A stretch of DNA of 56,968 nucleotides from Luteolibacter sp. (GTDB lineage: Bacteria > Verrucomicrobiota > Verrucomicrobiia > Verrucomicrobiales > Akkermansiaceae): assembly GCA_049430545.1 (NCBI GenBank), contig JBMTCD010000001.1:1-56968 (forward strand), read 5' to 3'. Made by a program: the position numbers and the translations under genes. Under the pieces are notes generated by a model. That model had not been told where the DNA came from and ran no database searches. It was given only the letters and a program-made list of their open reading frames with translations. Below, piece after piece: positions 1 through 56,968 of the stretch. Every line of letters starts with the position of its first letter. Positions within the stretch are counted from its first letter, which is position 1.

Positions 1-199
1 CCATCAACACCGCATTCGCAGGCCAACCGCTGAATTTCGCACCTGAATAGTTACGTTTTTGTTAGGAAAGTGAGTTCAATGGCTGGTGGCAGGGGCTTGT
101 CTTTTGTCCCGCCCGGCGCCCGCGAAAGGAAATCCAGACGATTTTTCTCGTAGACATTGGATTTTTCGCCCCACCCCCGCAAGATTTTTTTCATTCCCG

Positions 200-220
200 C
201 CTATCCTTTAAAAGGATAGG
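200..220. promoter_or_regulatory. perfect 21-bp palindrome, candidate transcription-factor operator
   Basis: CCTATCCTTT-A-AAAGGATAGG, 10-bp perfect inverted repeat in an AT-rich non-coding stretch. Confidence 0.45.
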
Positions 221-448
221 GTGATTTTATGCCTGAGTTTGCCATTCTCACGCTCTCCGCACAAGTTCAGCGGGAGAAGAATATGAACAACCGATGGGCC
301 GATGCGGCATGGAGGCCCAGGGACCGCGACGCTTGGATTGACCGGAATCCGCTGACGCGGACCTCGACTTCGACCGCTTGCTAGCACTGGCCGGTGCCGG
401 CCGATGGCATGGCGATCAAGACGATCAGAACCAGGGGAATGACGCGGA

Positions 449-3400
449 TCATATCGGTTTCCCCGGGGATTCGATTTCCGAAGCCGGCACCCAGCGGAAC
501 GACTTGACCAGGAAACGTCTGCCGAAGTTCCGATTGGCCGACGATTTCAGGTCTGAGGCGGCTGTGTGGGCACTGTCGGCGTGATCGATGTAATCGGGCA
601 CCCGCTGGATGACCGCTTCGCACCACGCGCGGGCTGTGACGGCTTGGCCGTCGGCGGAGCGGGCTTCGCCATAGCCACGGATCAGGAAGGTGTCCGAGCG
701 GGCGTTGAGGATCGGTGCGACCGGCGTGAGGATATCGGCTTGGGAGATATAGGCAGGGGTGCCTTGGTGGCGCGGGCCGAGCGCGGCTTCGGGAAAGCTG
801 TAATTGGCGGCATAGGCGCGTTTTGTAAGATCGGAGGCGGTGATCCGGTCGCCGCGGTAGGCGTGGTTGATGCTGACCGAGGGATCTTCAAGCGCGGCCT
901 GCACCGCTCCGTAGAGCGCGAGATCGGTATCATTGGTGAGCCGCCGGTTGACAAACTCGCCGAGCGAGCGGAACGGGCCGCGCAGCTTGACCTGTTTGAC
1001 GATCGCTTCCGCCAGCTCGCTCACTTCCGTCCCGGTCAGCTCGCGGTATCCGAGCCAGCGGTTTTCCTCGGAGGCGGCCTGGCCGTCGGCCGGCCCGCCC
1101 ACCGGGGCGGAAAACCGGGAAACAACGAAACGCGCGGGATCCCTCGCCAGCAGCGAGCCGCGGGAATTGAAGGTGACCGGGCGCTTGAGATGGGCGGATG
1201 CAAGCAGCGCGGTCCATGCCGGCACGGAGGTGGAATTCACATTGAAACCGCCGGCGGCGGTGAGATGTGCGGCGACGAGGCGATGGGCGTCGGCCGTGAC
1301 CCCCAGGCGGCTGGAGGCCAGGGTTTGGAGGATCGCGGCGGGGTCGCTCCGGCCGAGGTAAGGGCGGTAAGCGGCGTTTGGCGCGGGCCGGGTGCCTTCG
1401 AAAAACTCCTGCAAGACCTGGCGGACCGGGCGTTCCCTGCCATGGCTTTTGAAGATCGGCCCTTGCTGAGCGGCCAGGGATGAGAAGAAATACGAATCGA
1501 AGAGCAGATGGTTGGCGGCGTAGCTGCGGTCGATTATGGACGCCGGCGCGTGCGGGATGGTGTAGTGGTCGTTGTTGAACCAAGTCCAGTCCGGATAGAA
1601 ATTCCCCGCGAGGTCGCCGCCCTGCCACGGGAAATACTCGCCGAGATAGAAGGGGAACGAGCGTTGCTTGATCTCCTGCGGAGGAAGCCCGGGCGAGGCG
1701 AATGAGTTGCCGATGGCCTGGTTCTGGAAGTAATAGCCGCTCCAGTTGAGTGCCTCGATCGGCACTTGCGGCAGGTTCTGCAACTGGGCGAGCGAGGTGA
1801 GCGGTGCCAGCGGGATGTCCTGCGCGATGATCGTGCCGCGTCCGGACGGGCTGTTGCTGGGCCCGAAAAACGGGCGGTTCTGGACGAGTCCCTCGATGCC
1901 GTTGATCTGCTCGAAGGAGACGGTGTATGGGTGGGCGAAGAAATTGGTGGCGGCGTCCACCTCGCGGTGTTTCTGCGTCGAGGTGGCTGCCGCATAGGGA
2001 TGGTGCGGAATGTTGTGCAGCCATGTCTTGTTGGGCAGGCGGACTTCGTCGAGTGTCTTGAGACGGACATCGAGATGTAGGAACGGCGAGGGTGCGTTGT
2101 CAAGCTGGCCGAGCGTCATGCTCGGGAAATTGCTCCGTGAGATGAAATCAATCGACGGATTGCCGGCGTCGGCCTCGACCCGCCAGGCCACTTGGCTGGT
2201 GAACATTTGCCGACGCAAATCCTCCGGGTGGCCGCGATGGACCGCTTTCGATTCGCAGCGGTAGCAGAAAGTCGTCTGAAAGCTGCTGTACGACGCGGCG
2301 GAGGTGTTCCAACTGGATCCCGTTGTTTCGATCTCAATCCGGTCGGTATCAGCGCCGGTGATGGTGCCGAGGTGCCGCGCTTGGCCGGCCTGTCCCTGAG
2401 GGTTGGCGGCGGTCGGCGGCAGCCACGGGCGGATGCCGGCCACCATGTCGTGGGCGTGAAAACCGCCGGATTGGGATGCGGCATAGGTGAGGACCTTGGC
2501 CTCGCCGGGGGCGAAGGTGATGCCGGGCGTGCCCGCATCGCCGAAGCGCATGACCATGTTGCCGTGCGGCCAGCCCCAGTTGTAATTCCCGTTGCGCGTG
2601 CCGCCGCCGGAGAGATTGATCTTGGTTCCGTTGCGGTAGACCGCGTGTTCCAACGGCAGGGTGTGGAGAAAGACGCTCCACTGCTCCACTTCGAGACCCA
2701 CGCTGTAGGGATTCCAAAGGGTGAGAACCGGATAGCTGTACATGAAGAGGTCGTAGTTGAAAGTGCCGCGCACGGCCCCGGGGCCGGTCTTGCGCACGCC
2801 ATAGGAAACGATCATCTGCATGCGCGCGAGAACCGGTGAGATTCTCATCACCCCGGAGTTCCACGCCGCGTTGTGCACCGGGTCGAGCGCGGTGTAGTTC
2901 CGCATCGCCACCAAGGGCATGTGGGGACTTGTTTTCAGCTGCCGGCGGTGCATGTTCTGCCAATGATGGAGGGATTTCCATGACAGCACGTCGTATTCCG
3001 CCGGGAGGCTCAGGGCATAGGCGCCGTTCGGGCCGCGGGGCACTGCGGGCGGGCGGCTTTTGCCGCCTGGCCAACCCCAGCCGTCCAGCCAGTTGATATC
3101 CTGCCGCTCAAGATAAAGGCTGAGATCCTGTCGCAACGATCCTCTCGTCACATCGGCAAGCACGCTTTCCGAATAGGGCGTGAGATCATGGAAAAACTCA
3201 GCCGGGCGTCCGCCGTCGGCGTCGGCCAAGCCGATGGTCGAGTGGGTGATCAGGCGGTCGGAGACGGGCGTATTCGATGGAAAATCGCCGAACCCCGGCA
3301 CCGCCCGGATACCGTGGCCGCCGGGAGTGGCGAAGCCGGCGAGCAAGTCAGCGACGGCGGGCATGCCGGCGCGGTCGAATTCGTCCGCAAAACCGACGCG

Positions 3401-4078
3401 CGCCTTGCAATTCTCGTCGCCAACCCACCAGGCGTAGGCACCGGCTTCGGTTTTCACGCGCCCGGCGCGGACTTCGCGGCGGGGGCTGTCGCCGGCAGGA
3501 ACGGGCAGGTTTACCATGACCACCGGCTCGGAGAGCGAGCCGGACCGCGCAAGTTCGAGGCTCTCGGCAGCGCGCGGGTCGGCGTTGGAAACCAGCCAAC
3601 GGCGAAATGGGGCGGAGCGGTCGTAATCCGGGCGCGTGCCGAGCGCCTCAGTACGCGCCGCCCAGATACCGGTGAGATGCGGATCGCGCACACCGTCCGG
3701 CTCAGGTGTATCGGGATTGGAGTCGAGGATTGCCGCCGGGCTGGTGATCGCCTCGTCACGGCCAAGCGACTTTTGGATTTCGCCCACGGCGAGGATCAGG
3801 GCCAGGCGGGCATTGGCGCGGGCCTCGGCGGCGGCCGCGCCGGAGGATGCGGCGCGTAAGCTCACCGTGGCCAGGCTGAGCAAGCCTACCGCCAGGATGG
3901 CAAGCAGAATCATCAGCGAAAGTGTCGCCACCAGCGCGAAACCGGAGCGTCCCGCCATTTCCGAAAAGCCCGCGCCGATTGGCCCTTGGGCATGGGAAGG
4001 GGTTGACTGGGGCGAAAATGCTTGCCGTCGGTTTGACATGGAATCTGGGGATTTCGGCATATGGGTCAGGTGTGTCAA
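449..4078 (-). CDS. large PilX/GspK-like pseudopilin-anchored protein (Verru_Chthon cassette protein A-like), stand-alone
   Basis: N-terminal GFALVATLSLMILLAILAVGLLSL, then ARANARLAL, YAWWVGDEN.KA, FNVNSTS and C-terminal RSDTFLIRGYGEA...GRRF motifs; true start may be 4039 or 3958. Confidence 0.8.
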   Translation of the reverse strand: MTHLTHMPKSPDSMSNRRQAFSPQSTPSHAQGPIGAGFSEMAGRSGFALVATLSLMILLAILAVGLLSLATVSLRAASSGAAAAEARANARLALILAVGEIQKSLGRDEAITSPAAILDSNPDTPEPDGVRDPHLTGIWAARTEALGTRPDYDRSAPFRRWLVSNADPRAAESLELARSGSLSEPVVMVNLPVPAGDSPRREVRAGRVKTEAGAYAWWVGDENCKARVGFADEFDRAGMPAVADLLAGFATPGGHGIRAVPGFGDFPSNTPVSDRLITHSTIGLADADGGRPAEFFHDLTPYSESVLADVTRGSLRQDLSLYLERQDINWLDGWGWPGGKSRPPAVPRGPNGAYALSLPAEYDVLSWKSLHHWQNMHRRQLKTSPHMPLVAMRNYTALDPVHNAAWNSGVMRISPVLARMQMIVSYGVRKTGPGAVRGTFNYDLFMYSYPVLTLWNPYSVGLEVEQWSVFLHTLPLEHAVYRNGTKINLSGGGTRNGNYNWGWPHGNMVMRFGDAGTPGITFAPGEAKVLTYAASQSGGFHAHDMVAGIRPWLPPTAANPQGQAGQARHLGTITGADTDRIEIETTGSSWNTSAASYSSFQTTFCYRCESKAVHRGHPEDLRRQMFTSQVAWRVEADAGNPSIDFISRSNFPSMTLGQLDNAPSPFLHLDVRLKTLDEVRLPNKTWLHNIPHHPYAAATSTQKHREVDAATNFFAHPYTVSFEQINGIEGLVQNRPFFGPSNSPSGRGTIIAQDIPLAPLTSLAQLQNLPQVPIEALNWSGYYFQNQAIGNSFASPGLPPQEIKQRSFPFYLGEYFPWQGGDLAGNFYPDWTWFNNDHYTIPHAPASIIDRSYAANHLLFDSYFFSSLAAQQGPIFKSHGRERPVRQVLQEFFEGTRPAPNAAYRPYLGRSDPAAILQTLASSRLGVTADAHRLVAAHLTAAGGFNVNSTSVPAWTALLASAHLKRPVTFNSRGSLLARDPARFVVSRFSAPVGGPADGQAASEENRWLGYRELTGTEVSELAEAIVKQVKLRGPFRSLGEFVNRRLTNDTDLALYGAVQAALEDPSVSINHAYRGDRITASDLTKRAYAANYSFPEAALGPRHQGTPAYISQADILTPVAPILNARSDTFLIRGYGEARSADGQAVTARAWCEAVIQRVPDYIDHADSAHTAASDLKSSANRNFGRRFLVKSFRWVPASEIESPGKPI

Positions 4079-4113
4079 TTCAACATTTTTTTGGGACTGA
4101 CACGGGTTCAGAG

Positions 4114-4478
4114 CACGGCTTTTTCATTTGGAGGCATTGTTGCACACGAGGTTGAAGGGGAGTGACGGGTTTGCTGCGGACTTCTCGAAAAGATGAGGCC
4201 ATGAGAGGTGGGCGGCGTGGCGCGTCTTGAGGGCGATGAGGGCACAGCGCAGCACGGCGAGATTGCCGTTGAGGTTGAGGTTTTCGGAGCGGGTGTCTCC
4301 TCTTCAAACAGCGCGTCGCGCAGGCTTTCGATCCGGGCTTTCCTGAGCGGCAGGGCGCGCTCGGCGGTTTGCGAATCGCAACCGGGCTGGTAGGCGGCGG
4401 GGATGTCCATGCCGCTGAGGATGACCCGGGTGTTGCGCGAGAGGGTTTTGAGCCAGAGTTTCTTGGGACGATTGTGGC
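4114..4478 (-). mobile_element. internally deleted, frameshifted ISAs1-family transposase remnant with one terminal inverted repeat
   Basis: HNRPKKLWLKTL...IESLRDAL joined directly to RDALFEE/(frameshift)DTRSENLNLNGNLAVLRCALIAL, resembling the ISAs1 C-terminus; the stop overlaps ATGAAAAAGCCGTG, an ISAs1-like end (CACGGC for CAGGGC) at 4114. Confidence 0.6.
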
Positions 4479-4627
4479 ATTCATCCGGCCCCATCACAGA
4501 CGAATGAGCGTCCTTTGTTTAGGATTTTTCATGCAATCAACGCCTGACACGTAAATTTCCTTCAAAATGATAATGCCGTGTCGGCGGAAACGGTCTGTTT
4601 TCAACGGCTTCCATCGATATGCCCGTC

Positions 4628-5062
4628 GGTTACACCAACTAGACACGGGCGCTGCAACTTTCGGGTAACCCAACCATTGATGGCGGCATCCTTGGCGTCG
4701 CCGCCGGCCAGTCGCTGCGCCTGGCTGGCGATATCACCGGCACTGGCGTGCTGGGCCTGGGCGGACGCGGCGGCACGTTCACTTTGGCGGGTACCAATTC
4801 GCATAGCGGCGGGATTTCGGTCGTGGGCGATCAAGGGAATCCGGCCACGCTCTTCCTCGACAGCGACTTCACGGGACCCATCACTCTCGGGGATGCGCAA
4901 GCCGCCCTGCCCGCGGTGCTCGGCATCGTGGCCGACGGCTCGCTCGGTGATGCCGCCAACATCGTCACCTTGGGTTCTTCGTATTTCGACGGCGAGAGGA
5001 CCATCGGCGTGCAAGGCGGGTTGCGGGCCTATGCCGATCTCGAGCTGGCCGAGTCCCGCCGA
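4628..5062 (+). pseudogene. fragment of autotransporter-associated beta-strand repeat (passenger) protein
   Basis: LRLAGDITGTGVLGLGGRGGTFTLAGTNSHSGG repeat-type sequence; in-frame TAG at 4640-4642; no credible start or end. Confidence 0.6.
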
Positions 5063-5063
5063 T

Positions 5064-5325
5064 CTGACCGGTCTGGATGTCGCGCTCGAAGGCCCGGATA
5101 CCCGTGCTTTGGCGACCGAGGATCCACGCGCTTTTCTCCGCCACGCGTCCGAGGTAGCCATCCTCGACGAAGTCCAGCGCGCCCGGGCTTTTCTCGAACC
5201 TCCAAGGCGTTGTGGATGCCGACCGCCGGATGGGCCGCTTCATCCTGACCGGCTCCAGCCAGTTCGAGGTCATCGAAACCGGCCCCGACACCTTCCAGGC
5301 CGTCGAAATCAAGTCCGGTGAAACC
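5064..5325 (+). pseudogene. fragment of AAA_14/DUF4143 ATPase, frameshifted and internally deleted
   Basis: LEGPDTRALATEDPRAFL..ILDEVQRA, frameshift, LQGVVDADRRMGRFILTGSSQF joined directly to C-terminal VIETG..AVEIKSGET; Walker A absent. Confidence 0.7.
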
Positions 5326-5348
5326 GGACAGTGTTCGTGGCTTGTTTC

Positions 5349-5376
5349 CTTGGCGTTTTGGCGTCTTGGCGGTGAA
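5349..5376. repeat. three tandem 8-mers (YTTGGCGK)
   Basis: CTTGGCGT TTTGGCGT CTTGGCGG TGAA. Confidence 0.55.
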
Positions 5377-5435
5377 ACAAACACGCGGTCTTGCCAGGGT
5401 TTTGGGCATCGTGCAGCGTCGCGGCTGTGGACGAG

Positions 5436-6539
5436 ATGATTCCAAGCTCCCCGCCGAGGGCGTGGGCGGAGATCGATCTGGCGGCGATGGTGGCGAACCT
5501 GCGGGTCGCGCGCGAGGCCGCCGGGTGTGACTTGATGGTGGTGGTGAAGGCGGGGGCCTATGGCCACGGGTTGGAGGAAATCGCGCGGATGCTGGCGGCG
5601 CGTAACATCGCTTTTTTCGGCGTGGCGAACGTGGGCGAGGCGCGCCGCATCCGTGCGGCGGGCGTGGCGACACCGGTCTATCTGTTGGGGCCGACCTGGG
5701 AGTCCGAGCGTGCGGAGATCGTGGCGCGCGGCTGGACGCCCTGCATTTCCTCGCTGGCGGAGGCGAAGCATTTCGACCAGTTGGCGGCGGCGGCGGGGGT
5801 GCGCCAGCAGGTGCATCTGGCGGTGGACACGGGGATGGGCCGCGGCGGCTTCGTAGCGGCGGATTTGCCGCAGGCGATGGCGGTATTGGAACGAATGCCG
5901 CATTTGGAAATCGAGGGCATCGGCTCGCATTGCCCGTCGGCGGACGAGGACGCGGAGTTCACCCGGGGACAGATCGCGGTGTATCGGGAAATCATCGGCG
6001 CGCTCGGCGGTCCGGATCGTTTCAAGTGGCGGCACCTGCTCAACAGCGCGGGGCTGCTCGGCTACGACCGCGGCCTGTGCAATCTCGCCCGGCCGGGCTT
6101 GATGCTCTACGGCGTATCGCCACTGCCGGATTTCCAAGCCCGGCTTGCCACGGTGATGACGCTGAAATCACGCATCACGCTCTTGCGCACCTTGCCGGCC
6201 GGCCATGGCGTTTCCTACGGCCGCGAATACGTGACCGCCGCGCCGACGCGGGTGGCCACGGTGGGGATCGGCTACGGCGATGGCTACCCGCGGCATGTCT
6301 CGGGCCGGGGCGCGGAGGTTTTCATCCACGGCCGGCGCTGTCCGATTCTCGGGCGGGTGACGATGGACCAGGTGATGGTGGATGCGACCGCCGTGCCCGA
6401 AGCGCGGGAAGGCGACGAGGTGGAAATGTTCGGCCCGAACATCCCGGTGACCGAAGTGGCGGAAAAGGCCGGCACCATCGCGTGGGAAATCTTCACCGGC
6501 ATCACGTCACGCGTGGTGCGGCGGCACTCCGGCGCGTGA
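5436..6539 (+). CDS. alr: alanine racemase
   Basis: RAWAEIDL, PLP-lysine motif VVKAGAYGHG, VDTGMGRGG, GYGDGYPR, GRVTMDQ. Confidence 0.95.
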   Translation: MIPSSPPRAWAEIDLAAMVANLRVAREAAGCDLMVVVKAGAYGHGLEEIARMLAARNIAFFGVANVGEARRIRAAGVATPVYLLGPTWESERAEIVARGWTPCISSLAEAKHFDQLAAAAGVRQQVHLAVDTGMGRGGFVAADLPQAMAVLERMPHLEIEGIGSHCPSADEDAEFTRGQIAVYREIIGALGGPDRFKWRHLLNSAGLLGYDRGLCNLARPGLMLYGVSPLPDFQARLATVMTLKSRITLLRTLPAGHGVSYGREYVTAAPTRVATVGIGYGDGYPRHVSGRGAEVFIHGRRCPILGRVTMDQVMVDATAVPEAREGDEVEMFGPNIPVTEVAEKAGTIAWEIFTGITSRVVRRHSGA

Positions 6540-6593
6540 TCCCGGGCGCTTGCACAGGCTTGCGGAGCGCGCGGCCGTCGTTAAAGTGCGCCG

Positions 6594-8093
6594 ATGAACC
6601 GAAGGGAGCGCAGGCGCAGGGGCCGGAGTGGCGGACGGTTGGCGACGATGGCCGCGGGCTTGATCGCCGTGGGCCTGGTGGCGGCGGCGGTGGTTTTCAT
6701 GGCGGTGCGGAATTACCTGCGCAGCGATGCCTTCCGGCAATTGTTGTCGGAAAAAACCAGTGCCGCTGCCGGGGTGGATGGCAGCTTCACGCCACTGCGC
6801 TGGGATGGATTTTCGGTGGATGCCGATTCGTTCGCGGCCACGGGTCAAGGCCCGGTCCGCGAACTCCGGGTCGAGGGATTGCATACGGAATTGGCGCTCG
6901 GCGGCGTGCGGCGCGGGGTGTGGGAACTCCGCAATTCGCGTGCGCGGCGGCTCACAGTCGAGGTGGACATGCGCGGCAGGCAGGATGATCGCCAAGCGCC
7001 GCCACGCCAGCCGGCCGCCGCCTTGGACGAGGCGCAACGGGACGGCTGGCTGCCCCGCAAGGTGGAGGCAAACGGTCTGGTGCTGGATGAAATTTCACTG
7101 GAGGCCGTCACCGATCAGGGGCCGCTGACGGCGAGCGGCATGCGGCTCGATGTGGAAAAAGCAGGCGGATCCAATTCCTACCGCGCGGTGCTTGCCGGGG
7201 GCACGCTCATGTTTCCACTGGAAAGCTTGCCCGAGCTGCGATTGCAGCGGGCGCGGATCCACGTGCAACCGCACGGGGTTTTCCTGACGGGCCTGGAGGC
7301 CGGCGCATGGACCGCCGCCCGGCTGACGGCGGATGGCGAGTGGGACCGCGCCACGAAGCGCCTGACGCTGGATGGAGAGCTGACCGGAGTGAAGTGCGGG
7401 GAATTGATGAATGAGGACTGGGCACGCCGGCTGAGCGGCCAGCTGAGATCGGATTTCGTCTTGCAAAGCAGCGCCGGGCAAACCGCCGCCAATGGCCACA
7501 TGGTGTTGGAAAACGGCGTGCTGACCGCCCTGCCGGTGCTCGATGTCCTGGCCGCATACCTCGACACCAGCCGCTTCCGCACCCTGATGCTCAGCGAGGC
7601 CCGGGCCGACTGGCGCTGGCAGGATGGGGCATTGGTTTTCGATCCCATCGTCCTTGCCAGCGAGAGCCAGGTCCGGCTGGAGGGCCGCCTGACCATCCGC
7701 GAGCGCCAACTGGACGGCGATTTCATGCTGGGCGTGGCACCCGGCACGCTTGCGGCCGTGCCCGGAGCGGAAACCCATGTCTTCATGCCGGGCGCTCGTG
7801 GCATGTTGTGGGCGCCGATGCGCGTCACCGGCACGCTCGACAAGCCGCGCGAGGACCTCGGCGACCGCATGATCGCCGCCGCCGGACTGCGGCTGCTCGA
7901 AACCATCCCCGGCAGCGGCGGGGAAAAAGTGCTCAAGTTTTCCCGCACCGTGCTCGGCGACGATCCCCAACAGGCGATCGAGAAAGGCGTGAAAATCATC
8001 GAGGAAGGCAACCGCGCCGTGCGCGAGGTCAATCAATTGCTTGATGGAATCCTCGGCGGCGGCCGCGAGCGCGATACTCCCGACAAGCGATGA
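6594..8093 (+). CDS. AsmA-like / beta-taco membrane-anchored protein
   Basis: single N-terminal TM helix, beta-rich body, C-terminal PMRVTGTLDKPREDL typical of AsmA-like proteins. Confidence 0.6.
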   Translation: MNRRERRRRGRSGGRLATMAAGLIAVGLVAAAVVFMAVRNYLRSDAFRQLLSEKTSAAAGVDGSFTPLRWDGFSVDADSFAATGQGPVRELRVEGLHTELALGGVRRGVWELRNSRARRLTVEVDMRGRQDDRQAPPRQPAAALDEAQRDGWLPRKVEANGLVLDEISLEAVTDQGPLTASGMRLDVEKAGGSNSYRAVLAGGTLMFPLESLPELRLQRARIHVQPHGVFLTGLEAGAWTAARLTADGEWDRATKRLTLDGELTGVKCGELMNEDWARRLSGQLRSDFVLQSSAGQTAANGHMVLENGVLTALPVLDVLAAYLDTSRFRTLMLSEARADWRWQDGALVFDPIVLASESQVRLEGRLTIRERQLDGDFMLGVAPGTLAAVPGAETHVFMPGARGMLWAPMRVTGTLDKPREDLGDRMIAAAGLRLLETIPGSGGEKVLKFSRTVLGDDPQQAIEKGVKIIEEGNRAVREVNQLLDGILGGGRERDTPDKR

Positions 8094-8208
8094 GGCACTT
8101 GCGAATGCCCGACATTGGTTTTCCGCCACCGGTGACGATTCTGTCACTGCAGCCGATGGTTGACGGCCGGGGTTTCGAATGCAGATTCGGCCCTGTGTTT
8201 ACTTCGTG

Positions 8209-8225
8209 TTGGCACGATGCCTGCA
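8209..8225 (+). promoter_or_regulatory. sigma54 (-24/-12) promoter of pseudopilin cassette
   Basis: TTGGCACGATGCCTGCA: GG-N10-GC spacing, ending about 30 bp upstream of the first cassette gene. Confidence 0.6.
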
Positions 8226-8256
8226 CGCCGGAAACCTGAAATGACATGAACGAATC

Positions 8257-8931
8257 GTGAATTTTCCCCAACGTTGGCATCCCGGCATCGGCAGACGCGC
8301 GTTCACCTTGGTGGAAATGCTCGCCGTGATCGCAATCATCGGCATCCTGCTGGTGGCCGGGGTCCGATTGCTCGGCGACACCGGCGCCCAGGCACGCCGC
8401 GCGGCCACCGATAGCGTGACCGGCCTGATCGAGCAGGCGCGCACCGCAGCCATCACCACCCGCTCGCATGTGATTCTGGCCATCGCCGAGCCCGGCGACC
8501 TGCCGGCCAGCGACAACCGCTGCCGCCTCGGGTTGTTCAAGGTGGACGAGTGGCCGGAAGACAGCACCGGCGAAGTGCCTGCCGTGCTGATGAATCGCTG
8601 GCGGGTGTTGGACAACGGCGTGGTGCTGGCCGCCGGCGACGACAACGGGCAATCCGCCGGGCCATTGCCGAATCCGCTCGATGCCCCCGAACTGCGGATC
8701 CGCTACGGCACCGGCACCAATGCCCGCACCGTGCAAGTCCACGCCCTTGCCTTCAATCCGCGCGGCGGGTTGCGCTTTCCGGAGGGCTCCAGCCCCGTCC
8801 AGCTCCGTATCGCCGAGGGTGGCTATCGCAACGGCACCGCCGTCCCCGTCCGGCGCGGAGAACAACAGGGGATCGCCGAGAATCGTCTCAAGATCGGCCG
8901 CGTGATCGCCCGGCCCTACCGCACGAACTGA
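8257..8931 (+). CDS. prepilin-type pseudopilin, GspH/FimT-like (Verru_Chthon cassette protein D-like)
   Basis: RRA|FTLVEMLAVIAIIGILL, IEQARTAAIT, LAFNPRG. Confidence 0.8.
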   Translation: MNFPQRWHPGIGRRAFTLVEMLAVIAIIGILLVAGVRLLGDTGAQARRAATDSVTGLIEQARTAAITTRSHVILAIAEPGDLPASDNRCRLGLFKVDEWPEDSTGEVPAVLMNRWRVLDNGVVLAAGDDNGQSAGPLPNPLDAPELRIRYGTGTNARTVQVHALAFNPRGGLRFPEGSSPVQLRIAEGGYRNGTAVPVRRGEQQGIAENRLKIGRVIARPYRTN

Positions 8932-9444
8932 ATGAAACCCTCCACCCCATGTCGCAACGTCCCGCGTGGCAGCTCGCTCGTCGAGGCAGTCATCGCGGTG
9001 GGCGTGCTCGCGGTGGCGGTGCCGCTGGTTTTCGGCGCGCTGGCGGAGGCCGGAAAAAGCGGCTCTTCCGCGCAGGCGGAAACCCGGGCCACCTGGATCG
9101 TCCGTGCCTGCATGCGGGAGATCGAAGCCTCGCGCGATGGACGCCCGCAATATTTCACCGCCACCGCCACCGGCCAGACCTTCCCGCCTGCGGGCGAGGT
9201 TTGGGCGCTCGCCTTCACCGCCGACGGCGGCACCTTGGGCAAGGTTTCCAAAACACAATACGACCGCGGCCTGAAGGAACTCGACGGCCGGCCGGTGCGC
9301 TACATCGCCGTCCTCGCGGCCACCTCCGGAAACGCGACACCCGGCACCACGCCCATGCTCGACGCGCGGATTTCCGTCGAATATCCGGCCTCCGCTGCCG
9401 CGGCACGGCGCGACAAGCTCGACTTCCACACCCGCATCCCATGA
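8932..9444 (+). CDS. pseudopilin, PilV-like (Verru_Chthon cassette protein B-like)
   Basis: RG|SSLVEAVIAVGVLAVAVP, C-terminal ISVEYPA; starts immediately after the upstream stop. Confidence 0.75.
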   Translation: MKPSTPCRNVPRGSSLVEAVIAVGVLAVAVPLVFGALAEAGKSGSSAQAETRATWIVRACMREIEASRDGRPQYFTATATGQTFPPAGEVWALAFTADGGTLGKVSKTQYDRGLKELDGRPVRYIAVLAATSGNATPGTTPMLDARISVEYPASAAAARRDKLDFHTRIP

Positions 9445-10181
9445 CTCGCCGCCCCGGCTTCACCCTGCTCGAATTGCTCGCCTCCGTGGTGGTCGGATCC
9501 ATCGTGTTGGTCGCGGCCGCCGCCCTGCTCGGCAGTTCCGGCGAGGGCTACGAGCGCATTGGCGGCGGAGTGGTCACCGAGCGCGAGGCCCGCGCACTGA
9601 TCAGCCAGCTCACCTCGGATCTCGCCACCGCGCGTTTCCACCCGGAGACTGTCGTCGAAAACAGCGGCACCGCCTGGCCCGCCTCGCAGCTCGGATTCCT
9701 CAGCCTCCAACCCGCCGAGGCGCAATCGCGCGATGGCCGCATCGGCGACCTCTGCGCGGTGCATTATTACATCAAGGACCTCGAAATCGGCGGCAAGACC
9801 GTGCGCTGCCTGATGCGCGGATTCCGCGAAAGCGCCGATTCCTTCGCGGCCCTCGGAAATGACACTGTCGCTTCCTTGTTCCAACCCGATGACACATTCG
9901 ACGAACCTGTCGCCTTCAACGTCGCCGCCTTCGAGGCGCGCCCGATGTCGCACGACCAATCCGGCCAATGGCGGGAGTGGCCGCGCAATCCAAACCAAGG
10001 GCCCGAGGCCATCGATGTGCGCATCGTCATCGTCCGCCGCGAACTCGCCGGCCGCCTGCGCACCACCGCCGATTGGGACGGCGGCAACCGCCAGCTTGGG
10101 ACCATCACAGACACCGAGCGAAACCGCCACCTCGAAACCTACGGAGCCATGATCCGTTTTGGAAACGATGAATCTTTCTGA
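9441..10181 (+). CDS. pseudopilin, PilW/GspJ-like (Verru_Chthon cassette protein C-like)
   Basis: ATG at 9441 overlaps the upstream stop (ATGA); PG|FTLLELLASVVVGSIVL, GDLCAVHYY. Confidence 0.8.
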   Translation: MTRRPGFTLLELLASVVVGSIVLVAAAALLGSSGEGYERIGGGVVTEREARALISQLTSDLATARFHPETVVENSGTAWPASQLGFLSLQPAEAQSRDGRIGDLCAVHYYIKDLEIGGKTVRCLMRGFRESADSFAALGNDTVASLFQPDDTFDEPVAFNVAAFEARPMSHDQSGQWREWPRNPNQGPEAIDVRIVIVRRELAGRLRTTADWDGGNRQLGTITDTERNRHLETYGAMIRFGNDESF

Positions 10182-13140
10182 CAAACATCGCGGATTCGCC
10201 CTGCCGGCCGTGCTGGTGGTCGCCGGCGCGCTGCTCATCCTCGCGGTGGGCGCGCTGCTCGTGGTAGGCATCGAGCGCAATACCGCGCGCTCCTTCGTGG
10301 ACCGCGAACGCGCCGAACTCGCCGCCCGCGCCGGACTCGAAGACGTCCGCGGCATTCTCAACGCGGAAACCGCCAATGACGATTTCCTCGTCATCCAGTC
10401 CAGCCGGCAAAACCCTGTCATCCCTGGAGCGGAGCCCGCGCCGCATCTGTTCATCGCCCGCGGCAAGGAAACCACCGGCCCGGCCGATGATTTCAATTTC
10501 CGCTACATCCCGCTCTTCAGTGCCACCGAGCGCCCGGACGACGCGCCATTTGCGGCACCGGAAATCGACGGGCTGACCGGCGGTGCCGGCGAGCACCTCG
10601 ATTTCACCACCCTGCCATGGCTCGACAAGGCCCGCGCCGCCTGGCTGCGGGTGCGCGACGGCAAAGGCCGCGTGGTCGCCCGCTACGCCTACTGGGTGGA
10701 AGACCTGCAAGGACGCGTCGATCCCGCCATCGCCGGCAACGACAAGGGTGAAACCGGCGTCCACGCCCGCGCCGCATGGCCGTTCCCCGCGCCCGGGTTC
10801 AACGACCAAGCCGAGGCCGATGACCAACCGGCGCTCGACCAGATCGCGCTCTTCGCCCTCGATCCAGCCGCCACCGACGATGCACAGGGTGAACTCGGCA
10901 AAACGCTGTTGAAAAACCGCAAGTTACTCGTTTCCCCGGATGCGCAACTCGCCGCCGCCGGAATCCAGCCGCCGCTCGAACGCCTGACCGCCGCCGCCGC
11001 CGATGGCGGCTTCACCGGCGACCTCGCCGACCCCAAGGCCCGCGCCGTGGAACGCGGGCTCGCCAGCAACCTCCAGCCATACCTCGAACGACCACTCATC
11101 CCGCATGCCGCAGGCATAGATCCCGCCGCCGCCGGTGAACCGAAACTCAACCTCAACCGCCTGCTCGCCGGCGACCGCGACTCCGCCGTCGCCGAAATGG
11201 CCGGCCTGATCAAACGCGCCCTGCCCGACTTTGAAAAACGCAAGGGCGGCTTCCCCGATGATTACTTCAAGACCCTCGCCGCCAACGCGCTCGATTACGC
11301 CGACGCCGACAACGACGCCACCGCCGGCAACGGCTACCGCGGCATCGACGGTTACCCATTGGTGAGCGAATACCTGCTCAAGACCCGCTGGGAGACCGTC
11401 CGCACCGAGAACGGCCGCAAGTTCCTCGTGCTCTCCGCCACCGTCTATGTGGAACTCTGGAACATGAACCATGTTCCCGTGAGCGGCCAGGCGCAGGTGA
11501 GCTACGAAACGAAATATCAATTCCAGATCCCGCCGAACCCGAACATGATCAGCCTCGGCGACATGACCCACGCCGACCCGAAGCTGATCGAAAGCGATGG
11601 TTATCTCTGGCTCCCGCCCCTCGCCGTGGATCTGCAGCCGAACGAATACCGGGTTTATAACTGTGGCACGGTCACCTACACCCTCGACGCCGTGGCCTCT
11701 GACGAATGGATCGCCAGCCCGTTGATCCTGTCCGGCGAGAGTTATGCCGCCCGGGGCTCCGGATACCGCATGCGCTGGAATGGTGAAATCGCCGACCAAA
11801 GCCGCGGCGGCATCCACCGCAACGATACCTCTCTTTTTTACCCAAGCGACACCAAGAACCAGTCCCGCCAGAAACTGCGCACCACCATTCCCGGGCACTC
11901 CCACAACGGCGGCTCCGGCTTCATCAACAACATGGGCGATCCGCGGATGTCATATTATCTTTCCGCGCCGCAGGATGCGAACATCTACCCGCAGAACTAC
12001 AGCCCGAACCGCCGCAACATCCGCGAGGGCACGGTTTACACCAGCGCCTCCCGCCACAATCTCGTCTATGGCCGCGTGCTCCCCTCCGAGTGGCCGGACG
12101 GCGGGCACGACTCGCCGTTTGGCGGCAACAACATCTACAGCCTGGCCGGAATGACGGCCGGCGCTTTCTCGGACGACCACCGCATCAACCCGGACGACCC
12201 GCGGTTCTACAATCAACTTCCCGACCTTTCGCTCGGCCCCGAGGAGGCACCCACCCGGCTGTCGAACCTCGGGCGTTTCCTCAGCGTCACCGAACTCGGC
12301 CGCACCTACGATCCGGTGATGTGGCGCGTGCGCACCTCCACCAGCAACCGCCCTGGATATCCATGGGGCGACGTGCTGGCTTCCAGCGCGGCCAGCGCCG
12401 ACCATGGCGGTGGCAACACGCTGCGCATCGGCCGCCCGGAACACCCGCGCTTCGATGAGCCCGGCCAGCGCGCGGCGCACTTGCTCGACCTGTTCCATGC
12501 CGGCCGCCCGCGTTCCGAAAATGCCGACGAGCGCGCGGGGCCGCTGGTGGAAATCGCGGGCCATGTGAACCTCAACACCGCCACCCGCGAAGCATTGCGC
12601 ATGATGATCGCCGGCCGCCTGGGACAGGACCCGGAAATGCGGCGCTTCATCAACGACTCCCACGACCAGGCCGCCGGCCGGCGCTACCCGCGGGTGCAGA
12701 AACTGAGTGGCTCGACCCTGCCGGACCTGACGGAGGTTTCCGGCCGCATCGCCGATGCCATCCTCCGCACGCGCCCCTATGCCGGCACCGGTGAGCTGGC
12801 GAATGCCCGCGAGCAGAACGGCACGCGCGTGTTCGGAAACGAGCGCGTGTTCAGCGGATTCACCGGCAGCGGCTATCCGCTGCTGCAATGGACCGACTCC
12901 GCCGCCGAGGAAACCTTCGCCCGCGTCTTCGAGGCGGCCACCGTGCGCTCGCGGAATTTCCGCGTGTGGGTGATCGGGCAGTCCGTCGCGCCCGCCGCCA
13001 CCATCTCGGCCACGCCCGAGGTGCTCGCGGAAGTCCGCAAGGTCTTCACCGTCTTCGCCGATCCGGGCGAGCGCGATTCCAACGGCGTGCCCGATCCCGC
13101 GAAATTCCGACTCCGCATCCTCCATGAAAACGATTTCTAA
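10168..13140 (+). CDS. large PilX/GspK-like protein (Verru_Chthon cassette protein A-like)
   Basis: RG|FALPAVLVV (no Glu5), RAELAARAG, RYAYWVEDLQG, VNLNTA, C-terminal VRSRNFRVWVIGQ. Confidence 0.8.
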   Translation: MNLSDKHRGFALPAVLVVAGALLILAVGALLVVGIERNTARSFVDRERAELAARAGLEDVRGILNAETANDDFLVIQSSRQNPVIPGAEPAPHLFIARGKETTGPADDFNFRYIPLFSATERPDDAPFAAPEIDGLTGGAGEHLDFTTLPWLDKARAAWLRVRDGKGRVVARYAYWVEDLQGRVDPAIAGNDKGETGVHARAAWPFPAPGFNDQAEADDQPALDQIALFALDPAATDDAQGELGKTLLKNRKLLVSPDAQLAAAGIQPPLERLTAAAADGGFTGDLADPKARAVERGLASNLQPYLERPLIPHAAGIDPAAAGEPKLNLNRLLAGDRDSAVAEMAGLIKRALPDFEKRKGGFPDDYFKTLAANALDYADADNDATAGNGYRGIDGYPLVSEYLLKTRWETVRTENGRKFLVLSATVYVELWNMNHVPVSGQAQVSYETKYQFQIPPNPNMISLGDMTHADPKLIESDGYLWLPPLAVDLQPNEYRVYNCGTVTYTLDAVASDEWIASPLILSGESYAARGSGYRMRWNGEIADQSRGGIHRNDTSLFYPSDTKNQSRQKLRTTIPGHSHNGGSGFINNMGDPRMSYYLSAPQDANIYPQNYSPNRRNIREGTVYTSASRHNLVYGRVLPSEWPDGGHDSPFGGNNIYSLAGMTAGAFSDDHRINPDDPRFYNQLPDLSLGPEEAPTRLSNLGRFLSVTELGRTYDPVMWRVRTSTSNRPGYPWGDVLASSAASADHGGGNTLRIGRPEHPRFDEPGQRAAHLLDLFHAGRPRSENADERAGPLVEIAGHVNLNTATREALRMMIAGRLGQDPEMRRFINDSHDQAAGRRYPRVQKLSGSTLPDLTEVSGRIADAILRTRPYAGTGELANAREQNGTRVFGNERVFSGFTGSGYPLLQWTDSAAEETFARVFEAATVRSRNFRVWVIGQSVAPAATISATPEVLAEVRKVFTVFADPGERDSNGVPDPAKFRLRILHENDF

Positions 13141-13807
13141 CATCCTCGCCCTGCTGCTCGCCGCCACCGGCGTCGTCCTTGCCCAGAACGGCGCACGCCC
13201 GGAAGTCGGCTTCGTGCGCATCGTCAACGCCGTTTCGCCCGGCACCGGCAAGGCCACGTTCATCGTGAACGGCCGCAACCTCTATGCCGATGGCTACGCG
13301 CTCGGCCAAACCACCGGCGGCTACGGCATCAAGGCCGGCGAACTGGAGATCGAGGTGCGCAAGGAGGGTGTCCAGACCGGCAGCACGAGCGTCCGCCTGG
13401 GCAACGGCGAGACGCTCACCGTGATCGCCTTCGCCGAACGCGTGCCGCCGAAAAAGGAGGACGATCCGCCGATCTGGGCGATCAAGCTGCTGCGCCTCAA
13501 ACAACAGGACGTCGAGCGCGGCTACGGCGTCTCGATCGTTTCGGTCTGCCGCGCCGAGGAAACCGCGGTCGATCTGGCCGTGGAGGGCCGCGAGCAACCG
13601 GAGCGCGCGTTCGCCAAACGCCTCAAAATCGCGACGGTCGAACTCGGGCGCACCCGCGGCGAAATCATGATCCGCATGGGCGACAAGACCATCGGCAACA
13701 TCTCGCCGGATTCCCCCGGCAATTATGTGGTCATCTTGTATGAAAACGCCGACGGGGAAATCCAGGCCCTCTCCTATTACGATCCGAAATTCGTGATCGC
13801 GGGCTGA
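13124..13807 (+). CDS. exported DUF4397-like protein
   Basis: signal peptide, GFVRIVNAVSPG; overlaps the end of the cassette A gene. Confidence 0.6.
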   Translation: MKTISNILALLLAATGVVLAQNGARPEVGFVRIVNAVSPGTGKATFIVNGRNLYADGYALGQTTGGYGIKAGELEIEVRKEGVQTGSTSVRLGNGETLTVIAFAERVPPKKEDDPPIWAIKLLRLKQQDVERGYGVSIVSVCRAEETAVDLAVEGREQPERAFAKRLKIATVELGRTRGEIMIRMGDKTIGNISPDSPGNYVVILYENADGEIQALSYYDPKFVIAG

Positions 13808-13878
13808 AGGATTGTTTTCAACGACCTGACCGGTCTCCCCGACCGCGTTGCTCGGACTGCTGGCGGAGTTGTTGTGGC

Positions 13879-14526
13879 TCAGGCCAGCTCGAAGACCACC
13901 TGCGGCATGGTCTCACGGCCGCCCGGGATTTCCTTGCGGATCACGCGGGTGCCGAGCAATTGCTCGATCATCCGCTGCTCGAAGCCGACCGCGTGCGGGT
14001 ATCGCTCCAGAATGCGCCCGAGTGGATTGTGCCACTCGACCAGGCGCGCCGGCGCGCCGCCTGGCTGCTCGTATTCGCAGGCATGGCCGGCGGCCACGCG
14101 CAATTTGGCCAGTTTGCGCGCCCGCGCATCCGGCGTGCTGAGCGGTTCCAGGGCTTTTTCAAGCCGCGCGGCGAGCGTGTGGAAATACTGGAACATCAGC
14201 TTGTCCGCCGCGTTCCCCCCCTGCATCTGGCACAGGGCATCGAGCAGGCCGAGGGTGAAATCCGTCCCGGGCCCGGGAAACAGGGCGTCCGCCTTGGCCG
14301 ATAGGCTGTAGAAAAACTCCGGCCGTCCCACCTGCGTGCGCGGCAGCCGTGTGAGGGACAGGTAGCCGGCTTTCGCCAGTTGGTCGCAGTGCGTTTTGAC
14401 CGTCATGTAGTTGGAACCCGTCAGCCGCGCCAAGTCGCTGACCGGCATGCCGCCGTGCCGCTTGAGCATCTCGATCACCAGCCGCCATTGCGGCTTGAGC
14501 AGATCCTGGAAAACGGGGGAGAGCAT
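13879..14526 (-). CDS. winged-HTH transcriptional regulator, SufR/ArsR-like (COG2345-type)
   Basis: N-terminal HTH, VGRPEFFYSLSAKADALFP. Confidence 0.75.
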   Translation of the reverse strand: MLSPVFQDLLKPQWRLVIEMLKRHGGMPVSDLARLTGSNYMTVKTHCDQLAKAGYLSLTRLPRTQVGRPEFFYSLSAKADALFPGPGTDFTLGLLDALCQMQGGNAADKLMFQYFHTLAARLEKALEPLSTPDARARKLAKLRVAAGHACEYEQPGGAPARLVEWHNPLGRILERYPHAVGFEQRMIEQLLGTRVIRKEIPGGRETMPQVVFELA

Positions 14527-14630
14527 GGGTTCCGCCGCCCAGCATCCGCCGGCCGCCGCCGCGGATCAATGCGCGATTTTCCATGCGCATCGTGGATTGC
14601 CAGCGGGCGTCCGCTCCGCATGATCGCGGC

Positions 14631-15230
14631 ATGCCCGCACGCACAGGAATGCTGCTCGTCGTCTCCGGTCCCTCCGGCTCCGGGAAAACCACCCTCTGCC
14701 GCCGCCTCGCCGACGCCGGGGAGGCGCACTACTCGATTTCCTGCACCACCCGCCCGCCGCGCCCCGGGGAAACCGACGGCCTCGACTACCATTTCCTCGC
14801 CCGGGCCGATTTCGAGGCGCGCCTTGCCGCCGGCGACTTCATCGAGCACGCCGAGGTGCACGGGAACTTCTATGGCTCGCTGAAATCCGAGGTTCTGGCC
14901 CACCTTGCAGCGGGCAGGGACGTGGTGATGGACATCGATGTCCAGGGCGCGGCGCAGATCCGCGCCTGTGGCGATCCCGTGATCCGCAGCGCGATGGTGG
15001 ACCTGTTCGTGATGCCGCCCAACGAAGCGGAACTCCGCGGCCGCCTCTCCGGCCGCGGCACGGACAGCGAGGAGGTCATCGCCCTGCGCATGACCAACGC
15101 GCTCGAGGAGATGACACATTGGCGGAGTTATACCTATCTCATGCTTTCCTCGACCCGCGAGGAGGACTACGCGCGGTTTCTCGCACTGGTGACCACCGAG
15201 CGGCTCAGGACCGGACGGATGCGCGATTGA
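14631..15230 (+). CDS. gmk: guanylate kinase
   Basis: VSGPSGSGKTT, SCTTRPPRPGETDGLDYHF, VHGNFYG, DIDVQGA. Confidence 0.95.
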   Translation: MPARTGMLLVVSGPSGSGKTTLCRRLADAGEAHYSISCTTRPPRPGETDGLDYHFLARADFEARLAAGDFIEHAEVHGNFYGSLKSEVLAHLAAGRDVVMDIDVQGAAQIRACGDPVIRSAMVDLFVMPPNEAELRGRLSGRGTDSEEVIALRMTNALEEMTHWRSYTYLMLSSTREEDYARFLALVTTERLRTGRMRD

Positions 15231-15240
15231 TCCCGATCGA

Positions 15241-16986
15241 TCACATTCGCTCCGGGCACCGGATGCCCAACAGGCCGAGGCCGGTGACGAGGATGCGCGA
15301 GGTGAGTTCGCACAACGCGAGGCGGCTGGCGCGGACGGGCTCGTCGGACTTGAGCACCGGGCAGGCCTCGAAGAACGAATGGAAGGCGCGGGCCAGCTCC
15401 AGCAGGTAGTTCGACAGCAGGTTCGGGCGGAAGTCGTCGAGCACCAGCGGCAGCAGCTCGCCGAAGCGCGCGTGCAGGCGCGCAAGGTGGATTTCCTCAT
15501 CCTTTTCCAACACGATGCCCGCGCCCGCCGCGTCGAACGCGCCGTCGAGCTTGCGGAAAATCGAGCGGATCCGGACGCTCGAATATTGCAGGTAGGGCGC
15601 GGTGTCGCCCTGCAGGGCCAGCATGCGGTCCCAGGCGAACACATAGTCGGTGAGGCGGTTCTGCGAGAGCTCGGCGAACTTCACCGCGCCGATGCCGACG
15701 ATGCGCGCGACCTCGGCCGCCTCGTCGCCTGCCAGATCCGGGTTTTTCTCCGCGATGATCCTGGCTGCGCGATCGACCGCCTCGTCGAGCACTTCCACCA
15801 GCCCGACGTTGTCGCCGGAGCGGGTTTTCATCAACTTGCGGTCCTCGCCGAGAATCGAGCCGAACGCGACATGGCGGAAATCACCGGTTTTTCCCCAGCG
15901 CGCGGCGGCGTCGAAAATCTGGCGGAAATGCAGCGTCTGCGGCACGCCCACGACATACCAGATCTGATCCGCGTGCCAGTGGTCGATGCGGTATTCGAGC
16001 GTGGCGAGGTCGGTGGTGGCGTAGAGGAATCCGCCATCGGCCTTGCGGACGATCGCCGGATTGTCGGTCCAGCCATCCTCCTTGTGGACCATGAACGGGT
16101 CCTCCTCGGGCTTTTTGGCGCCGTCCGAGAAAATGCAGACCGCGCCCTGGCTTTCGCGGGCGATGCCCATGGCCAGCAGCTCCTCGACCAGGCCCGGCAG
16201 ACGGTCGTTGTAAAAACTCTCGCCGAGCCAGTGATCGAACTTCACATCGAGCGTCTGATAGATTTGGTCGAGTCCGAGTTTGGAAACCTCGATGCATTCC
16301 TGCCAGATCGCGAGGTTTTCGGCATCGCCGCCCTGGAGTTTCACCAGCTCCGCCTTGCAGGCCTCGAGCACTGCGGGGTCCTCCTTGGTGGCGGCGTTCA
16401 CCTGGCGGTAAACGCGCACCAGCTCGCCGATCGGATCGGCGCCGAGCGCGACATGGTCGAGCCGGGTTTTCCAACCGTGGATGATCATCCCGAACTGCGT
16501 GCCCCAGTCGCCGATGTGGTTGTCCGCGATCACATGGTAGCCGAGGAAGCGCGCGATGCGGCACAGCGCGTCGCCGATGATCGTCGAGCGGATGTGGCCG
16601 ACGTGCATCGGCTTGGCGACGTTGGGCGCGGAGAAATCGACCACCACGGTCCTGCCCGAGCCGCTGGCGGGCACGCCGAGATTCGGGTCGCCGAGCAGCT
16701 CCTTGGCCTTGGCGGCGAAAGCCTCGGGCAGGATGCGGAAGTTGATGAATCCCGGCCCGGCGATCTCGGCGGTGGCGAGACCTGTGAGATCGATGCGGCC
16801 GATGATTTCCTGCGCCAGTGCGCGGGGATTGGTCCTGCGCTGCTTGGCCAGCACCATCGCCGCGTTGCTCTGGTAATCGCCGAAGCGCAGATCGGCGGCG
16901 GGCGTCACGGCGGCGGGCACCGCTTCGCCCAGCACGGTGGCGAGGGCGGCGGCAAGGCGGGTTTCAAGATCCTGCAGGAGCGTCAT
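15241..16986 (-). CDS. argS: arginine--tRNA ligase
   Basis: FGDYQSN, DFSAPNVAKPMHVGHIRS, GDWGTQFG, LMKTRSG, APYLQY, C-terminal PERM. Confidence 0.97.
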   Translation of the reverse strand: MTLLQDLETRLAAALATVLGEAVPAAVTPAADLRFGDYQSNAAMVLAKQRRTNPRALAQEIIGRIDLTGLATAEIAGPGFINFRILPEAFAAKAKELLGDPNLGVPASGSGRTVVVDFSAPNVAKPMHVGHIRSTIIGDALCRIARFLGYHVIADNHIGDWGTQFGMIIHGWKTRLDHVALGADPIGELVRVYRQVNAATKEDPAVLEACKAELVKLQGGDAENLAIWQECIEVSKLGLDQIYQTLDVKFDHWLGESFYNDRLPGLVEELLAMGIARESQGAVCIFSDGAKKPEEDPFMVHKEDGWTDNPAIVRKADGGFLYATTDLATLEYRIDHWHADQIWYVVGVPQTLHFRQIFDAAARWGKTGDFRHVAFGSILGEDRKLMKTRSGDNVGLVEVLDEAVDRAARIIAEKNPDLAGDEAAEVARIVGIGAVKFAELSQNRLTDYVFAWDRMLALQGDTAPYLQYSSVRIRSIFRKLDGAFDAAGAGIVLEKDEEIHLARLHARFGELLPLVLDDFRPNLLSNYLLELARAFHSFFEACPVLKSDEPVRASRLALCELTSRILVTGLGLLGIRCPERM

Positions 16987-17476
16987 GATGGGGAATCGGG
17001 TTCCGGGCGGCGGGTTGCTGCGGCTTGCCGCCGAGAATCGCGAGGATTTCATCGCGCGTTTGGGCGGCCGCGAATTGCTGGCGCATCTCGCTGTTGGTGA
17101 ACAGCTTGGCGATGGCCGCCAAGGTCCGCAGGTGCAGGTGGTAATCCTTGCGCGGCACGATGAAAAGAATGACGAAGTGCACCGGCGCGTTGTCCAACGC
17201 CTCGAAATCGATCCCTTCCTTCGATCGCCCGAAGACCGCCACCACGTCCTCGATGTTGTCGGAAAACGCATGGGGAATCGCCACGCCCGAGCCGATCCCG
17301 GTGCTCACCTGCTCCTCGCGGGCCTTGAGCGCGGCGAGCGATTCCTCACGCAACTCGGCCGGCAATGTTCCCGCGCCGACCAAGTGATCGACCAATTCGA
17401 TGATCGCGGGCCAGTGGTCCACGGACTTCATGTCGAGGATGATCTGGTCCGCGCTGAGCAGCTTCGCCAACTTCAT
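16964..17476 (-). CDS. PTS EIIA (Ntr/fructose-type) domain protein
   Basis: REEQVSTGIGSGVAIPHA with the phosphoacceptor His; GIDFEALDNAPVH. Confidence 0.9.
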   Translation of the reverse strand: MKLAKLLSADQIILDMKSVDHWPAIIELVDHLVGAGTLPAELREESLAALKAREEQVSTGIGSGVAIPHAFSDNIEDVVAVFGRSKEGIDFEALDNAPVHFVILFIVPRKDYHLHLRTLAAIAKLFTNSEMRQQFAAAQTRDEILAILGGKPQQPAARNPIPHHDAPAGS

Positions 17477-17686
17477 AGGTCAGTGGAATCCACCGCCGTC
17501 TGCGGCGGGGGACGATTGGGTATCGCCCCGATCCGCCGATGGCAAGCCGCGATTCCCGGCGGTTCTTTGCGCGGGAATCCGCAGAAAACTTCCATGCGGC
17601 ACAAACAGTGACACTGCCGTCTATCTGCAAAACTCGCATCATTAGCCAATGACTTTGAGAATTCGAATCTGTCGGCCAGATGATGA

Positions 17687-17878
17687 ATCCCGCAGGGATC
17701 GGAGAAATCAGCCCCGGGTCAAGGAGCGATAGCGACAAGCACCCGGGGTCTTGCATCGCAAATGGATCCGACCCCGGAGAGGGTCGTGGAAGGCGGGGAC
17801 GGCGGTGGTTATGCCGGCGCCGGCAATTCTTGCACACCTTCCGGGGTGTGGATGGATTGGAACCCGAACCGGGGTGGT
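17687..17878. repeat. degenerate REPIN/BIME-like cluster of short palindromes
   Basis: ATCCCGCAGGGAT; CCCCGGGT...ACCCGGGG; GACCCCGGAGAGGGTC; CACACCTTCCGGGGTGTG; ACCGGGGT in an intergenic region. Confidence 0.55.
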
Positions 17879-17988
17879 CTTTTGCCGCAGTTGATAATGA
17901 TCGGGCACCATCCCACGCGCATGGTTCGGGTGGATTCTGACGTGCGCCACCCGATGTCAAGGTCCCGCATCATGACCAGCGGAGCGTT

Positions 17989-18012
17989 GCCGAGCCGGGG
18001 CTCAGCGTTCCC
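17989..18012 (-). repeat. solitary REP-like hairpin
   Basis: minus strand GGGAAC-GCTGAGC-CCCG-GCTCGGC. Confidence 0.5.
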
Positions 18013-18149
18013 GGGAAGCTCACGCCGCGGCCGTTCGCCCTTGCGGGCACGTTGCGTGCGCCCCTGTCCAAAACGCCTGCAAGCCTTCAGCGTTTGTCCA
18101 GATTCGCGGTCAACACCGCGGATCCGGCCGCTCGGCAGCAAGGCCGGAA

Positions 18150-21100
18150 TCAGGAAAGCATCTCCGCGATGCGCTTTTCCGACACCTTCGCGACACTCGG
18201 CACGTCCGGCGCGAACAGCGAAACGCGCAGTTCCTCCAGCGCCCAGCCGGCCGGCCACAGCGAGGGATCGTCCGGCGTTTCCGTCCATTTGCGGAACCAT
18301 GGCAGCCATAGCCGGCGAAGACGCTCCATCTTCTCCAGATCCTTCACGATGGGCAGTGAGGAAATCCGGCCGAGCCGCGAGCGGATCGCCCGCAAGCGCC
18401 GCGGGTAATCGCAAAGGCCGGCGAAGCCCGTGTGCCATGCGAAGCGCGGACGGAACAGCCACGCGAGCTGCTCGTCGAGGTCCTCGGCGATCTCGCCCAG
18501 GTTGCGGTCGCCGCGGTGGCGGGCGAGCCAATCGTGGATGCCGGGCAGGATTTCCAGTATCTCGTCGAGGCTCGCGCCGATTTCGCGCGCGGCGTCATGC
18601 CAGCGGCCGCGCGCCTTGTTTGTTAGATCGGCGAAGGCCTGCGGCGATTTGGGAAACGTGCCGCCGGCCGCACCTTCCGCGGCGAGCAGTATCAAGTCGT
18701 CGAGCGAGGTGCCGCCCGCGCCGAGTCGAGGCAGTTCGATCTTCGCCATGATGCCGAGGGGAAACTTTTTCCGCAGGTGGTCCACCGGCCCCGGATGGGC
18801 GAGCCACAGCAGCCGCGCGCCGCCGGCACGGTGTGCTTCCGCGGCTTTTGCGGCGCTGGTGAAGGCGCGCACGCCGACGCTTCCACCCTCGTCCACCAGT
18901 GCGGGAAACGCCGGGCCACCGGGAGTTTCCACGCAATCCGGCAGGGCCTCGCCGTCCCAGCTGCTGATGCCGCTGCGCTCGATTTCCGCATTCGCGGCGG
19001 CCTCGAAGCGGGATTTCATGCGGTCGGCGAGCTGGAGTTTCAACACCGCCACGTCATCGCCCATCGCAAGTTCTTGGCCATCGTCATCGCAGATCCAGAT
19101 ATGGGTGATCAGATGCGGTGGCAGTCGCGAGATATCATATGCATCCTGCGGGATCACCGCGCCGTTGTGTTCCTTCACGTGGGTGGAAAGCGCGTGCAGG
19201 ATCGGCCGGTCCTTCGGCGCGCGGCACCACAGTTCCGCGAAGCTGCCGGCCATTTGCGCGATCGGCTGGCAGGCGCGGCGGTAGTCCTTGGGGAGCGAGC
19301 GCAGCAGCAGTTCCGCGCGTTCGCGCAGATTGCCGTCCACGCCCCAGCCGGGCAGCCATGGCGGCAGTTTCGGGAGCTGGTCCACATGCACGCCGAGCGT
19401 CACGCCGTCGTCGCGCTCGCCGGGCGCGGCATGATAATAGACGGTGTATTCCCCGCCGTCGTGCGCGAGCGTGTCGGGGAACAGATCGAGATCGAGCGAT
19501 GCCAGCTCTTCGTCGAGCACGTCGCCAAGCGAAATCGCGAGCGCGCCGTCGTGTTTCGCCAGCCACTTGTGGAAGGCCGCGGCGGTGTGGATGTCTTGCG
19601 GCACGCGTTCCTCGCAGAAACGCAGCACCGCCTCCTCGCTCCACAAGCCGCCGGGGCGGCGCAGCTTTTGCTCGACCTCGTCGATCTGCGCGCGCATCGC
19701 GTCGAGGTCATCGAGAAAGCGGCAGCGTTTTCGCAAGCCGCCGCCCAACAGCCCCTCGCGCAGGAAAACGGAGTGCGCGGCCGTCGCATCCACCCGCCCG
19801 TAATGCACGCGGCGCCCGGCCACCACCGGCAGGCCGCCGCAGATCACGGTTTCCTTGCCATAGACCGCGCCCTGTTTTTCATCCCAATGCGCCTCGCCAT
19901 AGCGGCTGCGGCAGAGGTGCGGTGCGACCTGCTCGACCCATTCCGGATCGATGCGCGCCACGCGCCGTGCCCACAGGCGGGTGGTTTCCACCAGCTCCAT
20001 GGCCAGCACCCACTCGTGGCGTTTCGGGATGCCGAACAGCCCGGAACCGGGAAACACCGCGAAAAAGCCGCCGCCCGCGCTGCGATAGGCCTTGTTCTCG
20101 CGATCCCACAAGCCGAACTGCCGCGGCGCGCCCGCCAGCAGACTGCGGTGGATCGCGGTGTAGGGCGGCTCGTTTTTGGAAATTCCGCCGACCTTTGCCT
20201 TCCACTCGCGCTCCAACAATTCCTCCAATTCATCCGCGACGTTGCTCCACTCTATCACGCGCCGCATGTTGAGGAAGGCCCCGGCGCAGAATTTCCGCAG
20301 CGCATTGCGTTTCCAGCGGCCGTTCTTCTCGCGGAACTCCGCCACGTCCCGCCACATCCGCAGGATGGCGGTGAAGTCGCTCTCGCCATCCTTCCAGCGC
20401 GCGTGCGCCGCGTCCGCCTCGCGTGTCTTCTCCGCCGGCCGCTCGCGCGGGTCGTTGCTTTCCAGCGCCGCCACGATCGGGATCATTTCCGCCAGGCAAT
20501 GTTCCTCGCGCGCCTCGATGAGCATCCGCCCGAGCCGCGGGTCCACCGGCAGCCGCGACATACGACGTCCATAGTCGGTGAGCCGCTTGTCGCGGTCCAG
20601 CGCTCCGACCTCGCGCAGCGTGCGGTAGCCCTCGGACACCGCCTTCGGCGCGGGCGGATCGAGGAACGGGAACTCGTCGATTTCCGGCAAACCGAGCGCC
20701 TTCATGCGCAAAATGACCCCGGCCAGCGACGAGCGGCGGATTTCCGGATCGGTGAACTCCGGGCGTTCCGTCAGATCGGCTTCCTCGTAGAGCCGCAGGC
20801 AGACGCCGTCGCGCACGCGGCCGCAGCGGCCCTTGCGCTGGCGCGCGCTGGCCTGGCTGACCGGCTCGATCTGCAGGCGCTGCACGCCGCGCCCCGGGCT
20901 CCAGCGGCTGACGCGGGCCACGCCGCTGTCGATCACGCAGGCGATGCGCGGGATGGTGAGCGAGGTTTCGGCCACGTTGGTGGCGAGAATGAGCCGGCGC
21001 TTGTTTCCCGGGTGGAACACGCGTTGCTGGTCGCCGAGCCCGAGTCGCGCGAACAAGGGCAGCACTTCCGTCTCGCGGTGACGGCGGCCTTCCAGCACCT

Positions 21101-21833
21101 CGGCGCACTCGCGGATCTCGCGCTCGCCGGGCAGGAACACCAGCACGTCGCCGCGCGGATCGATCCCGGTGAGCGTCTCGACCGCGCGCGCGACGTGCTG
21201 CGGCAGTTCCTCGTCATCGGCCGGCGGCAGGAAGAATTCCGCCACCGGAAACATCCGCCCCGGCGCCTCGATCACCGGCGCGGGCTGGCCGTCCATCGCG
21301 AAAAACGAGGCGAACGATCCCGTATCGAGCGTGGCCGAGGAAATCACCACCTTGAGGTCGCGGCGTTTCTCCAGCAAACGTTTCAGCCAGCCTAACAGAA
21401 AGTCGATGTTCAACGACCGCTCGTGCGCCTCGTCGATGATGATCGCGGCGTATTGCCGCAACATCGGATCGCCCTGCGTTTCGGCGAGCAGGATGCCGTC
21501 GGTCATGAACTTGATGCGCGTTTCCGGCGTCAGTTTCTCCTCGAAGCGCACTTGGTATCCGACAAACGAGCCGAGCGGGACAGCCAGTTCCTCGGCCACG
21601 CGCCCGGCCACGCTGGCCGCCGCGATGCGCCGCGGCTGGGTGCAGCCGATGCGACCGCCGTCCGGCCCGAGCGCCTCCGCCACCATCTTGGGCAGCTGGG
21701 TGGTTTTGCCCGAGCCGGTGTCGCTCACCACCACGATCACCTGGTGCCTGCGCAAAGCGGCCACGATTTCCTCCCGGTGCTCCACCACCGGCAGCTCCGC
21801 GGGATAGTTCCAGTTTCCCGAAAATCCCGTCAT
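18150..21833 (-). CDS. hrpA: ATP-dependent RNA helicase HrpA
   Basis: TGSGKTTQLPK, TQPRRIAA, DEAH, SAT, ATNVAETSLT, QRKGRCGR, C-terminal LEELRVSLFA. Confidence 0.95.
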   Translation of the reverse strand: MTGFSGNWNYPAELPVVEHREEIVAALRRHQVIVVVSDTGSGKTTQLPKMVAEALGPDGGRIGCTQPRRIAAASVAGRVAEELAVPLGSFVGYQVRFEEKLTPETRIKFMTDGILLAETQGDPMLRQYAAIIIDEAHERSLNIDFLLGWLKRLLEKRRDLKVVISSATLDTGSFASFFAMDGQPAPVIEAPGRMFPVAEFFLPPADDEELPQHVARAVETLTGIDPRGDVLVFLPGEREIRECAEVLEGRRHRETEVLPLFARLGLGDQQRVFHPGNKRRLILATNVAETSLTIPRIACVIDSGVARVSRWSPGRGVQRLQIEPVSQASARQRKGRCGRVRDGVCLRLYEEADLTERPEFTDPEIRRSSLAGVILRMKALGLPEIDEFPFLDPPAPKAVSEGYRTLREVGALDRDKRLTDYGRRMSRLPVDPRLGRMLIEAREEHCLAEMIPIVAALESNDPRERPAEKTREADAAHARWKDGESDFTAILRMWRDVAEFREKNGRWKRNALRKFCAGAFLNMRRVIEWSNVADELEELLEREWKAKVGGISKNEPPYTAIHRSLLAGAPRQFGLWDRENKAYRSAGGGFFAVFPGSGLFGIPKRHEWVLAMELVETTRLWARRVARIDPEWVEQVAPHLCRSRYGEAHWDEKQGAVYGKETVICGGLPVVAGRRVHYGRVDATAAHSVFLREGLLGGGLRKRCRFLDDLDAMRAQIDEVEQKLRRPGGLWSEEAVLRFCEERVPQDIHTAAAFHKWLAKHDGALAISLGDVLDEELASLDLDLFPDTLAHDGGEYTVYYHAAPGERDDGVTLGVHVDQLPKLPPWLPGWGVDGNLRERAELLLRSLPKDYRRACQPIAQMAGSFAELWCRAPKDRPILHALSTHVKEHNGAVIPQDAYDISRLPPHLITHIWICDDDGQELAMGDDVAVLKLQLADRMKSRFEAAANAEIERSGISSWDGEALPDCVETPGGPAFPALVDEGGSVGVRAFTSAAKAAEAHRAGGARLLWLAHPGPVDHLRKKFPLGIMAKIELPRLGAGGTSLDDLILLAAEGAAGGTFPKSPQAFADLTNKARGRWHDAAREIGASLDEILEILPGIHDWLARHRGDRNLGEIAEDLDEQLAWLFRPRFAWHTGFAGLCDYPRRLRAIRSRLGRISSLPIVKDLEKMERLRRLWLPWFRKWTETPDDPSLWPAGWALEELRVSLFAPDVPSVAKVSEKRIAEMLS

Positions 21834-22055
21834 GCCTTGCCGTTGCCGCGTTTCACGCGCCGAACTTCCGTCCCGGAGCCGTGGCTGGCAACCCGCATTT
21901 CATTTGCCGCGAATGCCGGCCGCCGGGGCCCTGCGGACCGGTATCGGCTCTCCGGCAGCGGCCGATGGAGCGCGTTCGCCGGACTTGGCGGAACATACGG
22001 CATGCTGTGTGGCGCATTTGAAAAGAACGGTGCTCGAGGACGGTATTCGCGGGAC

Positions 22056-23753
22056 ATGACGATTCCCGGATTGGCAATGATTGTCACCATCACGATCCCG
22101 ATGGCCCTCGCCACCCCATGGCTCGGTGCCCGGCCAGCCCTCAACCCCAACATCGTCCTCATCCTGTCCGATGACATGGGTTACTCGGACATCGGTTGCT
22201 ACGGCGGTGAAATCGAAACGCCGAATCTGGACCGGCTTGCGGCCAACGGCCTGCGCTACACACGGTTTTACAACACCGGACGCTGCTGCCCGACCCGTGC
22301 CTCCCTGCTGACCGGCCTCTACGCCCACCAGGCGGGCATCGGCGAGATGACAAGTGATGGCGGCCAGCGTGGCTACCGCGGTGACCTCTCACGCAACGCG
22401 GTGACCATCGCCGAGGCGCTCAAGCCCGCGGGCTACCGGAATTACATGGCGGGCAAGTGGCACGTGACCGCACAGCTCAAGCCGGATGGCGACAAGAAGA
22501 ACTGGCCGCTGCAGCGCGGATTCGACCGCTTCTACGGCACCATCATCGGCGCTGGCAGTTTCTTCGACCCTTGGACCCTCACTCGCGACAACCAGGCGAT
22601 CACTCCCGACAACGACGGGGAATACGAGCCGGAGCAATACTACTATACCGACGCCATCAGCGACCATGCATCGCGTTATGTCCGCGAGCACGCGGCGAAC
22701 CATGCGGAACAGCCTTTCTTCATGTATGTCTCCTACACCGCCGCCCACTGGCCGATGCATGCCCTCGAACGGGACATCGCCAAATACAAGGGCCGTTACG
22801 ATTCCGGATACGAGGCGATCCGCGAGGCGCGCTTCAGGAGAATGAAGGAGCTCGGCGTCATCGGGAATTGGCAACCGAGCCCGGCAGCCGCACGGTGGAA
22901 CGCGGTGGATGCCTCCACCCGCGGCTGGGAGCTGCGCTGCATGGAAGTCTATGCGGCGATGGTCGATTCGATGGACCAGGGGATCGGACGGATTGTCGAT
23001 GCCCTCAAGGCCACCGGCCAGTTCGAGAACACGCTGATTTTCTATCTGCAGGACAACGGCGGCTGTGCCGAGGCCTATGGACGCGCCGCTCCCAAGCGCC
23101 CGCTGCCCCAGGACATCGTCCCGATGGGCAAAGATGAGTTGCAGACCAGAATGATCCCGGACCGAACCCGGGATGGCCGTCCGGTGCGCTCAGGCCCCGG
23201 GGCAATGCCCGGTCCGGCGGACACCTACATCGCCTATGGCCGCAACTGGGCCAATGTTTCCAACACCCCGTTCCGTGAATACAAGAGCAGCAACCACGAG
23301 GGCGGGATCGCCACACCGCTGATCGCCCACTGGCCCGAGGGGATTGCGGCCCGCAACCAATTGCGCCACGAGCCGGGACACCTGATCGACATCATGGCCA
23401 CCTGCGTTGAGCTTTCCGGCGCGGAGTATCCCGCGCGCTTCGCCGGTCAGAAAATCCTGCCGATGGAGGGACGCAGCCTTGCGGGCGGCTTCACCGCCGA
23501 CCGCAGAGATGAACGCACCTTGCTTTTCGAACACTACGGCAGTGCCGCGATCCTGAAAGGACCGTGGAAGCTGGTGCGCGCCGGGGAAACACGGCCTTGG
23601 GAACTCTACGCGATCGAGGAGGATCGAACCGAACTCAGTGATCTCAGCGAAAAACATCCGGCAAAAGTTCGCGAACTGGCCGAATTGTGGCAGAAGGAAG
23701 CCGTGCGGACCTGCATTTATCCCAAGCCCGAGCGGAAAAAGAAGGAACGCTGA
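22056..23753 (+). CDS. arylsulfatase (formylglycine-dependent, S1 family), exported
   Basis: PNIVLILSDDMG, CCPTRASLLTG, GKWH, DNGG, HEGGI; start approximate. Confidence 0.92.
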   Translation: MTIPGLAMIVTITIPMALATPWLGARPALNPNIVLILSDDMGYSDIGCYGGEIETPNLDRLAANGLRYTRFYNTGRCCPTRASLLTGLYAHQAGIGEMTSDGGQRGYRGDLSRNAVTIAEALKPAGYRNYMAGKWHVTAQLKPDGDKKNWPLQRGFDRFYGTIIGAGSFFDPWTLTRDNQAITPDNDGEYEPEQYYYTDAISDHASRYVREHAANHAEQPFFMYVSYTAAHWPMHALERDIAKYKGRYDSGYEAIREARFRRMKELGVIGNWQPSPAAARWNAVDASTRGWELRCMEVYAAMVDSMDQGIGRIVDALKATGQFENTLIFYLQDNGGCAEAYGRAAPKRPLPQDIVPMGKDELQTRMIPDRTRDGRPVRSGPGAMPGPADTYIAYGRNWANVSNTPFREYKSSNHEGGIATPLIAHWPEGIAARNQLRHEPGHLIDIMATCVELSGAEYPARFAGQKILPMEGRSLAGGFTADRRDERTLLFEHYGSAAILKGPWKLVRAGETRPWELYAIEEDRTELSDLSEKHPAKVRELAELWQKEAVRTCIYPKPERKKKER

Positions 23754-23811
23754 GATCGCAAACACCCGCCATCCCGTGATAACCGGGGCGGAGACAGGGC
23801 GTAAAATGCGG

Positions 23812-25383
23812 ATGCACCACACCAAGAGTCTGGGAATGGCGCTCCTCACGGGAGCGATGGTTGTCACCGCGACTGCGGTCGAATTGCCGACAATGTTCAG
23901 CAACCACGGGGTTTTCCAACGCGGCGAAGCCGTCCCGGTCTGGGGATGGGGTGACGCGGGGGAGACCGTGACCGTGGAATTCGGCGGACAGAAGACCGCC
24001 ACCCAAGTTGGCAACGACGGGTCCTGGCGTGTGGAACTCAAGGCGATGGAAGCCAATGCGGCCGGCCGGCCGATGAAGGTGACCGGCTCATCCAGCGGCA
24101 CGGTGGAAGTGAACGATATTCTCGTCGGCGAGGTCTGGATGGCATCCGGCCAGTCGAACATGCAATGGACGCTTTCCCAAACGGAGCGCGCCAAGGAGGA
24201 CATTCCCGCGGCGAACCACCCGGGACTGCGGATGTTTTTGACGCAGCAAACGACGGCTGTCGAACCGCAGCGCAAGGTGCCCGGGTCGTGGCTGGAAACC
24301 ACCCCTGCGAATGCGGCCCGGTTTTCCGCCGTGGGTTATTATTACGGACTCAAGCTGCACAAGGAAGTCGGAGTCCCGGTGGGTATCATTTGCACCGCAT
24401 GGGGCGGCAAGCCATCCGAGGCCTTCACCAGCCGCGAGGGTTTGATGACCGAGCCGGAGGGCAAGGAGCTCGTCGATCAACTCGACGCCGCGATGAGCGG
24501 ATACGACGAGGCGAAGGTCATGGCCGACCATGAGAATGCGCTCGCCGTTTGGAAGCAGAAGACGGAGGAAATCAACGAGGTGAATCAGACGGCGGAAAAG
24601 AAGCAGCCGCTGCCACGCCGGCCGCAAAAGCCATCCGCTCCGGCACTGGATTCGAACAAACCCATGGCGATCTACAACGGCATGATCCACCCATGGGTCG
24701 GCTATGCGCTCAAAGGCGCGATCTGGTATCAGGGTGAGTCCAACGCCAGCCGGGCCAAGCAGTATGAAACGATTTTCCCGCAGTTGATCCTCGACTGGCG
24801 CAGGCTCTGGAAAAAGGAAATGCCATTCTATTTCGTGCAACTCGCCAATTTCAAGAAACCCAGCACCGAGCCCGGCGTGCCGGACGAGTGGGCGGAATTG
24901 CAGAACGCCCAGCTCCTCACCCTTTCGCTGCCGAAGACCGGCATGGCGGTGATCAATGACATCGGCATGGCCAACGATATCCACCCGTCCAACAAGCTTG
25001 ATGTCGGCGAGCGCCTCGCCCGCTGGGCGCTGGCCAAGGACTATGGCAGGGAAGGAATCGTGATTTCCGGCCCGCTCTACAAGGGCTCGAAAATCGAGGG
25101 CAACACGATCCGCATCGAGTTCGACCACGCCAAGGGCCTGAAGAGCCGCGACGGCGGTCCGCTCAAACGCTTCGAGATCGCCGGCAACGACCGGATGTGG
25201 CGCTGGGCCGACGCGGCCATCGACGGCGAATCGGTGGTGGTCTCCAGCAAGGAGGTGACGAATCCGGTGGCGGTCCGCTACGCCTGGGCCTCGAATCCCG
25301 AGGGCGCCAACCTGGTGAACGGCGAAGGCTTGCCCGCCTCGTTGTTCCGCACCGACGACTGGAAGCTCAAGACCGAGCGCTGA
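23812..25383 (+). CDS. sialate O-acetylesterase (SGNH) family protein, exported
   Basis: signal peptide, GEVWMASGQSNM, WYQGESN, DIHP, VRYAW; start 23806 or 23812. Confidence 0.9.
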   Translation: MHHTKSLGMALLTGAMVVTATAVELPTMFSNHGVFQRGEAVPVWGWGDAGETVTVEFGGQKTATQVGNDGSWRVELKAMEANAAGRPMKVTGSSSGTVEVNDILVGEVWMASGQSNMQWTLSQTERAKEDIPAANHPGLRMFLTQQTTAVEPQRKVPGSWLETTPANAARFSAVGYYYGLKLHKEVGVPVGIICTAWGGKPSEAFTSREGLMTEPEGKELVDQLDAAMSGYDEAKVMADHENALAVWKQKTEEINEVNQTAEKKQPLPRRPQKPSAPALDSNKPMAIYNGMIHPWVGYALKGAIWYQGESNASRAKQYETIFPQLILDWRRLWKKEMPFYFVQLANFKKPSTEPGVPDEWAELQNAQLLTLSLPKTGMAVINDIGMANDIHPSNKLDVGERLARWALAKDYGREGIVISGPLYKGSKIEGNTIRIEFDHAKGLKSRDGGPLKRFEIAGNDRMWRWADAAIDGESVVVSSKEVTNPVAVRYAWASNPEGANLVNGEGLPASLFRTDDWKLKTER

Positions 25384-25396
25384 ATACACATTGAAA

Positions 25397-25426
25397 GCGA
25401 GCCGTCCTCAATGGCGGACGGCTCGC
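25397..25426. terminator. 11-bp stem hairpin after the esterase gene
   Basis: GCGAGCCGTCC-N8-GGACGGCTCGC; no good U-tract on the + strand. Confidence 0.35.
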
Positions 25427-25510
25427 AGCACAGGCGGGTGGTTTTCCCGCAAGCCAGGCCCGCCCGTTTTCCGGGTTGAATGATCTGCCACGCCGTGGAG
25501 ACTCCGCACC

Positions 25511-25843
25511 ATGGATTACCTGATGCTCAAAACGCTGCACGTCGCCGGCGTGATCGGATTGTTCACCTCGCTCGGCGCCACCCTGTTGGCAGGCAGCGGC
25601 AAAAAATCGGCCTCCATCCTGCATGGAGTCTCGCTGCTGCTGATCCTGCTGGTGGGTTTCGCGATGTTGAAGAAGCCGCCGATGGGCCAATCGTGGTGGA
25701 TGATCAAGACCGGCCTGTGGCTGTTCCTCGGGCTGGCCCCGGTGCTGGCCAAGCGCAAGGTGCTGCCTGCCTGGCTGGTGCTGGCGCTCTCGCTCGCCGC
25801 AGCCATCGCCGCAGCATGGCTGGGACTGCGCAAGCCGTTCTAA
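25511..25843 (+). CDS. small multi-pass membrane protein (SirB2-like)
   Basis: MDYLMLKTLH, four hydrophobic segments, C-terminal KPF. Confidence 0.7.
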   Translation: MDYLMLKTLHVAGVIGLFTSLGATLLAGSGKKSASILHGVSLLLILLVGFAMLKKPPMGQSWWMIKTGLWLFLGLAPVLAKRKVLPAWLVLALSLAAAIAAAWLGLRKPF

Positions 25844-25856
25844 CAGACAGCGCGCC

Positions 25857-26321
25857 TCACCGCATCACATGGTCGAGCAACAGCGACTGGAACGCACAGT
25901 AAAACCGCGAGCGCACGAAGGCGCCGCGGACAGCCGGCTCCAGATCGGCGGGCGACAGCCCATCGGCGGATTCGAAATGATGGATGCCGTGCAATGCCAG
26001 CCTCGCCTGATTGAGCGCGCTGTACCAATGCCATGCGTTCTCCGGCGTGATCCAGAGGTGGCCGTCACCGGCTTCCTCCGCAGCGCGGATCGCCCCGGCC
26101 ACATGCGCCAGGTCGGCTTCGAAGCCTTCTTGAAGCTCGGGCTCGACGATATCCCGCCAGTCGGCGGAAAGCTCCTCGTCGGTGATCAGCGCGCCGAGGC
26201 GGCTCGATAGCCTTTCATCGCCGCACACCGCATCGCGGGTGATGCCCCGCAGCACGAACCAGTCGCCCGCGTCCTCGACATCGACGCGCAGTCCTCCTTC
26301 GAGCGTGGGCGTGATTTTCAT
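25857..26321 (-). CDS. DUF2017 family protein
   Basis: WYSALNQARLAL; coupled to clpS. Confidence 0.7.
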   Translation of the reverse strand: MKITPTLEGGLRVDVEDAGDWFVLRGITRDAVCGDERLSSRLGALITDEELSADWRDIVEPELQEGFEADLAHVAGAIRAAEEAGDGHLWITPENAWHWYSALNQARLALHGIHHFESADGLSPADLEPAVRGAFVRSRFYCAFQSLLLDHVMR

Positions 26322-26599
26322 ATATCCTTTTCCAGCGTGGCCTTGAGCTGGTGGGCGTGAAGCTGCTGGACATGCAATTCCGCCCGCTCGCGCTGGCCGC
26401 TCCATACCACCGAACGCCCCTGCTCGTGCACCTCGCGCATCAGCGTGTGGGCCTTTTTCTCGTCGTAGCCGAAGATCTTCATGAACACCCGGGTGACGTA
26501 GCCCATCAGGTTCACCGGATCGTCATGGACAATCACTTTCCACGGCAGGTCCAGCGACGCCTTGTCGCGCGTGACGGTGAGCGTGTCGGAATCGGTCAT
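26318..26599 (-). CDS. clpS: ATP-dependent Clp protease adaptor ClpS
   Basis: WKVIVHDDPVNLMGYV, LMREVHEQGRSVV. Confidence 0.9.
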   Translation of the reverse strand: MTDSDTLTVTRDKASLDLPWKVIVHDDPVNLMGYVTRVFMKIFGYDEKKAHTLMREVHEQGRSVVWSGQRERAELHVQQLHAHQLKATLEKDI

Positions 26600-26603
26600 G
26601 GTT

Positions 26604-29135
26604 TCAGGTTTCGGCCGTGGCCGGCTCGGGCGTGTCGATCCACCTGCCGTGTTCGCGGATCAGGTCGATGAGGCGCTCGACCGCCTCGTTTTCCGGAATG
26701 TTGAACTTCACGGCGGTCTTGCCGACGTAAAGGTTGATCTTGCCCGGCGCGCCGCCGACGTAGCCGAAATCCGCATCCGCCATCTCGCCCGGGCCGTTGA
26801 CAATGCAGCCCATCACGGCGATCCGCACGCCCTTGAGATGGCCGGTCGCGGCGCGGATTTTCTGGGTGGTGGATTGCAGGTTGAACAAGGTGCGGCCGCA
26901 GCTCGGGCACGCGACGTAGTCGGTCTTGAAAATGCGCGCGCCGGCCGCCTGCAGGATGTTGTAGGCAAGCCGCAGCGACTGCCCCGGCGCGGTTTCGCCC
27001 CGCACCAGCACCGCGTCACCGATGCCGTCGCACAACAGCGAGCCAAGGTTTTGCGCGGCGCTGAGCAGGGTGGGGAGGAAATCGCGGTTTTCCCGCGGCG
27101 GATCGAGCGTGTCCTTCAACAAGACCGGGTGCCGCGCGGCCACCCGCCCGGCCAGCAGCCGGAACGCGGGGATGACCGCCATTCCCACATGATCCGCCAC
27201 TGTCACCAGGCATGGCTCTACGCGTGCGTTGACCGCCGCCACCGCATCCTCATCCCGCGGATCGATCTCCACCACACCGGCCTTCTCGATGATGATCTCC
27301 GGCTTGAAATCGCCCATCGATGCAATCTTGTGGGCCAGCGCGTTCCAGCGGTCCTGCGTGGTGAAGACGCGCACCGTGTTCTCGCCGCCAAGCTCATGCC
27401 CCATGATCGTGACCGCAGAGCTACGACGCCTTTCGTAGGAAAACGGATTGTAGGACGGGGTGAAAGTAACAGTGGCTGCGGCGTCACGCCGCAGGCCGTG
27501 GTCGCGGCGTCCCGCCGCGATATCATCATAAACACAACCGACCCAGGGCCAATCAGCCGACAGCTTGCGCGGATTGTTCAACACATACAGCACCTGATTG
27601 CGCAAGTCGTCGCCATCGCGCACGAGATGGTCATAACTCTCCTTCTGCCAAACCTGACTGCTATGACCGGACAGTTTGTTGATCTCATGGGCGGTAAAGC
27701 TCTTCCATGAATGCAAAACCTTCTCCAGATCCACACCGGTGTAGGTTCTGACCACCACATGCACATGGTTGGGCATCACACACCAGGCGAGCAAATCGTA
27801 ACATTGTCCGTCGAAGTGCCGCAGCGCGTCCGAGACAATTTGTGCGTTGTCGGAATCACGCAGGACGCATGAGCCATGGCCGCGGTCGAGTTCGGGATCG
27901 AGTTCGGCTTCTTGCATTGCCGCAAGCTCCGCGCGGATTTCCAGCATTCGGCCGACAACGCTGCGTGAGCCGGCGGATCGGGCGAAACCCGCCAGCTTCT
28001 CCAGTAAAATTTGCCGCTTGCACCGCAACTTGTCGAAAACCTCATCCGGCAGCGAGTCCGCCAGACGGAAGGTCACTGCATAAGTGCCACCATTGAGTTT
28101 CCAATGAGGCAGGAAACCGGCGTCGGATTTCTCGACCATTTCCCAGTCGATGCGGATGGATCCGATGTCGTCCTTGATGGAACGGCCGCAGGACGCGGCC
28201 GCCACGGCCTGCGGCGAGACGCCGCAGCCACTTGTAACATTGTATGGTTCCACCATAGCCTGCGCCACGGGGATTTCGTGCACCGAATCTTCCGTCAGCG
28301 AGACCCGCACGGTGTCGCCGATGCCATCGGCGAGCAGCGAGCCGATGCCGATGGCGCTCTTGATGCGGCCGTCCTCGCCGTCACCGGCCTCGGTCACGCC
28401 AAGATGGATCGGATAATTCCAATCAGACCCTTCCGCATCGAGCCGCGCGACAAGCAGCCGGTAGGCCTCGATCATCACCTTCGGGTTGCTCGCCTTCATC
28501 GAGAACACGAAGTTGTGGTATCCGTGATCGCGCGCGATGCGGGCGAATTCCAGCGCGCTCTCCACCATGCCGAGCGGCGTGTCGCCGTAGCGGTTCATGA
28601 TCCGGTCCGAGAGCGACCCATGGTTGGTGCCGATGCGCATGGCGCGGCCGAGTTCCTTGCACAGCTTCACCAGCGGGGTGAATTCCTCGCGGATGCGCTG
28701 CAGCTCCTCCTGGTATTGCGCGTCGGTGTATTCGCGGATTTCGAACTTCTTCTTGTCGGCGTAGTTGCCCGGGTTCACCCGGATTTTTTCCACCCACCTG
28801 GCGGCTTCGAGCGCTGCATCGGGCTTGAAATGGATGTCCGCCACCAGCGGAACCTCACAGCCGGCGGCACGGACCTCGCGCGCGATGTTTTCCAGATTCG
28901 CCGCGTAAACCTTCGTCTGCGCGGTGATGCGCACGATCTCGCAGCCGGCATCCGCCAGCTCCAGCACCTCGCGCACACAGGCGGCCGTGTCGCGCGTGTC
29001 CGTGGTGATCATCGATTGCACCCGGATCGGGTTTCCTCCGCCCAGGCCGAGGTGGCCCACCCTCACCTCGCGCGTCGCCCGGCGCGAGTAGCGGAGCAAA
29101 TCAGGGCAATAGCGGAGCAGCGCGGAATCGATCAT
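26604..29135 (-). CDS. ispG: (E)-4-hydroxy-3-methylbut-2-enyl-diphosphate synthase, three-domain type, with an in-frame transposase insertion
   Basis: PIRVQSM, VADIHF, RVNPGN, RIGTNHGSL, HLGVTEAG, GDTVRVSLT, CPSCGRT, AVMGCIVNGPGE; frame open across a 256-codon insert. Confidence 0.95.
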   Translation of the reverse strand: MIDSALLRYCPDLLRYSRRATREVRVGHLGLGGGNPIRVQSMITTDTRDTAACVREVLELADAGCEIVRITAQTKVYAANLENIAREVRAAGCEVPLVADIHFKPDAALEAARWVEKIRVNPGNYADKKKFEIREYTDAQYQEELQRIREEFTPLVKLCKELGRAMRIGTNHGSLSDRIMNRYGDTPLGMVESALEFARIARDHGYHNFVFSMKASNPKVMIEAYRLLVARLDAEGSDWNYPIHLGVTEAGDGEDGRIKSAIGIGSLLADGIGDTVRVSLTEDSVHEIPVAQAMVEPYNVTSGCGVSPQAVAAASCGRSIKDDIGSIRIDWEMVEKSDAGFLPHWKLNGGTYAVTFRLADSLPDEVFDKLRCKRQILLEKLAGFARSAGSRSVVGRMLEIRAELAAMQEAELDPELDRGHGSCVLRDSDNAQIVSDALRHFDGQCYDLLAWCVMPNHVHVVVRTYTGVDLEKVLHSWKSFTAHEINKLSGHSSQVWQKESYDHLVRDGDDLRNQVLYVLNNPRKLSADWPWVGCVYDDIAAGRRDHGLRRDAAATVTFTPSYNPFSYERRRSSAVTIMGHELGGENTVRVFTTQDRWNALAHKIASMGDFKPEIIIEKAGVVEIDPRDEDAVAAVNARVEPCLVTVADHVGMAVIPAFRLLAGRVAARHPVLLKDTLDPPRENRDFLPTLLSAAQNLGSLLCDGIGDAVLVRGETAPGQSLRLAYNILQAAGARIFKTDYVACPSCGRTLFNLQSTTQKIRAATGHLKGVRIAVMGCIVNGPGEMADADFGYVGGAPGKINLYVGKTAVKFNIPENEAVERLIDLIREHGRWIDTPEPATAET
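27472..27520 (+). repeat. two tandem GTGG-led REP hairpins (one end of the insert)
   Basis: GTGG-CTGCGGCG-TCA-CGCCGCAG and GTGG-TCGCGGCG-TCC-CGCCGCGA. Confidence 0.85.
28183..28231 (-). repeat. two tandem GTGG-led REP hairpins (other end, inverted)
   Basis: minus strand GTGG-CTGCGGCG-TCT-CGCCGCAG and GTGG-CGGCCGCG-TCC-TGCGGCCG. Confidence 0.85.
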
Positions 29136-29363
29136 CGTCACGGCGGCTATAGCCGAGGAATCCGCCCGCGGCAACGCCGACAATCGCCCGGAATCGCCCG
29201 CTGCCCGGCCATGGCGGCAATTCATGCGCGGAAAATCATCAGCTGAGCCCGCCCGGCGGAATTTTTTCCCTAGCCCGCGGGCGGAAGCCGATTAACCTCC
29301 CGGCGTCGTCCGGAGTTTCCGCAGACACTTCCCGGCGGCCACCGGTTCCAGCGCATTTCCACC

Positions 29364-30122
29364 ATGAATCTGACACTCAAAGTTTGGCGACAAGCCGGGC
29401 CGCAGGCCCAGGGCAGGATCGAAACCTACGAGGCCAAGGACATTCCCGCAGAAGCCTCGTTCCTGGAAATGCTCGACATCGTCAACGAGCGCCTCGTCCT
29501 CGATGGCCAGGAGCCGATCCACTTCGACCACGACTGCCGCGAGGGCATCTGCGGCACCTGCTCGCTCACCATCAACGGCATCCCGCACGGCAAGGAGCGC
29601 GGCATCACCACCTGCCAGGTTCACATGCGCAAGTTCCGCGACGGCGACACCATCTGGATCGAGCCGTTCCGCGCCAACCCCTTCCCGGTCATCCGCGACC
29701 TGATTGTGGACCGCAACGCCTTCGACCGCATCATCGCCGCCGGCGGCTACATCGACGTCCGCACCGGCTCGGCCGTGGACGCCAATGCCATCCCGATTCC
29801 TAAGGACAAGGCGGACGCCTCCTTCGACGCCGCCGCCTGCATCGGCTGCGGGGCCTGCGTGGCCTCCTGCAAGAACGCCAGTGCCATGCTCTTCGTCGCC
29901 GCCAAGGTCTCCCACCTCGGCCACCTGCCGCAGGGCCAGCCGGAACGCGACAAGCGCGTGCTCGCCATGGTCCGCCAGATGGACGCCGAGGGCTTCGGCA
30001 ACTGCACCAACCAATACGAGTGCGAGGCCGCCTGCCCGAAGGAAATCAGCGTGGACCACATCGCCCGCCTCAACCGCGACTACGCCGCCGCCGTCGTGCG
30101 CGAGCAGCTCGTCGCCCCGTGA
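29364..30122 (+). CDS. sdhB: succinate dehydrogenase/fumarate reductase iron-sulfur subunit
   Basis: [33 protein letters not shown]. Confidence 0.93.
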
Positions 30123-30246
30123 CCGCAGGTTTCAACCCGGATGCCGCAATTGAAGCCACGGATTCCATGATCATGGATCAAAACCTCCAGGCCCGGGAGG
30201 CAGGCGAAAGGTGGATATTGGGCAAAATGAACCGTTGTCCAGCCGG

Positions 30247-32217
30247 TCACGCATCGATCCCGAGCTTCGCCCGCACCTTCTCGATCTCGTCCGAGAGTGC
30301 GCCCCAGCGGGAGTAGCTGTTTTCGAGCTTGGTGGTGATCGTGGCCACGGCGTGGGTGGCTTCACGGAACTGGTCGGGATCGGCGGCGATTTCCGGAGTC
30401 GATAGCGCGGCGGTGAGGGTGGCTTGGGCTGCCTCGAATTCGGCGATCTTTGTTTCGAGCGCCTCGAGTTCGTTTTCCAGCGGCTTGAGCAGTTTGTTGC
30501 GGGCCTCGCGGGCCTCGGCCTCGGCGCGGCGCTGGTCCTTGCGGGATATGGATGCGGTGTTGGCGGTCTTGGAAGATGCGGGCGAGACGCCCACGCTCCC
30601 TTGTTTTTCCGCCGCGGTTTTTTCAAGATAGTAGGTGATGTTTCCCGAAAACAGGCGCGGCTGCTCGCCGGGGCGGAATTCGAGCGTCTTGGTGACCAGC
30701 GGGTCGAGGAACGAGCGGTTGTGCGAAACGATCAGCACGCTGCCGGGGTAATCGACGAGCGCGCGCTGGAGGACGTCCTGCGATTGCATGTCGAGGTGGT
30801 TGGTCGGCTCGTCGAGGATCAGGAAATTCGCCGGGCGCAGCAGCATGCAGACGAGCGCCACGCGCGAGCGCTCGCCGCCGGACAGCACGCCCACCTTCTT
30901 GAACACGTCGTCGCCGCGGAACAGGAAGCAGCCCAGCAGATTCCGCGCATGCGGGGCCGACTCGCGCGAGGCGGCGGCCTCGACGGTTTCGAGCACGGTG
31001 CGAGTGGGATCCAACTCGTCGGCGTGGTTCTGCGAGAAAAACGAGCAGGCGACCTTGTGGCCGAAGGCGTGGCTGCCGGCATCGGGCGTTTCCTGTGCGG
31101 TGATGAGGCGGCAGAAGGTCGATTTCCCCGCGCCATTGGGGCCGACGATGGCGATTTTCTCACCCTTGCTGATTTCGAAATCGAAGCCGCTGAAAATGGT
31201 CAGAGGGCCGTATTTCTTCGCGACGCCATCGAGTTTCGCGACCATGTGGCCGGCGGCCGGCGGCGGCGGAAACTTGAAGTTCATCACCGCATCCTCGCGC
31301 TCGGGCTCGGGGATGCGCTCGATTTTCTCCAGCATCTTGATGCGCGACTGGACGAGCGTCGCCTTGTTGGCGGAGGCGCGGAAGCGGTCGATGAAGCGCT
31401 GGATCTCGGCGATCTCGCGTTGCTGGGATTCGTATTGTTTGCGCTGGGTCTCGCGGCGGATCACCGACTCACGCTCGAACCAGGAGAAATTCCCCGCGTA
31501 TTCCTCGGCGCGGCCGTTGGAGAAGGCGATGGTGCGGGTGCAGAGTTTGTCCAACAGGCCGCGGTCGTGGGAAATCAGGATGATGGCGCCGGGATAGTTG
31601 AAGAGATAGTTTTCCATCCACACCTGGGTGTCGATGTCCAGGTGGTTGGTCGGCTCGTCGAGCAGCAACACTTCGGGTTCCTGAAGGAACAGTTTCGCCA
31701 TCGCGATGCGCATCTGCCAGCCGCCGGAAAACTCGGCGCAGTCGCGGGTGAAGTCCTTTTCCTTGAACCCGAGACCCTTGAGCACCGACTCGATGCGCGG
31801 CTTCATCCGCGCGGGGTCGGCGGAGTCGAGCTTGAGTTCGAGTTCGCCGATTTCCTCCAGCAGTTCGGCATAGGGCGACGAGCGGGGATCGAGTTTCGCG
31901 AGTTCGTGCGAGAGGCAGTCGATCTTTTCGCGCAGGGCGAGGGTTTCGCCGAAGGCGGATTCCGTTTCCTGCCACAGGGTGCGGCCGCGGACGTGGATGC
32001 CTTCCTGTGGCAGGTATCCGGCGCGCGTGCCCTTGGGCATGACCACCGCCCCGCCGCTGGGCGGCAGGATGCCGGCGATGCATTTCATGAGCGTGGATTT
32101 CCCCGCGCCGTTGTGGCCGGCGAAGGCGATCCGCTCGCGCGGCTGCACGGTGAACGAGAGGTTCTGGAAAAGCACGCGGGCGCCGAACTCGACGCGCAAT
32201 GACTGGACGGAAATCAC
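30247..32217 (-). CDS. ABC-F family ATPase
   Basis: two NBDs (GHNGAGKST/FSGGWQMR/DEPTNHLD; GPNGAGKST/LSGGE), no TM, C-terminal coiled coil; GTG start. Confidence 0.93.
   Translation of the reverse strand: MISVQSLRVEFGARVLFQNLSFTVQPRERIAFAGHNGAGKSTLMKCIAGILPPSGGAVVMPKGTRAGYLPQEGIHVRGRTLWQETESAFGETLALREKIDCLSHELAKLDPRSSPYAELLEEIGELELKLDSADPARMKPRIESVLKGLGFKEKDFTRDCAEFSGGWQMRIAMAKLFLQEPEVLLLDEPTNHLDIDTQVWMENYLFNYPGAIILISHDRGLLDKLCTRTIAFSNGRAEEYAGNFSWFERESVIRRETQRKQYESQQREIAEIQRFIDRFRASANKATLVQSRIKMLEKIERIPEPEREDAVMNFKFPPPPAAGHMVAKLDGVAKKYGPLTIFSGFDFEISKGEKIAIVGPNGAGKSTFCRLITAQETPDAGSHAFGHKVACSFFSQNHADELDPTRTVLETVEAAASRESAPHARNLLGCFLFRGDDVFKKVGVLSGGERSRVALVCMLLRPANFLILDEPTNHLDMQSQDVLQRALVDYPGSVLIVSHNRSFLDPLVTKTLEFRPGEQPRLFSGNITYYLEKTAAEKQGSVGVSPASSKTANTASISRKDQRRAEAEAREARNKLLKPLENELEALETKIAEFEAAQATLTAALSTPEIAADPDQFREATHAVATITTKLENSYSRWGALSDEIEKVRAKLGIDA
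30577..30599 (-). repeat. solitary REP-like hairpin read in frame in the ABC-F linker
   Basis: minus strand GGAG-CGTGGGCG-TCT-CGCCCGCA, encoding GSVGVSPA. Confidence 0.65.
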
Positions 32218-32311
32218 GGGGGCGGAGCTTGCACGGGTGGACCGGTGGGTCAACTCCGCGCTCCCCATCTTTCCGCTTTCCGTGGTTTCCGGAAACCGCC
32301 ACGCTGTGTCC

Positions 32312-32809
32312 ATGGATGCGGCGATCAAGGAGCGTGTGGACGAGTTCATCCGGCGCAAGGGATTGCGGCGCACGGGCCAGCGCGACCAGATCATCGAGTC
32401 GGTGTTTTCCAAGGACGAGCATTTTACCGCGGAGGAATTGTTCGACCGCGTGCGCAAGAGCAGCAGCGACATCTCGCGGGCCACGGTTTACCGCACGCTG
32501 GCGCTGCTAGTGGAGGCCGACCTGCTGCGCGAAATCGACCTCGGCGACAACCAGACGACCTATGATCCCAACTTCCTCGACAAGCCCTCGCACAACCACC
32601 TAGTCTGCATCGACTGCGGCCGGGTGGTGGAGTTTGAGGACAGCCACATCGACCTGCTCAACGACTGCGTGACGCGCCGGCTCGGATTCCGTCCGGTGCG
32701 CCAGACGCTCAAGATCGAGGCCAGTTGCGAGCAACTGCGCCTCAAGGGCCGCTGCCCGAACCTGATTGCCTCGCGCCTCAGCGGCAAACGGCTGCGGAGG
32801 AAACGCTGA
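32312..32809 (+). CDS. Fur family transcriptional regulator
   Basis: HFTAEEL, SRATVYRTL, HNHLVCIDCGRVVEF. Confidence 0.92.
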   Translation: MDAAIKERVDEFIRRKGLRRTGQRDQIIESVFSKDEHFTAEELFDRVRKSSSDISRATVYRTLALLVEADLLREIDLGDNQTTYDPNFLDKPSHNHLVCIDCGRVVEFEDSHIDLLNDCVTRRLGFRPVRQTLKIEASCEQLRLKGRCPNLIASRLSGKRLRRKR

Positions 32810-32813
32810 GCGT

Positions 32814-33806
32814 TCATAAAAGCAACATGCAATCGCCGTAGCTGTAGAACCGGTAGCGCTCCGCCACCGCCTCGCGATAGGCCTCCAGCACCAGCTCGCG
32901 GCCGGCGAAGGCGCTCACCAGCATCAGCAGCGTGCTTTGCGGCAGGTGGAAATTGGTGAGCAGCGCGTCCACCGCCCGGAACTGGTGCGGCGGGTGGATG
33001 AAGATGTCGGTTTGCCCGGATTGGTCCGCTTCACGGATGCGTGAGCCGCCGCCATCGCAGGCCAGCGTTTCCAGCACGCGTGTGACGGTGGTGCCGATGG
33101 CGAGCACGCGGCCGGAGGAGTTGATACGTCGCGCGGTCTCCGCGCTGACCGCATATCTTTCCGAATGCATGACATGGTCGGAAACCACCTCCGCCTTGAC
33201 CGGGCGGAACGTCCCGACGCCGACGTGCAGCGTGAGAAACGTGTGTGGAAGTGACGCCAGCATTTCCGGTGTGAAATGCAATCCCGCGGTGGGCGCGGCG
33301 ATCGCCCCCTCCTCCTTGGCATAGACGGTCTGATAGCGCTCCCGGTCCTCCGCCTCGTCGTCGCGGCCCATGTAGTGCGGCAGCGCGAGATGGCCGTGCG
33401 CCTGCATGTCCGGCGGCGTGTCCCACTGGATCAGGCGGTCGCCGTTTTCATATATCTCCCTCACCACTCCGCGCGAGCCGCCGACCGTGACCTCGCGGCC
33501 GGGTTTCATGCGCTTGCCGGGGCGCACGAGGCAGCGCCAGTCGTGAGATGAGATCCGGTCGAGACACAGCAGCTCGGTCTTGCCATCGTCGGAAAAAAAC
33601 CGTGCGGGGATGACCCGGGTGTCGTTGAGCACGAGCAGGTCGTCCGCCTGCACGAGCTGCGGGAACCCGCGGAACATCCGGTGCTCGATGCGTCCTTCCG
33701 CGCGGTGGACCACCATCATGCGCGATGCGGCGCGGTCCGCCAACGGCCGCGAGGCGATCAATTGCTCCGGCAGGTGATAGTCATAATCGCGGGTGCGGGT
33801 GGACAT
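32814..33806 (-). CDS. queA: S-adenosylmethionine:tRNA ribosyltransferase-isomerase
   Basis: YQTVYA, AAPTAGLHF, LHVGVGTF, TNFHLPQST, YRFYSYGD. Confidence 0.97.
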   Translation of the reverse strand: MSTRTRDYDYHLPEQLIASRPLADRAASRMMVVHRAEGRIEHRMFRGFPQLVQADDLLVLNDTRVIPARFFSDDGKTELLCLDRISSHDWRCLVRPGKRMKPGREVTVGGSRGVVREIYENGDRLIQWDTPPDMQAHGHLALPHYMGRDDEAEDRERYQTVYAKEEGAIAAPTAGLHFTPEMLASLPHTFLTLHVGVGTFRPVKAEVVSDHVMHSERYAVSAETARRINSSGRVLAIGTTVTRVLETLACDGGGSRIREADQSGQTDIFIHPPHQFRAVDALLTNFHLPQSTLLMLVSAFAGRELVLEAYREAVAERYRFYSYGDCMLLL

Positions 33807-33815
33807 GCGTGAAGT

Positions 33816-35543
33816 TCACTTCTTTTTCCGCAGGAAGGGCGGGAGGTCGAGGTCTTCGCCGTCATAGACGTTGGGGCTCTCGCCCTCGAAGCGGCCGCGC
33901 GGGGCGGAGTCCAGCGAGAGTTCGCTTTGCGCGCCGCCGGTCTTGACGCCGAGTTTGAGCTTGGGCGCATCGGTTTCGAGTTCCGCGGATTTCGAGACCC
34001 GGGCCGCTGCGGGCTCCGCGGTCTTGGGTCCGTTGGCGGAGGTCCATGGAGCGGCCCCCGGCGTGCGTTTCGGCGGCAGCGTGGAAAAACCGGCGGCCTC
34101 GAGATCGAGCTCATCAAGGCCCGTGGCCGCGTCATTCCATGGCTGCTCCGGGGAATCCTCCGCCGCAGGGACCTCGGCGGGCTTGGCGGCGGGGATTTTC
34201 TCCAATTCCTCCTCATCTTCATGCGGCATGGCGACGAACTCGGCGACCATGGTGGAGGCTTTCGCTGCCGGGGCGGGTTCCGCAGGTTCGGGGCTGTGGA
34301 TGGTTTCGGCGAACGGCATTTCATCATCGAACCACGCAGGCGTGGCGGCCGTGGCCGTGGATTTGGCGGGATTGACCGGCGGTCTCGCGGGTTCGGCTGG
34401 CGGGACCACGGGCTCCGGAATTTTGGCGACCGGCGCAGGCTCCACGGCCGGTTTTTCCTCGACTACGGGATCCGTAGTCGCGGCGACGGCGGTGAAGCCC
34501 TGGGAGGGATCGAGCAGCGGGTTGTCATCGTCGGAAGCGCGGCTGATCGAATCGCGCGGGGCCAATGCGAGCGTGTCCTCCGGCAGCGCGCTGATGAGCG
34601 TGATGGAAAGTGAGTCGCCCATGGCCGGATCGATCGCCGCGCCGAACAGGACGTGGGCCTTTTCCGGGACATGCTTGCCGAGGTTCTGCATGAGCAGCTC
34701 CACCTCGAAAAGCGTGAGGTCCTCACCGCCGCAGAGGTGCACGATGACGGTTTGCGCGTCCTTGAGGAGCGAGCCCTGATCGAGCAACGGGCTGGCGAGC
34801 GCGGCGCGCAGGGCCTTGGCCGCGCGGTCCTTGCCGGTGGCGATTCCGGAACCGAACAGGCAGCGCGAGCGCGTGGTGCGCAGCGCGCTCATCAGGTCGT
34901 CGAGTCCCACGTTGATGAGTCCCGGGCGGATGACGAGGCGCAGCACCGCCTTGATCGCCTCGCGGATCATGTGGTCGGCGGCGGTGAAGGCCTCGTGGAT
35001 GCCCTGTTTGGCGAGCACGAGTTCCCCCAGGCGGTTGTTGTCGAAGGTGACGAGCGCGTTGGAAAGCACCGCCAGCTCGTTGAGCGCGGTCTCGGCCTGT
35101 TCGCGGCGGCGGCGGCCTTCGAAGGCGAAGGGCATGGTGGCGAAAACGACGACGAAAGCGCCTTCCTCGCGGGCGATGCGGGTGACGATGGGAGCGGCGC
35201 CGGAGCCGGTGCCGCCGCCGAGGCCGACGCAGAGGAAAACGATGCGCCGGTCCTTGAGCGCGTCGCGCAGCGCTTGTTCCGCCTCGAGCACCGCCTGGTG
35301 GCCGAGGTCCGGATCGCCGCCGGTGCCGAGGCCCTTGGTCAGGTTCGCGCCGAGCTGGATTTTCTCCGGTGCCATGCACGAGCCGAGCGTGCGGATGTCG
35401 GTGTTGAGCGCGAGCAGCTCGGCACCCTCCATGCCGTCCAACGCGATGCGCTCGAGCATGTTGGTGCCCGCGCCGCCGAGACCGATGATTTTGACGGACG
35501 AGGCGGGGATGGTTTTCTGAGGATCGCGTGAGTAGGGAATCAT
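33816..35543 (-). CDS. ftsZ: cell division protein FtsZ with long C-terminal linker
   Basis: IIGLGGAG, NTD, GLGGGTGSG, PFAFEG, C-terminal DLDLPPFLRKKK. Confidence 0.95.
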   Translation of the reverse strand: MIPYSRDPQKTIPASSVKIIGLGGAGTNMLERIALDGMEGAELLALNTDIRTLGSCMAPEKIQLGANLTKGLGTGGDPDLGHQAVLEAEQALRDALKDRRIVFLCVGLGGGTGSGAAPIVTRIAREEGAFVVVFATMPFAFEGRRRREQAETALNELAVLSNALVTFDNNRLGELVLAKQGIHEAFTAADHMIREAIKAVLRLVIRPGLINVGLDDLMSALRTTRSRCLFGSGIATGKDRAAKALRAALASPLLDQGSLLKDAQTVIVHLCGGEDLTLFEVELLMQNLGKHVPEKAHVLFGAAIDPAMGDSLSITLISALPEDTLALAPRDSISRASDDDNPLLDPSQGFTAVAATTDPVVEEKPAVEPAPVAKIPEPVVPPAEPARPPVNPAKSTATAATPAWFDDEMPFAETIHSPEPAEPAPAAKASTMVAEFVAMPHEDEEELEKIPAAKPAEVPAAEDSPEQPWNDAATGLDELDLEAAGFSTLPPKRTPGAAPWTSANGPKTAEPAAARVSKSAELETDAPKLKLGVKTGGAQSELSLDSAPRGRFEGESPNVYDGEDLDLPPFLRKKK

Positions 35544-35546
35544 GAT

Positions 35547-35602
35547 GGATATTGGATTGCGGATTGCGGGTTGCGGATGGTCGATTGCGGATGGTCGTTG
35601 GA
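35547..35602. repeat. degenerate heptamer tandem repeat between ftsA and ftsZ
   Basis: GGATATT GGATTGC GGATTGC GGGTTGC GGATGGT CGATTGC GGATGGT CGTTGGA. Confidence 0.7.
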
Positions 35603-35647
35603 GGCCGGAGACTTGTCGGGTATCCACTGTCCAGGATCTTCGATCCC

Positions 35648-36862
35648 TCATCTTCCGAACGGCCAGAACATGCGGGCGAGTTTGCCGAGCGGGCCGGGCG
35701 GGGTGGCGCGCTCGGTTTCGAGAATCTGCGCGTAGCGGATCAACCCGATGGCGGTGGCGTAGCGGGGGTCCTTGAAATTCGATTTCACGCCGCTGATTTC
35801 CGGCAGCTCGGGACGGTAGATGTCGCGGCCAAACACCTCGAAGGCGAGTTCGCTGAAGCCGCGCATCATGCTGGTGCCGCCGGTGAGATAAACGCCTGCG
35901 CCGATCGCCTCGATGGAGCCGGCGGGCAACTGACGCCGGATGAGATGCAGGGTTTCCTCGAGCCGCTGGCGGATCACTTCGTTGAGCACGGCGCGGGAGA
36001 CTTCCACTTCGGCGAAGCCGCGGTCGTCGGTGAGCTTGGCGTTGCCGATGGAACGGATCGGATCGCCGGAGGCGTCGCCCTCGGTGATCTTGAGCCGCTC
36101 GGCCTTGGAAAATGGCAGGCTGGTGACGAGGTGGATGTCGTTGGTGATGTGGTCGCCGCCCACCGGAATGCAGCCGGAGGCGGTGATCACACCGCCGAGA
36201 TAGAGCGCGAAGTCGGTGGTGCCGCCGCCGATGTCGATGATGAGGGCGCCGCGCTCGCGCTGTTCGCGGCCGAGCGCCATCTGCGCGGTGGCGATGGGCG
36301 AGAAGACGACGTCGTCGAGTTCCAATGGCATTTCACGAACCAGCTTGATGCTGTTCTGAATGCGCGTGCCGATGCCGTGGACGATGTGGAAATCGACCTC
36401 CACGGTCTTGCCGTAGAGGCCGACGGGCGAGGTGGAGTGTTCGAGGCCATCGAGCCAGTAGTTGCGGGTGATGGGGTGGAGATAGACGTGGTCCTGCGGG
36501 ATGTGGATGTCGCGCGCGATGGTGCGGGCCTCCTGGACATGCTCGGGGGCGACGATCGGTTCGCCATCCGGCAGGCGGAAGGTGCCGCGGCTGTTTTCGC
36601 CGCGGATATGCGCCCCGGTGACGGCGAGATACACGCTGCCGATCTCGACATCGCTGGCATCCTCGGCGCGGGCGAGTGCATCCTTGAGGCAGGCGCGGGC
36701 TTGGGAGAAATCGTGGATCTCGCCTTTGCGCACTCCGGCGCTCTTGGTCTCGCCGATGCCGAGGATTTTCACCGCGCTGTCCGCCTTCACCTCGCCGACG
36801 ACCAGGCAGGTCTTGCTGGTGCCGATCTCGAGTCCGACGTGGATTTTCGTGCGACGTGCCAT
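35648..36862 (-). CDS. ftsA: cell division protein FtsA
   Basis: GLEIGTSK, IDIGGGTT, GGDHITNDI, LTGGTS, YATAIGL. Confidence 0.95.
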   Translation of the reverse strand: MARRTKIHVGLEIGTSKTCLVVGEVKADSAVKILGIGETKSAGVRKGEIHDFSQARACLKDALARAEDASDVEIGSVYLAVTGAHIRGENSRGTFRLPDGEPIVAPEHVQEARTIARDIHIPQDHVYLHPITRNYWLDGLEHSTSPVGLYGKTVEVDFHIVHGIGTRIQNSIKLVREMPLELDDVVFSPIATAQMALGREQRERGALIIDIGGGTTDFALYLGGVITASGCIPVGGDHITNDIHLVTSLPFSKAERLKITEGDASGDPIRSIGNAKLTDDRGFAEVEVSRAVLNEVIRQRLEETLHLIRRQLPAGSIEAIGAGVYLTGGTSMMRGFSELAFEVFGRDIYRPELPEISGVKSNFKDPRYATAIGLIRYAQILETERATPPGPLGKLARMFWPFGR

Positions 36863-36878
36863 GGGTGGTGGAAACGTG

Positions 36879-37847
36879 TCAGTTGCGGTTGAGGATGGTG
36901 CCGCGGTCGCGCTCGCGCTTCGGGCGGTTGTCGCTGGCGGCGGGCGGGGAAATGATAATCGCGCGCGGCGGCGTGTTTTCCCCGCGCACAGTGATGGGGA
37001 TGTTGTATTTGGGAATCAAGTTGATGGTTTCAATGACATATCCCTTTTCCGCCGCGTGATCGAGCGCGTCGCGCAGGCTCTGCATCTGGCGCGCGTGGTC
37101 GCCGAGCCCGAAGGTGGCGCGGGTGCCCTGGCGGGTGACGAGTTCGAGCGACCATTCGTTGGCCTGGCGGACCGTTTCGATCCAGCGCGCGGCTTCGGCA
37201 TCTGCGGCGCGGGCGGCATCGAGCAACCGCAGGCAATGGTCGAGCGACGGGTTTGGCACCTTCCGGCCGATGGCAGGCGGCGGGCCCGCCAACTCGATGG
37301 CGGGCAGAGCGGCGGCTTCGTCGAGTTGCAGCTCCGGACACGGATAGGCAACGCCCGTGTGATCCACGAGCAAGCCGCCGGCCACGCGGGGATCGGCCGA
37401 TTGCCCGCCGCAGCTCAGCCATGCCTTGGGCGTGCGCGCGGCGATGCGGACCATCAAGGTGCCGGGCAGGTGGCGCTCGACCCGCGCGTCGGTGACGGCG
37501 GGAAGCGCCATCAGTTTTTCGGTGGCCTCGCCGGCATCGATCGCGAACAGGCTGGGGTCGGCGGCGAGGTCGATATCGAGAAACCCGACCAATCCCGTTT
37601 CGTCGATCACCGGGTTGGGATTCAGGTCGATGACCCTCAGGCCGAAATCCGGATTCTGATAGAACGCGTGCCGGATGCCGCGCCAGACGCCCCAGCCGAT
37701 GCCGGCGAGCACGGCCGCGAGGCAGGCGAGCCTGGCGAGCACTCCGAAGAACCGCAGGAACCCGAACCAGGCGATGCGCGGCGACATCACGCGGACTTCC
37801 AGCACATTGCGGTGTTGCAGGCGGCGGTTGGAGGTTTTGCGTTTCAT
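36879..37847 (-). CDS. ftsQ: cell division protein FtsQ/DivIB
   Basis: TM plus POTRA-like segment (VERHLPGTL.VRI..RTP); position between ddl and ftsA. Confidence 0.8.
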   Translation of the reverse strand: MKRKTSNRRLQHRNVLEVRVMSPRIAWFGFLRFFGVLARLACLAAVLAGIGWGVWRGIRHAFYQNPDFGLRVIDLNPNPVIDETGLVGFLDIDLAADPSLFAIDAGEATEKLMALPAVTDARVERHLPGTLMVRIAARTPKAWLSCGGQSADPRVAGGLLVDHTGVAYPCPELQLDEAAALPAIELAGPPPAIGRKVPNPSLDHCLRLLDAARAADAEAARWIETVRQANEWSLELVTRQGTRATFGLGDHARQMQSLRDALDHAAEKGYVIETINLIPKYNIPITVRGENTPPRAIIISPPAASDNRPKRERDRGTILNRN

Positions 37848-37900
37848 TTTGTTGAGAGTCCAGAGACCGGATCAAGAGGAGCTGCGCGCGGGGCGTTGGC

Positions 37901-38845
37901 TCATCTGGTTTCCGGTGTCCGGTGTGTGGTTTCCCGGAATCGATACGATTGTTCGGCGATGGTGAGGCAGAGGGTGGGGAAATCGATGCCGGCGGCGGCG
38001 GCGGCCTTGGGCAGCAGGCTGGTTTCGGTCATGCCGGGAATGGTGTTGGCTTCAAGCACGAAGGGGCGGCCTTGTTTGTCGAGCAACACATCGACGCGCG
38101 AATAGATCTCGATGCCGAGCGCGCGGTGGGCGGCCAGCGCCGCCTGCTGCACGGCGCGGGTGGCTTCCTCGCCGATGTCTGCGGGGCAGATGTATTGGCT
38201 GCCTTGTGCGCCGGAAAGCCATGGATATTTGCTGGAGAAGTCATACTCGCCGTCCGGCGGAATGATATGGACCACCGGCAAGGCCTTGTCGTCGAGAACG
38301 GCGACGGTGAGCTCGAGGCCGTCGATGAATTCCTCGACGAGGATGTCGTTGCCGTATTTCGCCGCATCGGCCATCGCGGCTCCGGCCTTGGCGGGGTCCT
38401 TGACGATGTTCACGCCCACGCTCGATCCCTCGCGCGGCGGCTTGACTGCAAATGGCGTGGGAAATGATGGCGGTTTCGGGCCAGTGGAAAAATCGACGAT
38501 TTCCGCGCGCGGCGTGGGCACGCCGGCGGCGGTGAAGGCGGTCTTGGCGAGGTTCTTGTCGAAGGCAATGAGGCTGCTGGCCGCGCCCGCGCCGGTGTAG
38601 GGGACGCCCAGCTCATCGAGGATCTGCTGGAGTTGTCCGTCCTCGCCGAAGGTGCCGTGAATCACATTGAACGCGAGCCCGGTGCCTGCGGGCAGATCGA
38701 TGGATGTGCCGGTGACATCCACGGCGATTGCGTCGAGGCCGAGTCCGAGCAGGGCCTTGAGCACGGCCTTGCCGGAGGCGAGGGAGACCTCGCGCTCGGA
38801 ACCGGGGCCGCCCATCAGGACGGCGATTTTCACGGAAGATAACAT
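37901..38845 (-). CDS. ddl: D-alanine--D-alanine ligase
   Basis: GGPGSEREVSLASG, HGTFGEDG, EGSSVGV, LEANTIPGMT. Confidence 0.96.
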   Translation of the reverse strand: MLSSVKIAVLMGGPGSEREVSLASGKAVLKALLGLGLDAIAVDVTGTSIDLPAGTGLAFNVIHGTFGEDGQLQQILDELGVPYTGAGAASSLIAFDKNLAKTAFTAAGVPTPRAEIVDFSTGPKPPSFPTPFAVKPPREGSSVGVNIVKDPAKAGAAMADAAKYGNDILVEEFIDGLELTVAVLDDKALPVVHIIPPDGEYDFSSKYPWLSGAQGSQYICPADIGEEATRAVQQAALAAHRALGIEIYSRVDVLLDKQGRPFVLEANTIPGMTETSLLPKAAAAAGIDFPTLCLTIAEQSYRFRETTHRTPETR

Positions 38846-38846
38846 A

Positions 38847-38874
38847 TGTTGAATTTGAAATTTGAAATTTCAAA
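38847..38874. repeat. AT-rich heptamer repeat/palindrome at the murC/B-ddl junction
   Basis: TGTTGAA TTTGAAA TTTGAAA TTTCAAA. Confidence 0.6.
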
Positions 38875-41170
38875 AAGCCGGCTCGTCTTCGCCGATGATC
38901 TTGATTTCGGTTTCGAGGTTGATGCCGCGTTCGGTGCGGGCGGTTTGCTGGACGGTCTCGATGAGTTGGAGGATTTCGCGGGCGGTGGCACCGCCCTGGT
39001 TGATGACGAAATTGCCATGGATTTCTGAAACCGCGGCGTGGCCGTGGACGCGGCCCTTGAGGCCGAGCGAGTCGATCAGTTTGCCGGCGGGGATTTCTTG
39101 CGGGTTCTTGAAGGTGCAGCCGGCGGAGGCGCCGACGGGTTGCGACGACTTGCGTTTATCGCGCGATTCCTCCCAGCGTTGCTTGATGTTTTCCGGCTTC
39201 TCCGGCTTGCCCCTGAAGACGGCCTGCAGGGCGAAGTTGCGCCGCAGCTCGGGCACATTGCGGTAGTTGGCGACGATTTCCTCACGCTCGCGGGTGCGGA
39301 TCACGCCATCCTCGTCGAGGAAGGTGACGCGCACGACCTGGTCGAAGGTCTCGATGCCCATCGCACCGGCGTTCATGCGCAGCGCGCCGCCGACGTTACC
39401 GGGGATGCCCTCCATCCACTCGAAGCCGCCGATGCCTGCGGCCGCGGCCATGCTGGCGAGTTTTTTCAAGCGCACGCCCGCTCCTGCGGTGATCTCGCCG
39501 CGGGTGCCGACGGTGACCTCGGAAAACGCGCCGCCGACCGGGTGGATCACCGCGCCGCGAATGCCGCCGTGGCGGACCAGCAGGTTCGAGCCGCGGCCGA
39601 CCACGCGCACCGGGATGCCGCGCTCGCGGCAGTAGCCGACGAGAAATGCGAAGCCATAGAAACCGTGCGGCTCCATCCAGAACTGCGCCGGTCCTCCGAC
39701 GAGCAAGGTGGTGTGCTTGGCCATCGGTTCGTAGAGTTTGCCGTCGATTTCATTTTCCGGCATGAGGGACTTCATTTCCTCCAGTATCTTGAGATCCGCC
39801 ACAAGACGGGTGCCGGCTTCATGCACATTGCCCGCGCCGAGCGTGATGAGCAGGTCGCCGGGCTGGAGCGCGTTGCCGACGGCGTGGTGCGCGGTGGTGA
39901 GATCGGGCAAAAAGGTCGCCGGAATGGTGCCGTGGAGCTTCATCGCATCGACGATCGTCTGCCCGGAAACGCCCTCGATGAGCGGCTCGGAGGCGGGATA
40001 GACATCGGTGACGAAGACGCGGTCCGCAGCTTGCAACACCCTGCCGAAGTCGTCGGCCAGCGCCTGGGTGCGCGTGTAGCGGTGCGGTTGGAACAGGACG
40101 ACCACGCGCTTCGGCTTGAATGAGCGCGCGGTCTGCAAGGTGGCGGCGATCTCGGTGGGGTGGTGGCCGTAGTCATCGACGATGCGGTAATCGGCCGAGA
40201 GATACTTCGTTTCGAAGCGCCGCCTGGCGCCCGCGAAGGTCGAGAGCGCGCGGGCGATGAGCGGAAACTCCGCGCCGCAACTGTCGGCGAGCGCGATGGC
40301 GGCGAGTGCGTTGAGGATGTTGTGGTGGCCGGGGATGCCGAGTTCCACATCGCCCAGCAGCTCGCCGCGTTTCATCACGCCGAACGCGGAAGAACCCTTC
40401 AGCTCGCGGATTTCCACCGCAGTGAAATCGGCCTCTTCCCAGCCGTAGGAGATCGCGTTTTCGCGGCCATCACACAACTCGTGCGCCACCGGATCCTCGG
40501 CGCAATAGACGAGATGCCCGCGCGTTTGGTTGGCGAGCGTGGCGAAGACCTCGCGGATCTGGTCGATGTCGCGGTAGAAATCCAGATGCTCGGCCTCGAT
40601 GTTGAGGATCACCGAGTGCTCGGGATGATAGAGCGCGAGCGTGCCGTCGCTCTCGTCGCCCTCGGCCACCATGAAATCGCCCTCGGTGGACCACTTCGCG
40701 TTGGCGCCGAGGATCGGGATTTCCGCGCCGACGTAGTGGCTCGGTTTCAAGCCCGCCTCGCGCAGGACGTGGGCGGTCATGGAGGAGGTGGTCGTTTTGC
40801 CGTGGGTGCCGGAAACCACGATGCCCTTCCGTGTGTGCAGGATGGCGGAGAGGCATTCGGCGCGGCGGTAAAGCGGGATCTCCGCGGCCACGGCGGCGGC
40901 GTAGGCCGGATTTTCCGGACGGATCGCGGAGGAAAACACCACCACGTCCGCCTCCCTGACCGCCTCGGCGGTGTGCGGCGAGGAAAACCGCAAGCCCAGC
41001 CCCTGCATGCGCTCGGTTTCCGAGGTGGTCACTTTGTCCGAGCCGCTCACCTTGTGGCCCATCCCCAAAAGCAGCAGCGCGAGCCCGCTCATGCCCGATC
41101 CCGCCACGCCGATGAGGTGGATGTGCAGCGGGTGGGCGGTGTCGGTGAGCCGTCGGGTGAGGGAATTCAT
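38870..41170 (-). CDS. murC: bifunctional MurC-MurB fusion
   Basis: MurC: IGVAGSGMSG, GTHGKTTT, EGDESDG, DDYGHHPTE, FQPHRYTRT; MurB: GRGSNLL, GIPGNVGGALRMNAGA, SAGCTFKNP, HGNFVIN. Confidence 0.95.
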   Translation of the reverse strand: MNSLTRRLTDTAHPLHIHLIGVAGSGMSGLALLLLGMGHKVSGSDKVTTSETERMQGLGLRFSSPHTAEAVREADVVVFSSAIRPENPAYAAAVAAEIPLYRRAECLSAILHTRKGIVVSGTHGKTTTSSMTAHVLREAGLKPSHYVGAEIPILGANAKWSTEGDFMVAEGDESDGTLALYHPEHSVILNIEAEHLDFYRDIDQIREVFATLANQTRGHLVYCAEDPVAHELCDGRENAISYGWEEADFTAVEIRELKGSSAFGVMKRGELLGDVELGIPGHHNILNALAAIALADSCGAEFPLIARALSTFAGARRRFETKYLSADYRIVDDYGHHPTEIAATLQTARSFKPKRVVVLFQPHRYTRTQALADDFGRVLQAADRVFVTDVYPASEPLIEGVSGQTIVDAMKLHGTIPATFLPDLTTAHHAVGNALQPGDLLITLGAGNVHEAGTRLVADLKILEEMKSLMPENEIDGKLYEPMAKHTTLLVGGPAQFWMEPHGFYGFAFLVGYCRERGIPVRVVGRGSNLLVRHGGIRGAVIHPVGGAFSEVTVGTRGEITAGAGVRLKKLASMAAAAGIGGFEWMEGIPGNVGGALRMNAGAMGIETFDQVVRVTFLDEDGVIRTREREEIVANYRNVPELRRNFALQAVFRGKPEKPENIKQRWEESRDKRKSSQPVGASAGCTFKNPQEIPAGKLIDSLGLKGRVHGHAAVSEIHGNFVINQGGATAREILQLIETVQQTARTERGINLETEIKIIGEDEPAF

Positions 41171-42267
41171 GCGGACTGTGAAAATGCGGATTCAATGGCG
41201 CTGCGGACGCGCGCCGCGGCGTCGGGCATGGCGAGCGTGCGGGCGGCTTTTGCCATCTGCCTGTAGCTTGGCAAGTCCCGGAGCATGCCCGTGGCCAGCG
41301 CGGCGAGCTTCGCGGCGTCGAGCTCGTGTTCCTGGACGAGCCGCGCGGCCCCGGCACCGGCGAAGACCTTCGCGTTGCAGGTCTGGTGGTCGTCCGCGGC
41401 GTAGGGGAAGGGCACGAGGATCGACGGATGGCCGCACACTGCGATTTCCGTGAGGCTGGACGCGCCGGCGCGGGCGATCACCAGATCGGCCACCGCGTAG
41501 GCCGCCGCCATGCGGTCGCAGAAACCGAGCACCTTGTGATGCGCGCGGCCGTTTGCGATCCCGCTGACACGCGCGAAATCCTTCGCGCCGGCAATGTGCA
41601 GGATTTGGAAATCTTCCGGCAGCAAGCTGGCGGCCTCGGCGCAGAGTTCGTTCAAGCGGTGCGCGCCCTGGCTGCCGCCGGTGACGAGAATCGTCGTCTT
41701 GCGCGGATCGAGCCCGAATTCCGCCGCCGCTTCCTCGCGCGATGGCAGGTGCAGAATTTCCGGCCGCACCGGCGTGCCGGTGGCCACCGTTTCGCGCTGC
41801 GGGAAAAACGACTTCGCGGCGTCCATGCCGAGAAACACCTGCGTGCAAAAGCGGCTGGTCAGCACATTCGCCCGGCCGGGACGCGCGTTGGAATCGTGTA
41901 TGAAGGTCTTCAGCCCCATCTTGTGCCCGGCGTAAACCGGCGGCAGCGAGGTGAAGCCGCCCATCCCCAGCACCGCGTCCGCGCCGAAGCCACGCAGAAT
42001 CGCCCGGCAGCGGCCCACCGACTTCCAGGTTTTCCACAGAAAACCGGGCATCCGTGGCGAAAACGTCGCCGGCTTGGCCACCGCAGGGACCGTCTCGAAG
42101 CGCAAATGCGCGTATTTCGCCGAGGCCTCCGCGTCCACGTGCTTCTCGGAAATCAACAGCAGCACCTCGTGGCCAGCCGCGCGCAAGGCCTCGCCGACCG
42201 CGATTCCCGGAAACAAATGGCCGCCTGTGCCACCACAGGCGATGAGGATTTTCAATGACTTGGACAC
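41167..42267 (-). CDS. murG: undecaprenyl-PP-MurNAc-pentapeptide GlcNAc transferase
   Basis: GGTGGHLFPG, GTPVR, GGSQGA, RAGASS, DDHQ..NA; GTG start assumed. Confidence 0.95.
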   Translation of the reverse strand: MSKSLKILIACGGTGGHLFPGIAVGEALRAAGHEVLLLISEKHVDAEASAKYAHLRFETVPAVAKPATFSPRMPGFLWKTWKSVGRCRAILRGFGADAVLGMGGFTSLPPVYAGHKMGLKTFIHDSNARPGRANVLTSRFCTQVFLGMDAAKSFFPQRETVATGTPVRPEILHLPSREEAAAEFGLDPRKTTILVTGGSQGAHRLNELCAEAASLLPEDFQILHIAGAKDFARVSGIANGRAHHKVLGFCDRMAAAYAVADLVIARAGASSLTEIAVCGHPSILVPFPYAADDHQTCNAKVFAGAGAARLVQEHELDAAKLAALATGMLRDLPSYRQMAKAARTLAMPDAAARVRSAIESAFSQSA

Positions 42268-42401
42268 GGAAGGACGCGGCTGAAACAAGCGGCCAGACGG
42301 GCGCAAAGCCGATTTCACGCCCCTGACTGCGGGTTTTTAACAAAACTTAAATATGCGGCAATGCCGAAAAAACGCGCGTTGCTGGAAATTTTCTCCGAAT
42401 G

Positions 42402-42418
42402 CTGGCACGGACGGTGCT
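42402..42418 (+). promoter_or_regulatory. sigma54 (-24/-12) promoter
   Basis: CTGGCACGGACGGTGCT, GG-N10-GC spacing. Confidence 0.6.
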
Positions 42419-42429
42419 TTGATTGTCAT

Positions 42430-42516
42430 GTCGCGACATTCAAGGCGGTCCGACTGAGATGCCCCGGGGTTAATGGGTTTTCCCAGGGGATGATCAGTCG
42501 GGCCGCTTCTTTTTTT
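42430..42516 (+). ncRNA. candidate small hairpin RNA with intrinsic terminator
   Basis: long stem 42443-42457 pairing with 42494-42508, inner CCCCGGG/CCCAGGGG stem, then CTTTTTTT; directly downstream of the sigma54 motif. Confidence 0.45.
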
Positions 42517-42569
42517 GGCGGTTTTTCCGCTTTCCGCAACAGCATATCCGCGCGATGGAGAAGGCGCGC

Positions 42570-43535
42570 ATGAACGAGGACAAGCCCGCCGAATTGAAGC
42601 TGGATTTCGACACCCCGCAGTTTCTCCACGGCCTATTCGCCTACGACACGAAGAACCTCGCGTATCTGGAAAACGCGCTGGGAGTGAAAACCGTGACGCG
42701 CGACGGCTGGATACTGCTCAGCGGCGGGCCGGAGGCCATCGAGCGCGCGCGGCGGGTGTTCGTGGACCTCGAAAGCGCGCAACGTGCCGGCGGCCGCATC
42801 GCGGCGCGCGATTTCCGCCTCGCCGTGGACATCGCCGCACGCGAGGGAGAGGTCGGCATCACCCATCTCGCGGAAGTGAAACTCGTCGGCTCGCGCGGCC
42901 GCAAGCCGGTGATCCCGCGCACGCCGGCGCAGTTGGAATACGTGCGCGCCATCGAGGACCACGATGTCATTTTCGGCCTCGGCCCGGCCGGCACCGGAAA
43001 AACCTACCTTGCGATGGCCATGGCGCTGACCCTGTTGAAGCGCCGGGTCATGAAGCGGATCGTGCTCACCCGCCCGGCCGTCGAGGCCGGCGAGGCGCTC
43101 GGGTTCCTGCCCGGCGACCTGCGCGAAAAGGTGGCCCCCTACCTGCGCCCGCTTTACGACGCCATCCACGACATGCTCGATCCCGATGAGGGCCAGCGCT
43201 ATCTGGACGAGGGCACCATCGAGATCGCGCCGCTCGCCTTCATGCGCGGCCGCACGCTGGCGCGCTCGTTCGTCATCCTCGACGAAGCACAGAACACCAC
43301 CCGCGAGCAAATGTTCATGGCCCTCACCCGCCTTGGGGACGACTCGAAAATGGTCGTCACCGGCGATGGCTCGCAGGTCGATCTCAAACCCGGCGTGCGC
43401 TCCGGCCTCTACGAGGCGGAACACGCGCTCCAAGGCGTGGAAGGCATCGCGTTCCAGCGCTTCTCGCCGGCCGACATCATCCGCCACCCGGTCGTCGGCC
43501 GCATCGTGGAGGCCTACGAAAGGCATCGCGCGTGA
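42570..43535 (+). CDS. phoH: PhoH family ATPase
   Basis: GPAGTGKT, RPAVEAGE.LGFLPGD, APLAFMRGRTL, DEAQN, RHPVV. Confidence 0.93.
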   Translation: MNEDKPAELKLDFDTPQFLHGLFAYDTKNLAYLENALGVKTVTRDGWILLSGGPEAIERARRVFVDLESAQRAGGRIAARDFRLAVDIAAREGEVGITHLAEVKLVGSRGRKPVIPRTPAQLEYVRAIEDHDVIFGLGPAGTGKTYLAMAMALTLLKRRVMKRIVLTRPAVEAGEALGFLPGDLREKVAPYLRPLYDAIHDMLDPDEGQRYLDEGTIEIAPLAFMRGRTLARSFVILDEAQNTTREQMFMALTRLGDDSKMVVTGDGSQVDLKPGVRSGLYEAEHALQGVEGIAFQRFSPADIIRHPVVGRIVEAYERHRA

Positions 43536-43583
43536 CCGCATGCCCGGTGTTTCCCGCCCATGGGAAATGAAGGTTCAGGCACC

Positions 43584-44408
43584 TCAGTCCGGGAGTTTTT
43601 GCGGTTCGCCGAGGTGCCTCGGGCGGGTTTCGAGGAAGTGCACGTCGAGCCACATCTTGACGCGCGCGCCGATTTCGCGGAGGCGGGTTTTGTAGCCGGC
43701 GGGGCCGCGGACATCGCGGGCGTTGAAGCCGCGGGCAGCGATGCCATGGGCCTTGGCGAGATAGATCGCCCGCTCGTTCTGGAAACGCTGGCTGATGAAG
43801 AGCAGCGTGTCGGTGCCGAAAACCTCCTTGGCTCGGACCACGGAATCGAGCGTGCGCAAGCCGGCGAAGTCACGGACGATGCGATCGGCGGGAATGCCGC
43901 GCGCGACGAGTGCTTCGCGCATTTTCTGGGGTTCGTTGTAGAATTGGCTGCGGTTGTCGCCGGAGACGATCAGGGTTTCCACCTTGCCGGCCTTCCACAG
44001 TTTTTCGGCCGCGTCGATTCGGTGGCGGAAGTAGAGGTTCTCGCGGCCATCGATGCGGTCGGTGGTGCCGAACACCAGCCCGACCCGGGTGGCGGGCACC
44101 CCGGCGAGATCGTCGTGGGTGAGATTTCTGGCCGCCCAGGTGGCGACGAGATTGGCATGCGCGATCACCAACAGCGCGGCAAGCGGCAAGGCGAGCAGCA
44201 AATCGAGCACGTGGCGGCGCAACGGCCGCAGTTTCGGGACCAGCCACACGGTGCCCGCCAACCCCGCGCCGAGTGCCAGATGCAGGCATACCCCCCACAG
44301 CGGGCGGGTCGAGCAGTCGATCATCAACAGAACCGCCAGGACAGTGGCGGCCAGCATGGCCAGCGGCCATCTGAGCCAGCGGTTGTGGAGGAGCGGGGCA
44401 CTGGCCAT
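43584..44408 (-). CDS. SanA/ElyC (DUF218) family membrane protein
   Basis: VSGDN..FYNEP, DFAGLRTLDSVVRA, SQRFQNERA, LRE..AR; extra N-terminal TM helices. Confidence 0.85.
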   Translation of the reverse strand: MASAPLLHNRWLRWPLAMLAATVLAVLLMIDCSTRPLWGVCLHLALGAGLAGTVWLVPKLRPLRRHVLDLLLALPLAALLVIAHANLVATWAARNLTHDDLAGVPATRVGLVFGTTDRIDGRENLYFRHRIDAAEKLWKAGKVETLIVSGDNRSQFYNEPQKMREALVARGIPADRIVRDFAGLRTLDSVVRAKEVFGTDTLLFISQRFQNERAIYLAKAHGIAARGFNARDVRGPAGYKTRLREIGARVKMWLDVHFLETRPRHLGEPQKLPD

Positions 44409-45374
44409 CTATAGGCTGCGGCTGGTTTGAAGTTCCGGCTCGCGTTTTGGCCAATGGAACAGGGACTTGAGCGTATCCGCCAGCCGGCCGGCCGGCGGGC
44501 CATCCGGGGCGAGCACCCGCAGGTGCGTGGCGGTTTCCTTGAAACGCACCTCGGTGTAGCGGCCAGCCCACTCGCCATCCACTTCCACCGGCACCTCGCG
44601 GTCGGCACGCACGGTGAAATCGGCGGATTGGAACGCAACGGTCGATTCCATCAGGTCGATGCCGCCCAGCGCCAGGCCGCGGAGCGAATCGAGCACCAGC
44701 TTGTAGCCGGCCTCCTTGTAAACGAGCACATCGAGCTTTGAATCGCGGTTGTCGGCGTTGCGGAAAAACCGGAATTGGCCGCCGTAGAGAGCGCCATTGC
44801 CGGCCAGCACGGCCACGCCGGTTTCACGCCTGCCGTCGGCGCAGACCACTTCCATCATCGGGGGTTTTTCGCCAAGCACCTTGACGGCGGCCAGCAGGTA
44901 GGCGAGCGGACCGAGCATTTTTTTCGATTCCCAGGTCGTTTCCTCGATCACCCGCGCATCGAAGCCCACGCCGGCCATTTGCACGAAGGGCGCGCCGTTT
45001 GCCTCGAACAGGTCGATCTCCTGGATCAGGCCGGATTCGATCACCTCGAAGGCTTTTTCCAGATTGTCGCACGGGATGCTCATTTCACGGGCGAACACGT
45101 TCATGGTGCCCGCAGGCAGTATGCCGAGGATGGTGGAGGTGCCGGCGAGGCCGCGGACCACCTCATTGAGCGTGCCATCGCCTCCCGCCGCGATGACCAC
45201 CGGCTCGCCTGCCGAGGCGAAGCGCCGCGCCAGTTCATGCGCCTCTCCGGCATGGGAGGTGGCGTAAAGCGCGAAGCGGTTCGCGTGCTTCATGAAAAAC
45301 CGCAGCATGCGCCCACCCTTCTGGCTGCGCGCCTTCGGGTTGAAAATGAGCGGATAGCGGCGCGATTGCTGCAT
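44409..45374 (-). CDS. diacylglycerol/lipid kinase family (YegS/BmrU-like)
   Basis: [32 protein letters not shown]. Confidence 0.9.
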
Positions 45375-45498
45375 GGCGGGATTCTTCACCCATGGCCGCG
45401 CGTCCCGCAACCCGATTCACGGGTGGAACCATGGCGGCGGCCGCTGCCGCAGTTCCGCCCTTGCGCGCTGCCGGAGGCGCGTCTATACGCACCGCGCC

Positions 45499-46731
45499 AT
45501 GGCCGCCATCAACTCGAATTTCCTCAAGCTCAAAGCCGGATACCTGTTTCCCGAAATCGCCCGCCGGGTGAAAGCCTACTCCGAGGCGCATCCCGACATG
45601 GCCGCGCGCATCATCCGCTGCGGCATCGGCGATGTCACCGAGCCGCTCCCGCCCGCCGTGGTCAGGGCCATGCACGAAGGGGTGGATGAAATGGCCAACC
45701 GCCAGACCTTCAAGGGCTACGGACCGGAACAGGGATACGAATTCCTGCGTCAAGCCATCGTGGACCACCAGTTCGCCGGGCTCGGCATCGCGGCCGACGA
45801 GGTGTTCGTTTCCGACGGCTCGAAGTGCGACACCGGCAACATCCTCGACATTTTCGGCAAGGGCAACGTCATCGCCATCACCGACCCGGTCTATCCGGTC
45901 TATGTCGATACCAACGTGATGGCCGGCAACACCGGCGAGGCGGATGACAAGGGCGCCTACGCCGGATTGCTGTATCTCCCCTGCAACGCCGAAAACGGCT
46001 TCGTCGCCGCCGTCCCGGAAACCAGGGCGGATCTGATCTATCTCTGCTTCCCGAACAACCCGACGGGAGCCGTGGCCACCCGCGCGCAGCTCGAGGCGTG
46101 GGTGAAGTATGCCAAGGAAAACGACGCCATCATTCTCTTCGATGCCGCCTACGAGGCCTTCATTCAGGATCCCTCCATCCCCCGTTCCATCTTCGAAATC
46201 GACGGCGCGAAGGACTGCGCGATCGAATTCCGCTCGTTCTCCAAGAACGGCGGCTTCACCGGCGTGCGCTGTGCCTATGTGGTCATACCCAAGACCGTCA
46301 CCGGCATGGCGGAGGACGGCAGCCGCGTGCCATTGCACCAGCTCTGGAGCCGCCGCCACAGCACCAAGTTCAACGGTGCCAGCTATCCCGTGCAGAAAGC
46401 CGCCGCCGCCGTGTTTTCCGAGCAGGGGAAACAGGAAGTCGCCGCGCTCATCGGGCACTACATGGGCAACGCAAAACTGCTGCGCGAGGCCTGCACCGAG
46501 CTCGGCCTGCCGGTCTTCGGCGGCGAGAATGCGCCCTACGTCTGGGTCGGCTGCCCCGCCGGGCTGGGCTCGTGGGAAATGTTCGACAAGATGCTCAACG
46601 AGGCCCAGGTCGTCATCACTCCCGGCTCCGGTTTCGGCTCCGCCGGCGAAGGCTACTTCCGCATCTCCGCCTTCAACTCGCGCGCAAACGTCGAGGAAGT
46701 CTGCCGGCGCTTGAAGGCGCTGGTGGCCTGA
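45499..46731 (+). CDS. dapL: LL-diaminopimelate aminotransferase
   Basis: [46 protein letters not shown]. Confidence 0.96.
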
Positions 46732-46826
46732 CAACGGGATGGGTTGAGCGGCGGTCACGCCACAAATATGCCGCGCCGCGCGGGTTTCCGATGAGTGCCG
46801 AGTCCCGGCCCGCCGGTTACGCATGC

Positions 46827-48119
46827 TCAATCCCGGAAGCCGTGACGGTCCGCGAAGTCCAGGTAGCGTTCCCAGTCGAAAAGCTTCACGTCGTGCTTTC
46901 CGGCCCGGAGGTGATAGCCGATGTCCTCACCCACCGGATGATCGATCGCGGGCTGTGCCTCGACACCGACGCCTTTTTTCCCGAAAAGTGCATAAACGGG
47001 TCCTGCGTGCATAGCTGAAAGAAACTCGCCCTTGGGATCCGCCCACCGGTCCTCCGCCGCGCTGGCCACGTAGGCCGGTCCCGGCGCGGCCAGGGCGATC
47101 AGCATGTGCTGGTCCACCGGGCATGCGGATGCGTCCTCCTTGTGGCTGCGATACTTCGGCGCAAACCAGTGGGGAAAAACGCGCGTGATCACCTCGGTCG
47201 TTTCACCGAAATTCCGCCGCATCAACGCCGCACCACCCTCGCCGGAGTTGTTGGAAACCACCATGGCAAACCGCTCGTCCTGGGCACCCGCCCAGAGGGC
47301 GGTTTTCCCCAAACGTGAGTGTCCGATCACGGCGCAGCGCGTCTCATCCACGTCGGCGTCGGTGCCGAGGTAGTCCAGCATCCGGCTCAAACCCCACGCC
47401 CATGCCCCGATGGCCCCCCAGTCGCTCTCACCCCACACCGTGTCCTTGCCCGCGGGACTGAGGGCGGCTCGGACTCCATCCTTCCAGCCCTCGGCATGGT
47501 CCGGCTCGATGTCCCCATAATAGGCCGTCGCGACCGCATAGCCGCGTTTCAAGATCGCCTCCAATGGCCAGCGCGAACTCTCGATTCCACGGCTGGCTTC
47601 GGTGGCGCGATGGTCCACAATGCCCTTTTCCCGGTCGGGGCTCATCCAGCGGGTGGAGAGCGGCACGTCGGCCTCGGTGGACACGGCATGATTGCCCCTG
47701 AAGCTCAGTCCCACGAAGCAGGGTGCGGGCGAGGTTTTCCCATTCGGCACATAAAGCATCAACTCAATGCCTGCCCATCCGGGTTGCTCCTTGAGGGTGA
47801 TCCGGACCTGCTTTCGCGTGGCCAGGCCACCGAGCGCCGCGGGCTTGGTCTCAATCGGCGTGAACCGCACCGTGCCCCACCCGGCCGGCGTGTTGCCATA
47901 CACATGGTCACGGAACAACGCCAGCACCTCCGGCCGGCGCTTCGCGACCCACAGTCCGGAAGTGCCAACCGCCGTTCCATCCGCCATCCGCAAGGGGTCG
48001 GGCAGTTGGAATGTCCCGACCTTCGCTTCATCGTAGTTGGCCAGACTTTGCCGTGCTTCGGCGAGGCCATCGACCAAGGGCACGATCATCAGGACGAGGA
48101 TGCTGGAAATGCTTCGCAT
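46827..48119 (-). CDS. CE15 (glucuronoyl esterase-like) carbohydrate esterase, exported
   Basis: AWAWGLSR, GHSRLGKTALWAGA, PVDQH.LIAL, EDRWADPKGEF, GKHD; start approximate. Confidence 0.85.
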   Translation of the reverse strand: MRSISSILVLMIVPLVDGLAEARQSLANYDEAKVGTFQLPDPLRMADGTAVGTSGLWVAKRRPEVLALFRDHVYGNTPAGWGTVRFTPIETKPAALGGLATRKQVRITLKEQPGWAGIELMLYVPNGKTSPAPCFVGLSFRGNHAVSTEADVPLSTRWMSPDREKGIVDHRATEASRGIESSRWPLEAILKRGYAVATAYYGDIEPDHAEGWKDGVRAALSPAGKDTVWGESDWGAIGAWAWGLSRMLDYLGTDADVDETRCAVIGHSRLGKTALWAGAQDERFAMVVSNNSGEGGAALMRRNFGETTEVITRVFPHWFAPKYRSHKEDASACPVDQHMLIALAAPGPAYVASAAEDRWADPKGEFLSAMHAGPVYALFGKKGVGVEAQPAIDHPVGEDIGYHLRAGKHDVKLFDWERYLDFADRHGFRD

Positions 48120-48292
48120 GCGGATCAGCAAATCCAATAAGCTCCCCGGGATCAAGAATCCGATTGAAGGACTGTCCGGCCATTTGCGGCAGAAAACGTG
48201 ATTGTCGCCGTGCGCTGCGGCGGCTAGGCTGCGGGCCGTTCGCGGTGCAGCCGCCGCGGCTCAGCCATCGCCAATTTTCCCCACACAATCCC

Positions 48293-49123
<831 letters not shown>

Positions 49124-49153
49124 CCGGGGCGGGATGCCGGTGGCGAATGCGCG

Positions 49154-51841
49154 CTACTCCAACAAGCTGCGCACCATCTCCGGGCTGAGTTTTTGGGCAA
49201 GGTCCGCATCCGCGAGCAAACCGGCGGCGAGCTGGGCTTTTTGCTGCTGCATCTGGTGGATGCGTTGCTCGACGGTGTCCTGGCAGAGGAGCTTGTGGAC
49301 GAAGACCGGGTTTTTCTGGCCGATGCGGTAGGCGCGGTCGGTGGCCTGGGCCTCGGCGGCGGGGTTCCACCACGGGTCGTAGTGGATCACCGTGTCGGCG
49401 GCGGTCAGATTGAGGCCGGTGCCGCCGGCCTTCAGCGAGATGAGGAAGAGCGGGATTTTTCCGGTTTGGAAATCCTCGACGAGCTTGCCGCGGTCCTTGG
49501 AGGAACCTGTCAGTTTCAGATAAGGGATTTGTTGTTTCACCAGATGAGCCTCGATGAGCGCGAGCATGGTGGTGAACTGGGAGAAGACGAGGATGCGGCG
49601 GCCTTCCTCGATGAGCACGGCGAGCAACTCTGTTAGAAAGTCGAGTTTCGCGGATTCGTGGATGGTGTTGGCGAACTCGTCGGGCAGCAGCCGCGGATCG
49701 CAGCAGATCTGGCGGAGCTTGAGCAGGGCATCGAGGAAGACCATCTGGAACTGGTCCATGCCGCGTGCGGCGATGGCCTCGCGGACGCGTTTGTTCATGG
49801 TGGCCCTGACGGTTTCGTAGAGATCCTTCTGCGCGGTGTGCAGCTCGATGAGGTGGACGAGTTCGGTCTTCGGCGGCAGTTCCCTGGCCACCTGATCCTT
49901 GGTGCGGCGGAGGATGAGCGGGGCGAGGCGTTGCTTGAGCGCTTCGTTGCGCTCGGGGTCGGCGTGGTTTTCGATGGGCTTGCGGAAGTTGTTGGAAAAC
50001 TGCTCCTCGCTGCCGAGGAAGCCGGGGATGAGGAATTTCATCAGGCTCCAGAGTTCGCCGAGGTGGTTCTCGACCGGTGTGCCGGAGAGGCAGAGGCGGT
50101 GGCGTGCCTCGAGCTTGCAGGCGGCCTGCGCGACCTTGGCATGCGGGTTCTTGATGTTCTGTGCTTCGTCGAGCACGACGAGGTGGAAGGGATAAGAGCG
50201 GAGTTTCTCGATATCGCGGTGGAGCAGCGCGTAGGAGGTGAGGACGAGGTCGGCGTGCGGGATCGAGCGGAAATATTTGCGGCGCTCGGGACCGTTGAGC
50301 ACGAGCACGCGGAGGTCGGGCGTGAATTTCCTCGCTTCGGCCAGCCAGTTGGGCACGACCGAGGTGGGGGAGACGACCAGCGCCGGCTTGCCCCGGGCGT
50401 GGCCGGATTGTTTTTCGGTTAGAATGTGGGTGAGGGTTTGCAGCGTTTTGCCAAGGCCCATGTCATCGGCGAGGACGCCGTGCAGCCCATGGCGGGCGAG
50501 GAACTGCATCCAGCGGAAACCGGCGAGCTGATAGTCGCGCAGCGTGGCGTTGAGCCCGGCAGGCGTGGCGACGGCCTCGATGCCGTGGAAGTCGCGCAGC
50601 TTCGATGACAGCTCGGAGAGTTCCGGCGGCGGCTCGATGCCCAGGCCGGCGAGCGAAACGGCGTCGAGCGCGTGGAGCTTGGTTTTGCCGGGAAACTTCG
50701 GATCAATCAGTGCGGCGAGGTGGTGGAGGATGCGGCGCACGCGGCCGGCCGGGAGCTTGAGCGCGTCGCCATTCGGCAGCGGCGCGTAGACGAAGGCGGT
50801 GTCCGGGCAATGCAGGGTTTCCTCCAGGAAATCGCCCTCCAACAAACGGGCGAGGATCGGCAGCAGGTCGTGGCGCTCGCCGCCGACATCGAAGCCGACC
50901 GACAGGCTGAACCAACCGCCGCCCGAGGCGGTTAGAGAGCTGTCCCAGCGATCCGGACCGGCATCGAAGACGCGGTGGCCGACGTTGTCGTCGATGGTGA
51001 TGCTCCAGCCGAGGGCTTCGAGGCGCTCGACCATTTCGCCGCGGAACTGGTGCCAGAAGTGGTCGGTATCGATGCGCGAGGGATCGGGAAACCAGCGGTC
51101 GCGCGAGGCGGCGTGTTGGTTTTCCCGCGATTTCAAGTTGAGCAGGAAGCGCCAGGCGGAGTTCGACTGGAGGGACGAGAGGCCGGTTTCGGAAAGCTGT
51201 CGCGCGGCGGTGTTTTCCGCGGCGGCGGAGTGTTCGAGGACGGCGCGGCGGCCATCGGGCAGGACCAGCTCGCTGGTCCACCCCGGCATCGAGCCGCGGA
51301 GCGGGCCACGATGGCCGTCGTAGTTCACGGTGGCCTCGGCGAAGATCCAGCGGTCCACATCCGGCTGGCCGAGCGATTGGAGCAGCAGTTTCGACGCGCG
51401 GTCGACCGGTTCGCGCACGATATGGAGTTCGAAAACCGGCTCGGCGGAGACGCGCGGCAGGTTCGGGACCGGCGCGGGCGCGGGCTCTTGTTTCAACTCG
51501 GCGGCGACGGCGGCCTTGACGCTGTTTCCCGCCAGCCGCGCGGGGTCGCGTTCCTTTTCCGCCTTGATCAGCAGCGCGGCGGCGTGATGGCAGAAGTTTC
51601 CGACCTCGCACGAGCAGGAGGTTTCGAAGTCCCACGCGCCGCCGGCCGACCAGAAAACGACCTCGGTGTCCTCGCCCGCGACGTTGGCGGTGAGACCGAA
51701 GGAGCCGCGGGCGGTTTCCTCAAGTCGCGGCTCGCGCACTTTGGAAACGAAGGCCCGCGCGGCGGCGAGCACCTCGTCCTCGAAGCGGTTCCTCCACACT
51801 GCGGAGTGGAGGAAATCGGCGGCTTGCGGTTCAGGCGGCAC
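49154..51841 (-). CDS. SWIM zinc finger SNF2/RAD54-family helicase
   Basis: CSCEVGNFCHH, LADDMGLGKT, LDEAQ, SGTPVEN, DPWWNPA, RAYRIGQ; start approximate. Confidence 0.92.
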   Translation of the reverse strand: MPPEPQAADFLHSAVWRNRFEDEVLAAARAFVSKVREPRLEETARGSFGLTANVAGEDTEVVFWSAGGAWDFETSCSCEVGNFCHHAAALLIKAEKERDPARLAGNSVKAAVAAELKQEPAPAPVPNLPRVSAEPVFELHIVREPVDRASKLLLQSLGQPDVDRWIFAEATVNYDGHRGPLRGSMPGWTSELVLPDGRRAVLEHSAAAENTAARQLSETGLSSLQSNSAWRFLLNLKSRENQHAASRDRWFPDPSRIDTDHFWHQFRGEMVERLEALGWSITIDDNVGHRVFDAGPDRWDSSLTASGGGWFSLSVGFDVGGERHDLLPILARLLEGDFLEETLHCPDTAFVYAPLPNGDALKLPAGRVRRILHHLAALIDPKFPGKTKLHALDAVSLAGLGIEPPPELSELSSKLRDFHGIEAVATPAGLNATLRDYQLAGFRWMQFLARHGLHGVLADDMGLGKTLQTLTHILTEKQSGHARGKPALVVSPTSVVPNWLAEARKFTPDLRVLVLNGPERRKYFRSIPHADLVLTSYALLHRDIEKLRSYPFHLVVLDEAQNIKNPHAKVAQAACKLEARHRLCLSGTPVENHLGELWSLMKFLIPGFLGSEEQFSNNFRKPIENHADPERNEALKQRLAPLILRRTKDQVARELPPKTELVHLIELHTAQKDLYETVRATMNKRVREAIAARGMDQFQMVFLDALLKLRQICCDPRLLPDEFANTIHESAKLDFLTELLAVLIEEGRRILVFSQFTTMLALIEAHLVKQQIPYLKLTGSSKDRGKLVEDFQTGKIPLFLISLKAGGTGLNLTAADTVIHYDPWWNPAAEAQATDRAYRIGQKNPVFVHKLLCQDTVEQRIHQMQQQKAQLAAGLLADADLAQKLSPEMVRSLLE

Positions 51842-52140
51842 GGCGCGGCAGGTTCGGGAATGGGTGCCGTGGCCGTCAAGGATTGGTGGATCTTGGGAAA
51901 AAGCGGGTGGCGGCACGGGATCGCTGGCCTGCCTGTGCCGGGGATGCCCGCCGGCCGTTCCTCCGCCGCTTGGAACGGAACGCCAGCCACGCCATTTGCC
52001 GATGGTTCGCAGTCCCATGGGGCATCAGTGGTTTGTGGTCTCCCGCAACGGAAGCTGAGCCGGAAAGCAATCGTTGATCTCCGGCAGCGGCACTCCTACG
52101 CTGGGCGCGGGAATCCATGGCCGCAGACACCGCCACCATA

Positions 52141-53178
52141 ATGAAAGCCTTCGTCCTCCACGGCGCGAAGGATATCCGCCCCGAAGAGGTGCCCAAGCCC
52201 GTGCCCGGCCCCGGCGAGGTGCTCGTCGCCGTCCGCGCCGCCGGCATCTGCGGCAGTGATCTCCACTACTACGCCCATGGGAGATGCGGGAATTTCATTC
52301 CCACCCGTCCGTTCATTCTCGGTCACGAGTTTTCCGGCGAAGTGGTCGCCCACGGCGAGGGCGTCGAGGGCCCGGCCATCGGCACGCGGGTGGCCGTCGA
52401 TCCGTCGCGTGCCTGCGGCCGCTGCAAGCAGTGCCGCCAGGGCCGCTATAACCTGTGCCCGAAAATGCTTTATTACGGCACCGCCAGCGTGGTCCCGCCG
52501 CGCGACGGCTGCTACGCCGAATACGTCACCGCCCCCGCCCGCAATTGCTGGCCGCTGCCCGAGGGCTTCGAATACGCATGGGGTGCCTTGCTTGAACCGA
52601 TGAGCGTGGCCATGCACGCCGTGATGCGCAGCGACGGGGTCGGCGGAAAATCCGTGCTCATCACCGGCGGCGGCACCATCGGCCAGATGATCCTGCTCAC
52701 CGCCGCCGCCTTCGGTGCCAGCAAGGTGGTCGTCTCCGACATCAAACCCTTTGCCCGCGAATTCGCCGCCAACCACGGCGCATCCGCCACCCTCGATCCC
52801 GCCAGCCCGTCGGTGGCCGATGACGCCGCGAAACTCTCGCCCGGCGGCTTCGAGGTCGTCTTCGAGGCGGCCGGCGTCGCCCCGGCGCTCGACCAGGCGA
52901 TCCGCCTTGCCGCCCCCGGTGCCACGGTGGTGCAGGTCGGCACCCTGCCCGACGGCACCGCCGTGCCGGTGAATGCGCTGCTCACCAAAGAACTGCAATA
53001 CGTCGGCTCCTGGCGTTTCGCCAATGTCTTCGAGCGCGTCATCGAAATGGTCACCTCCGGCCGCATCGACCCGCGCCCGCTGATCACCAAGATCATGCCT
53101 TTCGAGAAACTAACAGAAGCGATCGAGGCGGCGGGATCGGGCAATGAAGTTCTGAAAATGCAGATCAGCCGGATCTGA
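52141..53178 (+). CDS. zinc-dependent polyol/aldonate dehydrogenase (sorbitol/L-idonate 5-dehydrogenase-like)
   Basis: GICGSDLHY, LGHEFSG, CGRCKQC..GRYNLC, GGGTIG. Confidence 0.88.
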   Translation: MKAFVLHGAKDIRPEEVPKPVPGPGEVLVAVRAAGICGSDLHYYAHGRCGNFIPTRPFILGHEFSGEVVAHGEGVEGPAIGTRVAVDPSRACGRCKQCRQGRYNLCPKMLYYGTASVVPPRDGCYAEYVTAPARNCWPLPEGFEYAWGALLEPMSVAMHAVMRSDGVGGKSVLITGGGTIGQMILLTAAAFGASKVVVSDIKPFAREFAANHGASATLDPASPSVADDAAKLSPGGFEVVFEAAGVAPALDQAIRLAAPGATVVQVGTLPDGTAVPVNALLTKELQYVGSWRFANVFERVIEMVTSGRIDPRPLITKIMPFEKLTEAIEAAGSGNEVLKMQISRI

Positions 53179-53212
53179 CGGACCGGTCGGATCATCAAGA
53201 CAACCCACCACC

Positions 53213-54178
53213 ATGGACTGCACCACCCTCGGCAAAACCCACTTCAAGGTCTCCCGCCTCAGCTTCGGTGCCTCCGCCCTCGGCGGGGTGTTCCACGACA
53301 TCGACGAGGCCGATGGCATCCGCGCCGTGCACGCCGCGCTCGACGCCGGCATCAACTACTTCGACGTCGCCCCCGCCTATGGCGGCACCGTGGCGGAAAC
53401 CGTGCTCGGCAAGGCGCTCAAAGGCATCGCCCGCGACCGCTATTATTTTTCCACCAAGGCTGGCAAATACACCCAGCCCGGTGCCTACGGAGCGGATCAA
53501 CTCGATTACTCCGAAGCCCGCATCCGCAAGTGCCTCGACGAAAGCATGGCCCGCCTCGGCGTGGATTACGTGGACATCGTCCATCTCCACGATTTCGAAT
53601 ACCAACACCGCAGCAAGACCGAGTGGGCCTTTTCCGAAGGTTTTCCCACTCTGGTCAAACTGAAGGAGGAAGGCCGCATCGGCGCGGTCGGTGCGGGCAT
53701 CTATCCACTCGACCTCTGGCAGCGCGTCATCGCCGAGGCTCCGGTGGACGCCATCCTGACCCACAACCACTACTGCCTCAACGACACCCGCGGCACCGAA
53801 CTCGTCGAACCGTGCCGCGTGAAAAACATCGGCATGATCAACGCCTCGCCCTTCGCCAGCGGCGTTCTAACAGGCGGCAAGGTCGCCGATTGGCACCCGG
53901 CCACCGCCGAGGAGCGCACCCTCTTCGCCCAAGCCGCCGCGTTCTGTGAAAGACAAGGCACCTCCATCGCCAAGCTCGCCTTCCAGTTCGCCTGCCAGGA
54001 CACGCCGTTCCACACCACCATGTTCAGCACCGCCCGCACTGCCTCGCTCGAACGCAACCTCTCCTGGTATGGCGAGCCCTGTGACGCTGCACTCGTCGCC
54101 GAAGTCCGCAAGATCCTCGCTCCCGTTCTCGACAAGCAATGGGACTACGACGCGGGCGTGGACCGGCTCGGGTCCTGA
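53213..54178 (+). CDS. aldo/keto reductase, L-galactose/D-threo-aldose dehydrogenase-like
   Basis: SFGASALGGVF, GINYFDVAPAYG, STKAG, HLHD. Confidence 0.85.
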   Translation: MDCTTLGKTHFKVSRLSFGASALGGVFHDIDEADGIRAVHAALDAGINYFDVAPAYGGTVAETVLGKALKGIARDRYYFSTKAGKYTQPGAYGADQLDYSEARIRKCLDESMARLGVDYVDIVHLHDFEYQHRSKTEWAFSEGFPTLVKLKEEGRIGAVGAGIYPLDLWQRVIAEAPVDAILTHNHYCLNDTRGTELVEPCRVKNIGMINASPFASGVLTGGKVADWHPATAEERTLFAQAAAFCERQGTSIAKLAFQFACQDTPFHTTMFSTARTASLERNLSWYGEPCDAALVAEVRKILAPVLDKQWDYDAGVDRLGS

Positions 54179-54288
54179 GCATTCCAACAGCCAATCCCCG
54201 GCGCGAACAGTCCGGTCCCGAAAGACAATCCGCCGACACGCGCAAGGCCGTGCCGACGGATCGCCGGAAGGGGAAATCTTCCCGATAC

Positions 54289-55065
54289 TCAACGCCTGCG
54301 ACGCAGCAGCGCGACCGCGCCAAGCGCGCCCAGCAATGCCGCCGAGGGTTCGGGGATCACCGAGAGTGTCACATCCGCCGCATAACTTGTGTAGGGTGAC
54401 GGGGTGGTGAGGTATTCGGCGCCACCGACCATGATGGTGAAATCACCCGCAGGAAGATTGAAGCTGCCGGTGACGAAACTATCGGCGAGTCCGTCGCCGT
54501 TGATCCCGGCGGCGCTGCCGAAATTCGCGCTCGTGCCGTCGGCGGCGTTGCCCTGATAGACCAGCGACCGCAGGCTGGCGGGAACGGCGACGCCACTGTC
54601 GGAATCTCCTGGAATATTATATATGTCGTCGTTGCCGATGCTCCAGTCGCCCAGCGCGTTGAACGCTCCCTGCTTCGGCTGCGTGCCGCCGAGCGAGGCC
54701 AGATAGGTCAGTGACAGCGCGCTGCTGTCGTGAGCCAGCGCTTCGGGGGGCAGATGGGTGAGTCCGGAGTAAACGGAGAGCGCGGGCAGCAGGATGTTGC
54801 CCGCGCCGGTGCGTTGGACGGAAATCACCACTTCTCCGGGATTGAGCAGCATGAAGCGGAAGGCCCGGTTGCGGTGGCTGTCGCCGAGGTCGTCGTCCGT
54901 CGAATAGGCCCAGCCGAAGGTGCTGGAGATGGTTCCGGACTTCGTGGCGCTCTTGGTTTCATTTCCCGGGCTGAAGGTTCCCAGGTCGCGGTTGGTGTAG
55001 CTGACGTGTGCCGACGCGCAACCGAGGGTGGCGGCGAGCAACAGCGGGATGGTGGTGGTGTTCAT
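54289..55065 (-). CDS. PEP-CTERM sorting domain surface protein
   Basis: signal peptide; C-terminal IPEPSAALLGALGAVALLRRRR. Confidence 0.9.
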   Translation of the reverse strand: MNTTTIPLLLAATLGCASAHVSYTNRDLGTFSPGNETKSATKSGTISSTFGWAYSTDDDLGDSHRNRAFRFMLLNPGEVVISVQRTGAGNILLPALSVYSGLTHLPPEALAHDSSALSLTYLASLGGTQPKQGAFNALGDWSIGNDDIYNIPGDSDSGVAVPASLRSLVYQGNAADGTSANFGSAAGINGDGLADSFVTGSFNLPAGDFTIMVGGAEYLTTPSPYTSYAADVTLSVIPEPSAALLGALGAVALLRRRR

Positions 55066-55107
55066 GGTTTGTCAGATATGTTTGTGTTGTTTTCCAAGGG
55101 AGAGGAG

Positions 55108-55989
55108 TCAGGGCGTGGCCCAGTCATGGGCGAGCCGATAGAAGGCGCTGCCCGCGGGAGGCGAGGGATCGACGAAGGAGACGGTGTCGGCCGTTGTGCC
55201 GGTGACCGATCCGACGGATTGCCAGCCACCGTCGGGCCGGTTGGAGCGAAGGACTCGGAACACGACGCCGCTTTGGCCGCCGCCGGCCCAGATCCCCATG
55301 CGGCTCGGCCAGGTGAGCGTGGCCGAGTTTTCCGTCCGGACGATCCGCGGCTGGAACGAAGGGCCTGCCGTGAAGCGGAAATGATAGATGCGGCTCGGCT
55401 GGTGCCATGGTCCGCCGCCGGGACCGCTGGTGCTGCGGTCCACCAAGCGTATGCCGACGATGTAGTCGCCCGGCTTGTCGGCGGTCCATGCCCGGCCGTG
55501 GATGTGCCCGAGCGGATCCTCGTCGGGATCATCGATTCCCTCGCTGAGCACGAAGGCCACATCCGTCACCGCTTCATTGGCGGGCAGCAGGTGGGTGGGG
55601 GTGGAGGAGGCGGTTTCCCAGAACCCGAAGCGCGAGCCGGGCGGTCCGCTCACGCTGACGATCTCCGCCCAGATCCACGAGCCGGTCGCGGGGTGTTGGT
55701 CGCCCGCAAGTTCATACTGCCCGTCGGACTGGACAATGATCGAGAAGGCGTCTGCGGGAAACAAGGTCCGTGGGGTTTCGTCGAGCATGTAGTGGCCGCC
55801 GCAGCGCTGGCCGACCGGCCTCGCGAGCAGGCGGAAGGCCTTGGTTTCCGGATCGCCGTCGGCGAAACAAAGCGCTTCACCGGCGTCTGGCAGGCCGTTG
55901 GAGTTGGCATCGATGATGCCTGCGGCGAAGTGTTGGTGCGCCACCGCCGGGATCGCCATGGCCAGTGAAAGCAGAAGTTGGATTTTCAT
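55108..55989 (-). CDS. exported His-containing protein with Verrucomicrobia-type FYRL C-terminal domain
   Basis: signal peptide, then HQH; GHIHGRAWTADKPGDY; terminal LTWPS...FYRL domain. Confidence 0.75.
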   Translation of the reverse strand: MKIQLLLSLAMAIPAVAHQHFAAGIIDANSNGLPDAGEALCFADGDPETKAFRLLARPVGQRCGGHYMLDETPRTLFPADAFSIIVQSDGQYELAGDQHPATGSWIWAEIVSVSGPPGSRFGFWETASSTPTHLLPANEAVTDVAFVLSEGIDDPDEDPLGHIHGRAWTADKPGDYIVGIRLVDRSTSGPGGGPWHQPSRIYHFRFTAGPSFQPRIVRTENSATLTWPSRMGIWAGGGQSGVVFRVLRSNRPDGGWQSVGSVTGTTADTVSFVDPSPPAGSAFYRLAHDWATP

Positions 55990-55998
55990 ATATATGTT

Positions 55999-56661
55999 TC
56001 AGGGGTTCGGTGTTGGAGCGGGTTGGATGAAGCGCCCGCCGGGAGCGGCAAGACGCGAGAGCGCCTCGCTGCGACGGAGGCTTTCGACGTGACCGTCGGC
56101 AAAAAGGTAGTTGGAGCTTTGCGCATGGGCTTGCGTGGCCACCTGGCTTTCGAAAGCGGCGGGCGGCATCACGCCGTCGCGGTATCCCGCGAAGTGGAAA
56201 TGATCGCTGTTCCGGTAGGCCGGAGACGCCTCGGCGAACAGGATGGTTTCGGCCGGCCGCTCGATCTTCGCCAGGCGCGAGAAATCCAGATCCGGGGCAC
56301 CCGCCGGATTCGGCGTCAGGAAATCGTTGATCAGATAGGTGTAGGGGCGTTGTTCGTCGGGATCCTTCGGGCACTTGAATGTGATCGTGCCGGAGGCGTA
56401 GGGCTGGAGCGTGAGCGTCCACGACTTGCCCCCCTGGCGGCGCTGGTGGGAGGTGACGGGCAGGGTCATCTGGTTGTCACCCGCATACATCATCGCCGCC
56501 ATGCCGATCTGGCGCAGGTTCGACGCGCAGTTCACCGCATGGCTGCGGGCGTGAAGGTTGCGTCCCACGGACCAGGCGAGGGAGACGAGAACCAGGATGA
56601 TGACAATGGAAACGAGAAGCTCGGGCAGTGTGAACGCCCGGTGGACGCGGGATGAAGGCAT
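55999..56661 (-). CDS. prepilin-type N-terminal / H-X9-DG-CTERM (DUF1559-like) protein
   Basis: RA|FTLPELLVSIVII, CASNLRQIG..MYAGD, FKCP.D, HAQSSNYLFADGHV. Confidence 0.88.
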   Translation of the reverse strand: MPSSRVHRAFTLPELLVSIVIILVLVSLAWSVGRNLHARSHAVNCASNLRQIGMAAMMYAGDNQMTLPVTSHQRRQGGKSWTLTLQPYASGTITFKCPKDPDEQRPYTYLINDFLTPNPAGAPDLDFSRLAKIERPAETILFAEASPAYRNSDHFHFAGYRDGVMPPAAFESQVATQAHAQSSNYLFADGHVESLRRSEALSRLAAPGGRFIQPAPTPNP

Positions 56662-56886
56662 GGTGATGCGGTGTTGAAACGCGGAGTCGGAGCATGCGTC
56701 GCCGGAATGGACGGTCGGAGCCACATCGGTTCCCGCACGGGGAATGGAGGCGTTCCGCCGCACGGCAAATGCGGGCGACGCGTCCCGCCGGTGCCATGCA
56801 GCGGCGCCGGAAAACTCCATCATGGGCCGCAGGCAAGGCCCGGGGCAGCAGGGAGCCATCCCGATGCGGGACGGGAGTCGCGGATT

Positions 56887-56967
56887 TCAGGACAGCCGCG
56901 GCGGCGGGTGCGGCACCGCTCCACGGAACTCGCGGATCGAGCGCTCATATGCCGGAACGCCCGGCGA
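56887..56967 (-). CDS. 3' end of a probable small leader protein ending in PHPPPRLS (runs off the window)
   Basis: SPGVPAYERSIREFRGAVPHPPPRLS*; only 26 codons visible. Confidence 0.45.
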   Translation of the reverse strand, partial: SPGVPAYERSIREFRGAVPHPPPRLS

Positions 56968-56968
56968 A

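Follow-up and report, generated by a model that had tools for sequence, protein, structure and literature searches.

In the window analysed here, the whole stretch of 56,968 nucleotides from Luteolibacter sp. (contig JBMTCD010000001.1), the ispG gene carries a complete REP-RAYT-REP cassette within its reading frame. From the sequence comparisons, we consider the cassette to be probably a selfish element which sits in the linker of IspG, is exchanged between species, is likely translated unspliced and likely spreads itself by nicking its REP ends. The minus-strand frame runs from the ATG at 29135 to the stop codon at 26604-26606 (843 aa) with no internal stop, and a second in-frame ATG is located upstream, at 29225. 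The frame that the original prediction had followed from IspG through REP-encoded peptides and a Y1 domain back into IspG without a stop was borne out, on the minus strand, and all of the motifs that it named were found in the translation (among them LPHW at aa 342, MPNHVH at 454, WQKESYDH at 496, YVLNNP at 517, CPSCGR at 743 and GCIVNGPGE at 776). The features are as follows.

26604..29135 (-): ispG reading frame, 843 aa, in the order TIM barrel, cassette, A* domain, Fe-S domain (Pfam/NCBIfam profiles, ORF translation)
28233..29135 (-): IspG A domain (TIM barrel), aa 1-301 (Pfam GcpE 21-321; model matches 4MWA and 3NOY)
27471..28232 (-): REP-RAYT-REP cassette, 762 nt, aa 302-555, in frame and stop-free
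28209..28231 (-): left outer REP, with a GTGG foot, an 8-bp stem and a 3-nt loop, translated within SGCGVSPQ
28183..28205 (-): left inner REP, with a GTGG foot and a hairpin
27522..28160 (-): RAYT (HUH/Y1) domain with a helical insertion (profiles, AlphaFold model, 4ER8 alignment)
27759-27767 (-): RAYT H457 and H459
27585-27587 (-): RAYT Y517, aligned with Y115 of E. coli TnpA-REP
27498..27520 (+): right inner REP, inverted
27472..27494 (+): right outer REP, inverted, 1 base different from the left outer REP, translated within GLRRDAAAT
26607..27470 (-): IspG A* domain and Fe-S domain, aa 556-843
26898-26909 (-): IspG CPSC
26784-26810 (-): third IspG Cys, within GCIVNGPGE

In the Pfam search, GcpE was split into two stretches with Y1_Tnp between them at aa 446-501 (29.6 bits, cut-off 23), and the NCBIfam model REP_Tyr_transpos (NF047646) scored 70.5-74.6 bits, which is below its cut-off of 80. 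The HUH and YxxxNP catalytic motifs that mark RAYT membership are present as NHVH and YVLNNP. In an alignment to E. coli TnpA-REP (4ER8), H457, H459 and Y517 fall on its residues H59, H61 and Y115, and the accessible part of PMC8266576 gives Y115F as the catalytic mutant. The host protein has the three-domain (A-A*-B) architecture, with a TIM barrel, an A* domain and an Fe-S domain with three cysteines, and this form is attributed to verrucomicrobial IspG in the portion of PMC10663253 available; the cassette is positioned at the A/A* junction. Each end of the cassette has two GTGG-footed REP hairpins in tandem and the ends are mutually inverted, forming an inverted repeat of 58 nt with 83% identity (folding z of the ends, -5.3 and -4.8). 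The cassette measures 760 nt from GTGG to CCAC, or 762 nt with one extra base on each side, and alleles with the cassette are a net 247 aa (741 nt) longer than the shortest of the close empty alleles; these values correct the insert size of 768 nt proposed initially. Its GC content is 0.59 against 0.64-0.65 in the flanks, and the GC3 of the insert is 0.66 against 0.85. Downstream, clpS starts 4 nt past the ispG stop, with a DUF2017 gene after it (window 25857-26599, -), and the three genes probably form one operon.

The genome assembly is fragmented (386 contigs), which could favour an assembly chimera or a one-off accident, but this reading is already refuted and we give it practically no weight. 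The 5' junction is crossed by independent contigs, one from run X1 (27485-28563, 0 differences; this run may itself be the source sample) and one from run X4 (27781-28400, 15 differences), and the 3' junction is covered solely by overlapping contigs, so that the support of the junctions by reads, on which the original prediction depended, was found in this form. Among the listed joints in four DNA runs none skips the cassette, contigs being unable to show absence. The same IspG-RAYT fusion occurs in about 100 database proteins, two of which are from named species, and the 92 ispG cassettes of the genus include those of near-closed genomes and of two named species. These 92 cassettes, together with the metH and leuS cassettes of the same genome described below, dispose of the one-off accident that the original prediction had considered as its refutation.

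To describe the distribution of the cassette, 157 ispG loci of the genus were read in three sets (30 + 100 + 27). The first 30 loci are biased toward filled alleles; the next 100, taken in rank order among 150 matches listed of 187, comprised 63 filled and 37 empty alleles; and the last 27, which include short-frame rows, added seven intact cassettes, plus one copy with a Tyr-to-Asp change and another with a frameshift. In total, 92 loci have a whole cassette, 58 are empty, six are cut or unreadable, and one (G019) has a remnant together with a cassette at a second site. The 58 empty alleles establish, by comparison of orthologues, the empty site that had been anticipated. Both catalytic His and the Tyr are present in frame in 90 of the 92 whole cassettes. 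Asp replaces the catalytic Tyr in the cassette of G182, and the cassette of G203 has a frameshift, which is either real or an assembly indel; the insert-free ispG of a genome from another genus (G051, locus L222) is also frameshifted, through an assembly error or a broken gene, and therefore such indels do occur in these assemblies. The second cassette site lies in the A* domain of ispG (L031 in G019; L140:108-3482 in G090). G019 has a truncated remnant at site 1 and a full cassette at site 2, and G090, which was read apart from the 157 loci, has both sites filled in a frame of 1125 aa. In the phylum sample, 84 of the 86 other ispG matches are in frames of less than 800 aa and the two longer frames showed no HUH motif; thus, the cassette seems to be confined to one genus among those searched. 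In three loci (L227 in G183, L229 in G182, and L175), the REP-derived tethers have expanded, still in frame, to tandem arrays with as many as about eight units.

Comparison of the alleles indicates that the cassette is gained, lost and replaced between species at one site in ispG. Exchange between species at this site had been overlooked in the original prediction. In the tree of the ispG flanks, which served as the host tree, filled and empty alleles are interleaved, and the sister of the present allele (G083) is empty. When the empty alleles were scanned against the observed REPs, a REP scar was found in 10 of the 45 tested, compared with none of 45 controls, so that many of the empty alleles are losses; a stricter scan found scars in 4 of the 45. 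The RAYT tree conflicts with 32 of the 33 supported flank splits, whereas the control comparison of the N- and C-terminal flanks conflicts with 2 of 18. The corresponding log-likelihood costs were 5322 for RAYT versus flank and 452 for the N-versus-C control (the program warned of few replicates), and the control also rejects a single tree. Of 14 nearest-host pairs, 6 carry replaced cassettes, as do 19 out of 31 close pairs. Close flanks with unrelated cassettes are seen in G161/G196 (309 of 757 nt differ inside the cassette), G027/G063, G111/G112 and G130/G132, and the reverse, nearly identical cassettes in distant flanks with the edges near the REPs, in G081/G161, G016/G193 and G065/G198; in G081/G161, 18 of 757 nt differ inside the cassette and 48 of 300 immediately to the right of it. 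G162 and G196 share a tract that begins at the gene start and takes in the cassette. Among pairs of distant hosts, recent transfers of the cassette alone were no commoner than those of flank windows (2 versus 0-4 of 2825 pairs), and ispG itself recombines; therefore, ordinary homologous recombination could bring about the swaps. Outside the REP ends, the bases vary freely among alleles, so there is no fixed target site, and a target-site duplication suggested by the present allele was dropped for the same reason.

The low dN/dS, the keeping of the frame, the covariation of the hairpins and the matching of the two ends indicate that maintenance extends to the RAYT protein as well as to its catalytic residues and DNA ends. 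The dN/dS of the RAYT, whose determination had been proposed with the original prediction, has a median of 0.11 and a maximum of 0.30 (15 of 20 independent nearest pairs, those with usable dS), indicating purifying selection; over 102 overlapping pairs it was 0.135, against 0.094 for the flanks. The linkers have 38 distinct lengths, all in frame, the Fe-S cysteine motifs are intact in all of the 79 complete filled alleles, and the codon position at which the left REP begins is identical in all 73 alleles scored. The REP stems are paired at 96% of positions, versus 69% when shuffled (65 distinct sequences), with compensatory changes, and the left and right REPs within one allele differ by 1.7 nt mismatches, versus 6.2 when shuffled. 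The REP subtype tracks the RAYT clade. An in-frame ATG between the left REP and LPHW is found in just 7 of 82 alleles and is not conserved.

Three fates of the insert had been left open initially, namely tolerance as a fusion, removal at the RNA or protein level, and removal at the DNA level. The tolerated fusion fits best, the second found no support, and the third holds in the form of in-frame deletion over evolutionary time. With an alignment of 88 sequences, AlphaFold gave a model of the 843-aa protein with a mean pLDDT of 78.6 and a pTM of 0.64 (a single-sequence run, with a pLDDT of 35.7, was set aside). The barrel, the RAYT and the A* domain are mostly at 75-95 and the Fe-S domain at 57-80, and the values fall below 50 at aa 302-317 and 541-558, which are the REP-encoded peptides. 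The model matches the IspG structures 4MWA and 3NOY and TnpA-REP 4ER8. Both enzymes are thus predicted to fold, with the REP-encoded peptides as disordered tethers, and on this model the cassette is likely an unspliced, looped-out domain of IspG. TnpA-REP is active as a monomer, a property that would be compatible with its being fused. If instead the insert were removed after transcription or translation, by an intron, by RNA excision or by proteolysis that frees the RAYT, the mature IspG would be normal; the 58-nt inverted REP arms could pair in RNA, and the disordered tethers could be cut. However, the Rfam search for known RNA classes, run across 26400-29400, gave no match even at an E value as high as 1, the Pfam search of the ispG frame found no intein family, an HN-C/S/T-like intein end is present in only 4 of 81 alleles and is not conserved, and the read-through kept at 38 lengths would be needless for a spliced intron. 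We regard removal of this kind as very improbable.

The present genome has two further in-frame RAYTs, as follows.

G000:C101:6300-9932 (-): metH, whose activation domain contains an in-frame RAYT cassette with a REP type of its own (locus L004)
G000:C11:945-4199 (-): leuS with an in-frame RAYT after the editing domain (locus L005)

A survey of other sites covered 60 regions picked among 150 matches listed of 346, and four loci of the present genome; the regions were chosen by likeness to the query, and the count of intact motifs is biased accordingly. The hosts found were metH (two sites), leuS, carB, a DUF5107-TPR protein, a CARF-adenosine deaminase and UreD, and 17 RAYT genes in the surveyed regions are free-standing. 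The in-frame RAYT of carB is at L165:1666-5682 and those of the DUF5107-TPR protein are at L139:1978-6102 and L145:2093-6232. Among database matches, AlaRS and a methyltransferase were seen as further hosts by Pfam label only. In L193:1770-4397 (+), the RAYT is in frame between a CRISPR-associated CARF-type domain and an adenosine deaminase, and in two genomes (L177:1129-2658 and L185:1923-3470) it is at the N-terminus of the urease helper UreD. Two other loci of the present genome, L006 and L007 (contigs C41 and C182), have free-standing RAYTs with longer, different flanking repeats. The RAYTs group by host site rather than by genome, with clades for ispG site 1 (84/84, support 0.98), ispG site 2 (2/2), the two metH sites (21 and 4) and leuS (17, support 0.61).

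Copies of the ispG-type REP are dispersed in 58 of the 62 genomes with a filled ispG and in 11 of the 18 with an empty one. They lean toward the subtype of the resident cassette (permutation p 0.002, kin not being independent), and many genomes also hold subtypes other than that of their own cassette. The present genome has just two dispersed copies of the REP pattern, and a blind scan of it for GTRG hairpins found no large REP family; some empty genomes are rich in REPs (31 in G092, 33 in G136). The ispG-type REP flanks no non-ispG RAYT among the 64 loci scanned, yet it is dispersed, and these subtype-matched copies give a weak hint that the embedded enzyme has been active.

A single ispG was found in the genome (the assembly is 93% complete), and dxr and ispH are present. 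The mevalonate route could not be found complete, as three of its enzymes that were searched for in the genome (HMG-CoA synthase, mevalonate kinase and diphosphomevalonate decarboxylase) gave no match over their cut-offs. For these reasons, IspG is likely essential in this host, although the argument is weakened by an orphan HMG-CoA reductase beside a membrane-protein gene (G000:C74:999-2333, -). Of the second ispG or mevalonate pathway that, together with an inactive fusion, would have told against the original prediction, this one enzyme is the part that was found.

For the probable selfish cassette, we envisage that the RAYT would be expressed from the promoter and start codon of the host gene. 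The HUH/Y517 domain would bind single-stranded GTRG hairpins and would nick and rejoin DNA as TnpA-REP does in vitro, which could scatter the REPs of the cassette through the genome, and REP ends or REP scars in ispG may provide entry points for an incoming cassette. Because frameshifts and stops would destroy IspG, the element would decay only via point changes or exact in-frame deletion. The original prediction, in which the A/A* linker gives the element an intein-like shelter although intein motifs are lacking, holds in its core, as no intein family was found and the insertion is recurrent and under selection; the shelter would be gained through the tolerance of the linker and not through splicing.

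The recombining flanks of ispG, the lack of excess of cassette-only transfers, the frequent loss (58 empty alleles) and the existence of a dead copy (G182) are also what would be expected of a tolerated passenger, which would have inserted a single time, do no harm in the linker and be moved only by ordinary homologous recombination of ispG, with selection for foldability and not for activity. Folding, however, leaves unexplained the near-invariant His, His and Tyr (90/92) as well as the compensated DNA hairpins and the matching of left and right REPs, new sites have been colonised in ispG, metH, leuS and carB, and a neutral insert of 247 aa would be expected to be lost, not swapped; we consider such a passenger unlikely. 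Slightly more doubtful is a domesticated function, in which the host would keep an active RAYT for REP-based genome editing or regulation and the fusion would serve its expression or metabolic coupling. RAYTs have been argued to be domesticated (PMC5581495, in the part available), and purifying selection and dispersed cognate REPs would suit this, but sister species are repeatedly without the cassette, cassettes are replaced wholesale, and the hosts (IspG, MetH, LeuRS, CarB and a TPR protein) are unrelated enzymes and proteins, which argues against a specific partnership.

As judged from its sequence, the cassette is assembled from known parts: it is like an intein allele but is no intein, and it is a RAYT but no standard REPtron. 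Inteins with homing endonucleases are in frame in conserved housekeeping genes, form one clade per site, are patchy and laterally spread, and are lost only by exact deletion. The cassettes are likewise site-specific, patchy and laterally spread. They differ from inteins in having no Hint domain or splicing residues, in occupying a variable linker and not an active site, in encoding an HUH enzyme for single strands rather than a double-strand endonuclease, in having DNA ends of their own and in leaving REP scars. IStrons, which are elements of the IS200/IS605 family spliced as introns, are relatives with a Y1 transposase that neutralise their insertion into genes. They are excised from RNA, whereas the ispG cassette has no intron signal and keeps the frame, and the catalytic RNA structure of a group I/II intron or IStron was not found.

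The cassette shares with REPtrons the HUH and YxxxNP core, the alignment of Y517 on Y115 of 4ER8, the flanking inverted GTRG-footed hairpins and the dispersed cognate REPs, and among the subclasses of Quentin et al. 2018 (PMC6006769, in the text available) its motifs most resemble those of 2.7 or 2.4. REPtrons are free-standing genes with a start, a stop and extragenic REPs, fixed in position and inherited vertically, whereas the cassette lies inside a housekeeping frame with no stop or conserved start of its own, its REPs are translated, and it is exchanged between species. According to the available sections of the respective papers, RAYT inheritance is mostly vertical (PMC5581495) and 'there is no evidence of tnpAREP mobility' (PMC8266576). 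Palindromic DNA translated in flexible linkers is also known from intragenic REPs and Rickettsia palindromic elements; short in-frame REPs occur within genes, with Opitutus terrae among the richest (PMC3733652, in the part consulted), and the scars in the empty ispG alleles are alike. These elements are non-autonomous and of 20-50 aa, whereas here the whole element including the enzyme is translated.

In the literature searched, which covered few subscription papers, no description was found of whole RAYT cassettes inside housekeeping frames. RAYTs have been described as immobile and domesticated, with their maintenance unexplained, and the cassette offers a selfish explanation of their persistence. 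The ispG cassettes also provide a natural system, with named carrier species, for REPtron mobility, and suggest that a core enzyme can carry a nuclease of 250 aa as an internal domain. We raise tentatively the idea that they may represent a third class of self-sheltering homing elements, next to inteins and self-splicing introns, namely never-spliced single-strand HUH cassettes that would home via their own REP ends from one allele of an essential gene to another and be active inside a working host enzyme; if true, this would be direct evidence of the mobility of tnpA-REP genes. Such fusions are annotated plainly as IspG, MetH or LeuRS and were filtered from at least one survey, the accessible text of which states that long proteins were dropped as 'gene fusions or annotation errors' (PMC6006769).
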